DNA from: Bacteroidales bacterium
Lineage (GTDB): Bacteria > Bacteroidota > Bacteroidia > Bacteroidales > UBA3663
Direction: 5' to 3'
NCBI GenBank assembly: GCA_045598885.1
Contig: JAZRVB010000162.1
Coordinates: forward strand, 2,809-66,808
DNA: 64,000 nucleotides
The notes under the pieces were generated by a model that worked only from the letters and a program-made list of their open reading frames with translations, was not told the origin of the DNA and ran no database searches. The position numbers and the translations under genes were made by a program. Positions within the stretch are counted from its first letter, which is position 1, and the number at the start of each line of letters is the position of its first letter. This document shows, piece after piece, positions 1 to 64,000 of the stretch.

Positions 1-431
1 TCAAGAATCCTAAGCAGTGTGCTACGGCCGACGGCGGCCGTGTAGGCCTCGACGGCACTTTTGTGTGCATGGGCAATCCGCACTTCGTACAGTTCGTCGA
101 GGACTCTTGTGCCATCGATCTGCCAGTCGACGGCAAGAAGCTGGAGTTCGATCCGATGTTCCCTGAGCGCTGCAACATTGAGTACGCTACCTTGCGTCAG
201 GATGGCAGCATCCGCATGAGAGTGTGGGAGCGTGGCAGTGGCATCACCTGGGCCTGCGGTACAGGCGCTTGTGCCACGGCTGTAGCAGCATGTCTCAATG
301 GCCTCACCGGTCGTGAGAGCGACATCGAGATGGATGGCGGCACGTTGCATATCGAGTGGCGCGAGAGTGATAATCATGTTTATATGACGGGACCTGCGGC
401 GATTGCGTTCGAAGGCACCATCGAAGAGTGA
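1..431 (+). CDS. dapF: diaminopimelate epimerase, C-terminal part (5' end lies outside the window)
   Basis: Frame 3 is open from base 3. The translation ...[13 protein letters not shown]...[22 protein letters not shown] carries the second catalytic-Cys motif typical of DapF. dapL lies next door. Confidence 0.9.
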
Positions 432-646
432 ACCTACGCCCAGACAGACCCTCCCCCGGCCCCTCCCTCGCTAAAGCTCGTCTTCTCGCTGAAGGCTTAT
501 CAAGCCTTCTTATCGCTGCGAGGACCACAAGGGAGGGGAGTGGTTAGAACTAGTATATAATTAGCAAATAGGATAACAAAAACCTCAACCCTCCGAGGTA
601 ATTACTCCCCTCCCTTGTGGAGGGGTAGGGGGAGGGTCTTCTTAAT

Positions 647-1894
647 ATGGTATACGTTAACGATAACTTCCTCAAACTTCCTTCCAGCTACCTCTTCTCC
701 ACCATCGCGCAGAAGGTAGCAGCATTCAAGGCCGCACATCCAGAGGCCAACGTCATCCGTCTCGGCATCGGCGACGTCACACAGCCATTGTGTCCAGCCG
801 TCATCGAGGCTCTGCACAAGGCGGTCGATGAGATGGCCAGCGGCGAGACCTTCCGTGGCTACGGTCCTGAGCATGGCTATTCGTTCCTGCAGGACGCCAT
901 CATCGCCAATGACTTCGCGCCACGTGGCATTACCCTCGAGCGTGACGAGGTCTTCATCAACGACGGTGCCAAGAGCGATACCGGCAACATCGGCGATATC
1001 CTCGGCCTCGAGAACACGCTCTGTATGACCGATCCGATCTATCCTGTCTACGTCGATAGCAACGCCATGTGTGGCCGCGCTGGTGACCTCATGGCCGACG
1101 GCAAGTGGACACGCATCGAGTACCTGCCATGCAACGCCGAGAATAACTTCATCCCAAGCCTTCCACAGGGCAACAAGGAGACCGGCGAGGCTCCATCGGT
1201 CATCTATCTCTGCTATCCAAACAATCCTACCGGCACCGTCATCACCCGCGAAGAGCTCAAGAAATGGGTCGACTACGCCCTCGCTCATGACTCATTGATC
1301 ATGTACGATGCCGCCTACGAGGCTTACATTCAGGAGGAGGACATCCCTCATTCTATCTACGAGATCGAAGGTGCTAAGAAGTGCGCTATCGAGTTCCACA
1401 GCTACTCTAAGACCGCTGGCTTCACCGGCGTCCGCTGCGGCTATACCATCGTCCCTAAGGAGGTCACAGCCGTCGCTAAGGATGGCAAGCGCGTCGCTCT
1501 CAATCCGCTCTGGAATCGTCGTCAGTGCACCAAGTTCAATGGCACCAGCTACATTCAGCATCGCGCCGCAGAGGCCATCTATACCCCAGAAGGCAAGCAG
1601 CAGGTCAAGGCGACCATCGACTACTATATGAACAACGCCAAGATCATGCGCGAGTCGCTCACCAAGCTCGGCTATGAGGTCTATGGTGGCGTCAATGCAC
1701 CTTACATCTGGCTTCGTTGTCCTAAGGGTATGACCTCGTGGGAGTTCTTCGACTACCTGCTCAACGGTCCACACATCGTCGGTACCCCAGGTGTCGGCTT
1801 CGGTCCTGCTGGCGAAGGCTACTTCCGCCTCACCGCTTTCGGCAACCGTGAGGATTGCGAGGAGGCTATGCAGCGACTCGCAGCGCTCAAATAA
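647..1894 (+). CDS. dapL: LL-diaminopimelate aminotransferase
   Basis: 415 aa. The N-terminus VNDNFLKLPSSYLF and the PLP-lysine block SYSKTAGFTGVRCGY match the DapL-type class I aminotransferase family. Adjacent to dapF. Confidence 0.9.
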   Translation: MVYVNDNFLKLPSSYLFSTIAQKVAAFKAAHPEANVIRLGIGDVTQPLCPAVIEALHKAVDEMASGETFRGYGPEHGYSFLQDAIIANDFAPRGITLERDEVFINDGAKSDTGNIGDILGLENTLCMTDPIYPVYVDSNAMCGRAGDLMADGKWTRIEYLPCNAENNFIPSLPQGNKETGEAPSVIYLCYPNNPTGTVITREELKKWVDYALAHDSLIMYDAAYEAYIQEEDIPHSIYEIEGAKKCAIEFHSYSKTAGFTGVRCGYTIVPKEVTAVAKDGKRVALNPLWNRRQCTKFNGTSYIQHRAAEAIYTPEGKQQVKATIDYYMNNAKIMRESLTKLGYEVYGGVNAPYIWLRCPKGMTSWEFFDYLLNGPHIVGTPGVGFGPAGEGYFRLTAFGNREDCEEAMQRLAALK

Positions 1895-2057
1895 AGCGTC
1901 AGCAGCGCTCTGAAAAGGCGTCTGCATCGCACTGAATAGAGATTCCTTTTTGTTGTTTTTATTCCCGTTATTCCATCTTTTCGCGAGGAAAGGTGGAATA
2001 ATTGTCTATGCAGTGCGATTTTCGAGATAAAAAGTTGTATGCGATGTGAATAATTCC

Positions 2058-2065
2058 TATCTTTG
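2058..2065 (+). promoter_or_regulatory. Bacteroidetes -7 promoter box (TATCTTTG)
   Basis: Matches TAnnTTTG, 43 nt upstream of the GH43 ATG at 2108. Confidence 0.45.
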
Positions 2066-2107
2066 TGCCGTAGATTAACCAACACACACCGTTACACTAT
2101 TAGAGAC

Positions 2108-3139
2108 ATGAGAAAGCTCTTTACCGCGCTCCTGGCCATGAGCGCCCTGTCGATGGCCACTGCACAGCATCAGTTCGATGCCAACTATCCTGACGTCCAT
2201 GACCCAGTGATGGCTCAAGGCGAGGATGGCCGATACTATATGTTCACCACCGGCTTCGGCGTAGGTGTCATGTCGAGCGCCGACATGAAAGTCTGGCAGC
2301 AGGAGCAGCCGATCTTCGGTCGCGACGAGATCCCTGCTTGGGCCAAAGATACCGTCCCTGGCTATATGGGTCACACCTGGGCACCAGACATCAGCTACCA
2401 GCAGGGACAGTGGCTGTGCTACTACAGCTGCTCCACCTTCGGCAAGAACGGCAGTGCTATTGGCTTGGCAGTCAATAAGACGCTCGATGTCAATTCTCCT
2501 GATTTCAAGTGGCAGGACAAAGGTCTCGTCATCGCCTCACACAAAGGCCGTGACAACTGGAATGCCATCGACCCTAACCTCATCATCGACCAGCAGACAG
2601 GCGCACCTTACCTGACCTACGGCTCGTTCTGGGACGGCATCCAGCTCGTAGCGCTCGACAAGGACTTCCAGACCCCTCTCACAGCCCCTACCACCATCGC
2701 ACGCCGCCTCGACCATCATCGTGACCTCAAGGACATCGAGTTCACCGTCGAGAACGGCCGTGACACCATCGAGGCAGGCGACAACGCCATCGAGGCTCCG
2801 TTCATGATCTATAACGACGGCTACTACTACCTCTTCGTCAGCTGGGATTACTGCTGCCGAGGCAAGAACAGCACCTACAAGACCGTCTACGGCCGCTCAC
2901 GCAGCATCACCGGCCCATTCCTCGATCGCAACGGTCAGGACATGGCCTATGGCGGTGGCACCATGCTCGTAGGTCCTACCGACCGCTATTTCGGCATGGG
3001 TCACAACTCCGCTTATCAGTTCGGCGGCCAGTGGTACTTCATCTGCCACGCCTACGATTCTGAGGTCGGCGCCCGCTCCAAGCTCTATGTCCGTCCGATG
3101 ACGTTCGACGGGGAGGGGTGGATTGCCTTAGGGAAATAG
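2108..3139 (+). CDS. glycoside hydrolase family 43 protein (endo-arabinanase-like five-bladed propeller)
   Basis: Signal peptide MRKLFTALLAMSALSMATAQ. Blocks HDPVM..YYMFTTG, HTWAPDI, NAIDPNLI, NAIEAPF and WYFICHAY fit GH43. Start moved from the ORF-track 2063 to the ATG at 2108. Confidence 0.8.
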   Translation: MRKLFTALLAMSALSMATAQHQFDANYPDVHDPVMAQGEDGRYYMFTTGFGVGVMSSADMKVWQQEQPIFGRDEIPAWAKDTVPGYMGHTWAPDISYQQGQWLCYYSCSTFGKNGSAIGLAVNKTLDVNSPDFKWQDKGLVIASHKGRDNWNAIDPNLIIDQQTGAPYLTYGSFWDGIQLVALDKDFQTPLTAPTTIARRLDHHRDLKDIEFTVENGRDTIEAGDNAIEAPFMIYNDGYYYLFVSWDYCCRGKNSTYKTVYGRSRSITGPFLDRNGQDMAYGGGTMLVGPTDRYFGMGHNSAYQFGGQWYFICHAYDSEVGARSKLYVRPMTFDGEGWIALGK

Positions 3140-3203
3140 TATCAAGAAAAAGACTAACTTAATGATTATAACATCAGATAATAACTAAAACTTATTTATT
3201 CAA

Positions 3204-3935
3204 ATGGAATGTATTAAAGGAAAATGGGCTCTGGTCACCGGAGCCAGTCGTGGCATTGGTGCCTTGGTAGCCGACAGACTCGCTGATTACGGATGTAACC
3301 TCGTGTTGCACAGCCGTAGCATTGCACACCTCGACAAGGTAGCTGAAAAGGCTATGCAGAAGGGTGTCAAGGTCATGACAGTGGCTGCAAACCTTGAAGA
3401 TGAGAACGAGGTACGCGCTATGCTAAAGAAAATTGATGACGAAGGCCTGAACATCGAATATGTGCTCAATAACGCAGGTATTCAGGTGACTTATCGTTCG
3501 GAGATATTCGACACTCCCGCCATTGATTTCGTCGATAGCCTGAAGGTCAATATCATCGCACCTATGATCATCTGCTACCACTACCTGCCTCGCATGATGA
3601 AGGCAGGTTACGGTCGTATCGTCAATACCACAAGCGGTATCGACAAGGAACCACAGCAGGCCGCCTACTCTGCCAGCAAGGCAGGTCTTGACAAGGTGAC
3701 TAAGGATCTTGGCACCCTGGTGGAAGGAACCAACGTCATGATCAATCTGATCGATCCGGGCTGGTGCAGAACGGATCTCGGTGGCCCTAAGGCGCCAAAT
3801 GCACCAGAGAGCGCTGTCACTGGTGCTGTGCTGGGTGTGTTCTTGTCAGACAAGAAGTCTGGGCGTATCATTAGTGCACAGGACTTCGCTAACATGTCTG
3901 TTGAAGACGCTGTCAAGAAGTTCGAAGCGGTGTAA
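3204..3935 (+). CDS. SDR family oxidoreductase
   Basis: TGASRGIG dinucleotide motif, NNAG, and the catalytic YSASKAG (YxxxK). Confidence 0.85.
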   Translation: MECIKGKWALVTGASRGIGALVADRLADYGCNLVLHSRSIAHLDKVAEKAMQKGVKVMTVAANLEDENEVRAMLKKIDDEGLNIEYVLNNAGIQVTYRSEIFDTPAIDFVDSLKVNIIAPMIICYHYLPRMMKAGYGRIVNTTSGIDKEPQQAAYSASKAGLDKVTKDLGTLVEGTNVMINLIDPGWCRTDLGGPKAPNAPESAVTGAVLGVFLSDKKSGRIISAQDFANMSVEDAVKKFEAV

Positions 3936-3961
3936 TGAGCAAGGAATAAGTTATATTTGCA

Positions 3962-3969
3962 GCGCCTAA
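3962..3969 (+). promoter_or_regulatory. -7 promoter box (TATATTTG)
   Basis: TAnnTTTG followed by CAGCGCC, 26 nt upstream of the ATG at 3995. Part of a 27-nt module that recurs at 44993-45019. Confidence 0.45.
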
Positions 3970-3994
3970 GTTGTCATTCAAATTTCAACCTTAT

Positions 3995-5284
3995 ATGTTG
4001 ACCAAACTTTTCGGATTTGATCCAAAGACCATGACGCTCAAGAAGGAGATCATGGGCGGCATCACCACCTTCCTCACCATGGCCTATATTCTGGCTGTGA
4101 ATCCAAGTATTCTGGGCGATGCCGGTATGGATCAGGGTGCAGTCTTTACAGCGTCTGCTGTCTCGGCCGTTGTTGCCACGCTGGTGATGGCTCTCTATGC
4201 CAAACTGCCGTATGTGCTGGCTCCTGGCATGGGTTTGAATGCATTCTTTGCCTATACCATCGTACTTACTATGGGGTATACCTGGCAGTTTGCCTTGACT
4301 GCGGTCTTCATAGAGGGTCTTATCTTTATCCTGCTGACGATCTCTGGTTTACGGCAGAAGATTGTAGAATGCATGCCATTGCTGTTGCGTCGCTCGATCT
4401 CACCAGGTATCGGCCTTTTCATCACCTTCATCGGTCTGAAGAATGCGGGAATCGTTACTGCCAACTCCTCGACATTGATTACCATGGGCAATCTGCATGA
4501 TCCTGCGGTGCTGCTGGCCTGCGGTGGCATCATGCTCTCTGCCATTCTCCTGATCCGCAGAGTGACTGGTGCGCTTCTGATCGGTATTCTGGTCACTACT
4601 ATCGTAGGTATTCCTTTAGGGGTCACCCACTTTACCTCTTTAGTCAGCGCTCCTCCCAGCATTGCTCCGGTCTTCTGTCAGCTTGAGTGGGCGAACATGC
4701 TGAGTATCGATCTGGTGATCTGTGTGCTTACGCTTCTTTTTGTCGATATGTTCGATACCATTGGCACGCTCATCGGCGTGAGCACTCGTGCAGGGATGGT
4801 AGACGAGAAGGGGAGTATTCCTCACCTGAAAGACGCTTTCATGGCCGATGCCATCGGTACTACTTTGGGCGCCGTATTAGGTACGTCTACTGTCACGACT
4901 TTTGTCGAGAGTGCATCGGGTGTCAATGTCGGTGGCCGAAGTGGTTTGACCGCATTTACCTCTGCTATCTGCTTTGCGCTGGCTTTGTTCTTTGCTCCTC
5001 TTTTCCTGGCAATTCCTGGTGAGGCGACAGCTCCGGCGCTGGTAGTGGTAGGAGTGATGATGATGAATGATATCCGTGAGATCGATTTTCGGGATTTGGT
5101 ATCTGCGATTCCATGCTTCATCTGCATTGTTTTCATGCCATTTACTAATTCCATCTCTGATGGCATCCTGATGGGCCTGATATCCTGGGTACTGATCCAT
5201 TTCTGCAACGGTAAGTCTAAGGAACTGAATCTCGGTATGATCATCCTGGCTGTCCTTTTCGTGCTTAAGTACGCTTTCCTTTAA
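3995..5284 (+). CDS. NCS2 family permease (AzgA-like adenine/guanine/hypoxanthine permease)
   Basis: GGITTFLTMAYILAVNPSIL, many hydrophobic spans and a length of about 430 aa. Start taken at ATG 3995 rather than the TTG at 3971. Confidence 0.8.
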   Translation: MLTKLFGFDPKTMTLKKEIMGGITTFLTMAYILAVNPSILGDAGMDQGAVFTASAVSAVVATLVMALYAKLPYVLAPGMGLNAFFAYTIVLTMGYTWQFALTAVFIEGLIFILLTISGLRQKIVECMPLLLRRSISPGIGLFITFIGLKNAGIVTANSSTLITMGNLHDPAVLLACGGIMLSAILLIRRVTGALLIGILVTTIVGIPLGVTHFTSLVSAPPSIAPVFCQLEWANMLSIDLVICVLTLLFVDMFDTIGTLIGVSTRAGMVDEKGSIPHLKDAFMADAIGTTLGAVLGTSTVTTFVESASGVNVGGRSGLTAFTSAICFALALFFAPLFLAIPGEATAPALVVVGVMMMNDIREIDFRDLVSAIPCFICIVFMPFTNSISDGILMGLISWVLIHFCNGKSKELNLGMIILAVLFVLKYAFL

Positions 5285-5335
5285 TAATACGTTCCCTTTA
5301 ATATTTAGCCGTATTATTGATTCTGTACTATTTAC

Positions 5336-5366
5336 AAAATGCCTCTAAATTGGGGCATTTTTTTTT
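5336..5366 (+). terminator. Rho-independent terminator
   Basis: AAAATGCC / GGCATTTT stem around a 10-nt loop, followed by a T-run, 50 nt after the permease stop. Confidence 0.6.
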
Positions 5367-5436
5367 GTTCCTATACTATTAATACTTTATTAAGTACTTT
5401 TTAGACTTAATATTTGGAGATGTCGAGAAAATGCTG

Positions 5437-5444
5437 TATTTTTG
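5437..5444 (+). promoter_or_regulatory. -7 promoter box (TATTTTTG) for the RND operon
   Basis: TAnnTTTG 49 nt upstream of the ATG at 5493. Confidence 0.4.
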
Positions 5445-5492
5445 CCGCGTGCATATATTATTGATAATTGTCATTTATTAATATATTTTTCT

Positions 5493-6566
5493 ATGAAAAG
5501 ACCTTTTGTATTGTCGATGTTGGCCACGGGCTTGTTATCTGCATTGCTATGGTGCAGTTGTAGCCAGGGACAGAAGAATGAGAAGCAGTTGCCGCAGGTG
5601 AGGTTGGCATACGCCGAGCTTTGCGCCGATGAACAGATGAATACCTATCCGGGACGTACACAGGCGTCGGAGACGTCGAACGCGTCGTTCCGTGTGAGCG
5701 GTACGCTGGACAGTGTGCCGGTGAAGGTGGGTGATCACGTCCGTCAGGGACAGGTCATCGCCCGTATGGACAGCCGTGACTATGAGGTGCAGCTTAAGGC
5801 TGTGACTGCAGAATATGAAAGTACCAAGGCAGAGTGCGAGCGTATCATCGCGCTCTATCAGGACAACGGTACGAGTCAGAATAACTATGATAAAGCGCGC
5901 TTCGGTCTGGAGCAAATCACGATGAAGTATCAGCATGCCCAGGATCAGGTGGCCGACTGTGTGCTTCGTGCTCCGTTCGACGGCTATGTGCAGTCGGTCT
6001 TCCATGAGAGTCATGAGACCGTTTCGGCTGGTATGCCGATCGTGGGCCTCTTCGCCTCAAAGGGCGTGGAGGTGGTGATCTATGTGCCAGCGGTGGAGTA
6101 TCTGCGCTCGGCCGACTTCAGCCGTTTCCATGCTTCGTTTGACGCCATGCCAGGCAAGATCTACAACCTGCGCCTCCTTGCCATCGGTCAGAAGGCCAAT
6201 GCCAACCAGCTCTATGAGGTGCGTTTCCTGCTGGAAGATGCCGACAAGCTGATCACTCCGGGTATGACGGCCATGGTGGACATCCTCTACAAGGAGCAGG
6301 ACAACATCCCACTGGAGATTCCTACCAATGCAGTCTTTGCTGAAGGCGAGCAGAGCTATGTCTTCGTATACGATGAGGCCAGTGGTACGATCTGCAAGAC
6401 GGAGGTTCGTATGTCGATCATCGAGAGCAACGGCAAGGTCAAGGTCATCAAGGGCCTCGAACCTGGCCAGAGAGTGGTTACTGCCGGCGTGCATCATCTG
6501 ACCGACGGCCAGCAGGTAGTACCGAGTGCAACCGTAAGTAAAACCAACGTAGGAGGCCTGTTATGA
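5493..6566 (+). CDS. efflux RND transporter periplasmic adaptor subunit
   Basis: Lipoprotein-type signal (...ALLWCSC) and HlyD/MFP-like barrel-sandwich and hairpin regions. 4-nt overlap with the RND pump gene. Start moved to the ATG at 5493. Confidence 0.85.
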   Translation: MKRPFVLSMLATGLLSALLWCSCSQGQKNEKQLPQVRLAYAELCADEQMNTYPGRTQASETSNASFRVSGTLDSVPVKVGDHVRQGQVIARMDSRDYEVQLKAVTAEYESTKAECERIIALYQDNGTSQNNYDKARFGLEQITMKYQHAQDQVADCVLRAPFDGYVQSVFHESHETVSAGMPIVGLFASKGVEVVIYVPAVEYLRSADFSRFHASFDAMPGKIYNLRLLAIGQKANANQLYEVRFLLEDADKLITPGMTAMVDILYKEQDNIPLEIPTNAVFAEGEQSYVFVYDEASGTICKTEVRMSIIESNGKVKVIKGLEPGQRVVTAGVHHLTDGQQVVPSATVSKTNVGGLL

Positions 6567-9500
6567 GTTTCGATTTTGGTAAATGGTCGTTCGACAACAG
6601 TAAGCTCGTCAGCTTCCTGATTGCCGTCCTGATCGTTGGCGGCATGGTGAGCTACTATGTGCTGCCAAAGCTTGAGGATCCTGAGCTGAAGGTGCGACAG
6701 GCGCTGGTCGTAGGCGTCTATCCGGGTGCATCGGCTCATGAGGTGGAACTGCAGCTGGTCGATCCGTTGGAGAAATCTATCCGACAGACGCCGGACGTGA
6801 AGTCGGTAGAGTCGGCCTGCTATGCCGATATGTGTCTGATGACCGTGGAACTGATCAGTACGGTGCCTAACGAGGAACTGGAGCAGCACTGGGACATCAT
6901 GCGTCGCAAGGTGCAGGGTGCCGCGTTGCCAGAGGGTGTGGCTTCGGTGCAGGTCAAGGATGACTTCGGCGATGTATTCGGTATGTTCTATGCCATCACA
7001 GGCGATGGCATGAGTGATAAGGAACTCTCTGACTATGCGGAGTATGTGAAGCGCGAACTTGCGCTGATTGAAGGTGTGAAGCGTATCGATATCTACGGCA
7101 AGCGCTCGGAATGTATCAATGTGACGCTGCGTCAGGACCGTCTGGCCCATCTGGGAGTGTCGCCTATCGAGGTGATACAGACGCTCAACGGACAGAGTGA
7201 GTCGGTCTATGGCGGATACTTCGAGAATGGCAACAACCGCATCCGTGTGTCGGTAGGTAACCGCTCGAATGCTGTAGAGGATATAGAGAACCTCATCGTG
7301 CAAGGCCATGAGAATGACCAGCTGCGACTGAAGGATCTGGCATACGTGCATAATGAATATGACGAGCCGGTTCGCAACTCGATGACCTTCGACGGTGACC
7401 GTTCATTGGGTATCAGCATCTCGGCTTCGTCAGGTGTCGATGTCACCAAATTAGGTGCAGCGGTCGATGAGCGTATGGAGGAGCTGAAGATGGCCATGCC
7501 GGTGGGAGTGGAGTTCCATAAGGTCTTCTACCAGCCGGAGCGTGTCAGCAATGCACTCAATACGTTTATCATCAACCTCATTGAGTCTATTGCCCTGGTG
7601 GTGCTGGTGCTCATTTTCTTCATGGGATGGCGCTCAGGTCTGATCATCGGTTATGCATTGCTCGTCATCGTGCTGGGTTCGATCCTGATCCTCAATGGTC
7701 TGGACGGTACGTTGCAGCGCGTGTCGCTGGCTTCGTTCATCCTGGCCATGGGTATGCTGGTCGATAACGCCATCGTGATCGTCGACGGCATCCTGGTCGA
7801 CAAGAAAAAGGGATTGCCTAAGCTCGAGGCGCTGACCAGCATCGGACAGAAGACAGCCATGCCACTGCTGGGAGCTACATTGATCGCTATCCTGGCCTTC
7901 CTGCCTATCTTCATGAGTCCTGATACGACGGGTCTGTATGTGCGCGATCTCTTCATTGTCATGGCCGTGTCGCTGCTCCTGTCGTGGATCCTGGCATTGA
8001 CACACGTGCCGCTGATGGCATCGCGCCTGCTCTATAGCAAGCGTGCAGAGGCGGCTGAGAAACGTGCAGCAGAAAAAGCAGCGGCCAAGGGCATAGAGTC
8101 ATCAGAAGAGGAATATAACAGCGCTACCTATCAGCGTATGCGCCACATGCTGGATGGCCTGCTCAACCACCGCTGGACATGCGTAGTGACTGCTTTGGTA
8201 CTCTTTGCCATCAGCGCGTTCTGCTATCAGTTCCTGCCACAGGCGTTCTTCCCTGATATGGAGTACGACCAGCTCTACATGGAGTATAAGTTGCCTGAGG
8301 GACGCAACTACAAGCAGGTAGAGGCTGATCTCATCGAGATACAGCGCTATCTGAAGACGCGCTCGGAGGTCAAGCATATTGTGGCATCGACGGGTGGCAC
8401 GCCATCGCGCTACAACCTCGTCAGAAGCATCGCCTCGCCATCTTTGGCCTACGGTGAGCTGATCATCGACTTCGAGTCGCCTAAGGCGCTGGTGAAAAAT
8501 CTCAACGCCATCCAGGATACGGTCTCGCAGATGTTCCCTGACGCTTACGTCAAGTTCAAGCGCTACAACCTCATGTATAAGAAGTACCCGATCGAGGCGC
8601 AGTTTACGGGTCCTGATCCTGCCGTGCTGCACCAGCTGTCGGACAGCTGTCGTGCCATCATGGAGCGTACGGGAGCCGTGCGACTGATCACAACCGACTG
8701 GGAGCCTAAGGTGCCGATGCTCGAGATTGCCTATAACCAGCCGAATGCACGCCGTCAGAACCTCTCGCGCAAGGAGGTGGGTACGTCGGTGCTGGCTGCT
8801 ACCGATGGCATCCCTGTGGGCGTTCTTTATGAAGGTATCCACCAGAAGAAGGTCTATGTGGAGTGTGTCGACAAGAACGGCGAGCCTCTGTCAATGATCG
8901 AGGATGCTTCAGTCTTCGGATTGATCCCTAACCTGGCTTCGGTGGCCAACCAAGAGATGGTGGCCAATGCCATCAGCGGCAGGATCGACCGCAGCGTACT
9001 CATCAGCCAGCTGCTCAGCACCGTGCCACTCCGACAGGTTTCGGACGGCGTAGAGATCGAGTGGGAGGATCCTGTGGTGCTCCGTTACAACGGCCAGCGA
9101 CAGCAGCGTGTACAGGCAACGGCTGCCATCGGCATGGGTACCGAACAGGCGCGTCAGATTGTCGAGAAAGCGCTGCTTGAGGAACTGCAGCTGCCGGCTG
9201 GCTATAAGCTCGACTGGATCGGTGAGCGTGCAGCGTCGAAGGCGTCGATGAAGTATCTCTTCAACAACTATCCGTTGGCCATCATCCTGATGATCGCTAT
9301 CCTGATCATGCTCTTCAAGGACTATAAGGTGCCGACGATGATCTTCTGCTGCATACCGCTCATCCTGGTAGGTGTGATCCCTGCCGTGCTGGTGTCTGGC
9401 AAGGACTTCGGCTTCGTGGCCATCGTAGGTGTCTTAGGACTTGTGGGTATGATGATCAAGAACGGTATCGTGCTGATGGATGAGATCAACCTGCAGCTGA

Positions 9501-9724
9501 GCCTTGGCAAGGCGCCGCGCGAGGCGTTGATCTACTCGTCGTTAAGCCGTCTGCGACCTGTGTCGATGGCGTCGGTGACTACCGTCCTGGGAATGATTCC
9601 GTTGTTGCCAGATGCGATGTTCGGATCGATGGCTGCAACCATCATGGGAGGACTCATTGCGGGTACGATCATCGTACTGCTGTTCATTCCGGTGTTGTAC
9701 GCGTTGTTCTACAAAATTAATTAA
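6563..9724 (+). CDS. efflux RND transporter permease (AcrB/HAE family)
   Basis: 1053 aa with two large periplasmic loops and about 12 TM segments. GMLVDNAIVIVD and GMMIKNGIVLMD are the conserved TM4/TM10 blocks. Confidence 0.9.
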   Translation: MSFDFGKWSFDNSKLVSFLIAVLIVGGMVSYYVLPKLEDPELKVRQALVVGVYPGASAHEVELQLVDPLEKSIRQTPDVKSVESACYADMCLMTVELISTVPNEELEQHWDIMRRKVQGAALPEGVASVQVKDDFGDVFGMFYAITGDGMSDKELSDYAEYVKRELALIEGVKRIDIYGKRSECINVTLRQDRLAHLGVSPIEVIQTLNGQSESVYGGYFENGNNRIRVSVGNRSNAVEDIENLIVQGHENDQLRLKDLAYVHNEYDEPVRNSMTFDGDRSLGISISASSGVDVTKLGAAVDERMEELKMAMPVGVEFHKVFYQPERVSNALNTFIINLIESIALVVLVLIFFMGWRSGLIIGYALLVIVLGSILILNGLDGTLQRVSLASFILAMGMLVDNAIVIVDGILVDKKKGLPKLEALTSIGQKTAMPLLGATLIAILAFLPIFMSPDTTGLYVRDLFIVMAVSLLLSWILALTHVPLMASRLLYSKRAEAAEKRAAEKAAAKGIESSEEEYNSATYQRMRHMLDGLLNHRWTCVVTALVLFAISAFCYQFLPQAFFPDMEYDQLYMEYKLPEGRNYKQVEADLIEIQRYLKTRSEVKHIVASTGGTPSRYNLVRSIASPSLAYGELIIDFESPKALVKNLNAIQDTVSQMFPDAYVKFKRYNLMYKKYPIEAQFTGPDPAVLHQLSDSCRAIMERTGAVRLITTDWEPKVPMLEIAYNQPNARRQNLSRKEVGTSVLAATDGIPVGVLYEGIHQKKVYVECVDKNGEPLSMIEDASVFGLIPNLASVANQEMVANAISGRIDRSVLISQLLSTVPLRQVSDGVEIEWEDPVVLRYNGQRQQRVQATAAIGMGTEQARQIVEKALLEELQLPAGYKLDWIGERAASKASMKYLFNNYPLAIILMIAILIMLFKDYKVPTMIFCCIPLILVGVIPAVLVSGKDFGFVAIVGVLGLVGMMIKNGIVLMDEINLQLSLGKAPREALIYSSLSRLRPVSMASVTTVLGMIPLLPDAMFGSMAATIMGGLIAGTIIVLLFIPVLYALFYKIN

Positions 9725-9727
9725 AAT

Positions 9728-9860
9728 GAAGTTATAAGGGAGTTATAAGGACGATACTTTTGTCAAAACTTTTCTTTGATAACTTCTTTCGAAACAGGAA
9801 CTATTGTCCTTATGACTTCCCTATAACTTCATAACTTCCTTATAACTTCCCTATAACTTC
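9728..9860. repeat. long imperfect inverted repeat built from ATAACTTCC-type words between the RND pump and TolC genes
   Basis: GAAGTTATAAGGGAGTTATAAGGAC (9728-9752) faces GTCCTTATGACTTCCCTATAACTTC... (9806-9860). The right arm contains extra stuttered ATAACTTCC copies. Confidence 0.8.
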
Positions 9861-9865
9861 TATTC

Positions 9866-11272
9866 ATGATTAAAAAATATATAATGTGTGCTGTGGCTGT
9901 TGTCTTGATGGCCACGGCGCAGATGAAGGCGCAGGAGGTCCTGTCGCTCGACAGTTGCGTGCAGATGGCGCTGCGGAGCAACCGAGAGATCAAGACGGCT
10001 GCGATGCAGGCCGAGCAGTACAAGCATACGCAGAAGGCCTATCTGGCCAACTTCTTCCCGAAGTTCTCAGGCCGTGTACTCGATGCACAGAGCTTCGGAG
10101 GTAAGCAGGAGCTGAATGTCGACCTCTCAAAGTTCGTACCAGCAGAGTTACAGCAGGCCATGGCACCCCATTTGCAGAAGCTGCAGCAAGCCTTATTGCA
10201 GTACATGACTCCGCAGGAATTACAGGCTCTGGCGGCGCTCGAACCATCGATCGCCATCGGTTATAAGGTAGGCAATGTCTTCCATGCAGGTGTGAGCCTT
10301 GAGCAGCCGATCTATATGGGAGGCAAAGTCTCAGCTGCATACAATATGAGCAAGCTCGGAGCGCAGATGGCAAAGGCCAACCAGCGTCTCACGGCCGAGC
10401 AGGTGATCGTCTCTACCACCGAGGCCTATTCGTTGCTCCTGCAGGCTTCGCAGATGCATCAGGTGGCTTTGCAGTACGACAGTCTTTTGACGCAGCTGAT
10501 GAGTGACGTGACGGCTGCAGAGCGTCACGGACTCCGTGGTCATAACGATGTACTAAAAGTACAGGTCAAGAAATCCGAGGCCGAACTTCAGGTACGTCAG
10601 GCGCAGAATGCCATCCGTCTGGCACAGATGAACCTCTGCCATTACATCGGTCAGTCTCTGACATCACAGCCTCAGGTAGAGCCTATCACAGCTGAGGTCG
10701 TCCCTGCCAATAATGACGCTACAGTCACTAACCGTGCGGAGTACAATATCCTCGAGCTGAAGAGCCAACTTTCGGCGCAGCAAGTCAAGCTCACTCGCAG
10801 CGACTTCCTGCCACAGCTCGGCCTGATGGCTCACTATGGCTACACGCATGGCCTGGAGGTCATGGATCAATACTTCTTCAAGAAGCCTTCAGCTGCCGTG
10901 ATAGTCAATCTCACCATCCCTCTTTACCATGCCAACGAGGGTTATCACAAGGTGAAGGCTGCCAAGTTGGAACACGAGCGTACCGTCTTGGAGAATGAGG
11001 ATCTCATCGAGAAGATGAACCTCGAACTGCAGCAATCGGCCAATGCACTTGACGAGTCAATCCTCGAGCTCGACTTGACACGTAAGAACGTAGAGCAGGC
11101 TCAGGAGAACCTGCGTGCCAGCCGCAAGTCTTTCGACGTAGGACTGGAGTCGCTCAGCGATCTCCTCGAAGCGCAGACCTTGTGGCAGCAGGCATACGCC
11201 AAGCAGGTGATTGCTCAGGCGCAAGTCATCGTCAATACCGTCAGGTATAAGAAGGCAAGCGGTACGCTTTAA
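9866..11272 (+). CDS. TolC family outer membrane efflux protein
   Basis: Signal peptide ending ATAQMKAQE. 468 aa with duplicated coiled-coil/beta-barrel repeats. Last gene of the RND operon. Confidence 0.85.
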   Translation: MIKKYIMCAVAVVLMATAQMKAQEVLSLDSCVQMALRSNREIKTAAMQAEQYKHTQKAYLANFFPKFSGRVLDAQSFGGKQELNVDLSKFVPAELQQAMAPHLQKLQQALLQYMTPQELQALAALEPSIAIGYKVGNVFHAGVSLEQPIYMGGKVSAAYNMSKLGAQMAKANQRLTAEQVIVSTTEAYSLLLQASQMHQVALQYDSLLTQLMSDVTAAERHGLRGHNDVLKVQVKKSEAELQVRQAQNAIRLAQMNLCHYIGQSLTSQPQVEPITAEVVPANNDATVTNRAEYNILELKSQLSAQQVKLTRSDFLPQLGLMAHYGYTHGLEVMDQYFFKKPSAAVIVNLTIPLYHANEGYHKVKAAKLEHERTVLENEDLIEKMNLELQQSANALDESILELDLTRKNVEQAQENLRASRKSFDVGLESLSDLLEAQTLWQQAYAKQVIAQAQVIVNTVRYKKASGTL

Positions 11273-11319
11273 GCGTCTATATAGTGGAAATATAAGAATT
11301 TTTACTTGAAAAATAAAAG

Positions 11320-11368
11320 AAGTGGCTTTTTATTCCCCAAAATCAGGGATTAAAAGCCACTTTTTTTG
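11320..11368 (+). terminator. Rho-independent terminator
   Basis: AAGTGGCTTTT / AAAAGCCACTT 11-bp stem followed by TTTTTT. Confidence 0.6.
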
Positions 11369-11388
11369 GTAGTTATAGAAAATATTTC

Positions 11389-11396
11389 TATATTTG
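11389..11396 (+). promoter_or_regulatory. -7 promoter box (TATATTTG)
   Basis: TAnnTTTG followed by CAGCG, 26 nt upstream of the ATG at 11422. Confidence 0.45.
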
Positions 11397-11421
11397 CAGC
11401 GTCTAGACATCACTGACCACC

Positions 11422-14400
11422 ATGGGAAAATCAAAAACAACATCAGATCTGGCACAGGAATGCCGTCTGTCTGATTACTTGAAAAACAACCAAATTTCTC
11501 TCGAACTTCTTGACTCGATCAAGGAGGTCTTTACTCGTGCCAATAATATTTCCGTTGAGATTGTCTGCGTACAGAAGGAAGTCGTTCTGCACTTGACAGG
11601 TACATTCCAGGATAATGAACGCCTCAGCAAGGGTGATATGCTCGTCAAGGTCTCAGATTTTGAGCTCTGGCGTAACTCGTTGTCAGATGACTTCGAACTT
11701 GAGTTTGACCGAATGCGATTCCTGCGCCGTACAATGCTTGACAATCTGGTACGTAAGTCCCTCGATCATGAGCGATACTCTTTTATTGCTCCTATCCGAA
11801 AGACAAAGAATGTATGCACGCTACAGTATGACTTCATCAAGCTCGACGCTGAGGCAAACTTTATCCTCTGCATCAGCGAGGAAGTGACCTCATCGCTTGA
11901 ACATGATACGCTGACCGGTGGCCTCAATCGTAAGGGTCTGATGCGTGAGTTGGGTGTCAAATTTTCAACCATCACCGGTCCTGACCAGTATTCGTTGCTC
12001 TTCTTCAACATCCAGAACTTCCACCACATCAACGAGCAGTATGGTACCGAAGTAGGCGATATGGTCCTGAACACGATGTATTCGTCGATGGTCTATTCGG
12101 ACCTGCATCCGATCTCTTATGCCCGCATCGAGTCAGATAAGTTTGTCTGCTTCGTCGACAATAGGAATCTCAATTATGACTGTCTCACCAATCTTTGCCA
12201 TCAGGAGTATGTGGGCGACGATGTCAAGGTCGCCTTTACCTGTCTCTGCGGCATCTATCACATAGCGCGTGCTGATGAGTCGCCCGTCAATGCCTGTGAC
12301 TATGCCAAGACGGCCACGACCTTCATCAAGGATCGCTACCTGCAACCTTGGATGGATTTCGATCCGAGAATGCAGAAGATGGACTTCTCAGACACCGAGA
12401 TCCTCTCGATGTTCGAAGATGCTGTTGCCAACCAGGAGTTCGTCCCATTCTACCAGCCTATCGTCAATGCCAAAACCGGTCACATCGTAATGGCAGAGGC
12501 ACTTGTGCGATGGAAGTCGGCTGCCAAGGGCATGATCTCTCCGGGTGTCTTCATCCCGGTACTTGAGCATCACGGAGGCCTGTCGCGCGTCGACATGCTG
12601 ATGGAGCAGCGTATCTATGACCTGCAGCGGAAGCGTCAGGCAGAAGGTCTGCCAGTGGTCCCAGTAGACATCAACCTCTCATGGGTAGACTTTGCCGACA
12701 CACAGCTCCTGGCCCAGCTCTATGAGCATATTATGGACAAGGCATCGGACAATGACAAGGTGCGCTATGAGATCACAGAGTCGGCCTTGGCAGACATTGC
12801 CGACAACCGATACGACGTGCTAGACTTCTTCAGGGAGCATCAGGTCAAGCTGACGATCGATGACTTCGGACAGGCCTATTCGTTCGGTACGATGAAGGAC
12901 GTCGACTTCTCGATTGTCAAGATCGATAAGTCCATGATCGATCAGATCGGCACCTCGCGCAAGGCTAACCTGCTCATCGAGACCATGATCAGCATGTTCC
13001 ATAAGATGCATGCCAAGGTCGTCGCCGAGGGTGTCGAGACAGAGAAGCAGGCCAACTATCTCAAGCAGGTAGGCTGTGACTACATACAGGGTTACTACTT
13101 CTATCGTCCGATGGATGAGGAAGCCTTTGTCAAGGTCCTTGCCGAGAAGCAGATCGACCAGACGAAGGTCCAGACAGAGGAGGAGCAGGCCGTAGAGGCT
13201 TCTGCTGTCGTAGCAGCGGAGCCGGAGGAAACGACTGGTCTGAAGTCCAGGATCAAACGCGCCTTCCAGTCCATGGGAATGGTCAGGTTCGACGATCTCA
13301 AATCGACGTTCATGATCGTAGGCATCTGCGGCCTTTTGTCGGCAGTGATCTATTTCTCTACCTACCGTCTGGTATCCAATCTCGTGACCGAGAGCTGTGA
13401 CGAACTTACCTCTCGCGATATTGATAAGATCAAGCTGTACATCGACCTGGAGCTTAGTACGGCTCAGGAGGCGCTCAACGCATTCAGCATGGCTGTCTTC
13501 CAGAACGGTCTTGACATCCCTAAGTCCGAAGAGCTGATCTACGAGCAGATGGAGCGCTTCTTGTCTAATACGCCGATACTGTCGGGTGTAGTCGCAGGCT
13601 TTGAGGATGTTGTCTTCCCTGAGTATGCCGACAAGCTCGGCTTCGGTCCGCTGATCCGTCATCAGGGCGATTCGCTCGTCCGCTATCAGGTGGGAGAGAT
13701 CCGTGACTTCCGTAAGACCAAGGAGTGGTATTCTGAGTGTTACATCCAGAAGAAGCCTCGCTGGTCGGCTCCGTTCTTCTCTGAGGAGGGAGACATCATC
13801 ATCGACTATAGTATCCCGCTCATGAATGCCGAGGGAGAAGTGATCGGTGTCGTCGCTGCCGACCTTTCCATCTCACACCTGCGACAGGTCGTCGAGGATA
13901 TCAAGCCTTATCCGGCTTCTATCGTGATGATCATGCAGGAGGATCTTACCTTCGTCATCCATCCAGACAAGGGCTATCCGATGCATAAGTCGCTCCCTGT
14001 TTATCTCAAGGAGCGAGACATCGAGGCCGATCAGAATCTGCTCAATTCGCTGCAGGCAGGTGAGACGGGCAAGATGATCCTGGCACCATTGGGAGAAGAG
14101 CTCTTCCTCTACTACGACGTCATTGACAAGGCCGGATACCGCCTGCTCATCGAGAGTCAGAGTACCGATGTCTATGGTCAGCTCAATGAGATCTCAGGAG
14201 TCATGAAGAAGATCGGCTTCGGAGGCCTCGGCTTCCTCATCCTGACACTCGGCTTCATGATCTATGATAATAAGAAGCGTGAGCGCCGCACTATGGAGCA
14301 TAATATGCGAATCCTCCGTCATACGGCCGATACGGACGGCTTGACAGGCCTGAACAACCGTACTGCCGGTGAGCGCCTGATCACGCAGGCCATTGATGAG

Positions 14401-14805
14401 CGAACGCCTGGCTTCCTGGCAATCCTCGACTGTGACAAGTTCAAGCTCGTCAACGACCACTACGGCCACTCTTTTGGCGACAAGTTGCTACAGAAACTTG
14501 CTGAAGCGCTGAAGTACTGCTTCCCAGACGATATCACCATGCGACTGGGTGGCGATGAGTTTGCTATCTACTGCCTCAGCGTCAAGGATCAGGAGGCTTT
14601 CGAGGAGAAGGTCAAGGTCTTCTTCATCGAGGTCAACAACATCCGCATCGAAGGTATGGGCGACTACTCGCCATCCGTATCAATGGGTGCTGCAGAGTAT
14701 CGCGGTGAGGAAACGCTCAACTTTGATATTCTCTACCGCAGTGCAGACCGCCTGCTCTACAAGAGCAAGAACACCGAGGGCTGCATGCTGACGCTGGATG
14801 AATAA
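11422..14805 (+). CDS. multidomain c-di-GMP signalling protein: N-terminal domain, degenerate GGDEF, EAL, TM, dCache-like periplasmic sensor, TM, GGDEF
   Basis: The first cyclase-like domain has RIESDKF in place of GGDEF (12121-12147). EAL signatures are EALVRW (12495), DINLS, EITES, DDFGQAYS, KIDKS, EGVE and QGYYF. TM segments lie at about 13306-13375 and 14208-14270. The C-terminal domain has DKFKLVNDHYGH and RLGGDEFAIY (14548-14562). Confidence 0.85.
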   Translation: MGKSKTTSDLAQECRLSDYLKNNQISLELLDSIKEVFTRANNISVEIVCVQKEVVLHLTGTFQDNERLSKGDMLVKVSDFELWRNSLSDDFELEFDRMRFLRRTMLDNLVRKSLDHERYSFIAPIRKTKNVCTLQYDFIKLDAEANFILCISEEVTSSLEHDTLTGGLNRKGLMRELGVKFSTITGPDQYSLLFFNIQNFHHINEQYGTEVGDMVLNTMYSSMVYSDLHPISYARIESDKFVCFVDNRNLNYDCLTNLCHQEYVGDDVKVAFTCLCGIYHIARADESPVNACDYAKTATTFIKDRYLQPWMDFDPRMQKMDFSDTEILSMFEDAVANQEFVPFYQPIVNAKTGHIVMAEALVRWKSAAKGMISPGVFIPVLEHHGGLSRVDMLMEQRIYDLQRKRQAEGLPVVPVDINLSWVDFADTQLLAQLYEHIMDKASDNDKVRYEITESALADIADNRYDVLDFFREHQVKLTIDDFGQAYSFGTMKDVDFSIVKIDKSMIDQIGTSRKANLLIETMISMFHKMHAKVVAEGVETEKQANYLKQVGCDYIQGYYFYRPMDEEAFVKVLAEKQIDQTKVQTEEEQAVEASAVVAAEPEETTGLKSRIKRAFQSMGMVRFDDLKSTFMIVGICGLLSAVIYFSTYRLVSNLVTESCDELTSRDIDKIKLYIDLELSTAQEALNAFSMAVFQNGLDIPKSEELIYEQMERFLSNTPILSGVVAGFEDVVFPEYADKLGFGPLIRHQGDSLVRYQVGEIRDFRKTKEWYSECYIQKKPRWSAPFFSEEGDIIIDYSIPLMNAEGEVIGVVAADLSISHLRQVVEDIKPYPASIVMIMQEDLTFVIHPDKGYPMHKSLPVYLKERDIEADQNLLNSLQAGETGKMILAPLGEELFLYYDVIDKAGYRLLIESQSTDVYGQLNEISGVMKKIGFGGLGFLILTLGFMIYDNKKRERRTMEHNMRILRHTADTDGLTGLNNRTAGERLITQAIDERTPGFLAILDCDKFKLVNDHYGHSFGDKLLQKLAEALKYCFPDDITMRLGGDEFAIYCLSVKDQEAFEEKVKVFFIEVNNIRIEGMGDYSPSVSMGAAEYRGEETLNFDILYRSADRLLYKSKNTEGCMLTLDE

Positions 14806-14837
14806 TCTTTACAGAAAAATATCTGCTTCAGATATCT

Positions 14838-15302
14838 ATGGAATATATGTCAAAAGAGTGCTATGATGAGCTCGTAGCCGAATTGCAGGAACTGGTGAAG
14901 GTCGAGTTGCCTAAGGCCAAGGACGAGCTGTCTGAGGCACGTGCCAAGGGTGATTTGAGCGAGAACTTCGAGTATCATGCCGCCAAGCGTGCATTGAGGA
15001 GGGTCATGAGTCAGATCCGATTCAAGACGAACGTGCTACAGAATGCTCAGGTGCTCGACGCTACGATACTCAATTGTGACACGGTGGGATTGTTACGCAA
15101 GGTGGAGTTTACCAATCTCAACAACAATGCCAGGATGTCGTACACTATCGTCAATCCACATGAGGCCAATCTGCGTGAAGGCAAGATCTCGATCAAGTCG
15201 CCTATCGCCGAGGCCATGTTGGGAAAGCAGGTAGGTGACATCGTCGAGGCGCGCGTCCCTGCGGGTATCATGAAACTCCGGATCGAGAGCATCACGGTGT
15301 GA
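14838..15302 (+). CDS. greA: transcription elongation factor GreA
   Basis: The coiled-coil N-terminus with GDLSENFEYHAAK and the C-terminal FKBP-like fold ISIKSPIAEAMLGKQVGD are typical. The start could instead be ATG 14847. Confidence 0.9.
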   Translation: MEYMSKECYDELVAELQELVKVELPKAKDELSEARAKGDLSENFEYHAAKRALRRVMSQIRFKTNVLQNAQVLDATILNCDTVGLLRKVEFTNLNNNARMSYTIVNPHEANLREGKISIKSPIAEAMLGKQVGDIVEARVPAGIMKLRIESITV

Positions 15303-15313
15303 CCGTCTCCCGC

Positions 15314-15982
15314 TTATCCGATGATTCGCAGTATCTGCTTCTCTGTCGCATCGGGGAGGATGGATCTCAGATGAGCCAGTAGACGCTCAAACGATTCCTC
15401 TGGAGTCCTCTCGCATTGGCAGAACTCTTTACCATACAGTTGTTCGGGGGTGGTCAGCAATGACCACCCCCAACCGTATTCTTTCCCATGGCTGTCGTGA
15501 GGGTAGACAAAATCCTCTGTGACAATGCGGCAGGCCATCTCCAGACGTGTGATATAACCGTCAAACTTGCTTCGCATGCCTTTGCCGTCAAAGCCGCATG
15601 CGGCACGCAGCTCGCGTGTGATGAGGCTGCCGGCCTCCTGCAGGTTACACAGGATCATGTCCTCGATGGTTCCTTCTGTCGGCATTGGAAATTTGCTGCG
15701 ACGGTAATTGCAGAAATCCGGCCACCACTCCAGACTGATGAATCCGGCTTTCTTATTGAAGAACTTGCCATACACGCAGGGCATGTCGTTGACAATGGGA
15801 CCTTTCCACTTCCAGAGCGGCCAGTCCCAGCCACCGTCGACGAATGTCACATAGCGGCAGTCATCGGTTACCATCTCTTCGGCAGAGAATCCCTCGATGC
15901 CACTGTCCAGTAAGGGAAGGAATCCGATCTCGCGGATCCGTGCCATCAGGCCTGTGGCGTTATATATTTCACGTTTCATCAT
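15314..15982 (-). CDS. hypothetical protein (possibly an AlkZ/YcaQ-related winged-helix protein)
   Basis: Clean 222-aa ORF with coding-like composition. The family assignment rests only on recalled resemblance to short AlkZ-related proteins of Bacteroidales and is weak. Confidence 0.55.
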   Translation of the reverse strand: MMKREIYNATGLMARIREIGFLPLLDSGIEGFSAEEMVTDDCRYVTFVDGGWDWPLWKWKGPIVNDMPCVYGKFFNKKAGFISLEWWPDFCNYRRSKFPMPTEGTIEDMILCNLQEAGSLITRELRAACGFDGKGMRSKFDGYITRLEMACRIVTEDFVYPHDSHGKEYGWGWSLLTTPEQLYGKEFCQCERTPEESFERLLAHLRSILPDATEKQILRIIG

Positions 15983-15995
15983 ATTTTATTATTAT

Positions 15996-16200
15996 AATGG
16001 ACATCCTGCCCTCACGACGTCCGTTCTTGTTTGCAGGAATGGACATCCTGACCCCACGGCGTCCGTTCTTGTTTGCAGGAATGGACATCCTGACCCCACG
16101 GCGTCCGTTCTTGTTTGCGGGAATGGACATCCTGCCCTCACGACGTCCATTCTTGTTTGCAGGATCGGACAACCTAAAACCGTGGCGTCACATTTTGCAG
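15996..16200. repeat. tandem array A1: 4.9 copies of a 42-bp unit (AATGGAC, 16 nt, GTCCRTT, 12 nt)
   Basis: Units start at 15996, 16038, 16080 and 16122. A decayed fifth unit runs to about 16200. Confidence 0.95.
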
Positions 16201-16212
16201 TAATGATCTCTA

Positions 16213-17178
16213 TTATGATTTCCTCAACAGATAATAGATAATCACAGGTACACCGAATAGCGGTGTGAGTGCGTTGATCGGAAGTATCGCACCGTCGGTC
16301 GGAGTGGTGCTGAGCAAGAGACAGAGGCTGCAGCAGAGCGAACCACAGAGGAGAGAGGCGGGGAGGAGGCGACGATGGTCGTCGGTGCGGCAAAGGAGCC
16401 GTGCGACATGCGGCATCGCCATGCCGACAAACGCAATAGGACCACACCAGGCGGTGGTGATGGCAGAGAGGAGGCCGGTGACGAGGAGGAGCATCCAGCG
16501 TGTGCGGGAGACGTTGATTCCCAGGTTACGCGCTGAGGTCTCGCCTAGCATCCAGCCATTGAGTGACTTGATCAGCAACGCGCTGGCCAACAACCCGATG
16601 AGGGTGAGAGGGACGAAGAGCCAGAGACCTGTCAGGCCTACGCCGTTGAAGTTGCCCATACCCCACAGCATCAGGCTCTGCACACCGTTGGCCGTAGCGT
16701 AGAATCCCATCAGCGTGATGGCTGCCGAGGTGAGATAACTTAAGAGGATGCCGACGATGAGCAGCGTGACGTGATGGCGCACGTATCGGCCTAAGAAAAG
16801 CAATAAGGCCAGGATAGCGAATGATCCGATAAGAGCGGCAAGCACAAGGCTTGTGTTAAAGCCGAAGGAGAGTGCTCCATAGCCGCCAGCTACACTGCCA
16901 CCAGCCAGCGTGACGATGGCTACCATGAGGTTGGCTCCGCTGGTGATACCTAAGATGGATGGACCTGCCAAAGGATTGCGGAAATAACTCTGTAACAACA
17001 ACCCACAGACACCCAATGAAGCGCCAGTCATTGCTGCAGTGATAGCAGCAGGCAAGCGACTCTCGAAGACGATGAAGTGCCAGCGAGCGTCGAGGAGTTC
17101 GCTCCAGGGGATGCTTACCGAACCGAACAGGATGTTGGCAATAAGTGCCAGGAGGTTGAGGAGAAGTAAGATCCACAT
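16213..17178 (-). CDS. FecCD-family ABC transporter permease (BtuC-like)
   Basis: 321 aa, fully hydrophobic, about 9-10 TM segments, with FecCD-type blocks (GPIAFVGMAMPH). Lies in the riboswitch-controlled B12 operon. Confidence 0.85.
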   Translation of the reverse strand: MWILLLLNLLALIANILFGSVSIPWSELLDARWHFIVFESRLPAAITAAMTGASLGVCGLLLQSYFRNPLAGPSILGITSGANLMVAIVTLAGGSVAGGYGALSFGFNTSLVLAALIGSFAILALLLFLGRYVRHHVTLLIVGILLSYLTSAAITLMGFYATANGVQSLMLWGMGNFNGVGLTGLWLFVPLTLIGLLASALLIKSLNGWMLGETSARNLGINVSRTRWMLLLVTGLLSAITTAWCGPIAFVGMAMPHVARLLCRTDDHRRLLPASLLCGSLCCSLCLLLSTTPTDGAILPINALTPLFGVPVIIYYLLRKS

Positions 17179-17181
17179 ACG

Positions 17182-18303
17182 TTATTTCAATTTTTTGAAG
17201 AATCGCTCATCGTCATTGATCAGACTCTCTAAGAGGATGTCCGGACGGAAAGGAGTGACGTCGAAGAAGTCAGAGTAGGCGGTGTTGCATCCCCAGACAT
17301 CGCCATTCTTTGTGGCATTGAACTGGCCGTAGTAAGGATTCCGCTGCACGAAGGTGGAGAGCGTCCAGTCTCCGTCAGGATCCATGTACTTGAAGATCCA
17401 GCGGTCACAGTCGATGGCCTTGGCCAGGACGGCCTCAGGGCTTAGCGAAAGGCTTCCAGCGTGGGAGTCGTTGGCCCAAAGGTAGTCATAGCCAGCGTCC
17501 TGATAGAGCAGGGAAGAGGTGCTGGCTCCGCCTGGGACGTACCAGGTAGGACCGTAGGGAAGTTCGGTCAGCAGTGTGCGACGAGCCTTGAGTGTGTCTG
17601 CATGAGACACGCTGATGAGTGAGTCATAACGTGTCTCGATGCATTGGAAGAGGGAGTCGGCTTCGTGGCCTTTATCGACCAGACGGCCATAGAAGCGCAT
17701 CCACTCGGCGCGGGCTAACGGAGAGGTCTCCATATAGTCGGCGCAATAGATCATGGTTAACGGAAGATGAGAGAGCGTCCCGTAGGAAGCGTTCTCGTAA
17801 GGAGAGATCCACACGGCATCGGTCTGAGCTGCCAGCAGAACCTCGGCGTTAGGTGCCATGCTGCTGCCACCATCAAAGGCAAGTCCATCGTGCATCCAGC
17901 GATGTACGGAAGGAGACATGACGTAGCCGGTATCGCACATTACTGAGACATGATCGAGAGCTCGCAGCTCATCGAGCAGATAAGCGTGGCAGGAGGTGGT
18001 GAGGGTGATACGCTGCAGAGGAGTGCGGAGCAGGGTGAGATTGCCATACTTCTCCTTTGCTTTGTTGGCCTTATCTTCGTTCCATCTTGCATCGTCAGCA
18101 GGGACAAGCAGGTATTGCACCTCCACCTCTGCAGGTTGCCAGGGATTGAAGATCTGCACCAGCATGTAGTCTTCGTCTGTCTCGTAGAGGTTGAGAAGCG
18201 ACGCGTACTGGCAGGTGTGTTGATCGAGGTCCTGCTTCTCCTGCCTCATGCTGTGGCACGAGGAGAGGAGAAGCAGGACGATGAAAAGAAGGAAGCACCT
18301 CAT
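17182..18303 (-). CDS. ABC transporter substrate-binding lipoprotein (BtuF/FhuD-like periplasmic binding protein)
   Basis: Lipobox LLLLSSC, 373 aa, positioned immediately upstream of the FecCD permease. Confidence 0.75.
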   Translation of the reverse strand: MRCFLLFIVLLLLSSCHSMRQEKQDLDQHTCQYASLLNLYETDEDYMLVQIFNPWQPAEVEVQYLLVPADDARWNEDKANKAKEKYGNLTLLRTPLQRITLTTSCHAYLLDELRALDHVSVMCDTGYVMSPSVHRWMHDGLAFDGGSSMAPNAEVLLAAQTDAVWISPYENASYGTLSHLPLTMIYCADYMETSPLARAEWMRFYGRLVDKGHEADSLFQCIETRYDSLISVSHADTLKARRTLLTELPYGPTWYVPGGASTSSLLYQDAGYDYLWANDSHAGSLSLSPEAVLAKAIDCDRWIFKYMDPDGDWTLSTFVQRNPYYGQFNATKNGDVWGCNTAYSDFFDVTPFRPDILLESLINDDERFFKKLK

Positions 18304-18306
18304 TAT

Positions 18307-19062
18307 TTATTTTTTCTGTTCCTGAGGGAAGGTGATTGTCAGATTGTCGAGGCAGAAATAGGTAGGGGTGTTGATACCCCATTCGCCTTTGTCTGACGAA
18401 TCCATCTTGAAGCGGATCTCATCGACCAGACCTAACGAACGAAGATCGGCAGTGGCCCAACCCTCCAGAAATCTGCCATTCTCTGCCATAGGAAGCTTGA
18501 GGCTCTGGGTCTCGTTGCCATTTTTGTAGCCAGTGACGTAGAGGTAGAGATAATCGTTAGCGTCGAACTTCTTGGCGTATGCATCGCCATTCTTCATCGA
18601 AGTGAGCGCGTAGGCTGCATTGGTGACATCGACAGTGAGAGGATAGAACGGACGGTGTGTCTGATCGGTCTTCGATACAGTGGTGTAGATGGTTGGTTCA
18701 CCATTGGCCCAGGCGCTGTAGTAGCCTACCATGAAGACCTTGGAATTGATCGCCGTGGTGCAGCAGTTGTACTGATCGGTGTAATAGTTGTCGGCAGAGA
18801 AAGAGGTGGAAGTGCTGCATGAGAGAGCGAAGCCATCCCATGAACCATATTCTGCATTGTAGTTGTTGGTGTAGACGAAGAAATCGTCCTGCAGCTTGCC
18901 GCTGCCATCTTCGCCATTCCAATAAGTCTTGCCCTTGAAGACACTCTGCATGTCCTCTAAATGAGAGACATAGTAGGTGATAGGATCGACGTCATCATTG
19001 TCGTCAAGACAGCTGCTGAACATTGCGGTAGCTGCAAACAAAAGTGCGAAATACTTTTTCAT
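18307..19062 (-). CDS. DUF4465-like surface lipoprotein
   Basis: Lipobox AMFSSC. The blocks SWDGFALS and YFCLDNL resemble DUF4465 proteins common in Bacteroidetes B12 loci (assignment from memory). Confidence 0.65.
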   Translation of the reverse strand: MKKYFALLFAATAMFSSCLDDNDDVDPITYYVSHLEDMQSVFKGKTYWNGEDGSGKLQDDFFVYTNNYNAEYGSWDGFALSCSTSTSFSADNYYTDQYNCCTTAINSKVFMVGYYSAWANGEPTIYTTVSKTDQTHRPFYPLTVDVTNAAYALTSMKNGDAYAKKFDANDYLYLYVTGYKNGNETQSLKLPMAENGRFLEGWATADLRSLGLVDEIRFKMDSSDKGEWGINTPTYFCLDNLTITFPQEQKK

Positions 19063-19104
19063 TTTGATAATTGATTAAATATTATTGGTTACTATTATTT
19101 TTGC

Positions 19105-21111
19105 TTATTGGTGCAGGAGACGTGCTCCGCTGATCTCTGTACTCGTCTCTCCTAACCAGCCACAGGTCTGCTGCATGGCGCTATAGACACGGATAAAGTG
19201 AACCTTGGAGAGCTTGACAGGTTGTCGTGTAGCAGGATCGACGGCCCAGGAAAGGTCGAAGGAACATCCTGCGACATCCGAGTTAGGGACATTGTCGACA
19301 TAGCCGTATTCGAAAGGATGGAGTTCCCATTGAGAACCATTGCCGCTCTTCTCTACGCTGTTGTCTGGCAGTCGCGTACCTGTGAACGATAGCGGAGAAG
19401 TGAGCCATTGAGGGAAGTAGGGTTGGTCATGAAACTCATTGCGATAGATGAATCCCTGTTGTCCCTGATTGTTGCTCCAAGGGATGTCGGCCAAGCCTGT
19501 GTCCTGATACTCTACCTTATAATTATATATAATAGGAGTAGTCGTGTTGGCACTCTCGGTGGAAGAAGCGCTTCCTGCCAGTTCATACCAGGTGTCATCG
19601 GGGATTCCATTGTCATTCTCATCGACCGAAACCATCACGATACCTGGCTCGCTGCCATTGACGTTGGCATTGCCAAAGATCTGAAGGTCGTATTCTCCTT
19701 CGATGTTCTGTACAGGCTGAACAAAATGGAAGGTGATGAAACCTCCGAAACTGCCGAGCGTCACCAGACCGTTGCGATTCTCTCCTATGGCTTCGAAACA
19801 TTTCTGAGCCATGGTGTTAGCATCATCGCCATCCTCGTAGAGAGGCAAGGTGTTGACGAACTGGCCAGGTGCTGGCACATACTCATCGACACCGGCGATG
19901 AATGGGTCGGAGGGACAGGTACCTTGACCCTGACCAGTCGGGTCAAGGTACCTGTCCCTCTGACCCACAAAGGCTGCGCGTGAAGGTATGTCGCCTGTCC
20001 AGACACGCCAGTCGAAAGAGCCGTCTGCGAGGAAGTGCAGGAGCTCTCCACTTGAGACATAGTTCTTGGCATCCATCAAATAAAAGTCTCTCGTCTCAGG
20101 ATTGGCTATGAGGCCATAGGGATGCACCAGCTTCGGTTCCTGCCATTGTGATGGCGAGGGGAGAGACTCTCCATTGCGCGTATTAATTAATGAAAGGAGC
20201 GGATGGCCTTGATCCGTAGCACAGAGACAGAAGAGCGTATCACCTGCCAAGGAGAAGCTCGTGACGGGAATGTCAAAGGTATGGAGCTTGGTTGGTCCTG
20301 AGGGCTCCAGACAATGCAGCTGAGCGGGTGTCTTGCCGTAGTCGCCACGGCTGGTGATCCAGAGATGACCCTGCTTGTCTGCCACGACATGATGCAGGTT
20401 TGGAGCGATGTCGATGGTCTCAGAGACGCTCATCTTCGGCAGAGAGAGGTCGATGACGCTCATCGTATGATCGTAATCCGGAGCGCGATAACCACCGCTA
20501 TTGGCCACATAGAGGCGGTTCTGGACGACGGCCATCTCCTCTGGCTGATAACCTACGAGGACGGAGTCAACCTTCTGCAGCGAGAGCGTATCGACCTTAT
20601 AGACGCAACCAAGCGGAGCGTCGTTGCCTTGCTGCACGCCACCGACGTAGGAGCTGACATACGCAAAACCGTCATGGAAAGTCACGTAGCGAGCGTTAGG
20701 AATATTGACTTGTCCGATGCGACGTGCATCAGCCGCATGGCAGACCTCCACCTTGTTGGAGCAATTGACTACGATCCAAAGACGACTGCCATAGATCTGG
20801 ATGTCATTGCCGACATCGCCAAGCTCGAATACCGTGGATGGATTCTGCTGTCCGTAGATGTTGCGAAGGTAGTGAATACGCTGATCCTTGCCCGTCCATT
20901 GGCCAGAGAGGTCGAGATAGTCGAGCGTACACTTGTTCGATCCCATATTGCCTTCGCACAGGACATACATACCAGCGATGCTGGAAGACGTGGCAGGAGA
21001 GGAGCCTAACGGAGTATCGATGACATAAGACACATACTCATCCTCCCTGCACGCTGAGAGCGTCAGGAGGCAGAGGAGGATTGTTATGAGATGGTGTCTT
21101 AGAATTCGCAT
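19105..21111 (-). CDS. two-domain surface lipoprotein: YncE/DUF5074-like beta-propeller plus C-terminal beta-sandwich-like domain
   Basis: Lipobox LTLSAC. Propeller-type repeats (YVLCEGNMGSN, LYVANSGGY, HLWITSRGDY), then about 270 aa of C-terminal domain. Overlaps the receptor gene by 13 nt. Confidence 0.7.
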   Translation of the reverse strand: MRILRHHLITILLCLLTLSACREDEYVSYVIDTPLGSSPATSSSIAGMYVLCEGNMGSNKCTLDYLDLSGQWTGKDQRIHYLRNIYGQQNPSTVFELGDVGNDIQIYGSRLWIVVNCSNKVEVCHAADARRIGQVNIPNARYVTFHDGFAYVSSYVGGVQQGNDAPLGCVYKVDTLSLQKVDSVLVGYQPEEMAVVQNRLYVANSGGYRAPDYDHTMSVIDLSLPKMSVSETIDIAPNLHHVVADKQGHLWITSRGDYGKTPAQLHCLEPSGPTKLHTFDIPVTSFSLAGDTLFCLCATDQGHPLLSLINTRNGESLPSPSQWQEPKLVHPYGLIANPETRDFYLMDAKNYVSSGELLHFLADGSFDWRVWTGDIPSRAAFVGQRDRYLDPTGQGQGTCPSDPFIAGVDEYVPAPGQFVNTLPLYEDGDDANTMAQKCFEAIGENRNGLVTLGSFGGFITFHFVQPVQNIEGEYDLQIFGNANVNGSEPGIVMVSVDENDNGIPDDTWYELAGSASSTESANTTTPIIYNYKVEYQDTGLADIPWSNNQGQQGFIYRNEFHDQPYFPQWLTSPLSFTGTRLPDNSVEKSGNGSQWELHPFEYGYVDNVPNSDVAGCSFDLSWAVDPATRQPVKLSKVHFIRVYSAMQQTCGWLGETSTEISGARLLHQ

Positions 21112-23033
21112 TGTAGTGTACAGAAGAATTGCCGACCTGGCATCGGGTAATTGATGATGACGTCGTATTGCTGATCGAAGAGGTTATTGACTTGCAGCGT
21201 AGCTTGCATCGTGGTGGCTCCAAGATGGAATCGTCCAACCAGAGACAGATCGCTCGTATACCACGGCTGTAGGTGATTGTATGCGATATTCTCCTGCTGG
21301 CAGTAGCGTTCGCCGGTATAGACGAAGTTGTAGGTCAAAGACCAGTCGCGCCACGACAGCGAACCTGTAGCAGAACCGCTGTGCCAAGGCGTGTAGGGGA
21401 TCTGATCTCCGTAATAAGAATCCGCTCTGTCCGTCTTGTCACGCGCCTGCTGATAGGTGTATTGCAGATGTGCGAAGAGCTTCAGATCCTGTGTCAGTTG
21501 CCACTCGTCAGAGGCTTGTACATCGATGCCATCGATCACGACATGACCGAGATTCAACATCGTCCAGCGAAACTGCTGACCTTTCGGATAAGCCACGATC
21601 TTATCGTTGACGACGTTGTGATAGGCGTCGATGGTCAGGAACTTATATTTCAAACCGATGGAACTCTGAGTAGCCTTCTCTGGTCGCAGATTCGCATTTC
21701 CAATCTCGGTGTAATACAGGTCATTGAACGTCGGCATGCGGAAGCTCTGCTTGACGAAAGCATGCAGTTGCAGCGACTCATCAGCGAAAGGCTTGACTTT
21801 GAGGAATAAGGCAGGTGTGAGGTGCGAGGTATTGCCAGACGAGGATCCAGCTTTGGTCGCATCGCTGTAATGAGAGCAGACAAGGCTGCCATGCAACTGT
21901 AGCCAGTGCCAGTCAAAGGCGGTGGCAAGACCCAGGAGATGTGACCAGCGGGAAGGGGAGGCGAAGAGGGCTTTGTCTGACCACAGCGTGTTGTATCGGA
22001 TATCGTAGCTGGCAGCCACGTTCCACCACGGCGTGATGGCAAGCAGGTGCGACATGCTGGCGTAGGCTTCCTGCTGTCGGTACTGCTGGTTGACCTGCAT
22101 CGTCGCAGCATCCTTATTGATGTAATGAGTGCCGTAGTAGGCGTATTTGCCTAAGAGTCGCAGGGAATAGCGTTCTGTGACATCAGCCTGCCACTGGCCT
22201 TGAAGGAAGGTATTGCTGTCAGATTGACGCTCACCTCGTCGCCACACGTTATTTACGATGGCACCAGGGATGCCGCGGTTCGACAGGTAGGTGTATGCCT
22301 TGACATGCGCCAGCTGGTTGTTATCTCCACGATACCACAGGTTGGCCTCCGCACGGAGCGACTGGAGGTCCCCGTTGTGACGCGTAGCCGTGGTGTCGTA
22401 GGCCACCGTGTTGTCGTAGTTGAGGCGACGGTAGTTGAAATGATATCGGCCGTCACTGGCCATCCCCTCGGCATTAGCACTTAATAGCCAGTGGTCGGAG
22501 AGACGCTGATCCCAGCTGAGCGAACCGCGTAGCAGTTGGCTGGCACCTGTCTGCAGTTTGGCTTTTCGGTGCGAAGGATGCTGGTCGGAGAGGCGAGGGG
22601 CTTGCGTACGGATGTAGACGCTGCCGGCATTGACCAGATCGCTGGCTGTCTGCATCAGAGCCGATCGTTGACCGTTGTAGACAGAGATTTCCTCGATGTT
22701 GTCCAAAGAGAACTGGCCGAGATCGATCTGCCCATTCTGTGCATTACCCAGCTCGATGCCATCGTAGTAGATGCCGACGTGCTGCGATCCCATGCTGCGT
22801 ATATTGACCGTCTTGAGTCCTCCTATGCCACCATAGTCCTTGACCTGCACACCGCTCATCAGGCGTAGGGCGTCGGCCACAGTGTGTGCACTGACACGCT
22901 GCAGCATCTCTCCGCTGATCTTCTGTGGAGCGATGGTCTCCTGGTGGCGCAACTGACCCTGCACGGTTACTTCATTAACCACGCGTATAGAGTCCAGCAT
23001 GCCAATCAGCACCAGACAAGTAGCAATCATCAA
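21099..23033 (-). CDS. btuB: TonB-dependent receptor, cobalamin-type by context
   Basis: Plug domain (VADALRLMSGVQV, GIYYDGIELGN) and a 22-strand-size barrel ending in the aromatic CEF. Directly downstream of a cobalamin riboswitch. Confidence 0.8.
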   Translation of the reverse strand: MMIATCLVLIGMLDSIRVVNEVTVQGQLRHQETIAPQKISGEMLQRVSAHTVADALRLMSGVQVKDYGGIGGLKTVNIRSMGSQHVGIYYDGIELGNAQNGQIDLGQFSLDNIEEISVYNGQRSALMQTASDLVNAGSVYIRTQAPRLSDQHPSHRKAKLQTGASQLLRGSLSWDQRLSDHWLLSANAEGMASDGRYHFNYRRLNYDNTVAYDTTATRHNGDLQSLRAEANLWYRGDNNQLAHVKAYTYLSNRGIPGAIVNNVWRRGERQSDSNTFLQGQWQADVTERYSLRLLGKYAYYGTHYINKDAATMQVNQQYRQQEAYASMSHLLAITPWWNVAASYDIRYNTLWSDKALFASPSRWSHLLGLATAFDWHWLQLHGSLVCSHYSDATKAGSSSGNTSHLTPALFLKVKPFADESLQLHAFVKQSFRMPTFNDLYYTEIGNANLRPEKATQSSIGLKYKFLTIDAYHNVVNDKIVAYPKGQQFRWTMLNLGHVVIDGIDVQASDEWQLTQDLKLFAHLQYTYQQARDKTDRADSYYGDQIPYTPWHSGSATGSLSWRDWSLTYNFVYTGERYCQQENIAYNHLQPWYTSDLSLVGRFHLGATTMQATLQVNNLFDQQYDVIINYPMPGRQFFCTLQCEF

Positions 23034-23039
23034 AACTCA

Positions 23040-23285
23040 GTTTCTTTGTTAACGTCAATAGAAGTGTCCCGTCCTGTCGATCGCAGGAGTCATGAGTGGG
23101 CGCTCTTTGCAGCAGGTCTTCTGGCTCGTCCTGGCTCGGTGTACTGTCTTCCCGCCTGTTAACATGGGCAGTGACATTCAAGGTACGTCGGCAACTAAGT
23201 AGGACACACAGCAGCGGGACTGTTCCGGATTCGCACCGGATTCCCTTTTGATCCGCACTTGGTCAGGGTGCAGAACTGCAAAGCG
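23040..23285 (-). promoter_or_regulatory. cobalamin (B12) riboswitch
   Basis: The minus strand reads AAAGGGAATCCGGTGCGAATCCGGAACAGTCCCGCTGCTGT (23207-23247) and a B12 box GAGCCAGAAGACCTGCTGCA (about 23108-23127). It lies between a TATCTTTG promoter and the receptor ATG. Confidence 0.9.
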
Positions 23286-23313
23286 AAGTGAAAAATAAGT
23301 TTTTTCAGTGGTG

Positions 23314-23321
23314 CAAAGATA
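23314..23321 (-). promoter_or_regulatory. -7 promoter box (TATCTTTG on the minus strand) for the B12 operon
   Basis: The plus strand reads CAAAGATA. Located about 35 nt upstream of the riboswitch 5' end. Confidence 0.5.
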
Positions 23322-23447
23322 GTTTATTTTCGTGTCATCTGCAATAGTTGCTCGGCAATTGAGACGGATTTCAGTATTTTGTCTTCTTTTTTCGCAATCA
23401 TACTTGTCAAAATGATGGCTTGATTTGGAAAAGACGTAAATTCGGTG

Positions 23448-23455
23448 TATCTTTG
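23448..23455 (+). promoter_or_regulatory. -7 promoter box (TATCTTTG) for radA
   Basis: TAnnTTTG 24 nt upstream of the ATG at 23479. Confidence 0.45.
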
Positions 23456-23478
23456 CACGCGTGTAAATATAAGATTGT

Positions 23479-24900
23479 ATGGCAAAACAGAAGACCTCCT
23501 ATTTCTGTTCATCCTGCGGCTGCGAGGAACCTAAATGGTTCGGTCGTTGTCCGTCGTGTGGCGAATGGGGAACGTGTGTAGAAGAGATCGTCGACACCAA
23601 GTCAGGAGCTATCGGCAAAGCTTCCAAGCGAAGCGGTGGCGTGCAGTGGACTCATGCTGGCGCTTTAGGCCTGCCAGGACAGAAGGAACAGCCGAAGCGA
23701 CTCAATGAGATCGAAGCGCGTGAAGAGCAGCGTATCGATATGCATGACCAGGAACTCAACCGCGTGTTGGGTGGTGGTCTTGTGCCAGGATCGATGGTGC
23801 TGCTGGGTGGTGATCCGGGTATCGGCAAGTCGACGCTAGTGCTCCAGACGGTCATGAACATCACGGATAAGAAGATACTCTATTGCTCTGGCGAGGAGTC
23901 ATCCTACCAGCTCAAACTCCGTGCACTGCGACTGTCGGCAGATCCTGAGGTGGAGCATCAGAATGTCTTCATCGCCTGTGAGACGAACCTCGATGATATC
24001 TTCATCCATGTGGCAAACGTCGAGCCAGACATTGTCATCATCGACTCCATACAGACGATTGCTACCGATGATCTCGAGTCGAGCGCTGGTAGCGTCGGAC
24101 AGGTGCGCGAGTGTGCATCGCGAATCCTGAAGTTTGCCAAGGAGAGTGGCACACCAGTCATCCTCATCGGTCATATCACCAAGGAAGGAAGTCTGGCTGG
24201 TCCTAAAGTTTTGGAGCATATAGTCGATACTGTGTTGCAGTTTGAGGGCGATCAGCACTATATGTACCGCATCCTACGTGCCATCAAGAACCGTTTCGGA
24301 TCAACCTCCGAGCTCGGTATCTATGAGATGTTAGGAACAGGTTTGCGTCAGGTGACCAATCCGTCGGAACTCTTGCTCAATACCGATCATAATGACCTCT
24401 CAGGCGTCGCTATCGCTGCGGCGATCGAAGGTATGCGATCGTTCCTGATCGAGACACAGGCACTCGTCAGTTCATCGGCATACGCCACGCCAATGCGATC
24501 GACGACAGGCTTCGATCAGCGCAGAATGAATATGCTGCTAGCGGTATTGGAGAAGAAAGTCGGCTTCAAACTGGGACAGAAAGATGTCTTCCTCAATATC
24601 GCTGGAGGGCTGAGAGTCAGCGATCCTGCAATGGATCTGGCAGTCATGGCAGCTATACTTTCGTCAAATATGGATATGCCTCTGCCGCCATTGACCTGTA
24701 TGACAGGAGAGGTAGGACTCTCGGGAGAGATCCGTCCTGTCAGCCGTCTCGAACAGCGTATCCGTGAGGCTGAGAAGCTCGGCTTCGAACGTATCCTCAT
24801 CCCGAACGTCGCACTGAAGAGTATCGATAAGAAGTCGCTCAAGATACAGGTCTGTCCGGTATCGCGTGTCGATGAGGCGTTTAGAATGTTATTCAAATAA
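23479..24900 (+). CDS. radA: DNA repair protein RadA/Sms
   Basis: Zinc finger CSSCG..CPSCGEW, Walker A GDPGIGKST, the KNRFG motif and a Lon-protease-like C-terminus. Confidence 0.95.
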   Translation: MAKQKTSYFCSSCGCEEPKWFGRCPSCGEWGTCVEEIVDTKSGAIGKASKRSGGVQWTHAGALGLPGQKEQPKRLNEIEAREEQRIDMHDQELNRVLGGGLVPGSMVLLGGDPGIGKSTLVLQTVMNITDKKILYCSGEESSYQLKLRALRLSADPEVEHQNVFIACETNLDDIFIHVANVEPDIVIIDSIQTIATDDLESSAGSVGQVRECASRILKFAKESGTPVILIGHITKEGSLAGPKVLEHIVDTVLQFEGDQHYMYRILRAIKNRFGSTSELGIYEMLGTGLRQVTNPSELLLNTDHNDLSGVAIAAAIEGMRSFLIETQALVSSSAYATPMRSTTGFDQRRMNMLLAVLEKKVGFKLGQKDVFLNIAGGLRVSDPAMDLAVMAAILSSNMDMPLPPLTCMTGEVGLSGEIRPVSRLEQRIREAEKLGFERILIPNVALKSIDKKSLKIQVCPVSRVDEAFRMLFK

Positions 24901-24902
24901 TC

Positions 24903-26612
24903 ATGATCAAATCTATCCGAACCCGCGTTTTGCCTCAGATATGGGCCGATGCGGAACGACTCGAAGAGCAACTGTGCAAGGAGAATGCCATCAGCCGAAA
25001 AGCGCTGAAAGGTATCCGAATGAAACACACCAGCATCGACGCGCGTCAACGTCAAGTGATGGTGCAGCTCGACGTGGATCTATATATTAATGAGCAGCCA
25101 CCTGTTCTTCAGTTTCAGCCAAAGCTCTATAAGGAACTGCCAGCCGATGCACCACAGGCAATCATCGTAGGTGCAGGTCCTGGTGGATTGTTTGCCGCTC
25201 TTCGCCTCATAGAGTTAGGAGTGAAGCCTATCGTTCTGGAGCGTGGCCGTAACGTCACCGATCGTCGTCGTGATGTAGCCATGATCACCCGTGAACAGAA
25301 AGTCGATCCTGAGTCAAATTTCTGCTTCGGAGAGGGTGGCGCAGGTGCATTCTCCGATGGTAAACTCTTCACGCGCAGCAAGAAGCGTGGCAATGTGCAA
25401 GGAGTCCTCGAAGGTCTCTGCCAGTTCGGTGCAGACACGGGAATCCTTGACGCTTCGCATCCGCATATCGGTACCGACCGCCTGCCTGCCATCATTGCCA
25501 ATATCCGTGAGAAGATCATGGAGTGTGGCGGAGAGATCCATTTCGAGACAGCGGTGGAGGAGCTCATCCTCAAAGGAGATTCTCACTCCTCACTTCCAAT
25601 TCCTCACTCCTCACTCCTCACTCCTCACTCTGTTGTGGGTGTCCGTACCCGCAACGGTCACGAGTTCCTCGGTCCCGTCATCTTAGCCACAGGTCACTCA
25701 GCACGCGACATCTATCGCATGCTGCATCGTCAGCATATTCTCATTGAGGCGAAAGGTCTGGCCATTGGTTGCCGTCTGGAGCATCCACAGTCGCTTATCG
25801 ATCAGATACAGTATCATAGTAAAGAGGGTAGAGGTAAGTACCTGCCAGCCGCAGAATATAGCTTCGTAACGCAAGCTACAGGCAATCTGAATCAGAAAGG
25901 TGCCACCGCAGGTGTGCAGCGTGGCGTCTATTCGTTCTGTATGTGTCCTGGTGGCGTCATCATCCCTTCGGCCACAGGTCCTGAGCAGGTAGTAGTCAAT
26001 GGTATGAGTGCCAGTGCGCGTGGCAGTAAATGGGCCAATGCTGCGATGGTTACGGAGATACGTACAGAAGACCTGCAGGAGCTCGCTACACAGTTGCCTT
26101 TGGCTGAGACTCCTACAGGTCGTATGTTCGAAGGCGAGGAGCTGATGTCTTCACCTCTGGCCATGATGGCCGTACAGGAAGCCATCGAGCAACAGTGTTG
26201 GATGAATGGTAACCGCACCCAGGCGGCTCCTGCTCAGCGTATGACCGACTTTGTGCGAGGTCGTCTCTCTGCTGATCTGCCAGCGTCGAGCTATACGCCT
26301 GGTGTCATTGCCAGTCCTATTCATTTCTGGATGCCACGCTTCATCTCTGCTCGTATGCAGCAGGCGCTCCAGTTCTTTGGACAGCGTGCGCGTGGTTTCC
26401 TGACCGAGGAGGCGTTGCTCGTCGGCGCGGAGACGCGTACCTCTTCGCCTGTCCGAATCCCACGTGACCGAGAGACTTTCTGCCATCCGGTCGTGCAGGG
26501 GCTCTATCCTTGTGGCGAAGGCGCTGGTTTTGCCGGTGGCATCGTCAGTGCAGCGATGGATGGTCAGCGATGTGCTGAAGCGTTGGCTGGTAGTTGCTTC
26601 GGCCGAGTATAG
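24903..26612 (+). CDS. NAD(P)/FAD-dependent oxidoreductase (COG2509-like)
   Basis: GAGPGGLFAALRL dinucleotide-binding motif, ATGHSARD, and the C-terminal GEGAGFAGGI. Carries an in-frame heptamer-repeat insert at 25581-25630. Confidence 0.8.
   Translation: MIKSIRTRVLPQIWADAERLEEQLCKENAISRKALKGIRMKHTSIDARQRQVMVQLDVDLYINEQPPVLQFQPKLYKELPADAPQAIIVGAGPGGLFAALRLIELGVKPIVLERGRNVTDRRRDVAMITREQKVDPESNFCFGEGGAGAFSDGKLFTRSKKRGNVQGVLEGLCQFGADTGILDASHPHIGTDRLPAIIANIREKIMECGGEIHFETAVEELILKGDSHSSLPIPHSSLLTPHSVVGVRTRNGHEFLGPVILATGHSARDIYRMLHRQHILIEAKGLAIGCRLEHPQSLIDQIQYHSKEGRGKYLPAAEYSFVTQATGNLNQKGATAGVQRGVYSFCMCPGGVIIPSATGPEQVVVNGMSASARGSKWANAAMVTEIRTEDLQELATQLPLAETPTGRMFEGEELMSSPLAMMAVQEAIEQQCWMNGNRTQAAPAQRMTDFVRGRLSADLPASSYTPGVIASPIHFWMPRFISARMQQALQFFGQRARGFLTEEALLVGAETRTSSPVRIPRDRETFCHPVVQGLYPCGEGAGFAGGIVSAAMDGQRCAEALAGSCFGRV
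25581..25630 (+). repeat. CTCACTC heptamer tract inside a CDS
   Basis: TCTCACTCCTCACTTCCAATTCCTCACTCCTCACTCCTCACTCCTCACTC, translated as SHSSLPIPHSSLLTPHS. Confidence 0.95.
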
Positions 26613-26615
26613 TTT

Positions 26616-27653
26616 TTATTTATTGAGACATTTGACAAACATCGGACGTGTCATCTGGATGCTTCTGCCGGTATCGTGAAGGAGACCGGTAGAAGCATCC
26701 CTTTCGTATACCTGGATGGCATTGCTGTCTCGACAGGCGACGAGGAGATAGCGGTCATTAGGCGTGATGGCAAAGTTGCGAGGATGGATACCTGTCTTCT
26801 GGTAGCCGATACGCTGTAGGGAACCGTCGGAAGGATTGACCTTATAGATGCTGATACCATCATTCTGGAGGCGGTGTGAGGCGTAGAGGTACTTGCCGTC
26901 GCTTGTCATGTGAATGTCTGCACTGCCACCTGCCTGTACGGTGTCGGCAACAATAGAATCTACTACACGAAGCTGGCCTGCATCGTATGAAAGGGTAAAG
27001 ATTTGACCAGAGAGTTCAGAGATAAGGTATGCATATCGGCCATCAGGTGCAAAACAGAGGTGGCGTGGACCAGCACCTGCATCGAGATGCAACGAATAGC
27101 CACGGTTAGTATCCAAAGGGAATGGATAAACGTGGATCTGATCCAGTCCGAGGTCATTGGCAAGAAGATAATTATGGTCAGGGGAGAAGTTGACTGCATG
27201 GAGATGAGGCTTCTCCTGACGCGCAGTGTTTGGTCCCTGTCCATAGTATTGGATCAAGGTCGGCTCTTGCAGTGAACCGTCTGCATTGAGGTTGAAGACG
27301 GTAAGGCTGCCACCAGTGTAGTTAGCACTGATGAGCTGCTTCTCGTCAGGGCTCAGCGTGATATTACAAGGAGCACCAGAGTGGTTCTGCTGGGTGCTGA
27401 AGAGGGTGAGTGTTCCGCTCTTCTTATCGAGCTGCAATGCATTCATAGTGGCCTTGTCGTCTTCGTCATATTCGCCGACGGCATAGACTTTGTTCTGCGC
27501 TGCATTAGTGCACAGGAAGGTCGGATTGGTTACGCCTTTGACGCCACTTACGTAGGAGAATTGGCCGGTCTCCTGATTGAAACTGTATAACTGGATGGAT
27601 TCCTGGTTGGCGTCATTGTAGCTGCCAAGGAGTAGTAATAGTTCGATGAGCAT
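26616..27653 (-). CDS. lactonase family protein (YbhE/6-phosphogluconolactonase-like beta-propeller)
   Basis: 345 aa. The blocks GAGPRHLCFAPDGRYAYL, HMTSDGKYLYASHR and GIHPRNFAITPNDRYLLVA are typical of the 7-bladed lactonase family. Confidence 0.8.
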   Translation of the reverse strand: MLIELLLLLGSYNDANQESIQLYSFNQETGQFSYVSGVKGVTNPTFLCTNAAQNKVYAVGEYDEDDKATMNALQLDKKSGTLTLFSTQQNHSGAPCNITLSPDEKQLISANYTGGSLTVFNLNADGSLQEPTLIQYYGQGPNTARQEKPHLHAVNFSPDHNYLLANDLGLDQIHVYPFPLDTNRGYSLHLDAGAGPRHLCFAPDGRYAYLISELSGQIFTLSYDAGQLRVVDSIVADTVQAGGSADIHMTSDGKYLYASHRLQNDGISIYKVNPSDGSLQRIGYQKTGIHPRNFAITPNDRYLLVACRDSNAIQVYERDASTGLLHDTGRSIQMTRPMFVKCLNK

Positions 27654-27692
27654 GGGGATTTTTTAGTTAACAGTAAATAGCTAACAATGTTA

Positions 27693-29633
27693 TTAGTTGA
27701 GTGTTATTATATTGTCTTGCAATGTGATTTCTTCGTCGGTCACCATCAGCTGTAAGACATCTGCTACGAGTTCCTGATGCTGCATCTTTGCCAGAACCGT
27801 CTGTACGGCGACAGGCTGCTGTGCGGCTTTCAGATGAGTCAGAATGAGCTGACGGATGGCTTCACGCACCTCATGAATGTTTCCTTCAAGGGATTCACTT
27901 TGGCAGACATCGCAGTGCTGGCAGCGATGGTCGATATCTTCTCCGAAGTAATGCAACAGCTGTACGAGGCGGCATTCCTGATCGTTTTCGACATAATTGA
28001 TCATGGCACGGATACGCTTCTCCTGACGTGCATGACGGTCTTCATAGACGACGTGCGAGATACGCAGCTCCTCGTCCTCCAGTCGAGGCGTGAGGTAGTA
28101 GATGGCAGGCATCTTACGCGCTGGGATATAGTGCAATACGTGGAATCGACTGAGCAGGAGCAGTTTGTCGTAGAGCGTCTGCTGGTCGAGGCCGGTATAT
28201 CGCAAGATTTCGTCTTCGCGGATGAAGACGTAGTCGGCAAAGAGGCCAGTGTAGAGACGTAGCAGCGCCTGCAGGATACGCTGGCACTCTGGATCGAACT
28301 GATTGAGGTGATAGAGCGATTCGCGCGACGTGGTGATCATGAGGCGCGAATGACGATCTGGCTCTTCTATATAGCTGATGTAGCCGGACTGATCGAGCAG
28401 TTTGAGTGCATAATGTACCTGCGTGACACTGAGGTGATAGGCCGAACAGAAACGCATGATATCGAACTCAAACATATTGGCATAACCAGCAGCGATGGCG
28501 ATCTGGTAGAATGATGCCAGTCGGCCATAGACGTGACGGATGAAATCGCGCTGTGGGTATTCATCTTCGAGATGACGGAGCAATTTGAGCTTGTCTCCGC
28601 TCTCGTTGATGATCCAGGCTTGGGCAGGCTTGCCGTCACGACCAGCACGACCGGCTTCCTGGAAATATTCCTCTGGCGAAGGGGGGAGGTCGATGTGGAA
28701 AACGGCTCTTACATTCGGTTTGTCGATACCCATGCCAAAGGCGTTCGTGGCGACGATGACAGCCGGATGTCCCTCCATCCAGTGATCCTGCCGTTCCTGT
28801 TTCTCCTCTGGTTTGAGACCTGCATGGTAGTAGCTGGCATCAATGCCATTGAGCGTCAGATGTTCGGCAATCTCTGCCGTTTTCTTGCGACTGCGGACGT
28901 AGACGATGGCTGATGAACCTTCTTCGCTGGAGCTGAGAATCTGCGAGAGTTTGCGCAGCAGTGTCCCTAATTTGTCTTCGGTATGTATAACGGAATAGAT
29001 GAGGTTAGGACGTTCGAAGGACGCGCGGAAGACATTCGATTCCTTATGGAAATGCAGCTTGTCCTGGATGTCATCCATGACTTCTTTGGTCGCTGTAGCG
29101 GTCAAAGCCATGCAGGGAACTTCTTTCTTTAACTCCTCTAATAGTTTGCGTAGATTCGCTATTTTTAAATAAGGAGGACGGAAATCATATCCCCATTGTG
29201 AGATGCAATGAGCCTCGTCGACGACAAGCAGTCGCACATCCATATATCGCAGCTTCGCCTGGAAAAGCTGTGTCTCCAGTCGCTCAGGAGAGAGATACAG
29301 GAAGCGGTAATCCTCGGAAATGACACGCTCGTACGTCTCCAATACCTCTTTATGCGACATTCCCATAAACACCGCAGCTGCCTTAATGCCACGTTGCACC
29401 AGATGGTCGCATTGGTCTTTCATCAGCGAGATCAATGGCGTCACGACCAATGTCAATCCTCCAAGTGCCAGCGCTGGCACTTGGAAGGTGATACTCTTGC
29501 CACCACCTGTAGGAAGCATGCCGAGAGTATCATGGCCATTAAGCACTGAGGCTATGATGTCTTCCTGCAGTGGTCGGAAGGTATCATAGCCCCAGTATTC
29601 TTTAAGTATCTGGTGGATATCCTGTGTCATCAA
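27693..29633 (-). CDS. recQ: RecQ family ATP-dependent DNA helicase
   Basis: PTGGGKS Walker A, the VVDEAHCISQWGYDFRP DEAH box, ALTATAT, and the QEAGRAGRDG motif VI. Confidence 0.9.
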   Translation of the reverse strand: MMTQDIHQILKEYWGYDTFRPLQEDIIASVLNGHDTLGMLPTGGGKSITFQVPALALGGLTLVVTPLISLMKDQCDHLVQRGIKAAAVFMGMSHKEVLETYERVISEDYRFLYLSPERLETQLFQAKLRYMDVRLLVVDEAHCISQWGYDFRPPYLKIANLRKLLEELKKEVPCMALTATATKEVMDDIQDKLHFHKESNVFRASFERPNLIYSVIHTEDKLGTLLRKLSQILSSSEEGSSAIVYVRSRKKTAEIAEHLTLNGIDASYYHAGLKPEEKQERQDHWMEGHPAVIVATNAFGMGIDKPNVRAVFHIDLPPSPEEYFQEAGRAGRDGKPAQAWIINESGDKLKLLRHLEDEYPQRDFIRHVYGRLASFYQIAIAAGYANMFEFDIMRFCSAYHLSVTQVHYALKLLDQSGYISYIEEPDRHSRLMITTSRESLYHLNQFDPECQRILQALLRLYTGLFADYVFIREDEILRYTGLDQQTLYDKLLLLSRFHVLHYIPARKMPAIYYLTPRLEDEELRISHVVYEDRHARQEKRIRAMINYVENDQECRLVQLLHYFGEDIDHRCQHCDVCQSESLEGNIHEVREAIRQLILTHLKAAQQPVAVQTVLAKMQHQELVADVLQLMVTDEEITLQDNIITLN

Positions 29634-31450
29634 TGTACGCTGGTCAGATTTTCTCCGATTACATCCGCATCGTCTTTAGTGTTCTTAATGAGCAAGCTGA
29701 GGACTGCTGAAATGCTATTGGTCTCACTCTCCTTGATATCTTTGACGAGGAGCTGGATGTTGTTCTGGCTAAAGGTATTCTCTTCAACGCTAAAGATAAT
29801 ATCGAAAGGTTTGCCGCTCTTGACGATGTCAAACTTCTCGGCCTGATTGAATGCGATGCCGTTGTGTGTGAAGCCGGTGACAGGATCGACCATCTCCATG
29901 CGGATATGCTCCATCTCCTTGCCGACGAGACGGCTCTGTCCCTGATCCTTGATGCGGCGAGCCACGAAGAGTGGTTTCTGGTTGCCAGGACCGAAAGGAG
30001 CAAGGGCCTTGAGGCTCTTGAAGAGGCGAGGAGTAACCTCGTTGAACTTCACCTCCATGTCCACATCGAGATGCTGTCGCTGCTGAGCGTCAGTGATATG
30101 ATCCTCTACCCACTGTTCGATACGCTGAGTCAACTCAGGGATATGTTCCTCTTTGAGCGTCAAACCGGCTGCGAAGGTGTGTCCACCAAAGTTCTCGATA
30201 ATGTCGCGACATGAGTTGATGGCCGAGTAGACATCGAAACCCTGGATACTTCTCGCCGAACCACTGGCAAAGCCACAGGCCGAAGTCAGGACGATGGCAG
30301 GGCGATAGTAGTGCTCGGTGAGACGTGATGCCACGATACCGATGACACCCTTATGCCATGAAGGATTGTATACGAGGACCGATTTCTTGTCCTGTATATT
30401 CATCTTGTCGACCTGTTCAATGGCTTCTTCAGTCACACGCTTGTCGAGTTCCTTACGAGTTTCATTATACTCAGAGATCTTGTCTGCACACTGTCGGGCC
30501 GTGACCATATCGCGAGCTACGAGCAGATCCACAGCTTCAACGCCGCACATCATACGTCCAGAGGCGTTGATGCGAGGTCCGATCTTGAAGACGATATCTG
30601 AGTTGGTGAGTTCCTTCTTGTCCTTGAGTCCGCACTGTTCGATGATGGCCTTGATGCCATTGTTGGCGTTCTCATTGAGACGGCGCAGACCATTGTACGA
30701 CAGCACACGGTTCTCGCCTGTGATAGGAACGATGTCGGTAGCGATAGACATGGCACAAAGATCGAGCAATGGATAGATCATCCCCAACTCATTCATGCCA
30801 TTATTACGAGCGAAGGCCTGCATGAACTTAAGACCTACGCCGCACGCTGAGAGGTGAGGGTAAGGATACTCGTCGTCCAGACGCTTCGGATCAAGTACAG
30901 CCACAGCCTCAGGCAGTTCATCGTCTGGCTTATGATGGTCGCAGATGATGAAGTCGATGCCTTTGCTTTTGGCATAGCGTACCATATTGATTGCCTTGAT
31001 GCCGCAATCGAGTGCAATGACCAGTTTAACGCCTGAGTCATAGGCGTAATCTACACCTTTCTCAGAAATACCATATCCGTCGTCATAACGATCTGGGATA
31101 TAGTAATCCAGTGAGGAATAAAAGCTGCGAAGGAAACGATATACAAGTGCAACTGCACTGGTACCATCAACGTCGTAATCTCCGTAGATGAGAATACGTT
31201 CCTTGCGTCCGATGGCCTCGTTCAGACGGGCCACCGCCTTATCCATATCTTTCATCAGGAACGGATCATGCAGTCCTGAGGAAAGCTGCGGACGGAAGAA
31301 GCGACGGGCTTCTTCTCCATTCGTCACGCCACGCTGAACGAGCAGAGAGGCGACGATAGGGTTGAGGTTTTGTTCAGCAATTAGTTCATCCTTGATCTCT
31401 TTCTGTTCGTTGGTTAAGGTGCGACAATTCCATAAATAATTGGTTGTCAT
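29630..31450 (-). CDS. recJ: single-stranded-DNA-specific exonuclease RecJ
   Basis: DHH family motifs YGDYDVDGT, ALDCG and ICDHH, plus the DHHA1 motif FGGHTFAAG. Confidence 0.9.
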   Translation of the reverse strand: MTTNYLWNCRTLTNEQKEIKDELIAEQNLNPIVASLLVQRGVTNGEEARRFFRPQLSSGLHDPFLMKDMDKAVARLNEAIGRKERILIYGDYDVDGTSAVALVYRFLRSFYSSLDYYIPDRYDDGYGISEKGVDYAYDSGVKLVIALDCGIKAINMVRYAKSKGIDFIICDHHKPDDELPEAVAVLDPKRLDDEYPYPHLSACGVGLKFMQAFARNNGMNELGMIYPLLDLCAMSIATDIVPITGENRVLSYNGLRRLNENANNGIKAIIEQCGLKDKKELTNSDIVFKIGPRINASGRMMCGVEAVDLLVARDMVTARQCADKISEYNETRKELDKRVTEEAIEQVDKMNIQDKKSVLVYNPSWHKGVIGIVASRLTEHYYRPAIVLTSACGFASGSARSIQGFDVYSAINSCRDIIENFGGHTFAAGLTLKEEHIPELTQRIEQWVEDHITDAQQRQHLDVDMEVKFNEVTPRLFKSLKALAPFGPGNQKPLFVARRIKDQGQSRLVGKEMEHIRMEMVDPVTGFTHNGIAFNQAEKFDIVKSGKPFDIIFSVEENTFSQNNIQLLVKDIKESETNSISAVLSLLIKNTKDDADVIGENLTSVH

Positions 31451-32561
31451 CGTATGTATTTTTTATAATAGACGAAAGAGATGCTTCGCGGACAGGTAAC
31501 AGCCACGCGCTGCGGAAGCTGTTGTCCTCACGAAGGACTTTAAGGTATGCCTCTGCTTCGGTCTTATCACCGAAACGGTTGATGTAGAGGCGGAAACGGT
31601 CATCGCGCTCCAAGATGCCCACCTCGTCGTGTCCTTGCTTGCGCAGGTTATTGAGGGCGCGGTCAGCGTCCTGCTGGTTAGGGCAACTTGCTACGATGAT
31701 ATAATACATTTTGCCATTAGGAGCTACCGTAATGACTTTCTTTGGTTCTGGAGCAGCAGCTTCAGGCTCTGCTTCTGCAATGGATTCTTCTGCTGCATCG
31801 AGTGTATACGCTGCAACTTCCTCGTCTGACCAGATCTCTTCCTCATCTATACCATAAGCATAGATGTCTCCGAGCTCGTCACCTGCAAAGATGCTGTCTT
31901 CTTCCTCAGTCAGGTCAAAATCCTGGTTCTCCCAGACGTGGTTGCTATTTGTGCCACGCTGCAGGATTGACAGGTCGATGACATTGGCATACTGCTGCTG
32001 TGTCGTCTGATCGTCCAGTCCTAAGAAACTGGCAAAGAAGCATACGGCAATCAGGAGTACCACGGCCACGCGCTGAGCCCAGTAGCGTGGGATGGCGATG
32101 ATATCAGCCTCACGGCGCTTCTTTTCTTCTATGGCAGGATTCTGTTTCTCAGGATGAGCAGCAGCATTGAGGCGGGCCTCGATGTCTCCCCAGGTCTCGA
32201 AAGAAAGTTCGTTATAGCCGAAATTATCCGTGTCGATATGCAGCGAGGCCGAAGTATGGAAATCTTCTGGCAACAGCGACGCCTGACGCTCGATGTAGCG
32301 GCATGCCTCGTCAAATGACATGCCTTCTGCTTCCATCAGCAGGTTGGCCAGCATGCCATCGTCATGATGGTGCAATGGCGAGAAACGGATGACACGACGT
32401 GGCGCCTCCAGCTTGTGTACGCGACGACTGTCTGCGCCGATGCTAGGATGCGTTCCCATGGTTGCAGGCTCTTCGCTCAGCATATACGCTCCCTTTCCCG
32501 GCACATAGCAGTAGTGCTGGGTCATCAGGAGGTATTCTATGTAAGTTGCGAAAGTCCGCAT
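31386..32561 (-). CDS. HU-CCDC81-like N-terminal domain / SPOR C-terminal domain protein
   Basis: One TM segment (VAVVLLIAVCFFASFL). The C-terminal SPOR-like block is YYIIVASCPNQQDADRALNNLRKQGHDEVGILERDDRFRLYINRF. Its 3' tail overlaps recJ by 65 nt. Confidence 0.7.
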   Translation of the reverse strand: MRTFATYIEYLLMTQHYCYVPGKGAYMLSEEPATMGTHPSIGADSRRVHKLEAPRRVIRFSPLHHHDDGMLANLLMEAEGMSFDEACRYIERQASLLPEDFHTSASLHIDTDNFGYNELSFETWGDIEARLNAAAHPEKQNPAIEEKKRREADIIAIPRYWAQRVAVVLLIAVCFFASFLGLDDQTTQQQYANVIDLSILQRGTNSNHVWENQDFDLTEEEDSIFAGDELGDIYAYGIDEEEIWSDEEVAAYTLDAAEESIAEAEPEAAAPEPKKVITVAPNGKMYYIIVASCPNQQDADRALNNLRKQGHDEVGILERDDRFRLYINRFGDKTEAEAYLKVLREDNSFRSAWLLPVREASLSSIIKNTYDDNQLFMELSHLNQRTERDQG

Positions 32562-32607
32562 GGTTATCGTGTTTGCAGAATACTACAAATTAAAAATTAT
32601 TTGGGGA

Positions 32608-32615
32608 CAAAGATA
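32608..32615 (-). promoter_or_regulatory. -7 promoter box (TATCTTTG on the minus strand)
   Basis: The plus strand reads CAAAGATA, 47 nt upstream of the start at 32561. Confidence 0.45.
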
Positions 32616-32662
32616 GCCTTTTTTATAATAGGTTGGACAAAAAAATCTAAAAAAATGCAAAA

Positions 32663-33499
32663 TTACTTCAATTTTAGCAATAAATCTCCTGTTTCTGCCT
32701 CTGGTAGACCCAGTTCTAGTGCTTGATTGAGGTCTCTGCGAGCATATTCCTTGTCTCCTTTTGCATATCTGATCTGGGCGCGAAGGATGTAGGAATAAGG
32801 GTCTCTTGGCCCCATCGATATACTCTTTTCTATGTCTGTCAGCGCCGCTCCCATGCGTCCGCTCAGGTAGTGTACTTCAGCTCTTTCTCTCAGTAGCGAT
32901 GCGCTCTTCGGATTACGATCTATCAGTGCATCGTAGAGCTCTGCCGCCTCTCTCCACATTCGTTGAGCCTTGTAGACATAAGCCATGCCAAGACGGGATT
33001 TGGCACTGTTCGGATTGAACTTATCAATCTGCTCCAGATCCAGCCTTGCACCGATCGTGTCGCTGTTCATCAGTCGGCAGAGGGCGCGCTGATAGTAGGC
33101 GTCCTCATTCTCGGCTTCCTTCACGATGATCGTTGTGTAGTCGTCGATGGCCTTGGCATACTCTGCCATCTCTGCATAGAGCGAGGCGCGGCTGTTGAGC
33201 AACGTGAGGTTTTCTGGCATAAATCCCAGTCCGATGGTATACGACTGTTCCGCCTCCTTCAGTTTTCCCTGCTGGCGCTGTAGGGTTCCCATATTGGCCA
33301 ATACCAGCCCGTTTCCAGGATTTCCTGGCTCTAGCCTCAGTGCACAGCGGAGGGCTTCCTCCGCCTGCGCCAAGCTGTCTTGTTCGATATAATCGAAACT
33401 CATGGTCACGTATTCGTCGTAGGTCTGAGCGTATAAATCTGCTATGTGTGCTGAGAAAAACAACATCATTAACACACAAAAAAAGAATTTCTTAATCAT
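32663..33499 (-). CDS. tetratricopeptide repeat protein
   Basis: Signal/TM segment MIKKFFFCVLMMLFFSAHIADLYAQ, then repeated TPR helices (AEEALRCALRLEPGN, AIDDYTTII, etc.). Start moved to ATG 33499, which leaves a TATCTTTG box at 33517-33524 upstream. Confidence 0.8.
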   Translation of the reverse strand: MIKKFFFCVLMMLFFSAHIADLYAQTYDEYVTMSFDYIEQDSLAQAEEALRCALRLEPGNPGNGLVLANMGTLQRQQGKLKEAEQSYTIGLGFMPENLTLLNSRASLYAEMAEYAKAIDDYTTIIVKEAENEDAYYQRALCRLMNSDTIGARLDLEQIDKFNPNSAKSRLGMAYVYKAQRMWREAAELYDALIDRNPKSASLLRERAEVHYLSGRMGAALTDIEKSISMGPRDPYSYILRAQIRYAKGDKEYARRDLNQALELGLPEAETGDLLLKLK

Positions 33500-33547
33500 A
33501 ATTGTAAAATTTCGATGCAAAGATAGCGCTTTTCTCAAAATAATCTT

Positions 33548-33555
33548 TATCTTTG
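33548..33555 (+). promoter_or_regulatory. -7 promoter box (TATCTTTG)
   Basis: TAnnTTTG followed by CAG, 27 nt upstream of the ATG at 33582. Confidence 0.45.
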
Positions 33556-33581
33556 CAGCACTTTTATATATAATTTTAACA

Positions 33582-34451
33582 ATGAAACGCTTTTTAATAG
33601 CATTTTTCGTAGTTGCGTCCCTGATTCTTCAGTTGGGATTTAATTCTTGCACCACAAAGTCTTCGGACATCACAGTTTTGATCGATAGTGTGTCTGTCGA
33701 TTCCATCTGTCCTCTATTCCATAATTATGAGAAGCCTGCCTGTCACTTCAATCTTCGTATGGAGGTTCCTTATGTAGAGGGTAACAGCGGCCTTTCTCTG
33801 TCATTGCAGCGATTCCTTGTTTCAATCCCTCGTCAGGGAGCTTTTGCAGAGGAATGCGACGGTACCGTCCAGGGCATGGCCAACAGCTATCTCCGTACCT
33901 ATGTCCTTCAGTACTTGCAGGAGGGTAAGGATGCCATCGATAGCTATGGTGAGGATTTGGATGCTGCTGCTACCTGGATGAGCTATGAGGAGCTGGCAGA
34001 AGGTGCTGTAACCTTCCAGGAATCCAACTTCCTCTGCTATCAGTTCAAGGTCTATAGCTATATGGGTGGCGCTCATGGCAACACCATTACAGCCAATCGT
34101 GTGTTTGATCTCTCTGCACAACAAGCCATCACCTTAGGCAACCTTTTCTCAGGAGAGAATATTTCTGAGGTAGGCGTTTTGCTGCGTCAGGCGCTTGCTG
34201 CACTCAATGAGTGTGAGAGCGTAGAGCAGCTGGCACAGTCAGGCATCTTCTTCTCAGCCAATGATATTGAACCGACCGATAACTTCCTGCTCGACGATAA
34301 TGGCCTTACCTGGATCTATGATCCTTATGAGATCGCACCATACGCTTACGGTCCTGTGACCGTTTCTCTCAGCTGGAAGGAACTTGTGGGTCTGATCGAT
34401 CCAGAGTCTCCTGTCAAGGCGTTTGCACAGGCTAAGACTACAGCGCTCTGA
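33582..34451 (+). CDS. DUF3298/DUF4163-like (RsiV-type) lipoprotein
   Basis: Lipobox LGFNSC. The YSYMGGAHGNT block is characteristic of DUF3298. Start moved to the ATG at 33582. Confidence 0.7.
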   Translation: MKRFLIAFFVVASLILQLGFNSCTTKSSDITVLIDSVSVDSICPLFHNYEKPACHFNLRMEVPYVEGNSGLSLSLQRFLVSIPRQGAFAEECDGTVQGMANSYLRTYVLQYLQEGKDAIDSYGEDLDAAATWMSYEELAEGAVTFQESNFLCYQFKVYSYMGGAHGNTITANRVFDLSAQQAITLGNLFSGENISEVGVLLRQALAALNECESVEQLAQSGIFFSANDIEPTDNFLLDDNGLTWIYDPYEIAPYAYGPVTVSLSWKELVGLIDPESPVKAFAQAKTTAL

Positions 34452-34452
34452 T

Positions 34453-35070
34453 ATGGATTTCTTGAAATACTTCCCCGAATTAACCGATGAGCAGCGCACG
34501 CAATTTGCCGCGCTGCTGCCGTTGTATACCGACTGGAACGCCAAGATCAATGTGGTGAGCCGCAAGGATATTGAGCATCTCTACGAGCATCATGTGCAGC
34601 ATTCGCTGGCCATCAGCCGATATGTCGAGAACTCACTCAAAGGCGGTTGGCCTGCAGGAACGCGTATTGTCGATGTCGGTTGCGGCGGTGGCTTCCCTGG
34701 CATCCCGTTGGCTATCCGATATCCTGAGTGCCATTTCCTTTTGGTCGATCGTATCGGTAAAAAGGTTCGTGTCGCACAGGAGGTCGCTACTTCGATCGGT
34801 CTGAAGAACGTCGAGTTTCGGCATGCAGGTATCGAGGAGGTCAAAGAGGAGTTTGACTACGCTGTCAGTCGTGCAGTCATGGTCCTGCCAGACCTCGTCA
34901 AGCTCGTCCGACGTTGCACCAAGACGGGCCTTATCACGCTCAAAGGTGGAGACCTCGAAGAGGAACTCAAGCCACGCCAGTGTCAGGGAACGAAAATCGT
35001 ACCTATCTCGACATATTTCAAGGAGGAGTTCTTTGAAACAAAGAATGTGCTGTATACTCCAATAAAATAA
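34453..35070 (+). CDS. rsmG: 16S rRNA (guanine527-N7)-methyltransferase RsmG
   Basis: YTDWNAKINVVS, the SAM motif VDVGCGGGFPGIPLAI, and about 205 aa. Start at ATG 34453, right after the upstream stop. Confidence 0.9.
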   Translation: MDFLKYFPELTDEQRTQFAALLPLYTDWNAKINVVSRKDIEHLYEHHVQHSLAISRYVENSLKGGWPAGTRIVDVGCGGGFPGIPLAIRYPECHFLLVDRIGKKVRVAQEVATSIGLKNVEFRHAGIEEVKEEFDYAVSRAVMVLPDLVKLVRRCTKTGLITLKGGDLEEELKPRQCQGTKIVPISTYFKEEFFETKNVLYTPIK

Positions 35071-35119
35071 GACAGCTGACAATAAACTATAACTGTTAAC
35101 TATTAACTGTTAACTTTTC

Positions 35120-35788
35120 ATGCTCCAGATCCAAACCTTCGTCTGCAATCCTTTCAGCGAACAGTGCTACATTGCGTGGGACGAGACCTCTCGCCTTGCG
35201 TTTGTCGTCGATCCTGGCATAGGGAGCGACTATGAATGGCAGCGTGTGCATCGCTTCATAGAGGAGAAAGGTCTCAACGTGCAGTTCGTCCTGCAGACAC
35301 ATGGACATACAGATCACTGCATGGGATCGGCTTACGTCGCGCGTACTTATAATATACATATCTATGGCAGCATGGACGAGCAGTCGCACATGCCATCTGT
35401 GCAGGTCCAGAACAACGCTTTTGGCATCGATCTGCCTTTACACTGGCTCCCGATCGATAAGAATCTGGCCGATGGCGATGTCCTCTGGCTCGGCGAACCG
35501 GAAGGAGAGATGTCTCACCGCATCGAAGTCCTCGATTGTCCTGGGCATAGCTTCCATGGCCTCTGTTTCTATTTGCCACAGGATCAGATACTCTTCTCTG
35601 GTGATGTCCTCTTCTGTGGCTCCGTCGGCCGCTCTGACTTCGGTCCTGCCATGGGTGGCAATGGTCCGCTCCTGATCCGCAGTATCGTCGAAAAGCTCCT
35701 GCCGCTCCCTGCCGAAACCAGGGTCTATCCAGGTCATGGCCCAATGACTACCATCGGTTACGAATCGACATATAACCCCTACTTCTAA
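35120..35788 (+). CDS. MBL-fold metallo-hydrolase (glyoxalase II-like)
   Basis: HxHxDH motif LQTHGHTDH, plus later PGHS and PGHG metal ligands. Confidence 0.85.
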   Translation: MLQIQTFVCNPFSEQCYIAWDETSRLAFVVDPGIGSDYEWQRVHRFIEEKGLNVQFVLQTHGHTDHCMGSAYVARTYNIHIYGSMDEQSHMPSVQVQNNAFGIDLPLHWLPIDKNLADGDVLWLGEPEGEMSHRIEVLDCPGHSFHGLCFYLPQDQILFSGDVLFCGSVGRSDFGPAMGGNGPLLIRSIVEKLLPLPAETRVYPGHGPMTTIGYESTYNPYF

Positions 35789-35794
35789 CTCCCT

Positions 35795-37243
35795 ATGTAT
35801 CTTCCACAAGACCCTGACATGCTCTTCAGCATGATCAATATGAAACTACGCGATCAGTATTCCTCGCTCGAAGACCTTTGCGACGAAGAGGACATTGATC
35901 CTGCCATGTTGCTGGTAAAACTTAACGAAGCCGGATATGAGTACGACGAGCAGAACAACTGCTTCCAGTACGCCGAGGTCGTTAAGAAGCCTACCGTCTC
36001 AGAGTTGCTCGATGAGGCTCGTAAGGCCAGCTACTCGTTACTCGACATGACCGAGGAGAAGGTTAATGAGGTGCTTCTGGCTCTCGCCGATGCATTGGAG
36101 GAGCGACAGAAGAACATCATCCAGTCCAATCTGGAAGATCTAAGCCGCATGGATCCTGCCGACTCTCGCTACGACCGCCTCATGCTCAACGAGGAGCGTA
36201 TCAAGGGTATTGCTAATGATACGCGCAACGTCGCCGCCTTGCCATCTCCACTCAATCGCGTCCTTAGCGAGAGCGTCCGTCCTAACGATATGGCCATCCG
36301 TAAGGTCTCCGTCCCATTCGGTGTCATCGGCGTCATCTACGAGGCGCGTCCTAACGTTACCATCGACGTCTTCTCGCTTTGCTTCAAAGCTGGTAGTGCC
36401 GTGATTCTCAAGGGAGGCAAGGAAGCTGCAGACACCAACGCTTGTGAGGTCTCTATCATCCACCGTGTTCTGTCCGATGCAGGCCTGCCAGAGGCGCTCT
36501 GTACGCTTCTCCCGAACGATCGAGAGGCTACCGCCGAGATGTTGTCGGCCGTAGGTAAGGTCGATCTCGTCATCCCTCGTGGCAGCCGTCGCCTCATTGA
36601 TTTCGTCCGTGAGACCGCTCGTGTGCCAGTCATCGAGACAGGCGCAGGTGTCTGCCACACATACGTTGATGAGAAGGCTGACTTGGCCAAAGCCTCCGCC
36701 ATCGTCCATAACGGCAAATGCCGTCGTGTCTCGGTCTGCAACGCGCTCGACTGTCTCGTTCTCCACAGCAGCCATTTAGCTGCTCTTCCAACACTTTGTG
36801 AGCCATTGGCTACAAACACTACACCTGTAGAGATCTTCGCTGACAAGCGTTCTTATGCAGCATTAGAGGGTAAGTATCCTGCAGAGCTCCTCAACCCAGC
36901 GCAGCCGGAGCATTTTGGCATGGAGACCTTGTCTTATCGCATGGTCATCCGCACGGTCGACAGCGCTGATGAGGCCATCGACTTCATCCAGAGTCACACC
37001 AGCCATCACTCTGAGAGCATCGTCAGCGAAGATGAGGCTGTCTGCCGACGCTTCACCCGTATCATCGATGCTGCTTGTGTCTATCAGAACCTTCCGACTT
37101 CATGGACCGACGGCGCTCAGTTCGGTTTCGGTGCTGAGATCGGCATCTCTACGCAGAAGCTCCATGCACGTGGCCCGATGGCATTGCCAGAGATCACTAC
37201 TTATAAATATATAGTGGTGGGAGAGGGACAGATTAGAAAGTGA
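35795..37243 (+). CDS. proA: glutamate-5-semialdehyde dehydrogenase with an N-terminal DUF4250-like extension
   Basis: Residues about 8-60 (MLFSMINMKLRDQYSSLEDLCDEEDIDPAMLLVKLNEAGYEYDEQNNCF) look like a stand-alone DUF4250 protein. The rest is ProA (VIYEARPNVT, ILKGGKEA, CNALDCLVLH). Confidence 0.85.
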   Translation: MYLPQDPDMLFSMINMKLRDQYSSLEDLCDEEDIDPAMLLVKLNEAGYEYDEQNNCFQYAEVVKKPTVSELLDEARKASYSLLDMTEEKVNEVLLALADALEERQKNIIQSNLEDLSRMDPADSRYDRLMLNEERIKGIANDTRNVAALPSPLNRVLSESVRPNDMAIRKVSVPFGVIGVIYEARPNVTIDVFSLCFKAGSAVILKGGKEAADTNACEVSIIHRVLSDAGLPEALCTLLPNDREATAEMLSAVGKVDLVIPRGSRRLIDFVRETARVPVIETGAGVCHTYVDEKADLAKASAIVHNGKCRRVSVCNALDCLVLHSSHLAALPTLCEPLATNTTPVEIFADKRSYAALEGKYPAELLNPAQPEHFGMETLSYRMVIRTVDSADEAIDFIQSHTSHHSESIVSEDEAVCRRFTRIIDAACVYQNLPTSWTDGAQFGFGAEIGISTQKLHARGPMALPEITTYKYIVVGEGQIRK

Positions 37244-37260
37244 AAAGTTAAAAGTTAAAA

Positions 37261-37824
37261 ATGAAAAATATGAAAGTATACGCGATGTTAGCCAACGGCT
37301 TTGAGATTGCCGAGGCTACCCTTCCAATTGATATCCTCCGTCGTGCAGGCATCCAGACTATCACCGTCAGCATCACCGATGAGGATGTAGTTACTGCCAG
37401 CAATGGCATTCCAGTGATAGCCGATCAGGTACTTCCTGCTTCTGATCTCTCTGACGGCGATATGATCTTTCTGCCAGGCGGTATGCCAGGCTCAAGCAAC
37501 CTGTCGCAGTGTGCAGCACTGGCAGAGTACATCAATGAGTACAACGCCGCAGGCAAGTACCTTGCCGCTGTCTGTGCAGCTCCGATGGTCTATGGCCTTA
37601 TGGGTCTCCTCCAGGGTAAGAAGGCTACCTGCTACCCTGGCTTCGAGGAGAAGCTCCTGGGTGCCGACTTCCAGAAGAAGTCTTGTGTCCTCGATGGCAA
37701 CATCATCACTGCCTGTGGTGCAGGTGTCGGCTATCAGCTCGGTCATCAGATGGTCACCGTCCTCGCTGGCAAGGAGGTTGCAGATAGCGTCCTCCAGAAG
37801 ATGATGTATCAGGTCTACGAGTAA
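37261..37824 (+). CDS. DJ-1/PfpI family protein
   Basis: Nucleophile-elbow AAVCAAP and a length of 187 aa. Confidence 0.85.
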   Translation: MKNMKVYAMLANGFEIAEATLPIDILRRAGIQTITVSITDEDVVTASNGIPVIADQVLPASDLSDGDMIFLPGGMPGSSNLSQCAALAEYINEYNAAGKYLAAVCAAPMVYGLMGLLQGKKATCYPGFEEKLLGADFQKKSCVLDGNIITACGAGVGYQLGHQMVTVLAGKEVADSVLQKMMYQVYE

Positions 37825-38029
37825 ATGCTCGATTTTCTGCCAATTTCTACGCCGAAAAGCTTTAAAATCTTCCATTTGCCTGTCTTTTGGCTGTTTTTAG
37901 AGGGCCGAAAATATGTTTTATAACATGTTTTTTGCATCCCCAAAATAGCAAAATACTATTAAAATGGCTCATGTTTAAGGAAAATGCGCGTTTTCTATCC
38001 AATTTCTTGCACATTCTCCAAAAACGCCG

Positions 38030-38037
38030 TACCTTTG
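38030..38037 (+). promoter_or_regulatory. -7 promoter box (TACCTTTG) with upstream TTG
   Basis: TTCTTGCACATTCTCCAAAAACGCCGTACCTTTGCAG matches the Bacteroidetes -33 TTG / -7 TAnnTTTG spacing. Confidence 0.5.
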
Positions 38038-38173
38038 CAGCGCAAAACAAAAGGAAAAACCCCTGACGCGGTCTTCTACGAATTTCCAGACCGGTCGAAA
38101 GGCATTCCTCAAAGAAACATTTATAAATTGCTGCGTTATTTAAAGGTATTTTTAATTTTAAGGTATTTTTATT

Positions 38174-38269
38174 ATGGAACAGTTATTTAAGAACAAGCAT
38201 TTTCAGTTAGCAATGATTGCAGCTTATATGATTGCAATGTGCTACATCGCATTGGAGGTAGTTCGTTAA
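38174..38269 (+). CDS. candidate 31-aa hydrophobic small ORF (MEQLFKNKHFQLAMIAAYMIAMCYIALEVVR)
   Basis: ATG..TAA read by eye (below the ORF-track cutoff), with one predicted TM helix. It lies between a good promoter and a terminator-like hairpin. There is no homology evidence. Confidence 0.25.
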   Translation: MEQLFKNKHFQLAMIAAYMIAMCYIALEVVR

Positions 38270-38318
38270 TGGCTTCTCCAATTTTATTAAAAGATTTTTA
38301 TTACTAAAAGCAAATATC

Positions 38319-38356
38319 GGGTCGTGTAGAGATGGTTCTTTACACGATCTTTTTCT
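38319..38356 (+). terminator. terminator/attenuator-like hairpin immediately upstream of the channel gene
   Basis: TCGTGTA / TACACGA stem (extendable by G-C and G-U pairs), a 12-nt loop, then TCTTTTTC. It ends 4 nt before the ATG at 38360. Confidence 0.4.
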
Positions 38357-38359
38357 ATT

Positions 38360-39022
38360 ATGGACATTACCTTTGTAGACATTGTAGATTATACCGGAAC
38401 CTTCGCTTTCGCCATCTCCGGCCTTCGCCTTGCTTCAGCTAAGCAGTTCGACCTGTTTGGCGCCTTCATTGTCGGCATGGCCACCGCTGTAGGAGGAGGT
38501 ACATTACGTGACCTGATGCTGGGCCTCAGTCCTTTCTGGATGACACAGTGGATCTATCTGGTCATCGTAGGCGTGGCCCTTCTGGCCTTCCTTTTCTTCC
38601 ACCGTTTCATCGAGCGTATCTCCAATACCATCTTCCTGTTCGATACCATCGGTCTGGGCCTCTTCACCATTGTAGGTTTCCAGAAGACGCTTGACGCTGG
38701 CTTCTCCTTCTGGGCCGCCAACATCATGGGCATGTGTACCGGTGCAGGAGGTGGTGTGATCCGTGACATCCTGATCAATGAAGTTCCGCTCATCTTCCGT
38801 CGCGATATCTATGCGCTGGCTTGCATGGTCGGAGGCATCTTCTATACCGTTGCCATCATGATGGGAGCCCCGGTTATCGTCACTCAGCTCGGCTGTGCAG
38901 TCACGGTCATGCTGATACGCTTTCTTGCTGTCCGATACCACTGGCAGTTGCCACTTTTGCAGGAATATAGGCTCACCAATCGCCCTGGCAAGCCATCAAC
39001 GCGCGGAAAACGCATTCACTGA
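38360..39022 (+). CDS. trimeric intracellular cation channel family protein (UPF0126/YadS-like)
   Basis: Two internal repeats, each with the Gly-rich motif (GGGTLRD and GGGVIRD), and seven hydrophobic segments. Confidence 0.8.
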   Translation: MDITFVDIVDYTGTFAFAISGLRLASAKQFDLFGAFIVGMATAVGGGTLRDLMLGLSPFWMTQWIYLVIVGVALLAFLFFHRFIERISNTIFLFDTIGLGLFTIVGFQKTLDAGFSFWAANIMGMCTGAGGGVIRDILINEVPLIFRRDIYALACMVGGIFYTVAIMMGAPVIVTQLGCAVTVMLIRFLAVRYHWQLPLLQEYRLTNRPGKPSTRGKRIH

Positions 39023-39069
39023 TTAAACCTTGGGAGCGTTCAGGTATCTTAGAAATAAACTTTCTGCTT

Positions 39070-42000
39070 ATGAAAAATCTATTATTAACCATCTTATTTC
39101 TCCTGACTATGTTATTTCCGTTCAAATCCTTCGGTCAGAACCGCAACGAACTCCCAGATTTCCGCTATCCTGAGACGGTAGCCAAGAATGCACAGAAGCA
39201 GCTCGACAGCGCCATTGCCAGTCGCGATGGTCATCTCATCGTGCAGTCGCTCGTGCAGCTCGGTCTCTCTCGTACCGCCGTCTCACGCCACAACGGCCAG
39301 GAGGTGTGCGATAAGATCGAAGAAGTTTTGGATAAACCTAATCTCCTGACACCAGACATCCGCTCGATCCTTTATCTCCTTGAGGCAAAGATCGTAAGTG
39401 CTGCGCCTCATGATACAGAGATTTCGCAGAATTCGTCGCTCCTCCTGAACATGGCGCTCGATCCTATGGGCAATGGCGATGTCTCCAGCCTCCTACGTCC
39501 GCTCTCAGAGTACGCTGATCTCATCACGCCTGGTTCGGAGTGGGGTAGTCGTGCCATTCCTACGCTCCTCGACTTCATCACCTTGCACGTCGCCACCGAT
39601 TCTTATCTTCCTTACGAGAAGCGTCAGGAGTGGCTCTCTCGCCATCTGATCGACGAGGACATCTTGCCACGTCTCTTCATCGAGCAGTATATTGCGCACG
39701 GCTCATTCTATAATATTTGGTCGCACTACAGCCTCCGCACGGAGAGTATCCAGCTCTACCAGAAATACATTGATCATCCGGAGTCTGCGCTCTTCCTGCT
39801 GGTCGAATCTCCTGACGACGAGCATTATCCGCTCCTCCAGGACTATCTCAAGCGCTATCCTTCTTCGGTCTTCTCAGCACAGATCCAGAATCTGGTGGCA
39901 CGCCTTGAGGATGCCGATGTCCGTCTCTCTTATCCGTCAGTGCTGCAGAGCACCGACTGTCTCACTGTGACTGCTCATTCGCGCAACGTCAACGATATCA
40001 CCCTTACCCTCTATCGCCTCCACAAGACACCAGAGAACCGTTCTATCCAGAAGATGGACGTCAAGGACTTCAAGGCCATGCAGAGCGTCACCGTGCATGC
40101 AGATGGTAAGATTCCTTTCGATGCCACTGATCTCACCGCCACCTTCGATCCTGTGCCATTCGGCCAATATATTGTCCTGGCTTCCTATCCGACAAAGACT
40201 GGAATCCAGAAGGAGGAGCAGCTTCGTGAGACCGATGTCTGTGGATCTATGGTAAGCGTCTCTGACATTCGTACTTTCCAGATTCGTCCAATGGCCATCA
40301 GACAGCGCGATGGCTATGACTATTATGAGTCGTTGCCAATCCATGTCTTTGCCGTCAACAGCCAGACAGGCAAGCCATTGCCAAAAGCCACCGTCAGCGT
40401 CACACCAGATCGTCGCTATAACAAGGACGCGACAGCCAAGGACTATCAGACCGATCAAGACGGTCGTGCCATCGTCGATCTCCGCTATCAGTCGCGCTAT
40501 ACCATTGCACAGGGCGATGACCACTACCTGCCTGAGGTCTCAGAGTATTATTCCGACTATAGTTCACGCCTCTTTCAGTGTGGCCTTTCTGCACAGACCG
40601 ACCTGGGCATCTACCGTCCGGGCGAGGAGCTCCGTCTCTCTGTCGTAGCGTGGAATGTCGGCTTCACCAAGCGCCAGCCATCGGCTAAGGTCAAGCTCCA
40701 GGTTGCCTTCCGCGATGCTTCTGGTACCGAAATCGAGAAGAAGGATGTCGTCACCGACGAGATGGGACAGGTCGTCACCTCGTTCCAGATCCCTACCGAC
40801 CGCATGAACGGCCGCTTTACCCTTCGCATCTACTCGCTCGAAGGTAGCAACCAGTATAATCTCTATAAGTATGTAGAAGTCAGCGAGTACAAGACGCCTA
40901 CCTTCATGGTCGATTTTTCTGACACCGACCCGCATCAGCTCGATGGCGAACCCGTCAAGCTCAAAGGCCGTGTCATGACCTATTCGGGCATGCCAGTGGC
41001 CGACGCTGAGGTGCAGTGCCGCCTCTCTGCACGTGCCTGGATGTGGTGGTACGACGCCGACTTCACATCCCGTACATTCACTGCGAAGACCGATAAGGAC
41101 GGTCGCTTCGAGTACACCTGTCCGAAGGAGTGGACTGCTCTTGAGCCTCAGGCCAATGGTAGACGTCCTTACTTGACTTATACTATCTCTGGCACCTGCA
41201 CCAACGCTGCCGGTGAGACCCATTCCGGCCAGCGTGAGTTCTGGATCGGCAATAGCCGTGGACTCTCGGCCTACGATGCCACCCTTCGCCTCACTGCAGG
41301 TCAGCCAGCATCTTACAGCATCGGCTTCGTCAGCTCCGATGAGAACGAGAAGTCGGTTCGTTGTCACTACGACCTCCTCCGCATCGGTCAGAATGACACC
41401 GTTACCGTTAAGTCTGAGGACTTCCTCTCTGACCAGCAGCAGTACCTCTGGGATAAAGTGCCATCTGGAGAATATCTCCTTCGCGCCTATATTATAGGAG
41501 ATGAGGACGCTGAGAAGGCCGAGGCTAAGCTCGTGATCTATCGAGAGAGCGACGCCATGCCACCACTCGCCACTTCGCTCTGGGTGCCAATGGAGAGCCA
41601 GCAGATGGACGAAGAGGGCCATATCCGCGTCCTTGTTGGCACCAGCACCGGCAGCCACATCTACTACGTCGTCAGCAGCCGTGGCCGTCAGGAATCGGCT
41701 GGCTGGATCTATTACGCTCCAGGCCTTCACTGGTTCACCGCACAGATGCCTAAGGAACTTGACGAGACCATCCACATTGACTTCTACACCATTCGCGACG
41801 GCAAGTCATCGCACGCCAACGCCTACTTCCGTTCCGCTTGGCGCGACGAAGTGCGTCTCACTGCCGTCACCTTCCGAGACAAGATCATTCCTGGCAGCCA
41901 CGAACACTGGACCTTCCGTCTCACCGACCAGCAGGGACAGCCTGTCCGTGACGTCCGCATGATGCTCGACCTCTATAACGACGCACTCAACGCGCTGGCT

Positions 42001-44694
42001 TCCAACCCATGGTCGCTCGATGCCACCACATACGGCCATTCGATGCACAGTCACCATGAGCCACGCTACGGCAATTCGTCTTACGACCTGCGCTACACCT
42101 TGCCACGTGTCACCGCCAAGAAATTCGACTTCACCCTGCCTGAAGCCAACTACTACGGACAGGACTTCTACTCACAGCGTATCTCTCGCGGTAAAGTGAA
42201 AATAGCAGGTTACTCTTATGCCACGAGTCCGATGGTCGAAGGCCTTGCTATGGTCGAGGAAGAGGTAGCAGTTCCTCAGGTCATGATGGCTAAGGCTTCG
42301 ATGAACCGCGCCATGATGACCGAAGACAGTGTCGAGGCCGAAGAGTCTGCTGCACCTGACATGAGCAGCGTCGCCGTCCGTGACGAGGAGGTCAAGGTTG
42401 CCGTCTGGCAGCCACAGCTCACCGCTGACGAGGATGGTTATTTCCACGTGGAGTTCGACGTCCCTAACTTCAACACCACCTACTTCCTCCAGGCCCTGGC
42501 CTATACGCCGACCTTGCAGACCGATAAGTTCCAGAAGAAGGTTCTCGCACAGCGTCCTGTCATGGTGCAGGCCTCGCTGCCTCGCTTCCTTCGTGCTGGC
42601 GACAGCCTCGAGCTGGCAGCCAATGTCATGAATGCTACCGATGACCACCTTGAGGTCGATGCGCTCATCGAGCTCTTCGATCCTCGTACTGAGGCCGTCG
42701 TGCAGACGCTCACCCGTCACCTCCAGCTCAAAGGTCATGCCACTGAGGTCGTCCGCATCCAGTATGAGGCTCCGATGGATGCCGCCTATATTGGCTTCCG
42801 TGTCAAGGCCTTGGCTACTGACGGCAATGGCGATGGCGAGCAGCAGTTGCTCCCTATCCTCACAGACATTACGCCTGTCATCGAGACGCAGCCTTTCTAT
42901 CTACAGCCACAGACCCCACAGTTCGGCCTCGACGTCCTGGCTCCAAGTTCGGCTACCGGCTCACGCCTCACGCTTGAGTACTGTAACAATCCTACCTGGT
43001 ACTGTGTTACCGCCTTGCCATCGATCATCGATGTCGACGCTATCACAAGCCCGGCACTGGCACACAACCTCTTTGCCATCGCTCTGGTAGGCAAACTCAT
43101 CGCCGAGAATCCACTTCTCGCCGAAGCTGTCTCCTCATGGAAGCAGCGTCAGGGCAAGGAGGGTGACGTCCTCGTCTCACTGCTGCAGCAGAACGCTGAC
43201 CTCAAGATCAGTCCGCTCCTCGCTTCGCCATGGCTCCCTGACGCTGAGCGCCAGACCCTCCGCATGCAGGCGCTCGACCAGCTCTTCGATGCCAAGCGCA
43301 ACGCGTCGCTCACCCAGCAGCTCATCACCTCACTGCAGAAGCTGCAGGCCAAGGATGGCGGCTTCCTGTGGCTCGATTTCGGCGATCGCTCAGAGGCTTC
43401 CTATTGGGCCACCTCGCAGGTCCTCGAACTCCTCGGCGAGATCCAACACCTCGGTTGCCTTCCTGACGATGCTACGCTCCGCAACCTCATCGCAGATGCC
43501 TCACATTATTATGACAAGGAGACACTCAAGGAGGAGCAGGAGATGCTGACCGATGCCAAGAAATATGGCTACAAGCCTTCATATCTCCGCTTCTGGTCGT
43601 ATGTATACACTCGTCAGTTGCTTCTCGATGTGGCTGGCTATCAGAGCAAGTCTTTGGACAAGGATCTCATGAAACTGATCAACAAGACTCTCGACGAGCT
43701 TGAGAAGGAGTGGGGTACGCTCGATATGACTTCACGCGCTCAGGCTGCCGTCATCCTTCATCGCTACGGTCGTAAGACCAAGGCTGAGGGCGTCATGGAG
43801 AGTGTCCGTCAGTTCGCATTACACGACCCGCACAAGGGTATGTACTGGGAGTCGCTCGACCGCTACAGCTGGTTCTCACCGGTAGCCTGCACCTCGTCCA
43901 TGCTCCAGGCCTTTGCCGAAGTCTCACCACATCAGGACGAGATCGACGAGATGCGAGAGTGGCTCCTGCTGGAGAAGCAGACCTCAGACTGGGGATCATC
44001 GAGCCTTGCTGCCGACGCTGTCTACGCCCTGCTGTCTACGGGCTCCGACTGGCTCCACGCTTCGGTCGACAGTGTCCCACAGTTCGAGATCCTGGTCGAT
44101 GGCAAGCCGCTCGATGTGGCTGATAGCGATCGTCATCTCGGCTACGTCCGCGTGACCTTGCCAACCGATACCAAGCGTGTCGAAGTCTCTCGCACAGGTG
44201 TCAATCCTGCTTGGGGCTCGCTCTACCACCAGTATCAGTCCAAGATGGCAGAGGTGCGTGAGCAGCGTGTCGACGAGCTGGGTGTCACCAAGCAGTTCAC
44301 CCGTGTCGACCTTGAAGGCAAGGTCTCTGCTCTCGCTGAAGGCGATACTCTCCGTGTGGGCGATCGTGTCCGCATCACGCTTAAGATCCACGCTGCCAAG
44401 GACCTCGAGTACGTCACCCTTGTCGACCAGCGTCCAGCCTTCCTCGAGCCAGTCGATCAGAAGTCGCACTATACCCGTGCCGACCGTTTCTACTACTATC
44501 TCGAGACCAAGGACGCCGTAACCAACGCCTTCATCACCCGTCTGCCTGAGGGGCATCACACCCTCTCATACGACTGCTTCGTCACCGCTCCTGGCACCTT
44601 CACCTCCGGCATCGCCACCATCCAGAGCCAGTACGCTCCGCAGTTCGTAGCGCATTCGGCAGGAGAGGTGCTGTCGACAGGAGAGAAGAAATAA
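39070..44694 (+). CDS. alpha-2-macroglobulin family protein, thioester-less type
   Basis: 1874 aa with a signal peptide and a long series of MG-like beta-sandwich repeats, followed by a helical TED-like region and a C-terminal receptor-binding-like domain. None of the cysteines forms CxEQ. Confidence 0.75.
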   Translation: MKNLLLTILFLLTMLFPFKSFGQNRNELPDFRYPETVAKNAQKQLDSAIASRDGHLIVQSLVQLGLSRTAVSRHNGQEVCDKIEEVLDKPNLLTPDIRSILYLLEAKIVSAAPHDTEISQNSSLLLNMALDPMGNGDVSSLLRPLSEYADLITPGSEWGSRAIPTLLDFITLHVATDSYLPYEKRQEWLSRHLIDEDILPRLFIEQYIAHGSFYNIWSHYSLRTESIQLYQKYIDHPESALFLLVESPDDEHYPLLQDYLKRYPSSVFSAQIQNLVARLEDADVRLSYPSVLQSTDCLTVTAHSRNVNDITLTLYRLHKTPENRSIQKMDVKDFKAMQSVTVHADGKIPFDATDLTATFDPVPFGQYIVLASYPTKTGIQKEEQLRETDVCGSMVSVSDIRTFQIRPMAIRQRDGYDYYESLPIHVFAVNSQTGKPLPKATVSVTPDRRYNKDATAKDYQTDQDGRAIVDLRYQSRYTIAQGDDHYLPEVSEYYSDYSSRLFQCGLSAQTDLGIYRPGEELRLSVVAWNVGFTKRQPSAKVKLQVAFRDASGTEIEKKDVVTDEMGQVVTSFQIPTDRMNGRFTLRIYSLEGSNQYNLYKYVEVSEYKTPTFMVDFSDTDPHQLDGEPVKLKGRVMTYSGMPVADAEVQCRLSARAWMWWYDADFTSRTFTAKTDKDGRFEYTCPKEWTALEPQANGRRPYLTYTISGTCTNAAGETHSGQREFWIGNSRGLSAYDATLRLTAGQPASYSIGFVSSDENEKSVRCHYDLLRIGQNDTVTVKSEDFLSDQQQYLWDKVPSGEYLLRAYIIGDEDAEKAEAKLVIYRESDAMPPLATSLWVPMESQQMDEEGHIRVLVGTSTGSHIYYVVSSRGRQESAGWIYYAPGLHWFTAQMPKELDETIHIDFYTIRDGKSSHANAYFRSAWRDEVRLTAVTFRDKIIPGSHEHWTFRLTDQQGQPVRDVRMMLDLYNDALNALASNPWSLDATTYGHSMHSHHEPRYGNSSYDLRYTLPRVTAKKFDFTLPEANYYGQDFYSQRISRGKVKIAGYSYATSPMVEGLAMVEEEVAVPQVMMAKASMNRAMMTEDSVEAEESAAPDMSSVAVRDEEVKVAVWQPQLTADEDGYFHVEFDVPNFNTTYFLQALAYTPTLQTDKFQKKVLAQRPVMVQASLPRFLRAGDSLELAANVMNATDDHLEVDALIELFDPRTEAVVQTLTRHLQLKGHATEVVRIQYEAPMDAAYIGFRVKALATDGNGDGEQQLLPILTDITPVIETQPFYLQPQTPQFGLDVLAPSSATGSRLTLEYCNNPTWYCVTALPSIIDVDAITSPALAHNLFAIALVGKLIAENPLLAEAVSSWKQRQGKEGDVLVSLLQQNADLKISPLLASPWLPDAERQTLRMQALDQLFDAKRNASLTQQLITSLQKLQAKDGGFLWLDFGDRSEASYWATSQVLELLGEIQHLGCLPDDATLRNLIADASHYYDKETLKEEQEMLTDAKKYGYKPSYLRFWSYVYTRQLLLDVAGYQSKSLDKDLMKLINKTLDELEKEWGTLDMTSRAQAAVILHRYGRKTKAEGVMESVRQFALHDPHKGMYWESLDRYSWFSPVACTSSMLQAFAEVSPHQDEIDEMREWLLLEKQTSDWGSSSLAADAVYALLSTGSDWLHASVDSVPQFEILVDGKPLDVADSDRHLGYVRVTLPTDTKRVEVSRTGVNPAWGSLYHQYQSKMAEVREQRVDELGVTKQFTRVDLEGKVSALAEGDTLRVGDRVRITLKIHAAKDLEYVTLVDQRPAFLEPVDQKSHYTRADRFYYYLETKDAVTNAFITRLPEGHHTLSYDCFVTAPGTFTSGIATIQSQYAPQFVAHSAGEVLSTGEKK

Positions 44695-44734
44695 AAGGTA
44701 TCCCGAGGCCTTGCAGTCCCTTCCTGTAACAAGT

Positions 44735-44897
44735 AACATCCATCCTGCACGCAAGACGTCCATTCTCGTAACAAGGAATGGACGTCTTGCGTTCAAAATG
44801 TCCATTCCCGCAACAAGGAATGGACGTCCTGCGTTCAAAATGTCCATTCCTGCAATAAGGAACGGACGTCCTGAAAGCAGAACGTCCATTATTATCT
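44735..44897. repeat. tandem array A2: 3.9 copies of the 42-bp unit (AATGGAC, 16 nt, GTCCATT, 12 nt)
   Basis: Units start at 44735, 44777, 44819 and 44861. Same 7-mers and spacing as array A1. Confidence 0.95.
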
Positions 44898-45032
44898 TCA
44901 GAAAACAAAACCGCTAAAATAATCCAATACAGGCACAAAGATGAAGAGTTTGAGACAAATTTTCAAATATGTGTCTGTAATTTGGAGTTTGGAAGGAATA
45001 AGTTATAATTGCAGCGCCTGTATGCAATTATC

Positions 45033-45665
45033 TCATATTGATATCAATAACATTCGCTTGACGATCACGCCATAGACCCATCGGACGATCTGGAAGCTCA
45101 GCCATCCGATGAGGAGGCCGCCGAGGATGTCGCCGGGGTAGTGGACGCCGAGGTAGATGCGGCTGTAGCAGTTGAGGAGCGCCCAGATGACGAGCAGGGT
45201 GCGGAAGAGCGTCGCATGACGGGTAGGCAGGGAAAATGCCTTGGCCTTGCTCCAGAGAAGCCAGCCGAGCCAGAGGGCGATGGCGAGGCTATTGGATGCA
45301 TGGCTGGAGACGAATCCGTACATGCCGCCATGGTAGTCATTGACGTAGTGCAGCTGCTCCATGAGTCCAGGCTCGTGGCTGGGGCGTGGACGGCAGACGA
45401 GAGGCTTGATGAGGCCGCTGGCCAGTTGGTCGGATAGGACGATGAGCAGGACGGTGCAGAAGACGCAGATCGAGAGATGGCGCCAGAAGTCGAGGCGCTT
45501 GTCTTTTTGGCAATAGACGACCATCTGCCAGAGCAGAAGGGCGTAGAGAGGGATCCAGGTGAACTTGCCGGAGTAAATGTACCAGAGCTGGTCCCAGAAT
45601 ACGCCGCCATCACCATTCATGAGCAGCATCAGCTGCTGATCCAAAGCATCTAAGGTCTCAATCAT
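45033..45665 (-). CDS. phosphatase PAP2 family protein
   Basis: The three PAP2 motifs KPLVCRPRP, SSHASN and SRIYLGVHYPGD, plus multiple TM segments. Confidence 0.85.
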   Translation of the reverse strand: MIETLDALDQQLMLLMNGDGGVFWDQLWYIYSGKFTWIPLYALLLWQMVVYCQKDKRLDFWRHLSICVFCTVLLIVLSDQLASGLIKPLVCRPRPSHEPGLMEQLHYVNDYHGGMYGFVSSHASNSLAIALWLGWLLWSKAKAFSLPTRHATLFRTLLVIWALLNCYSRIYLGVHYPGDILGGLLIGWLSFQIVRWVYGVIVKRMLLISI

Positions 45666-45677
45666 AATACGAAATTA

Positions 45678-46661
45678 TCACTTATCTACAATCCAATTCT
45701 TATTATATACCTCAAATGGCTTTGAGGCATCGTAGTAGAGATCCTCGTCGAGAGGAATCTCTATTTCGTAGGTGCGTGTCTGCCCCTTGCGGAAGGTGAG
45801 CTTGCTGTCACGCAGCCATGGGTTGAACTCCTTGACCTGCAGATAAGTAGTGTTGTGACTCTGAGCAAAGCTGGCGAGGTCGGAGATAGTGTTGCCCACC
45901 TTGACAGAACGGGTGCGGATAGGACGATAGAGCTGGTCGCTGTAGAGGACGAAGCCGTAGCGGTAAGGATCGCGCATCAGCTCTTTATAGGCCATGATGC
46001 GGAACATGTAGCGGGAGGTCTCTTCGACGAGAAATAGGTCGATGGCGCGTGTCTCGTGCTGGCTGTTGAGGCGGCGTGAGATACCTGCCTGACCGGCGTT
46101 GTAGGAGGCGGCTACGTTCATCCAGTCGCCGAATTTCTTGTAGGCATCCTTGAGGTACTGGCAGGCGGCGTGAGTAGCCTTGACGGTGTGATAGCGCTCA
46201 TCGACCTCATCATTGACCACAAGGCCATACTGGCGTGCTGTCTCGGCCATGAACTGCCATAGGCCGGCGGCTCCTGCGGGACTCTTGGCGCGCTGGTTGA
46301 GGTTCGACTCGATGCAGCAGAGATAGATGAAGTCTGCTGGGACGCCTTCTTCCTTGAGGATCGGCTCAATGATGGGGAGGAGGCGATTGGCGCGCTTGAT
46401 GGTCAGGATGGTGCTGTTGTGAGTATAGCAGATGTTGGTGAGCTCACGCTCGAAACGCTCGTGCAGGTCGTAACGGCTGAGGTCGATCTTCTGGTCGAAG
46501 ATGGTCTGGACGTTCTCGAAGCGTGGCGTGGCTGAAAAGCTCTGCATGATGGGCAGCTCAGGCTTGATTTCGGAACTCTGCGAGGAGCTCATAAACATCA
46601 CGGCGGATGCGGTGAGCAGGGAGGTGCAGAGGAGGGAGGCTATGAATGTGAGGGGACGCAT
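45678..46661 (-). CDS. lytic transglycosylase domain-containing protein with a LysM-like C-terminal region
   Basis: SLT motifs CIESNLN, AGLWQFM and SYNAG, then a LysM-like GNTISDLASFAQSHNTTYLQVKEFNPWL. Confidence 0.8.
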   Translation of the reverse strand: MRPLTFIASLLCTSLLTASAVMFMSSSQSSEIKPELPIMQSFSATPRFENVQTIFDQKIDLSRYDLHERFERELTNICYTHNSTILTIKRANRLLPIIEPILKEEGVPADFIYLCCIESNLNQRAKSPAGAAGLWQFMAETARQYGLVVNDEVDERYHTVKATHAACQYLKDAYKKFGDWMNVAASYNAGQAGISRRLNSQHETRAIDLFLVEETSRYMFRIMAYKELMRDPYRYGFVLYSDQLYRPIRTRSVKVGNTISDLASFAQSHNTTYLQVKEFNPWLRDSKLTFRKGQTRTYEIEIPLDEDLYYDASKPFEVYNKNWIVDK

Positions 46662-46725
46662 TGAAATGAAAAAATGATAAAATGAAATAATGAAAGAATG
46701 ACAGCGGGTAGAAAACTCTTAATTA

Positions 46726-47457
46726 TTATCGCTTCTGGGAGTCTCTAGTCCTGAGGACATTGAGACTTCCTTTCTTATTATAGCTGATGCCATCGGTGCC
46801 TTCAGCCTTGATAAGGTAGTAGTAGGCGCCGGTAGGAACGGTGCTGCCGTTGAAGCGGCCATCCCATCCGTCTTCGGGGTTGGTGGAGTGGTAGAGCTCC
46901 TGGCCCCAGCGGTTGACGATCCAGATCTCGTAGCTGACGAGCGACTTGTAGCGGACGTGGAAGACACTGTTCCTGCTGTCGGGCGAGTCGGGTGTGATGA
47001 GGTTGGGTACTTCCAGGAGCGACTCAGTGATCTGTATCTGATAAGGTACGGAGGTCTGGTAGGTAGCGGTGGCTCCCTCTCCGAGCTCTGTTGGCGTCAG
47101 ATAGCTATTGAAATCGGCCACGAAGCGTACATAGTAGGTGCCGGACTCGTCGAAGTCGTAGTCGAGCTGCGAGGTGACGCCGTCAGGTCCGAGGACGCGT
47201 AGCTGGTCGATGATCTCCTCAAACTGATTGTCTGACGCCAGTTCCCAACTGCAGTAGTCCGGCTGCTGCGACATCTCTGCCCTAAAAGTGATTTTAAGGG
47301 GGCCAGGACCAACGAACGTATGGCCGTTGACCTTCACTGAGTCCGCGCGGTTTGCGACGTATCCTGAGGGCGCGGTGTAGGCGGTGTCGGCGACGACAAA
47401 GTCGGGAGTGAGGAGTGATGAGTTAGGAGTGAGGAATAGGAGGAGGGGAAGGAGCAT
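46726..47457 (-). CDS. T9SS type B sorting domain (gliding-motility CHU_C) protein
   Basis: The C-terminal VFHVRYKSLVSYEIWIVNRWGQELYH...GWDGRFNG...GAYYYLIKA is the type B sorting domain. The N-terminal signal region is encoded by heptamer-repeat DNA. Confidence 0.75.
   Translation of the reverse strand: MLLPLLLFLTPNSSLLTPDFVVADTAYTAPSGYVANRADSVKVNGHTFVGPGPLKITFRAEMSQQPDYCSWELASDNQFEEIIDQLRVLGPDGVTSQLDYDFDESGTYYVRFVADFNSYLTPTELGEGATATYQTSVPYQIQITESLLEVPNLITPDSPDSRNSVFHVRYKSLVSYEIWIVNRWGQELYHSTNPEDGWDGRFNGSTVPTGAYYYLIKAEGTDGISYNKKGSLNVLRTRDSQKR
47404..47446 (-). repeat. degenerate CTCACTC heptamer tract (reverse complement) forming the 5' end of a CDS
   Basis: The plus strand reads GGGAGTGAGGAGTGATGAGTTAGGAGTGAGGAATAGGAGGAGG, translated on the minus strand as LLLFLTPNSSLLTP. 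Confidence 0.85.
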
Positions 47458-47459
47458 AT

Positions 47460-48497
47460 TTAGAACTTATCTGTGACGCGAGCAAAAGCCGGTGCATCGA
47501 ATGGACAGAAATCCTGATCCTGATACTTGTAGAGGCCGACGATTCCGATCATGGCAGCATTGTCGGTAGTGAACTTGAACGGTGGGAGGAAGACTTTCCA
47601 GCCGTATTTCTTGCCGAGCTCGGTTAGACCGTCACGGACGCCGCTGTTGGCGCTCACGCCACCGCTGACGGCTACGGTCTTGATGCCGGTCTCCTTGACG
47701 GCTTTCTTTACCTTGTCCATCAGGATGTCTACGATAGTCTTCTGGAGCGATGCGCAGAGGTCGGCCTTGTTCTGCTCGATGAAATCAGGGTTCTCCTTGA
47801 CAGCGTCACGGAGGGTATAGAGGAATGAGGTCTTAAGTCCTGAGAAAGAATAGTTAAGACCAGGAATATGAGGCTTGGCAAACTGGAACTTCTTAGGATC
47901 GCCCTCATTGGCAAAACGGTTGATGACCGGACCACCCGGATAGCCCATGCCCATGACCTTAGCACACTTGTCGAAGGCCTCGCCAGCCGCATCGTCGATG
48001 GTCTGTCCGATAACCTCCATGTCCTTATACGAATTGACCTTGATGATCTGTGAATTGCCACCAGAGACGAGGAGACAGAGGAATGGGAATTCGGGCGACT
48101 GACCGATAACCTCGCCTGCCTCATTCTGCTCCTTGACGAAATGAGCCATCACATGGCCCTGGAGGTGATTGACCTCGATCATCGGGATGTGAAGGGCAGA
48201 GGCAAGTCCTTTGGCGAAACTGAGTCCCACGAGGAGCGAGCCCATAAGACCCGGGCCACGGGTGAAGGCGATGGCGGTGAGGTCTTCTGGCTTGAGACCT
48301 GCACGACGGATGGCCTCGCTGACGACTGGGACGATATTCTGCTGGTGGGCGCGGCTGGCCAGCTCGGGCACAACGCCACCGTAAGACTCATGGACAGCCT
48401 GACTGGCAATGACATTGCTCAGCATGATGCCGTCACGGATGATGGCTGCTGAGGTGTCATCGCAAGAAGACTCGATACCTAGGATTATTGTTGACAT
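47460..48497 (-). CDS. tsaD: tRNA N6-adenosine threonylcarbamoyltransferase
   Basis: ILGIESSCDDTSAA, the NHLQGHVMAHF metal site and SGGVSANS. Confidence 0.95.
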   Translation of the reverse strand: MSTIILGIESSCDDTSAAIIRDGIMLSNVIASQAVHESYGGVVPELASRAHQQNIVPVVSEAIRRAGLKPEDLTAIAFTRGPGLMGSLLVGLSFAKGLASALHIPMIEVNHLQGHVMAHFVKEQNEAGEVIGQSPEFPFLCLLVSGGNSQIIKVNSYKDMEVIGQTIDDAAGEAFDKCAKVMGMGYPGGPVINRFANEGDPKKFQFAKPHIPGLNYSFSGLKTSFLYTLRDAVKENPDFIEQNKADLCASLQKTIVDILMDKVKKAVKETGIKTVAVSGGVSANSGVRDGLTELGKKYGWKVFLPPFKFTTDNAAMIGIVGLYKYQDQDFCPFDAPAFARVTDKF

Positions 48498-48547
48498 AGT
48501 AGGATTGTTTTCGCATTATGCGTGTACATATACGTACACATCGGCGG

Positions 48548-48555
48548 CAAAGATA
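48548..48555 (-). promoter_or_regulatory. -7 promoter box (TATCTTTG on the minus strand) for tsaD
   Basis: The plus strand reads CAAAGATA, 51 nt upstream of the start at 48497. Confidence 0.45.
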
Positions 48556-48649
48556 CATAAAAAAAATGAAATCGCCAAGCAAAATCTGAAAAAATCTTAG
48601 CAGATGTAATAAATCACACAATTTGTTTGGCGATGTCGAGAATAAATCG

Positions 48650-48657
48650 TACCTTTG
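48650..48657 (+). promoter_or_regulatory. -7 promoter box (TACCTTTG)
   Basis: TAnnTTTG 19 nt upstream of the ATG at 48676. Confidence 0.4.
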
Positions 48658-48675
48658 TCCCAAAAATGTGCATAT

Positions 48676-50199
48676 ATGAGTATTCTGCGTAAAATATTTC
48701 TCTTTTTCGTCTTCTGCCTTTTGGCAGGATCAATGATGTTGGCTGCAGCCAATAAGGAGCATGTGGTACGTCCTGGTGATACGCTCTATAGCATCGCCAA
48801 GCGCTATGGCGTGACGGTGGAGGCCATCCAGGCGGCCAATCCGAGTATCGAGGGTACGAATATCCCGACGGGTATGACGCTGGTGATCCCTGAGGCTGCG
48901 ACTGAGACAAAGTCGCCACTGAACTTCTCGAACAAGAAGGACGACAAGAAGGACGTTAAGAAGGAGGCGCAAGGCAATAAGCCGACGACGTCTCAGATAC
49001 CATCGGTCACCTTCGCCAATAAGCCGACCTTGCCGACCTATAACGTGCTGGGCAATGGACACTGGACGGACGGCACGCTGACTTTGGCTGTGATCCTGCC
49101 TTTCAACCTCAACGCCACGACGGCTGAGGAGCAGAAGGTGCAGATGCGATCGGTAGAATTCTATGAGGGCGTGCTGATGGCTGTGGATGAGGTGCAGCAG
49201 CTGGGCCGACGCGTGTCAGTGTTGGCCTACGACCTGGGGTCGGAGTCGATCTTCTCGATCCTGAATAACCAGAACCTCCTGTCGGCCGACTTCATCATCG
49301 GTCCGATGGATGAGCAGTCGCTCAAGCAGGTGGCTGATTGGGGTGAGATGCATGGCACACCGGTGGTGAGCCCGTTCGTCTTCAATGCCAGCTACCTGGA
49401 AGAGTATGAGCATCTCTTCCAGATCAATACGCAGAAGTCGATGCTCTATCCGCAGCTGACCGAGGAGCTGATGAACCGGTTTAAGGACTATACGGTGGTC
49501 TTCCTGACCGACAGTGCCAACGTGAAGAAGGCCGATCCGTATCCTGCATTGCTCAAGAAAGAACTCCGGACGCTGAACGTACAGTATAAGGAGATGTCAT
49601 TCCGTAGGCCTGAGGTGCTGATGGCGTGTGACTCGATCCTGGGTATCATGGATAAGAATATTCTCTTCGTGCCGGTCACGCCGCAGCAGGAGTCGTTGCG
49701 CCGTATGTTCAGCGGCCTGCAGCATGTCAAGATCCTACGTGATGCACGCTTCCAGGATGCATTGCTCAATGGTACAGCCACCAAGGCGCAGCCTAAGATG
49801 GCCGTACTAGGCTATCCGGAGTGGGTGCTCTATACGAGCGACTTCATCGACTACTACTATGACCTGAATGTCTATATGTTCAGCAAGGTGTATGTCAATC
49901 CGTTCGATCCGTTGGTAAAGCGTTTCTACGATAACTTCAAGGCGTGGTATAACAAGGATCTGATGGCGCTGATGCCGAAGTATGGTATCCTTGGCTATGA
50001 CGTCACGCGCTTCTTCCTGCGTTCGCTCTCGCGTCATGGACAGCACATCGAGGAACGATTGATCGGACAGGAGGAAGAGTGCCTGCAGAATGTCTTCTGT
50101 TTCGAGAAGAGCGAGAGCGGCAAGGGCATCTATAACCATGGCCTGTATCTGGTACACTTCACGCCAGAATCGACCATCGATAAAATCATCATCAAATGA
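48676..50199 (+). CDS. LysM domain protein fused to a periplasmic-binding-protein (type 1) like domain
   Basis: Signal peptide, then LysM (HVVRPGDTLYSIAKRYGVTVEAIQAANP), a Lys/Asp-rich linker, and about 380 aa of PBP1-like fold. Start moved to the ATG at 48676. Confidence 0.75.
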   Translation: MSILRKIFLFFVFCLLAGSMMLAAANKEHVVRPGDTLYSIAKRYGVTVEAIQAANPSIEGTNIPTGMTLVIPEAATETKSPLNFSNKKDDKKDVKKEAQGNKPTTSQIPSVTFANKPTLPTYNVLGNGHWTDGTLTLAVILPFNLNATTAEEQKVQMRSVEFYEGVLMAVDEVQQLGRRVSVLAYDLGSESIFSILNNQNLLSADFIIGPMDEQSLKQVADWGEMHGTPVVSPFVFNASYLEEYEHLFQINTQKSMLYPQLTEELMNRFKDYTVVFLTDSANVKKADPYPALLKKELRTLNVQYKEMSFRRPEVLMACDSILGIMDKNILFVPVTPQQESLRRMFSGLQHVKILRDARFQDALLNGTATKAQPKMAVLGYPEWVLYTSDFIDYYYDLNVYMFSKVYVNPFDPLVKRFYDNFKAWYNKDLMALMPKYGILGYDVTRFFLRSLSRHGQHIEERLIGQEEECLQNVFCFEKSESGKGIYNHGLYLVHFTPESTIDKIIIK

Positions 50200-50210
50200 T
50201 CTGTGACTTC

Positions 50211-50942
50211 ATGATGAGCCGTATATTATTTAGAAAGGTCATGTGTGCCGTCTTCCTGCTGCTCGCCGTGGCAGGTACTGGCAGGCTGGCTGCTCAGGAG
50301 CGTATCCCTCGTGAGATACACCTGGGTGTGGTAGGCGGTGCCAATCTTAGCGAGTACACCTTCCATCCGACCATCACACAGCGCTTCACTGGCAGCTATA
50401 CGATGGGCGTGGCTGCTCGTTATATCGAGGAGGAGTACTTCGGCCTGCAGATGGAACTGCTGCTGACAGAGCGCGGCTATGCCGACCTGTGGGAACCGAA
50501 TCCGGAGGAATGGCTCTTCGAACGTAAGCTGCTTTATGTGGAGCTTCCGGTGATGGCGCATGTATACTTCAACCTGGGCAAGCGCAATCAGGTGGCTATC
50601 GACTTGGGTCCGAAACTGGCATGGTTCCTGTCCGACCGTACGAACAGCAACCTGCCGGAGAACTACGGCCAGTCGGGTACGTCGTATGGCAATCAGACGT
50701 TGCACCATGAGCTGCCTATCGAAAAGAAGTTCGACTATGGTCTGCAGTTCGGCCTGGGTTATGAGTTCAATATCAACCAGCGGCTGAGCGCTCAGCTCAC
50801 TGGTCGCTACTACTTCGGTCTCGGCAACCTCTGGCCTGACTCCAAGGCCGATCACTTTGAGCAGTCGAGCAACGGTTCGATCCAGATCTCGCTGGGTGTC
50901 TGGTGGCACCATGTCATCAAAGGCAAGAAGATGAAGAAATGA
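50211..50942 (+). CDS. outer membrane beta-barrel (porin family) protein
   Basis: Signal peptide ...GRLAAQE, alternating-hydrophobicity strands and an aromatic-rich C-terminus (ISLGVWWHHV). The start could instead be 50196. Confidence 0.7.
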   Translation: MMSRILFRKVMCAVFLLLAVAGTGRLAAQERIPREIHLGVVGGANLSEYTFHPTITQRFTGSYTMGVAARYIEEEYFGLQMELLLTERGYADLWEPNPEEWLFERKLLYVELPVMAHVYFNLGKRNQVAIDLGPKLAWFLSDRTNSNLPENYGQSGTSYGNQTLHHELPIEKKFDYGLQFGLGYEFNINQRLSAQLTGRYYFGLGNLWPDSKADHFEQSSNGSIQISLGVWWHHVIKGKKMKK

Positions 50943-51005
50943 GACTGATATATTATCATTCTTTCATTTTTTAATTTTTTCATTTTTTAATTATATCATT
51001 TCTAC

Positions 51006-52499
51006 GTGGGCGTAGTCATTCGTCAGTCCCTCAAGGGAACCGTCGTTAATTATATCGGTGTGGTGCTGGGTATTTTTGTCCAGTTCTATATCGTCGCTAA
51101 ATATCTCGATCCGGAAGTCATCGGCCTCTCGAAGGTGGTCTATGAGGTGGCATTCCTGCTTTCGACTCTGGCATTGCTGGGTTCGGGAAGTACGGGAATG
51201 CGCTTTTTCCCTTATTTCAAGGATGAGCAGAAGGGTAATAATGGCTTCTTATATTATTATCTGCTCTTCCCGGTTGTTGGCGTCGTGCTGATGACGCTGA
51301 TCTATCTGGTTTTGCGAGAACCGATTGAATCCTATTTCGGAGCGAAGAGTCCGCTCTTCAATGAGCATTTCTATTATGTCATCCCGATGATGGTGGTGCT
51401 GGCCTTCTGGGTCTGGTCAGAAAACTATGCCAACATCAACATGCGTATCGCCCTGCCAAAGGCTGTACGTGAGGTGGGAATGCGAGTGATGATGCTGGGC
51501 ATCTACCTGGCTTACGGCTTCGGCTATATCGGAGTCACAGGCCTGATCGTCGGTTTCATCCTCTGCTATGGCCTCTGTATGCTCATTGCGGGTGTCTATT
51601 CTCTGCATATCGGTAATCGTTCGCTGAAGCATGACTGGAGTTTTATCACGCCCGATTTGCGCTCAAAGGTACTCAAGTATGCAGGTTTCCTGATGCTCTC
51701 TACGATCTCAGGCAATGTCATCCAGCAGATGGATATCTTCATGCTCTCTGGCGTCAAAGGCCTCTACAGCGCAGGTATCTACGCCATCGTAGTCTATATG
51801 GCAGAGATCGTCAACATGCCATCGCGTAACATCACGCCGATCAGTACGCCATTGGCTGCCGAGGCCATGAAGGAAGGCAATACGGCCAAGGCGCAGGATC
51901 TCTATAAGCAGGTCTCTATCCATCAGATGCTGGCATCGACCGTGCTGCTGCTCATCGTGTGGATCAACCTCGATAATATCTTCGCGGTCATTCCGAACGG
52001 AGAGAAGTTCGCCGAGGGACGCTGGGCTGTCCTTTTCCTGGGACTCTCGAAGGTGGTGTATGGTACGCTCAATTTCGGTAATACGCTGATCTCTTTCAGC
52101 AAATATTATTACTGGACGTTGTTCTTTACCTTCATCCTGATGGGTATCAGCATCGCCACCAATCTGTACTTCATCCCGATCTTCGGACTGAGTGGTGCGG
52201 CGCTGGCATCGCTCATTACCGTATTGCTCAGCTATGCCTATCAGCAGTATATTGTGCAGGTCAAGATCAAGACCAACCCATTCACCTGGGCGCATCTGCG
52301 TATCGTCATCATCCTCTGCACGCTGTTCGCTATCAACTTTATCATCCCATCCTTTGCAGGTTATTCGCCTTGGATCGATATTGCGATCCGTACGGTGATC
52401 ATCCTGGGTATTGCGGGCGGATTGATCTATGCGATGCGCATCTCGCCACAGATCACGTGGTTTATTGAAAAATATGTGCTGAGGAAGAATGTTGAGTAA
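51006..52499 (+). CDS. oligosaccharide/polysaccharide flippase (Wzx/MOP superfamily)
   Basis: 497 aa with about 12-14 TM segments. GTG start. First gene of the glycan cluster. Confidence 0.75.
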   Translation: MGVVIRQSLKGTVVNYIGVVLGIFVQFYIVAKYLDPEVIGLSKVVYEVAFLLSTLALLGSGSTGMRFFPYFKDEQKGNNGFLYYYLLFPVVGVVLMTLIYLVLREPIESYFGAKSPLFNEHFYYVIPMMVVLAFWVWSENYANINMRIALPKAVREVGMRVMMLGIYLAYGFGYIGVTGLIVGFILCYGLCMLIAGVYSLHIGNRSLKHDWSFITPDLRSKVLKYAGFLMLSTISGNVIQQMDIFMLSGVKGLYSAGIYAIVVYMAEIVNMPSRNITPISTPLAAEAMKEGNTAKAQDLYKQVSIHQMLASTVLLLIVWINLDNIFAVIPNGEKFAEGRWAVLFLGLSKVVYGTLNFGNTLISFSKYYYWTLFFTFILMGISIATNLYFIPIFGLSGAALASLITVLLSYAYQQYIVQVKIKTNPFTWAHLRIVIILCTLFAINFIIPSFAGYSPWIDIAIRTVIILGIAGGLIYAMRISPQITWFIEKYVLRKNVE

Positions 52500-52580
52500 T
52501 TTGAAATAATTTACGAATGGACAATTTACGATTTACGATTGGGGATTGTCCTGATAAGTAAAAAACAATTATAGAAAAAT

Positions 52581-53372
52581 ATGGCAAAACCAATCATTAT
52601 AGCAGGTCCATGCGTCATTGAGTCACAGGAGTGTCTTGATACCGTCGCTCAGGAGCTGGTACGTATCAACGAGTCGCTCGGAGTGGACATCATCTTCAAG
52701 GCTTCGTTTGACAAGGCCAATCGTACGAGTATCACCTCCTATCGTGGCCCAGGCATGGAGAAAGGTCTGCAGATGCTGGCAGACATCAAGTCGAAATATG
52801 GCCTGCGCCTGCTGACCGATATCCATGAGAGCTATCAGGCTGCTCCTGTGGCTGAGGTAGTGGATGTACTGCAGATTCCTGCGTTCCTCTGCCGTCAGAC
52901 CGATCTGCTCGTTGCAGCTGCCAAGACCGGCAAGACGGTCAACATCAAGAAAGCGCAGTTCCTGAGCGGATTGGATATGCAGTATCCTGCACAGAAGGTG
53001 CGCGACACCTGGAGCCAGGAAGGGATCGTCCCTGCGTCGATCGGCGGTCGTGACGGCCTCTGGCTGACAGAACGCGGCAATTCGTTCGGCTATAACAATT
53101 TCGTCGTTGACTTCCGTAATGTGGCTGATATGAAACAGTTCACGCCGACGGTGGTGATGGACTGTACGCACGCCGTACAACGTCCTGGCGCGGCTGGAGG
53201 TAAGTCTGGCGGCAACCGTGAGTTCGTTCCAGCCATGGCGTTGGCAGCAAAGGCTTTCGGCGCTACAGGCTATTTCTTCGAGACGCATCCTGATCCAGAG
53301 AAGGCGCTGAGCGATGGCCCTAATATGCTCTATCTGAACGAGCTGGAGAAGGTGGTCAAATCATTGTTGTAA
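52581..53372 (+). CDS. kdsA: 3-deoxy-8-phosphooctulonate (Kdo-8-P) synthase
   Basis: IIAGPCVIES, KASFDKANRTS, QIPAFLCRQTDL and DCTHAVQ. Confidence 0.95.
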   Translation: MAKPIIIAGPCVIESQECLDTVAQELVRINESLGVDIIFKASFDKANRTSITSYRGPGMEKGLQMLADIKSKYGLRLLTDIHESYQAAPVAEVVDVLQIPAFLCRQTDLLVAAAKTGKTVNIKKAQFLSGLDMQYPAQKVRDTWSQEGIVPASIGGRDGLWLTERGNSFGYNNFVVDFRNVADMKQFTPTVVMDCTHAVQRPGAAGGKSGGNREFVPAMALAAKAFGATGYFFETHPDPEKALSDGPNMLYLNELEKVVKSLL

Positions 53373-53430
53373 TTCATAATTCATAATTGATTACAATAGT
53401 AATTCGTAATTAGTAATTCATATTTCATAT

Positions 53431-54387
53431 ATGAGTGAAATCATAGAAACAGGAATCAATTGCCTTCGTGATGAGGCGCAGGCCATCCTCGATCTTATCC
53501 CTCGCATGGGGGAGGAGTTCGAGCAGGCTGTCCATCTCATTAAGGATTGCCAAGGCAAGGTCATCGTGACGGGTGTCGGCAAGTCCGGCCATGTCGGCAG
53601 CAAGATCGCTGCTACGCTGGCCAGCACAGGTACGCCGTCGTTCTATCTCAATCCGCTCGACGCCTATCATGGCGACCTGGGAATGATTGCGACAGGCGAC
53701 GTTGTCATGGCCATCTCTTACAGCGGTAATACCGATGAGCTGCTCCGCTTCATCCCATTGATCATCGAGCGTAACATCCCGATCATCGGCATCTCTGGCA
53801 ATCCGGATTCTCTGCTCGGCAAATACAGCACCTGCCATATCAATACCGCGGTCAGCCATGAGGCCGACCCGCTCAATCTGGCTCCTACATCGTCTACAAC
53901 TGCAGCGATGGCGATAGGCGATGCATTGGCTTGTGCATTGGTCAAGGTGCGTCATTTCCAGGATTCTGACTTTGCCCGCTTCCATCCTGGTGGCAGTCTC
54001 GGCAAGCGCCTGCTCGGCAAGGTATCGGATCTGATGAATACCGAAGGCCTGGCTACCTGGACCGTCTCGCCTCAGGACATGCTCAGCGATGTGATTATCC
54101 GCATCAGCCAGGGCAAGAAAGGCCTTGTCGTGGCGCTCAACGAAGCCCAGCAGGTCGTAGGTATCATTACCGATGGTGACGTGCGTCGTGCAATGCAGAA
54201 GCACCGTGAGGCCTTTTTCTCGCTGAAGGTGGAGGATGTGATGAGCCGTAATCCGAAGAAGATCCGTCAGGATGCCAAGATCAGCGCCGCTGCCGACCTG
54301 ATGCTCAGCAACAGCATCCACGCCCTGATCGTTCTCGACGAGAAGGATCACTTTTGTGGCATCATCGATTATTTTGCCTGTGTCTGA
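53431..54387 (+). CDS. kpsF: KpsF/GutQ family arabinose-5-phosphate isomerase
   Basis: SIS domain GVGKSGHVGSKIAATLASTGTPSF, plus a tandem CBS pair at the C-terminus. Confidence 0.9.
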   Translation: MSEIIETGINCLRDEAQAILDLIPRMGEEFEQAVHLIKDCQGKVIVTGVGKSGHVGSKIAATLASTGTPSFYLNPLDAYHGDLGMIATGDVVMAISYSGNTDELLRFIPLIIERNIPIIGISGNPDSLLGKYSTCHINTAVSHEADPLNLAPTSSTTAAMAIGDALACALVKVRHFQDSDFARFHPGGSLGKRLLGKVSDLMNTEGLATWTVSPQDMLSDVIIRISQGKKGLVVALNEAQQVVGIITDGDVRRAMQKHREAFFSLKVEDVMSRNPKKIRQDAKISAAADLMLSNSIHALIVLDEKDHFCGIIDYFACV

Positions 54388-54404
54388 CCTTTTCGTGAGA
54401 AGTA

Positions 54405-55226
54405 ATGGAAGATCTATATCAATATGGCCGTGAAGGATCAAACCTTCGTAAGGTACAGCTGAGAGCCATTGAGATGCTGGCAGAGGTCGATCGTATCTGT
54501 CGCAAGCATCATCTGCGCTACTGGATCGACTATGGCACGCTCCTCGGCTATAAGCGTCATGAGGGCAAGTTCATCCCTTGGGACGATGACCTGGACGTCG
54601 ATATGCCGAGCGAGGATTATCGTCGCTTCATCGAGATTGCGAAGACCGAGCTGAGCAAGGATTATTTCCTGCAGACGCGTGAGAGTGATCCGATGTCTGA
54701 GGTCGGAAGTGGAAACCTGCGTATCCGTGACAACCATTCGCTCTTTATCTTCAACTTCCAGGACTTCCGCAAGCCTTGCCACAAGGGCATCTTCATCGAT
54801 ATCTTTGAGTTCGTTGAGCAGCCGAAGATGGCATATAAGCCTTGGCGATATATCATGCGCCGCGTGTCGTTTGCCTATAACTTCTTCAAGTACAATCCGC
54901 AGCTCAACTTCCACAATATCGTCTGCTACTTCTGGTATCCTGTGCAGTACGTGCTTTTCAAAGGTCTTTGGCATTGCCTGCCCAAGAACAAGAAGCGACT
55001 GAGTCCGACACCTGAGACTTATGGCAATGGTAAACCCTACGACACCGACTATCTCTATCCGTTGCAGGAGGTAGAGTTTGAGGGGCTCAAGGTTCTCGCG
55101 CCAAAGGACATCCACAAGCGTCTGACGGACATCTATGGCGACTATATGAAGCTCCCCAACGAGAAGCAACGTCGCCAGCATGTGCAGTATGCCGCGGTCA
55201 ATCTTGAAGATGTCAAGTGCTTCTGA
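54405..55226 (+). CDS. LicD family (phosphocholine/phospho-alditol transferase) protein
   Basis: YWIDYGTLLGYKRH and the WDDDLDVDM motifs of the LicD nucleotidyltransferase fold. Confidence 0.8.
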   Translation: MEDLYQYGREGSNLRKVQLRAIEMLAEVDRICRKHHLRYWIDYGTLLGYKRHEGKFIPWDDDLDVDMPSEDYRRFIEIAKTELSKDYFLQTRESDPMSEVGSGNLRIRDNHSLFIFNFQDFRKPCHKGIFIDIFEFVEQPKMAYKPWRYIMRRVSFAYNFFKYNPQLNFHNIVCYFWYPVQYVLFKGLWHCLPKNKKRLSPTPETYGNGKPYDTDYLYPLQEVEFEGLKVLAPKDIHKRLTDIYGDYMKLPNEKQRRQHVQYAAVNLEDVKCF

Positions 55227-55288
55227 GGCATAGTAGCTCTTCTTTAGCCAATAACTTTTTAGCTCTTTCACTTTTTAACTTATTCATC

Positions 55289-56467
55289 GTGCGAGCGTTA
55301 ATCATAGGTCCCAAGTTCCATTACTTCAACCTGAGCGTTGAACGGGCTTTCCGTGCCCTTGGCTATGAGACGCTCATTCTGGCCTATGACAATCCGGTGC
55401 ATCCCTATACGCTCGATAATAAGATCCGTTATAAGTTTGCCGGCGATCAACTGGCCTTGAAGAAAGAGTCAAGAGCCCTGTTTCATCTGGAGGCCGAACT
55501 AGCCTTCGAAGAGTTCTTGCCCGATGTCGTCTTCGTCATGAATGGCGATATGCTGCTGTCCGATACGATCCTGCATTGGCGCGGACAACTTGAAGATGAT
55601 CCGGCTCCCGTGGAGAAACCTGCGAAGGTGGCCTTGTGGTTCTTCGATAGCATGACGCATATTCCTTTGTGCGAAGAGTGCATATCTGTCGTCGATGCCG
55701 TTTTCTGCTACGAACAGACAGATATTCCGATCATCAAGGAGAGATTTGGAGTCGATGCGCATTTCTTGCCTCAGGCGGTAGATACGGAGATCTACTATCC
55801 TATATCTTCTACCGAAGGAAAACTCCTCACTCCTCACTCTATCGAGCCCTCGGCTGAAGCCTCGTCTTCTCGCCAAGAGCATAAAAATGCTCTTTCTTCG
55901 GCTGCGAGGACCTCACTCCTCACTAAAAAATACGACATCGTCTTTGCCGGCGACATCTTCCATAGCCAGAAGCGCCGCCAGGTCATTCAAGCCGTCGTGG
56001 CTCATTATCCAAGCCTTCGAATAAAAGTCTGGGGCGAATACAAACCCTGGTATAAGAATCCATGGAAGTGGCTGACACGTGAGCGCAAGGATATCTATAT
56101 GAACCGCAACGCCAGCGGCAAGCAGCTCAATGAGGACTATAATCAGGCGCGTATCGTACTCAATATCCATCACGAGCAGCAGAAGGATGGCGCCAATCCC
56201 AAGGTTTACGAGATCGCTGCGACGTGCGCTTATCAGATCTGCGATGCCAACCCCTATATTGAGCAGCTTTTCCCAGACGGAGAGATCGGTCTCTACACCG
56301 TCGATCTGCAAGCAGGGGAGGAGCATCGTTACGACTCGCTCTTCGCATGCATCGACTACGCTCTGCAGCACGATATGACCGCTCAGGCAAAAGCGGCTTA
56401 TGAGAAGATTGTGACAAAACATACATTTATCCAACGCATCCAGCAATGTCTCGACACACTCGCATAA
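55289..56467 (+). CDS. CgeB/DUF3880-like glycosyltransferase family protein
   Basis: ALIIGPKFHYF..., YDIVFAGD and NPKVYEIAATCAYQICD resemble CgeB-type GT-B proteins. Probable GTG start at 55289. Contains a ~105-nt in-frame repeat insertion at 55821-55927. Confidence 0.65.
   Translation: MRALIIGPKFHYFNLSVERAFRALGYETLILAYDNPVHPYTLDNKIRYKFAGDQLALKKESRALFHLEAELAFEEFLPDVVFVMNGDMLLSDTILHWRGQLEDDPAPVEKPAKVALWFFDSMTHIPLCEECISVVDAVFCYEQTDIPIIKERFGVDAHFLPQAVDTEIYYPISSTEGKLLTPHSIEPSAEASSSRQEHKNALSSAARTSLLTKKYDIVFAGDIFHSQKRRQVIQAVVAHYPSLRIKVWGEYKPWYKNPWKWLTRERKDIYMNRNASGKQLNEDYNQARIVLNIHHEQQKDGANPKVYEIAATCAYQICDANPYIEQLFPDGEIGLYTVDLQAGEEHRYDSLFACIDYALQHDMTAQAKAAYEKIVTKHTFIQRIQQCLDTLA
55821..55927 (+). 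repeat. composite in-frame insertion: heptamer flanks plus a 64-bp palindromic core
   Basis: CTCCTCACTCCTCACTC (55824-55840), a core at 55847-55910 homologous to 467-524, then CCTCACTCCTCACT (55911-55924). Confidence 0.85.
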
Positions 56468-57243
56468 AATTCTACTGCCGGTCGTTCAATAAGGAACTCT
56501 ATCTGCTCAGTCGCGGACTCTACGAGCAGGCAGGCTATCCTTGCGTCCGACTGACCGATCAGACGGCCGATGGCTATTTCTTTACCATGCTGGCCGATGA
56601 GGAATGCGATATTGCCATCAACGTCGATGAAGACTGTTTCATCACCGATCTTGATGCCGTCTTGGCGCTTGCGAAGAGGGTAGAGGAGGAAGGCTGGGTC
56701 AACGCAGGTTGCAGCGATGCCGGTGCTGGCGTACCTCGCAAGGGAGATCCGACGGTGACCAATCCGTTCTTCAATGTCTTCAATCTCCATGAGATCCGTA
56801 AGTCCTGGAATGCGTATCGCCTGATCCCAGAGTTGAAGAAAGATGCGCTCAAGGGTATCGAACCCTATTATAACTTCTTCCACTGGATGGTCCGTACCTT
56901 CCCTGACCGCACGTTGTATCTCGAGAATACTCGTCATGCCGACACCATCACCACGCAGCTTTACAGCGACCAGTCTCAGATCTGCCTGCACACCTGGTTT
57001 GCGCGTCTCTTCAAGGTTTCGCTCTTTACGCGACTCTTCGAAGGCAATGACCGCAAGGACGTCGATCATCGTCAGCGTATCAATGCCATCATCGATGCAG
57101 CATATACAGCAAGAGGTCTCAGAAGGCCTGTATTCGGTCCTCTGGCGCGTCTTGGTTTCTCGGTGGACGAAATCCTCCGCTGGAGCATCAAAGTGCCACA
57201 GCGCATCGCTAATTGGCCGAAGAAGCTAATGGCAAAAATATAG
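56446..57243 (+). CDS. hypothetical protein (possibly GT-A-like; VDED acidic motif)
   Basis: 265-aa ORF overlapping the upstream stop by 22 nt, with coding-like composition. No family recognised. Confidence 0.6.
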   Translation: MSRHTRIKFYCRSFNKELYLLSRGLYEQAGYPCVRLTDQTADGYFFTMLADEECDIAINVDEDCFITDLDAVLALAKRVEEEGWVNAGCSDAGAGVPRKGDPTVTNPFFNVFNLHEIRKSWNAYRLIPELKKDALKGIEPYYNFFHWMVRTFPDRTLYLENTRHADTITTQLYSDQSQICLHTWFARLFKVSLFTRLFEGNDRKDVDHRQRINAIIDAAYTARGLRRPVFGPLARLGFSVDEILRWSIKVPQRIANWPKKLMAKI

Positions 57244-57262
57244 AGTTCATAGCAACCATATA

Positions 57263-58123
57263 ATGAAAGTAAGTGTCATCATCCCTGTCTATAACGCTGC
57301 TCCTTACATCGCAGAGACCCTGCGTAGTGTGCAGCACCAGACCATGAGCGACTTTGAGGTGATCCTCGTCGACGATCATGGTCAGGATGACAGCATGTCT
57401 GTGGCTCAGACAGTCGTAGGCGATGATCCTCGCTTCCGTTTTATTGAGACACCAGAGAATGCGGGCCCTGGAGTGGCTCGAAACTTCGGTATCAAGGCTG
57501 CAAAGGGAGAGTATATCGCTTTCCTCGACAGCGATGATCTTTGGGAAGAGAAGTTTCTGGAGAATCTTTTCTCGGCGGCTGAGAATACTCCTCACTCCTC
57601 ACTCCTCACTCCTCACTCTTTCGATTTGACTTATTGCCAGCTCAAATATCGTGGAGGCGGTAAGGATGGCCAGGTGCATCGTAATCCTGTCATGCAGAAT
57701 GGTGTCATTGCTCCTGCGGCTCGAAAGCATTTCTTGCAGCACTTCGTTACCTTCTCGGTATGTTTTCTCTACCGACGTGATTTCCTGCTCAGCAACGAGC
57801 TGTTCTTTCCGGCTAAGCGTAACAGCGAGGATACCAACTTCCTGACGCGCTGTCTCCTGCTGGCCGATACCATTGCCTGCGTCGACGAGCCTTTATATAT
57901 ATATAATGTGCGAGAAGAGTCGCTCACCACGGGTCACAATCCGCAGCGTTATAAGGAGCGGCTGCAGAGCCTCAATGCGCTGATGCGAGACTTTAAGGCA
58001 ATGAAACAGGATTCGCGCTATAAAGAAAAGCGTCTAAGCCAGTATAATCTCGTCATGGGATGGATCTGGCTCAAGAAGGGATTGGCTCAAGCTATCAAGG
58101 AAATTGCGCTAGCGCGGTGCTGA
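57263..58123 (+). CDS. glycosyltransferase family 2 protein
   Basis: VSVIIPVYNAAPYI, VDDHGQD and the FLDSDD (DxD) motif. Carries the heptamer tract at 57588-57618. Confidence 0.9.
   Translation: MKVSVIIPVYNAAPYIAETLRSVQHQTMSDFEVILVDDHGQDDSMSVAQTVVGDDPRFRFIETPENAGPGVARNFGIKAAKGEYIAFLDSDDLWEEKFLENLFSAAENTPHSSLLTPHSFDLTYCQLKYRGGGKDGQVHRNPVMQNGVIAPAARKHFLQHFVTFSVCFLYRRDFLLSNELFFPAKRNSEDTNFLTRCLLLADTIACVDEPLYIYNVREESLTTGHNPQRYKERLQSLNALMRDFKAMKQDSRYKEKRLSQYNLVMGWIWLKKGLAQAIKEIALARC
57588..57618 (+). repeat. (CTCACTC) x about 4.4 perfect heptamer tract inside the GT2 CDS
   Basis: CTCCTCACTCCTCACTCCTCACTCCTCACTC, translated as TPHSSLLTPHS. Confidence 0.95.
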
Positions 58124-58163
58124 AAAACTATAAAAACAGATAAAAACTATAAAAACATACATT

Positions 58164-60668
58164 GTGAATTACATCAAGAAACTCTGGCCCTATCTTGTGG
58201 CCCTCATCGTCTTCACTGCGGTGGCATGTATCTACATGTCGCCAGTCCTCGATGGCAAGGTTATCGCTACCTCTGACGGTATTCAGGGACGTGCAGCCGT
58301 GCAGGAGGCGGTGTCTTATTATCAGGAGACTGGCAATCGTACGTGGTGGACAGGCTCCATGTTCTCAGGCATGCCAAACTACCAGATCGGTGGTGGCCGA
58401 TTCACAGCGCAGAACTGGATGCAGCCGATCCGCGAATTGCTCCTCTGGGGACACAGCAATGTCATTGCCATTGTCCTGCTTTATTGCTTAGGCTTCTTCG
58501 CACTGCTTCGCAGCATGAAGGTAGATAAGTGGCTGAGCATCGTCGGCGCGTTGGCCATCGCGTTCTCATCTTATTTCTTTATCATCATCGGTGCCAATCA
58601 CCACAGCAAGACTTCTACGCTTGCCTTGATGGCTGCGGTGATAGCCGGCTTCTATCTGATCTTCCATGGTCATCGTAAGACCGGTATCTGCATGACGATG
58701 ATCTGCTCGGCTGTCGGTTTCTTCCCGCATCCGCAGATGTCGTACTATATGTGTTTTATTATCGGATTCTTCTGGTTGGCAGAATTGTGGGATGCAATTA
58801 AGGATAAGGCCTGGAAAGCCTTTGGTATTAGTACTTTGTTCTTCGTCGCCGCCTTCGGCATCGGTCTTGGCACCGGCACAGGCGCCACCTTCACCAACCT
58901 TGAGTACGCTCAGGAGACCATGCGTGGCGGAGGTTCAGACCTTGCCAAGGACAATGACAATGAGAATAAGACCGATGGCCTCGATCTCGATTATGCCACT
59001 GCCTGGAGCTATGGCATCGATGAGTGCTGGACGTTCCTGATTCCTGACTACATGGGAGGATCGTCGAACTATAACGTCGGTAGCGACAGCGAGCTCTGTA
59101 AGCTGATGGTGCAGCAAGGTGTGCAGCGCAAGCAGGCCGAACAGTTCTGCCAGAGCCTGCCAACCTATTGGGGCGATCAGCCATTCACAGCAGGTCCTGT
59201 CTATATGGGCGCCATCGTCTGCCTGCTCTTTGTCCTCGGTTTGCTGATTGTCAAAGGTCCATACAAGTGGGCGCTCTTAGGCGTGACCATCCTCTCCGTG
59301 ATGCTGTCATGGGGTCACAACTGGATGGGTCTGACCAAATTCTTCTTCGATGTTGTGCCGATGTATAACAAGTTCCGTGCCGTATCATCGATCCTCGTCA
59401 TTGCCGAAGTCACCATGCCATTGCTCGGCTTCCTGGCTCTCAAGCGCCTCTGTGAGGTCAAGCAGCTGGCTGTTGAGGCCGCTAATGGTTCGGTAGAGAA
59501 ATATAATGCCGATGCTTCGATCCAGCAGATGATCCGTCAGTTGACGATTGCCGCTACGGTCATAGCATGCTTGCTTATGATCGCATTCCTTACCACTTCA
59601 GGCTTCACCGGAGCAAACGATGCCAATATGTTCTCACAGTTGCCAGAGTGGCTCAGTGATGGTCTTATCATGCAGCGTGAGGCGATGTTCAAGGCCGACT
59701 GGGCTCGTACGCTCGGCTTCGTCCTCTGCGCCTTTGTCTTCCTTTTCGTCTATCTTAAGATGTACAAGATGCAGGGTACAGCGCTGGTGGCTCTCGTCAT
59801 GGGCGCTTTGATCCTGTGCGATATGTGGCCGGTCGACAAGCGTTATATGAACGATGGCATGTTCTCTAAGGGCAACAGCTTCGAGCAGGCCTTCAAGATG
59901 CAGCCATGGGAGAAGCAGATCCTCGATAACGACAAGGATCCGAACTTCCGCGTCATGAACCTTGCTGCCAGCACCTTCAATGACGCTCGCACCTCTTACC
60001 GCCTCAAGTCCATCGGTGGCTACAGCGCTGCCAAGCTGCGCCGCTACCAGGACCTCATCGACGAGCATCTCAGCAAGATGCACTGGCCTGTCATCGATAT
60101 GCTCAATGCCAAGTATATCATTTTTGCCGACAAGGAGTCTGGCCAGACGGGCGTGCAGCTCAATCCGAATGCCATGGGCAACGCTTGGTATGTCGATACG
60201 CTCATCGTGGTCGATACTCCAAATCAGGAGTGCGACGCCTTGATGCAGTATGACCTGCATACTACCGCCATCCTCGATAAGGAATTTGCTGGGCAGCTCA
60301 AGGGTTATCCTGAGTATGCACAGATCGTCAATCCTTCAGACAGCACGGCTTCGGTACAGCTCACCAAGTATACGCCAGAGTATATCGAGTATGACGCACA
60401 ATCTTCGCAGGATGGTACGATCGTCTTCAGTGAGATCTATTACCCTCATGGCTGGAAAGCCACGATCGATGGCGAGCCTGCCGAGCATTTCCGTGTCAAC
60501 TACCTGCTACGAGCTCTCAATGTCCCAGCAGGTCAGCATCACATCCGCTTCGAGTTCCGTCCTGAGTCGGTCGAGAAGGGTAATATGCTCTCCATGGCGT
60601 TTGTCATTGCGATGTATCTGATCATTGCAGGATGCGTGTTCTTGGGATTCCGCAAAAGCAACTGTTAA
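58164..60668 (+). CDS. YfhO family membrane glycosyltransferase-like protein
   Basis: 834 aa with about 13 N-terminal TM segments, a large extracytoplasmic C-terminal domain and a final TM segment. GTG start. Confidence 0.75.
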   Translation: MNYIKKLWPYLVALIVFTAVACIYMSPVLDGKVIATSDGIQGRAAVQEAVSYYQETGNRTWWTGSMFSGMPNYQIGGGRFTAQNWMQPIRELLLWGHSNVIAIVLLYCLGFFALLRSMKVDKWLSIVGALAIAFSSYFFIIIGANHHSKTSTLALMAAVIAGFYLIFHGHRKTGICMTMICSAVGFFPHPQMSYYMCFIIGFFWLAELWDAIKDKAWKAFGISTLFFVAAFGIGLGTGTGATFTNLEYAQETMRGGGSDLAKDNDNENKTDGLDLDYATAWSYGIDECWTFLIPDYMGGSSNYNVGSDSELCKLMVQQGVQRKQAEQFCQSLPTYWGDQPFTAGPVYMGAIVCLLFVLGLLIVKGPYKWALLGVTILSVMLSWGHNWMGLTKFFFDVVPMYNKFRAVSSILVIAEVTMPLLGFLALKRLCEVKQLAVEAANGSVEKYNADASIQQMIRQLTIAATVIACLLMIAFLTTSGFTGANDANMFSQLPEWLSDGLIMQREAMFKADWARTLGFVLCAFVFLFVYLKMYKMQGTALVALVMGALILCDMWPVDKRYMNDGMFSKGNSFEQAFKMQPWEKQILDNDKDPNFRVMNLAASTFNDARTSYRLKSIGGYSAAKLRRYQDLIDEHLSKMHWPVIDMLNAKYIIFADKESGQTGVQLNPNAMGNAWYVDTLIVVDTPNQECDALMQYDLHTTAILDKEFAGQLKGYPEYAQIVNPSDSTASVQLTKYTPEYIEYDAQSSQDGTIVFSEIYYPHGWKATIDGEPAEHFRVNYLLRALNVPAGQHHIRFEFRPESVEKGNMLSMAFVIAMYLIIAGCVFLGFRKSNC

Positions 60669-60694
60669 CTGTTCATTGTTAACTGTTAACTGAA

Positions 60695-61828
60695 ATGAAA
60701 ATTTCAATACTCGGTCCCTGTTGGCCCTACCGTGGTGGCATTGCAGCCTTTAACGAACGACTTGCTCATCAGCTGCAAGCCGAAGGTCATCAAGTGTCGC
60801 TCTATACATTTACGCTTCAGTATCCAGGATTCCTTTTTCCAGGAAAAACTCAATTTAGTGAAGAATCTGCACCCTCAGATCTCCTTATTGAGCGAAAACT
60901 GTCATCGGTCAATCCTTTTACTTGGCTCTCATTAGGTCGCAAAATAAACAGCGAATGCCCTGATCTTCTCATCATTGCTTATTGGTTGCCATTCATGGCT
61001 CCAGCTTTAGGTTCGGTAGCTCGTTTGGCCAAAAAGAATGGAAAGACCAAGGTGATAGGCCTCCTGCATAATCTGATTCCTCATGAGCATCGTATTGGCG
61101 ATAAGCAGTTCAGCCGCTACTTCATCCAATCCATTGATGCTGCGCTTTCGTTGTCGAAATCGGTGCTCGATGAAATATCACTCTTCAATACCCAACTGCC
61201 TAAGGTATTTTCCCCGCATCCGCTCTATGATAATTTCGGAGAACCTGCCGATAGGGAAGAGGCTTGCAAGAAACTGAGGCTCGATCCTTCTGTCCGATAC
61301 CTGCTGTTCTTTGGTTTGATCAGGAGTTATAAGGGTTTGGATTGGTTAATCGAAGCTTGTTCAAAGAGTGAAGCTATTCTGTCTGGTAGATATAAGTTGC
61401 TCGTTGCTGGCGAGTTTTATGGCAATGAGTCTGTCTATCACGAGCTTGAGAATCGCTTGTCGCTGAATAATCATATCGAATGGCATTCTGTTTTTGTTCC
61501 TGATAGCGAAGTGCGTTACTATTTTAGCGTTGCCGATCTGATTGTTCAACCTTATAAGACAGCTTCACAGTCAGGTGTTACTCAAATAGCCTATCATTTT
61601 CAGAAGCCAATGCTTGTTACCAGGGTGGGAGGATTGCCTGAGATTGTTCCCGATGGCAAGGTCGGTTATGTTGTAGATCCTGATCCGTCTGCAATAGCTT
61701 CAGGAATTGATCGCTTTGATAAAGAAACGCCAGACTTTACCGAGGGACTTTTGTCTCAAAAGCAAAAATACAGCTGGTCGGTGATGACATCTAACTTGCA
61801 AACTCTCTATAAGAATCTTCAGAAGTAA
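60695..61828 (+). CDS. glycosyltransferase family 4 protein
   Basis: GT-B fold with the E(x7)E region GGLPEIVPDGKVGYVVD. Confidence 0.85.
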   Translation: MKISILGPCWPYRGGIAAFNERLAHQLQAEGHQVSLYTFTLQYPGFLFPGKTQFSEESAPSDLLIERKLSSVNPFTWLSLGRKINSECPDLLIIAYWLPFMAPALGSVARLAKKNGKTKVIGLLHNLIPHEHRIGDKQFSRYFIQSIDAALSLSKSVLDEISLFNTQLPKVFSPHPLYDNFGEPADREEACKKLRLDPSVRYLLFFGLIRSYKGLDWLIEACSKSEAILSGRYKLLVAGEFYGNESVYHELENRLSLNNHIEWHSVFVPDSEVRYYFSVADLIVQPYKTASQSGVTQIAYHFQKPMLVTRVGGLPEIVPDGKVGYVVDPDPSAIASGIDRFDKETPDFTEGLLSQKQKYSWSVMTSNLQTLYKNLQK

Positions 61829-61852
61829 TATTTGCTGAAAATAGTTCCGGAT

Positions 61853-62047
61853 GTCATACTTCGCGCGCATTATATGACAAAAACACTTCCGTGGTGTCAT
61901 ACTTCGCGCGCATTGTATGACAAAAACATTTCGGGGTGTCATACTTCGCGCGCATTGTATGACAAAAACATTTCGGGGTGTCATACTTCGCGCGCATTAT
62001 ATGACAAAAACATTTCGGGGTGTCATACTTCGCGCGCATTATATGAC
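61853..62047. repeat. tandem array A3: 4.6 copies of a 42-bp unit (GTCATAC, 12 nt, RTATGAC, 16 nt)
   Basis: GTCATAC occurs at 61853, 61896, 61938, 61980 and 62022. Same 7/12/7/16 geometry as arrays A1 and A2, with different 7-mers. Confidence 0.95.
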
Positions 62048-62085
62048 AAACATAAATTGAAATATAAATCTTAAAATATTGAATC

Positions 62086-62871
62086 GTGTCAGATAACACA
62101 AAACCACTTCGATCACTCGCAGACTGCGATGACGAGCATGTAAAGATACAAAGAGAGAAACTCAAATTCAATCGTACGGTCAACTGGTACGCCTGCTATG
62201 TGCATCCCCAGCACGAATTGCAGTTGCATGACTACCTCATGGGCATCGAGGTAGAGAGGAAAGGCGTACGTCGTGGCAAGGCTAAGAAAGAAGACTTGTT
62301 CGTTGAGGTCGACCCTGCCAAGATGCTCATGGAATGCTATGTCCCCGTGCAGCGCATCCGCGTCAAGCTCTCTGACCGCATGGTCTGGAAGGAGAAGGTC
62401 GTCATCCCTGGCGTCATCTTCGTTCATTGCTCGATCGATAGCCGCGAGCCTTTGTTCTATGGTAAGTATAAGGAATATGTCGTCGGCTTTATGAGCGATA
62501 AAGTTCGTCATCGTCCGCAGCCTATCCCAGATTCCGAGATGGCTACCTTCCGCGCTTTGACCGAATCGGAATATGCCTATCAGATGGAGGCACCGGAGTT
62601 CAAGCCAGGCCAGTCGGTCCTGATCCTTGCCGGTCAGCTCAAGGGTCATGTCGCTGAGCTCGTCAGCAAGAAGGAGGAGATCAGCAAGACGGAGTTCCAG
62701 ACCGATCGATATGGCAAGCCGGTGCTCGATAGCGAGGGCAATCCGATCCCTAAGCATAAGATCACGCTCTGCGTCCGCCTCACAGATATGCTTTGTGCTA
62801 AGTTCGAGGTCGATTCTGACCAGGTCAGCGTTGTGCCGAAGGGTACGAAGACGAAGATTAGTTTTGAATGA
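62086..62871 (+). CDS. NusG-like transcription antitermination protein (UpxY family)
   Basis: NGN-type WYACYVHPQHELQLHDYL and VIPGVIFV. KOW-type GQSVLILAGQLKGHVAELV followed by an insertion of about 45 aa. GTG start. Confidence 0.75.
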   Translation: MSDNTKPLRSLADCDDEHVKIQREKLKFNRTVNWYACYVHPQHELQLHDYLMGIEVERKGVRRGKAKKEDLFVEVDPAKMLMECYVPVQRIRVKLSDRMVWKEKVVIPGVIFVHCSIDSREPLFYGKYKEYVVGFMSDKVRHRPQPIPDSEMATFRALTESEYAYQMEAPEFKPGQSVLILAGQLKGHVAELVSKKEEISKTEFQTDRYGKPVLDSEGNPIPKHKITLCVRLTDMLCAKFEVDSDQVSVVPKGTKTKISFE

Positions 62872-62900
62872 TTTTATAAGATTCTTCCTTGTCAGGAAGT

Positions 62901-63222
62901 GGGGGCTCTTTTGGAGACTCTTTCCAGAGGGGGCTCTTTCCAGAGGGGACTCCTCCCAGAGGGGGCTCCTGCTCGGAGGGAGCTCCATTTCTTTGCCTTG
63001 ATGCAAAGAAGTGGAGGAAAGAAAAATCAAGGCTACGTTCCAGGAGGTTGCTCAGATTGGTCTGACTGGCAAGGAAACAAACGCAGCCTTCGGCTTTGAA
63101 CGGTGTTTCCTTGCTGGCGTCATCCTCAATCTTCGCTTTCAACCTCCTTTCACTATGCCTTTTCAACTCCCCTCGTGTCGCTCCGCTTATGCTACGCTCC
63201 TCGTCCCCTCATTCTTGAGGGG
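62901..63222 (+). repeat. element L: G-rich 16-17-bp tandem repeats, a ~225-bp structured core, and a terminal CCCCTCA/TGAGGGG hairpin
   Basis: Alignable along its whole length to the reverse complement of 63305-63672. Confidence 0.85.
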
Positions 63223-63304
63223 GTTACTATCAGCCGAAACATACTTGAGGGGGTTACTATCAGCTGAAACATACTTGAGGGGGGGGACTATCAGCTGAAA
63301 CATA
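63214..63304. repeat. three tandem 30-bp repeats (CTTGAGGGGGTTACTATCAGCYGAAACATA) at the junction of elements L and R
   Basis: Copies start at 63214, 63244 and 63274. The third copy has one extra G. Confidence 0.9.
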
Positions 63305-63672
63305 CCCCCTCAAAGATTGAGGGGACGAGGAGCGTAGCATAAGCGGAGCGACATGAGGGGAGTTGAAAGGCCATAATGCAGCAAGGCGTGAAGCAGCGCA
63401 TGGAGGATGGCGTCAGGAGCAGGCACCGTCCAAAGCCCGTAGGGCTGCGTTTGCCTGCGAGTAGTCAGACACCGTGCGATGTAGCCTTGCGGAATGTAGG
63501 CCCGACTTTTTCTCCCTCTACTCTTTTGTGTCATGGACAAAAGAGTGGAGCCCCCTCCGGGTAGGAGTCCCCTCTGGAAAGAGTCCCCTCCGGGTAGGAG
63601 TCCCCTCTGGAAAGAGCCCCTCCGGGTAGGAGCCCCCTCTGGAAAGAGCCCCTCCGGGTAGGAGAGAGTATC
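63305..63672 (-). repeat. element R: inverted, diverged copy of element L
   Basis: The 53-nt block 63318-63370 is nearly identical to the reverse complement of 63161-63213. The rest is diverged but collinear. Confidence 0.85.
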
Positions 63673-63795
63673 ATTATGCCAACTACCCATCGATAAAATA
63701 TGTTATACAACATAATTGCAATTTGTGCAACCGATTGAATTGCCGTGATAAGATAAAAAAGTGTCAAAAAATTTTGATGCTTGGCGAATTTCAAT

Positions 63796-63803
63796 TATCT
63801 TTG
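63796..63803 (+). promoter_or_regulatory. -7 promoter box (TATCTTTG) for ppdK
   Basis: TAnnTTTG about 130 nt upstream of the ATG at 63933. Confidence 0.45.
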
Positions 63804-63932
63804 CGCTCCGTAACACAAGACCATATAAATAGCATTTATATATTAATGAAGAAGCGTCAGGACTCTCCCTGGCGGCCAATCATAGTGATGAATTATACAT
63901 AACTTAAATCAATCAAACACTGTTTTTTCACT

Positions 63933-64000
63933 ATGGCAGAAAACAAAAAACGCGTTTATACCTTTGGTAACGGTAAGGCTGAAGGTAATGCAAACATGCG
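63933..64000 (+). CDS. ppdK: pyruvate, phosphate dikinase, first 22 codons (continues beyond the window)
   Basis: MAENKKRVYTFGNGKAEGNANM matches the conserved PPDK N-terminus (KRVYxFGxGKAEGN). Confidence 0.7.
   Translation, partial: MAENKKRVYTFGNGKAEGNANM

Follow-up and report, generated by a model that had tools for sequence, protein, structure and literature searches.

What is a block of roughly 0.8 kb, rich in hairpins and without a recognizable protein, doing between two genes of a Bacteroidales genome? It lies in the window (the whole stretch of DNA analyzed here, 64,000 nucleotides long), between a gene for a NusG/UpxY-like protein and the gene for PPDK, and is non-coding throughout, consisting of two inverted copies, L and R, of a hairpin-rich repeat of ~300 nt. 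A preliminary description had proposed either a structured RNA family or a mobile element recognized through its hairpins. Our own reading, in which we place roughly even confidence, is that the block represents a family of modular structured intergenic repeats that is new, low in copy number, and mobile now or in the past. The family would be similar to BOX, ERIC, and BrickBuilt elements and here forms a recombining inverted doublet.

The two copies are placed tail to tail. MAFFT aligns L (plus strand) with R (minus strand) end to end, so that they are collinear inverted copies as first described, and every stem quoted at that stage was recovered in place. Each arm has the same order of modules: 16-nt tandem units, a 14-bp hairpin, a purine-rich linker, a hairpin of ~135 nt, a C-rich block, and a CCCCTCA-n-TGAGGGG end (Table 1). 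Identity between L and R is 79% in the repeats, 72% in hairpin 1 plus linker, 65% in the hairpin 2 core, and 91% in the 3′ block plus hairpin 3. The by-eye estimate that one third of the core differs was therefore accurate, and the nearly identical 53-nt block noticed beside the terminal hairpin is real, although its coordinates had to be moved by 2 nt (~63159-63211 vs 63318-63370). A repeat search returned several outer arm pairs besides an inner pair of 76 nt with 88% complementarity (63151-63226 and 63303-63378).

Tandem repetition is found in both arms and at the centre. TRF reports period 16 at 62918-62986 in L (3.2-3.9 copies), every unit there forming a 4-bp mini-hairpin with a G run beside it, and period 32 ×3.5 at 63552-63664 in R (97% matches), equal to ~7 units of 16-17 nt. 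The “G-rich” 16-17-bp repeats of the preliminary description are only mildly G-rich (32 G vs 24 C in the 87 nt of the L repeats); L has ~4-5 units and R ~7. At the centre, every 30-bp unit opens with the 3′ half of hairpin 3. Hairpin 2 of L combines an invariant apex (CAAACGCAGCC-n-GGCTTTGRACGGTG) with a variable lower stem; hairpin 2 of R shares the architecture and the apex and differs in the lower stem. Within the window, a 27-mer of the conserved block and a two-unit repeat pattern are confined to the two arms, and shuffled sequences predict zero matches. The central array, the insertion status of the block, the inversion of its interior between genomes, and the long-range helix P1 are features beyond those first described.

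Table 1. Coordinates of the insertion, its parts, and its flanks in the window
Feature	Position	Strand	Basis or remark
NusG/UpxY-like gene (left flank)	62086..62871	+	Pfam PF02357, E = 2.7e-09; homologues found
Whole insertion, ~820 bp	62872..63690	.	Comparison with element-free orthologous loci
L arm	62884-63223	+	Inverted copy, collinear with R
Outer mini-hairpin CTTCCT-tgtc-AGGAAG	62884..62899	+	Left end of insertion; read from sequence
L tandem units, ~4-5 × 16 nt, GGGGCTCTTTCCAGAG type	62900..62982	+	TRF and repeat family
P1 closing helix, 5′ strand GAGGGAG	62976..62982	+	Pairs with 63167-63174; MFE folds and RNAalifold consensus
L hairpin 1, 14-bp stem CTCCATTTCTTTGC / GCAAAGAAGTGGAG, 6-nt loop	62983..63016	+	5/14 pairs change on both sides
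Purine-rich linker GAAAGAAAAATC	63017..63028	+	Unpaired in every fold; conserved in alignment
L hairpin 2, type a, long imperfect hairpin	63029..63161	+	Covariance-model match 63027-63163, 146.8 bits
L C-rich 3′ block	63162..63204	+	Conserved; includes P1 3′ strand CTCCCCTC at 63167-63174
L terminal hairpin 3, CCCCTCA-ttct-TGAGGGGG	63205..63223	+	Conserved in all arms
Central 30-bp tandem array ×3.2, unit CTTGAGGGGGTTACTATCAGCYGAAACATA	63210..63305	.	TRF score 155, 92% matches; repeat and inverted-repeat families
R arm	63305-63672	-	Inverted copy, collinear with L
R terminal hairpin 3	63305..63324	-	Read from sequence
R C-rich 3′ block	63325..63366	-	Same 11-nt indel as L, within 63335-63346
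R hairpin 2, type b	63367..63506	-	Covariance-model match 63366-63505, 120.4 bits; predicted fold
R hairpin 1, CTCCACTCTTTTGT / ACAAAAGAGTAGAG	63516..63550	-	Inverted repeat; compensatory changes relative to L hairpin 1
R tandem units, ~7 × 16-17 nt, alternating CCCCTCCGGGTAGGAG / CCCCTCTGGAAAGAG read on + strand	63551..63672	-	TRF and repeat families
AT-rich palindrome (right flank)	63695..63717	+	Kept in every relative, with or without element

How the block came to be there is best answered from orthologous loci. Because 18 of 21 NusG-like-to-PPDK loci are without the block and three have it, we regard it as an insertion of ~820 bp. The gap between the two genes is 210-315 bp in the complete empty loci, compared with 1062 bp in the window. 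In blastn alignments with five empty loci (L004, L011, L040, L042, and L045) similarity to the window breaks off at 62849-62860. L011, L040, and L042 match again from 63690-63695, and L004 and L045 not before ~63838. The block is a lineage-restricted non-coding insertion, and the comparison shows that it landed between the stop codon of the NusG-like gene and the palindrome downstream of that gene, that is, in the predicted 3′ UTR. We infer that, before the block arrived, this palindrome served the NusG-like gene as its downstream terminator or operator. The left junctions differ among the window, L017, and L055 (the other two filled loci), and no transposase-type terminal inverted repeat or target-site duplication could be defined at the outer ends when filled and empty sites were compared by eye. 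That most orthologous loci are without the block fits a mobile origin.

Relatives are few. When 185,579 species genomes were scanned for the pattern, 26 stretches came up, among which the real relatives are in two Bacteroidales MAGs only, with one matching locus in each. The first, L017, has an inverted pair at the same site as the window, with the CTTCC-n-GGAAG motif at both outer ends and no extra gene between the NusG-like gene and PPDK; the second, L039, has an arm in another gene context, beside DUF6486, amidase, and DUF4494. L055 is a third orthologous copy, whose contig ends inside terminal hairpin 3. Contigs reached through DUF4494 homologues of the L039 neighbor have a different upstream context and no element. 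These related arms uphold the earlier suggestion of a family of diverged structured non-coding elements. In the window itself, both nhmmer and a covariance-model search for hairpin 2, run without filters, detect the two arms and no others. Among the features of a classical MITE derived from a DDE transposase, presence/absence polymorphism at orthologous sites (18 absent, 3 present) and a copy at an unrelated locus (the L039 arm) are seen; the arms as a whole are inverted repeats, within which no discrete terminus could be defined.

Comparison of the arms also tells us what has happened since the insertion. Over the stretch from hairpin 1 to the 3′ block, the L arm of the window shares 89% of positions with the right arm of L017 and 87% with the left arm of L055. 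For the L arm, identity to L017 is 83% with the right arm there, compared with 72% with the left. The left arm of L055, in turn, matches the right arm of L017 at 93% over 233 nt and its left arm at 68%, the flanking gene being 91.7% identical between the two. The left arm of the window is thus the right arm in L017, and therefore the interior is inverted; depending on the genome, the type-a arm faces one way or the other with respect to the genes at its flanks. Which variant of hairpin 1 goes with which core type varies among arms, the number of 16-nt units differs in every arm and between genomes, and the centre of L017, at 215 bp, is unrelated to the 76 bp of the window. An 11-nt indel in the 3′ block (within 63183-63194 in L) is specific to the window, where both arms carry it; it is absent from both arms of L017 and from L055. 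The inner block is homogenized within each genome and this indel is common to both arms, so conversion operates here. These comparisons show that, since its insertion, the block has been a recombining quasi-palindrome in which the interior is turned round and the two cores trade places through exchange between the outer repeats, the inner block is homogenized genome by genome through conversion close to the centre, and the minisatellite parts expand and contract.

Is anything being preserved in the face of this turnover? Between the window and L017, identity is 89% for type-a arms, compared with 59% at third positions of identical codons in the neighboring gene; between L017 and L055 the values are 92.5% and 82%. 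It is important to remember that local recombination between lineages weakens this argument, the window and L017 being 99.4% identical in the 5′ region of PPDK and 79% in the NusG-like gene. The fold provides another line of evidence. Of 75 predicted pairs followed through five arms of three genomes, 25 have been altered on both sides and still pair, which agrees with the covariation of stems first noticed between L and R. Shuffled alignments yield 10.8 ± 2.2 such pairs and never reach 25 (0 of 500), and when the partner is moved by 1-3 columns only 1-6 pairs changed on both sides are left. Paired cells amount to 92.3%, against 83.6% in the shuffles, and the hairpin 1 helix is paired in 97% of cells across the arms. 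As the five arms are of three core types, the count has limited statistical power. Those three types differ along the whole lower stem of hairpin 2, and the length and pairing of this 135-nt hairpin are kept; the linker and the internal loops are conserved unpaired sequences.

Against dinucleotide shuffles, the z-scores of the fold are −6.6 for L, −2.9 for R, and −8.2 for the left arm of L017. P1 is a long-range helix in which the last G unit pairs with CTCCCCTC of the 3′ block; it is invariant in five of five arms, and this helix consequently has no covariation. Both strands fold equally well. On a manual count, the G-strand reading has 18 G-U cells vs 10 A-C cells, half of the 18 coming from two invariant pairs, and we judged the difference, which favors the G-strand, too weak for strand assignment. 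In a read-through transcript with both arms, 277 inter-arm pairs are predicted, at −502.7 kcal/mol vs −318 for the arms folded separately. On this evidence, the element is real and its folding is kept while its sequence changes.

A protein-coding explanation was rejected, in line with the earlier remark that reading frames through the copies have no protein-like conservation. Substitutions among the three type-a arms are spread 15/14/9 across codon phases, stops interrupt every frame, and indels of 1, 2, and 11 nt occur. Seven ORFs of the element are without a Pfam match; a search of 5.8 billion clusters with the 126-aa ORF that runs through R turned up no homologue, and the 95-aa ORF through type a has two weak matches only, which we judged chance, among 1.84 billion representatives. 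A known RNA family was likewise rejected. At gathering thresholds, Rfam 15 finds only a cobalamin riboswitch in the window (23094-23295) and nothing in the element. Relaxing the cutoff to E ≤ 10 for 61500-64000 brings up nothing better than mir-296 (23 bits vs a threshold of 66), and neither HEARO, omega-RNA, nor another transposon-associated family appears. L017 and L055 have no Rfam match, and ARAGORN predicts neither tRNA nor tmRNA. The preliminary description could not assign the element to an RNA family either.

Other collections were similarly silent. Searches with blastn against plasmid and phage sequences gave no match. A 20-mer of the conserved block occurs in none of the genome or viral contigs and twice, by chance and within coding sequence, in metagenome contigs. 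Patterns for the hairpin-2 apex, the 3′ block, hairpin 1 plus linker, and the repeats all scored 0 in viral contigs. For promoters of the Bacteroidetes type, TAnnTTTG is absent from the element, its centre, and the region upstream of the G-strand of R. In the window as in L017, a match to the Bacteroidetes −7 box (TAGTTTTG) precedes the insertion by 14 nt. The terminal hairpin has no clear U-tract.

The search for RAYT, TnpA, or TnpB genes that could mobilize the element, also suggested at the outset, was negative: among 46 ORFs of at least 120 aa in the 64 kb, Pfam identifies no gene for these three and none for another transposase, an integrase, a recombinase, or a reverse transcriptase, and the flanks examined are also free of recombinase genes. 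The layout of a closing helix, a short hairpin, and a long variable hairpin recalls a retron msr-msd, but we dropped this candidate as no reverse-transcriptase domain is found in the window. A type III antitoxin array, an iteron origin, and an attC site were dropped too, no ToxN-like, Rep, or IntI gene, respectively, being present.

Which described systems come closest? In the literature searched, only the BrickBuilt/PgRS work on Porphyromonas gingivalis is comparable. BrickBuilt and MITEPgRS (MITE464) are intergenic and non-coding, with a leader and tail of ~300 nt around a tandem array of 23 or 41 nt; in BrickBuilt the leader and the tail differ in sequence, the ends are 12-nt repeats of IS5 type (GAGACCTTTGCA), and a genome has 10-20 copies (PMC4596501). 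Our element is similar in its Bacteroidales host, its strictly intergenic position, its non-coding nature, its variable repeat number, its restricted host range, and its internal tandem arrays, built of 30-nt central units and 16-nt arm units. Compared by description, it differs from BrickBuilt in that its two sides are inverted copies of each other, it lacks an IS5-type terminus, its apparent copy number is 1-2, and pairing within the arms shows compensatory change.

BOX elements of Streptococcus pneumoniae are built from boxA, a variable number of boxB, and boxC, and ERIC/IRU elements are their counterparts in enterobacteria. Both are co-transcribed in untranslated regions and strongly folded, in units of 100-200 nt present tens to hundreds of times per genome; no mobilizing enzyme is known for them, and ERIC copies are reported to evolve with compensatory substitutions. 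Our element is likewise a modular, strongly folded repeat, non-coding, with a variable tandem module in intergenic DNA, a position from which its transcription is predicted, and a stable fold kept through compensatory change (in five arms of three core types). Unlike in BOX and ERIC, the unit is ~300 nt long and appears to be rare, and two of them form an inverted doublet around a spacer. Eukaryotic foldback-type transposons have long terminal inverted repeats built from short tandem repeats, and the long inverted arms, outer tandem arrays, variable middle, and inversion-prone interior seen here are reminiscent of them; here, however, selection concerns pairing within rather than between arms, and we know of no bacterial foldback-type family.

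The alternatives deserve to be weighed against these data. It is possible, though in our view rather unlikely, that each arm is a gene for a new structured RNA of ~300 nt, read on the G-strand, with a repeat array, two hairpins closed by a GAGGGGG/CTCCCCTC helix, and the terminal GC hairpin as terminator; the pair would be two paralogues, type a being the conserved functional one. The covariation (25/75 pairs), the invariant internal loops and linker, a type-a arm that changes more slowly than synonymous sites, the missing coding signal, the surplus of G-U over A-C cells, and the −7 box match all suit such a gene. It sits less easily with the missing TAnnTTTG (inside the element or upstream of the G-strand of R), the missing U-tract, the equal folding of both strands, the opposite orientations of type a, and the predicted pairing of the arms in a read-through transcript. 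The second arm is also poorly conserved (window R vs left arm of L017, 63%), and the family is absent from Rfam and almost absent from public data. Less would be asked of selection if a single element had been duplicated in inverted orientation by template switching at the terminal hairpin, leaving an inert quasi-palindrome whose paired changes come from template-switch mutation and intra-palindrome conversion. Paired substitutions are known to arise when imperfect hairpins undergo template switching, and the inner block homogenized within genomes, the 11-nt indel common to both arms, the inversion and module shuffling, and the unstable tandem arrays would all be expected. We nevertheless think this improbable: among the core types the lower stem varies over its full extent with the length and pairing of the hairpin kept, a mutational bias that restores pairing leaves the conserved unpaired linker and loops unexplained, and L039 has an arm at an unrelated locus.

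Inversion itself could be the function. Like Bacteroidales invertons, the block is a segment flanked by inverted repeats and found in both orientations among related genomes. A programmed switch would use the arms as recombination substrates, each flip exchanging the core (a, or b/c) behind the NusG-like gene or reorienting the centre, with a phase-variable output. Owing to the geometry of the repeats, the left position always has an arm in G-strand sense after any flip, and several metagenomic contigs, L055 among them, break at or within the element. We consider such a switch very unlikely, since known invertons have short inverted repeats of tens of bp on either side of a promoter and depend on a recombinase, whether encoded nearby or global, whereas here the arms are ~300 bp and would invert by ordinary homologous recombination regardless, neither a promoter motif in the centre nor a recombinase gene is found in the window, and the centre is not conserved. 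A combined version, an “RNA shufflon” in which the arms represent an undescribed class of ~300-nt structured RNA (a multi-helix scaffold with a hypervariable compensated stem and a 16-nt mini-hairpin array) and recombination in an invertible two-cassette locus swaps the variant (a, or b/c) that lies in sense behind a fixed upstream transcription unit, is a speculation to which we give little credence. The two mobile classes named in the preliminary description, REP/BIME elements mobilized by RAYT and IS200/IS605-derived PATEs retaining an omega-RNA-like (guide-RNA) core, fit worst, and we regard them as highly implausible. Hairpins at both ends of each arm, the non-coding repeat, and TTAC (the IS608 target tetranucleotide) after hairpin 3 in the central repeats would favor them. 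As in REPINs and BIMEs, there are two inverted copies of a palindromic unit with a short spacer, mosaic and in alternating orientations, and like PATEs and TnpB/IscB omega RNAs the element bears hairpins and a structured non-coding core of a few hundred nt. REP units, however, are palindromes of 20-40 nt, highly repeated and associated with RAYT, whereas this unit is ten times as long, with three hairpins of different kinds, at apparently low copy number, and with no RAYT gene in the window. For a PATE or omega RNA, the 64 kb lack the Y1 transposase (TnpA) and TnpB, Rfam provides no known fold, and the outer CTTCC-n-GGAAG and inner CCCCTCA-n-TGAGGGG hairpins are unrelated in sequence.

The reading as a low-copy family of structured, mobile or once mobile repeats has its own difficulties. 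The outer ends have no transposase-type terminal inverted repeat or target-site duplication, the gene for a mobilizing enzyme is absent among ORFs of at least 120 aa in 64 kb, apparent copy number is very low (two arms in the window, one locus per genome), and mobility rests on few events in two independent genomic contexts. Conservation above synonymous sites and the conserved internal loops suit a functional RNA gene at least equally. Under our reading, each arm would be preserved for the way in which it folds when single-stranded. The folded molecule may be RNA, through co-transcription in the 3′ UTR of the NusG-like gene, or it may be single-stranded DNA handled by a mobilizing or replication-associated protein.

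For those who assemble and annotate such genomes, quasi-palindromes of this kind break metagenomic assemblies, as in L055 with its end in the terminal hairpin, and the arms may be annotated wrongly as ORFs, the 126-aa ORF across arm R being an example. The locus is a clear case of a 0.8-kb non-coding insertion that has long been kept, in which stems have been replaced wholesale with pairing retained and one arm has changed more slowly than synonymous sites. If our reading is true, it would lengthen the short list of structured intergenic repeats in bacteria by a new family, one of the few described from the uncultured Prevotella-like Bacteroidales of animal guts.

The two arms, L (+) and R (-), are collinear along the whole of their length. 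Each is built, from the outside inwards, of 16-17-nt tandem units, hairpin 1, a purine-rich linker, hairpin 2, a C-rich block and hairpin 3. Identity between L and R is 79% in the repeats, 72% in hairpin 1 plus linker, 65% in hairpin 2, and 91% in the 3' block plus hairpin 3. The alignment and these per-segment values bear out the preliminary description of the pair as diverged head-to-head copies; the near-identical block that it placed beside the terminal hairpin exists, but the coordinates it quoted are out of register by 2 nt. The 3' half of hairpin 3 forms the start of every unit in the central 30-bp array. Within the window, arm motifs are confined to the two arms, with no chance occurrence expected, and neither a profile-HMM search nor an unfiltered covariance-model search of the 64 kb returned a third copy.

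Features of the arm pair and its flanking genes (window coordinates)
Feature	Position	Strand	Remark
NusG/UpxY-like gene	62086-62871	+	left flank; Pfam PF02357
Tandem 16-17-nt units, L	62900-62982		~4-5 units
Hairpin 1, L	62983-63016		14 bp
Hairpin 2, L	63029-63161		long, imperfect, ~135 nt
Hairpin 3, L	63205-63223		CCCCTCA-n4/5-TGAGGGGG
Tandem array between arms	63210-63305		30 bp x3.2
Hairpin 3, R	63305-63324		as L
Hairpin 2, R	63367-63506		as L
Hairpin 1, R	63516-63550		as L
Tandem 16-17-nt units, R	63551-63672		~7 units, period-32 alternation
Pyruvate phosphate dikinase (PPDK) gene start	~63934		right flank; identified by N-terminal sequence and longer orthologous ORFs

The exact products of the flanking genes had no entry on record, and orthologous loci were gathered via homologues of the NusG-like protein. 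Eighteen of them, from several lineages (protein identity 76-89%), run GT2, YfhO, GT4, NusG-like and then PPDK without the block; the set is L003-L013 plus L040-L048 minus two entries without DNA, and some contigs stop short of PPDK. Where complete, the NusG-like-to-PPDK gap in these loci is 210-315 bp. By blastn, similarity to the window breaks off at 62849-62860 (five block-free loci) and picks up again at 63690-63695 (L011, L040 and L042). Similarity returns at an AT-rich palindrome (63695-63717; AAAATATGTTnnACAACATnnTT), conserved directly behind the NusG-like stop codon in every relative; we infer that it is probably the terminator of the NusG-like gene or else a PPDK operator. Given the block-free loci and these break points, ~820 bp have been inserted between the NusG-like gene and the palindrome, just upstream of the latter.

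Neighbouring sequences also deserve a record. The GT4 glycosyltransferase-to-NusG-like gap, only ~40 bp in relatives, is filled at 61838-62050 by a 42-bp x5 tandem array (93% matches), each unit of which holds a TGTCATA...TATGACA hairpin; L017, the related locus described below, instead has a CTAACT-type microsatellite (L017:181-215). The window lineage seems prone to intergenic minisatellite growth. The PPDK 5' leader (63838-63933) holds AATGAAGAAGCGTCRGG-loop-CCYGGCGGCCAATCATAGTGAT, conserved in the five distinct relatives extracted, and its GC hairpin has one compensatory change (CGGG/CCCG to CAGG/CCTG). Because its CATAGTGA is complementary to TCACTATG at the start codon, the leader, which has no Rfam match, is a candidate cis-regulatory element. 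Elsewhere, a cobalamin riboswitch (23094-23295, minus strand, 106 bits) lies upstream of a TonB-dependent receptor/DUF5074/DUF4465/ABC-type uptake cluster, and the 1127-aa product of 11422-14805 (plus strand) combines EAL and GGDEF domains with a dCache-like sensor domain. Proteins that signal through cyclic di-GMP are not known to be common among gut Bacteroidales.

Relatives of the arms are few. A 20-mer from the conserved block had no real match in genome, metagenome or viral collections, and the viral, phage and plasmid collections held nothing similar to the element. A degenerate two-unit repeat pattern occurred in 26 stretches among 185,579 species genomes, two of them Bacteroidales MAGs; the other 24, single matches in non-Bacteroidales genomes, are taken to be chance. 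L017 (JAZQQH010000052.1) is an orthologous locus with a left arm at 1020-1316 and a right arm at 1531-1850. Its 215-bp centre (1317-1530) bears no relation to the 30-bp array of the window, matches nothing in Pfam or Rfam, folds moderately well (z = -3.9, flanking hairpin-3 halves included), and may be a cargo remnant or filler. L039 (JAZRXZ010000017.1) has one arm, cut at the edge of the stored stretch, in a different context from the window locus: it adjoins a DUF6486 small protein, an Amidase_2 gene and DUF4494. L055, a Logan contig that stops inside hairpin 3, has a left arm; the NusG-like genes of L055 and L017 share 91.7% identity. The NusG-like protein of L017 falls in a 20-member cluster (records P0175-P0188) on more than 50 contigs of up to 25 kb, and the DUF6486 protein beside the L039 arm (P0189) is recorded on its 50,891-bp contig.

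Three core types can be told apart: type a (window L, L017 right, L055 left and the visible part of L039), type b (window R) and type c (L017 left). Types b and c have the apex in common and different lower stems, each self-complementary. Type-a arms have stops in all frames, indels of 1, 2 and 11 nt, and substitutions per codon phase of 15/14/9; the element's ORFs have no Pfam domain or protein homologue, and nothing in Rfam comes near threshold. The element is non-coding, and its family is matched in no library searched.

The arms fold far better than dinucleotide shuffles (z = -6.6 for window L, -2.9 for window R, -8.2 for L017 left), with a common predicted architecture: a closing helix, in which the last G unit (GAGGGGG) pairs with CTCCCCTC of the 3' block, then hairpin 1, an unpaired linker, hairpin 2 and hairpin 3. 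The RNAalifold consensus has 75 pairs on a MAFFT alignment made without structure fitting. In this sample of five sequences of three core types, 92.3% of cells form a standard pair (shuffles 83.6%; partner slid 1-3 columns 44-56%), and 25 pairs are altered on both sides with pairing kept (shuffles 10.8 +/- 2.2, 0/500 reaching 25; slid 1-3 columns 1-6). Compensated pairs lie in hairpin 1 (5/14) and in lower and middle hairpin 2; the closing helix, hairpin-2 apex and hairpin 3 are almost invariant among the five arms. The opposite strand folds equally well, and Watson-Crick covariation is blind to strand and molecule; G-U versus A-C cells (18 versus 10) favour the G-strand, the one carrying the G units, too weakly for strand assignment.

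The arms have also recombined. The L055 left arm matches the L017 right arm, in inverted orientation, at 93% identity over 233 nt, and the L017 left arm at only 68%; window L is 83% identical to the L017 right arm and 72% to the left. Between close relatives, then, the interior has flipped. Crossover probably took place in the outer repeats; a 36-nt stretch of these is identical in L055 left and L017 right. Hairpin-1 variants are combined with varying core types, so modules have been shuffled; tandem unit numbers vary everywhere. An 11-nt indel in the inner block, found in both window arms and absent from both L017 arms and L055, shows conversion between arms within a genome. PPDK 5' sequence (window 63838-64000, L017 2090-2251) is 99.4% identical over 163 nt, and the NusG-like gene 1 kb upstream only 79%; this near identity is our reason to think that local recombination between the two lineages has occurred, the stretch itself being either a recent recombination tract or under extreme constraint.

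Type-a arms are 89% identical between window and L017, where third positions of identical codons in the adjacent gene are 59% identical (L017 versus L055: 92.5% and 82%). The second arm is far less conserved (window R versus L017 left, 63%). These figures suggest that type a is under purifying selection; more recent exchange is an alternative, given the 99.4% identity of the PPDK 5' region.

How should the element be classified? At even chances, we read it as a new family of structured intergenic repeats, modular and low in copy number, of the general BOX/ERIC/BrickBuilt kind, in the form of a recombining inverted doublet. This is favoured by its insertion status, second genomic context, mosaic modules, unstable minisatellites and lack of its own promoter, and weakened by the lack of defined termini, target duplication or a candidate enzyme and by the few copies. 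A true RNA gene family, the main rival, is a possibility we would back only tentatively: covariation, conserved loops and slow evolution speak for it, but promoters are missing, orientation varies and the second arm is poorly conserved. The Bacteroidetes -7 box (TAnnTTTG) occurs only twice in the region, in the PPDK promoter (63796) and as TAGTTTTG in the last NusG-like codons, and on neither strand of the element; transcription, if any, would thus fall within the upstream gene's 3' UTR. The most stable predicted read-through fold is a long inter-arm duplex (277 pairs, -502.7 kcal/mol, versus ~-318 for separate folds).

An inert quasi-palindrome, its "compensation" mutational in origin, is unlikely, and a programmed invertible switch, for all the inverted interior, somewhat more so. 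The REP or PATE element of the preliminary description is the least probable. For REP/BIME, PATE and retron, one or more of the defining features tested are missing here. Of the features of an inverton, opposite orientations are seen between genomes, with no promoter motif in the element and no recombinase in the window. Among the window's ORFs of 120 aa or more there is none for a transposase, an integrase, RAYT, TnpB or a reverse transcriptase.

Among described systems, those closest in host and layout are the BrickBuilt/PgRS repeats of P. gingivalis, which are intergenic and consist of a ~300-nt leader, a minisatellite and a ~300-nt tail (PMC4596501). They depart from the element in that their two flanks are not identical, their 12-nt termini are of IS5 type and each genome has 10-20 copies (PMC4596501). 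The element is real, non-coding and structured; the family it belongs to is likewise real, though rarely met in the data reached.
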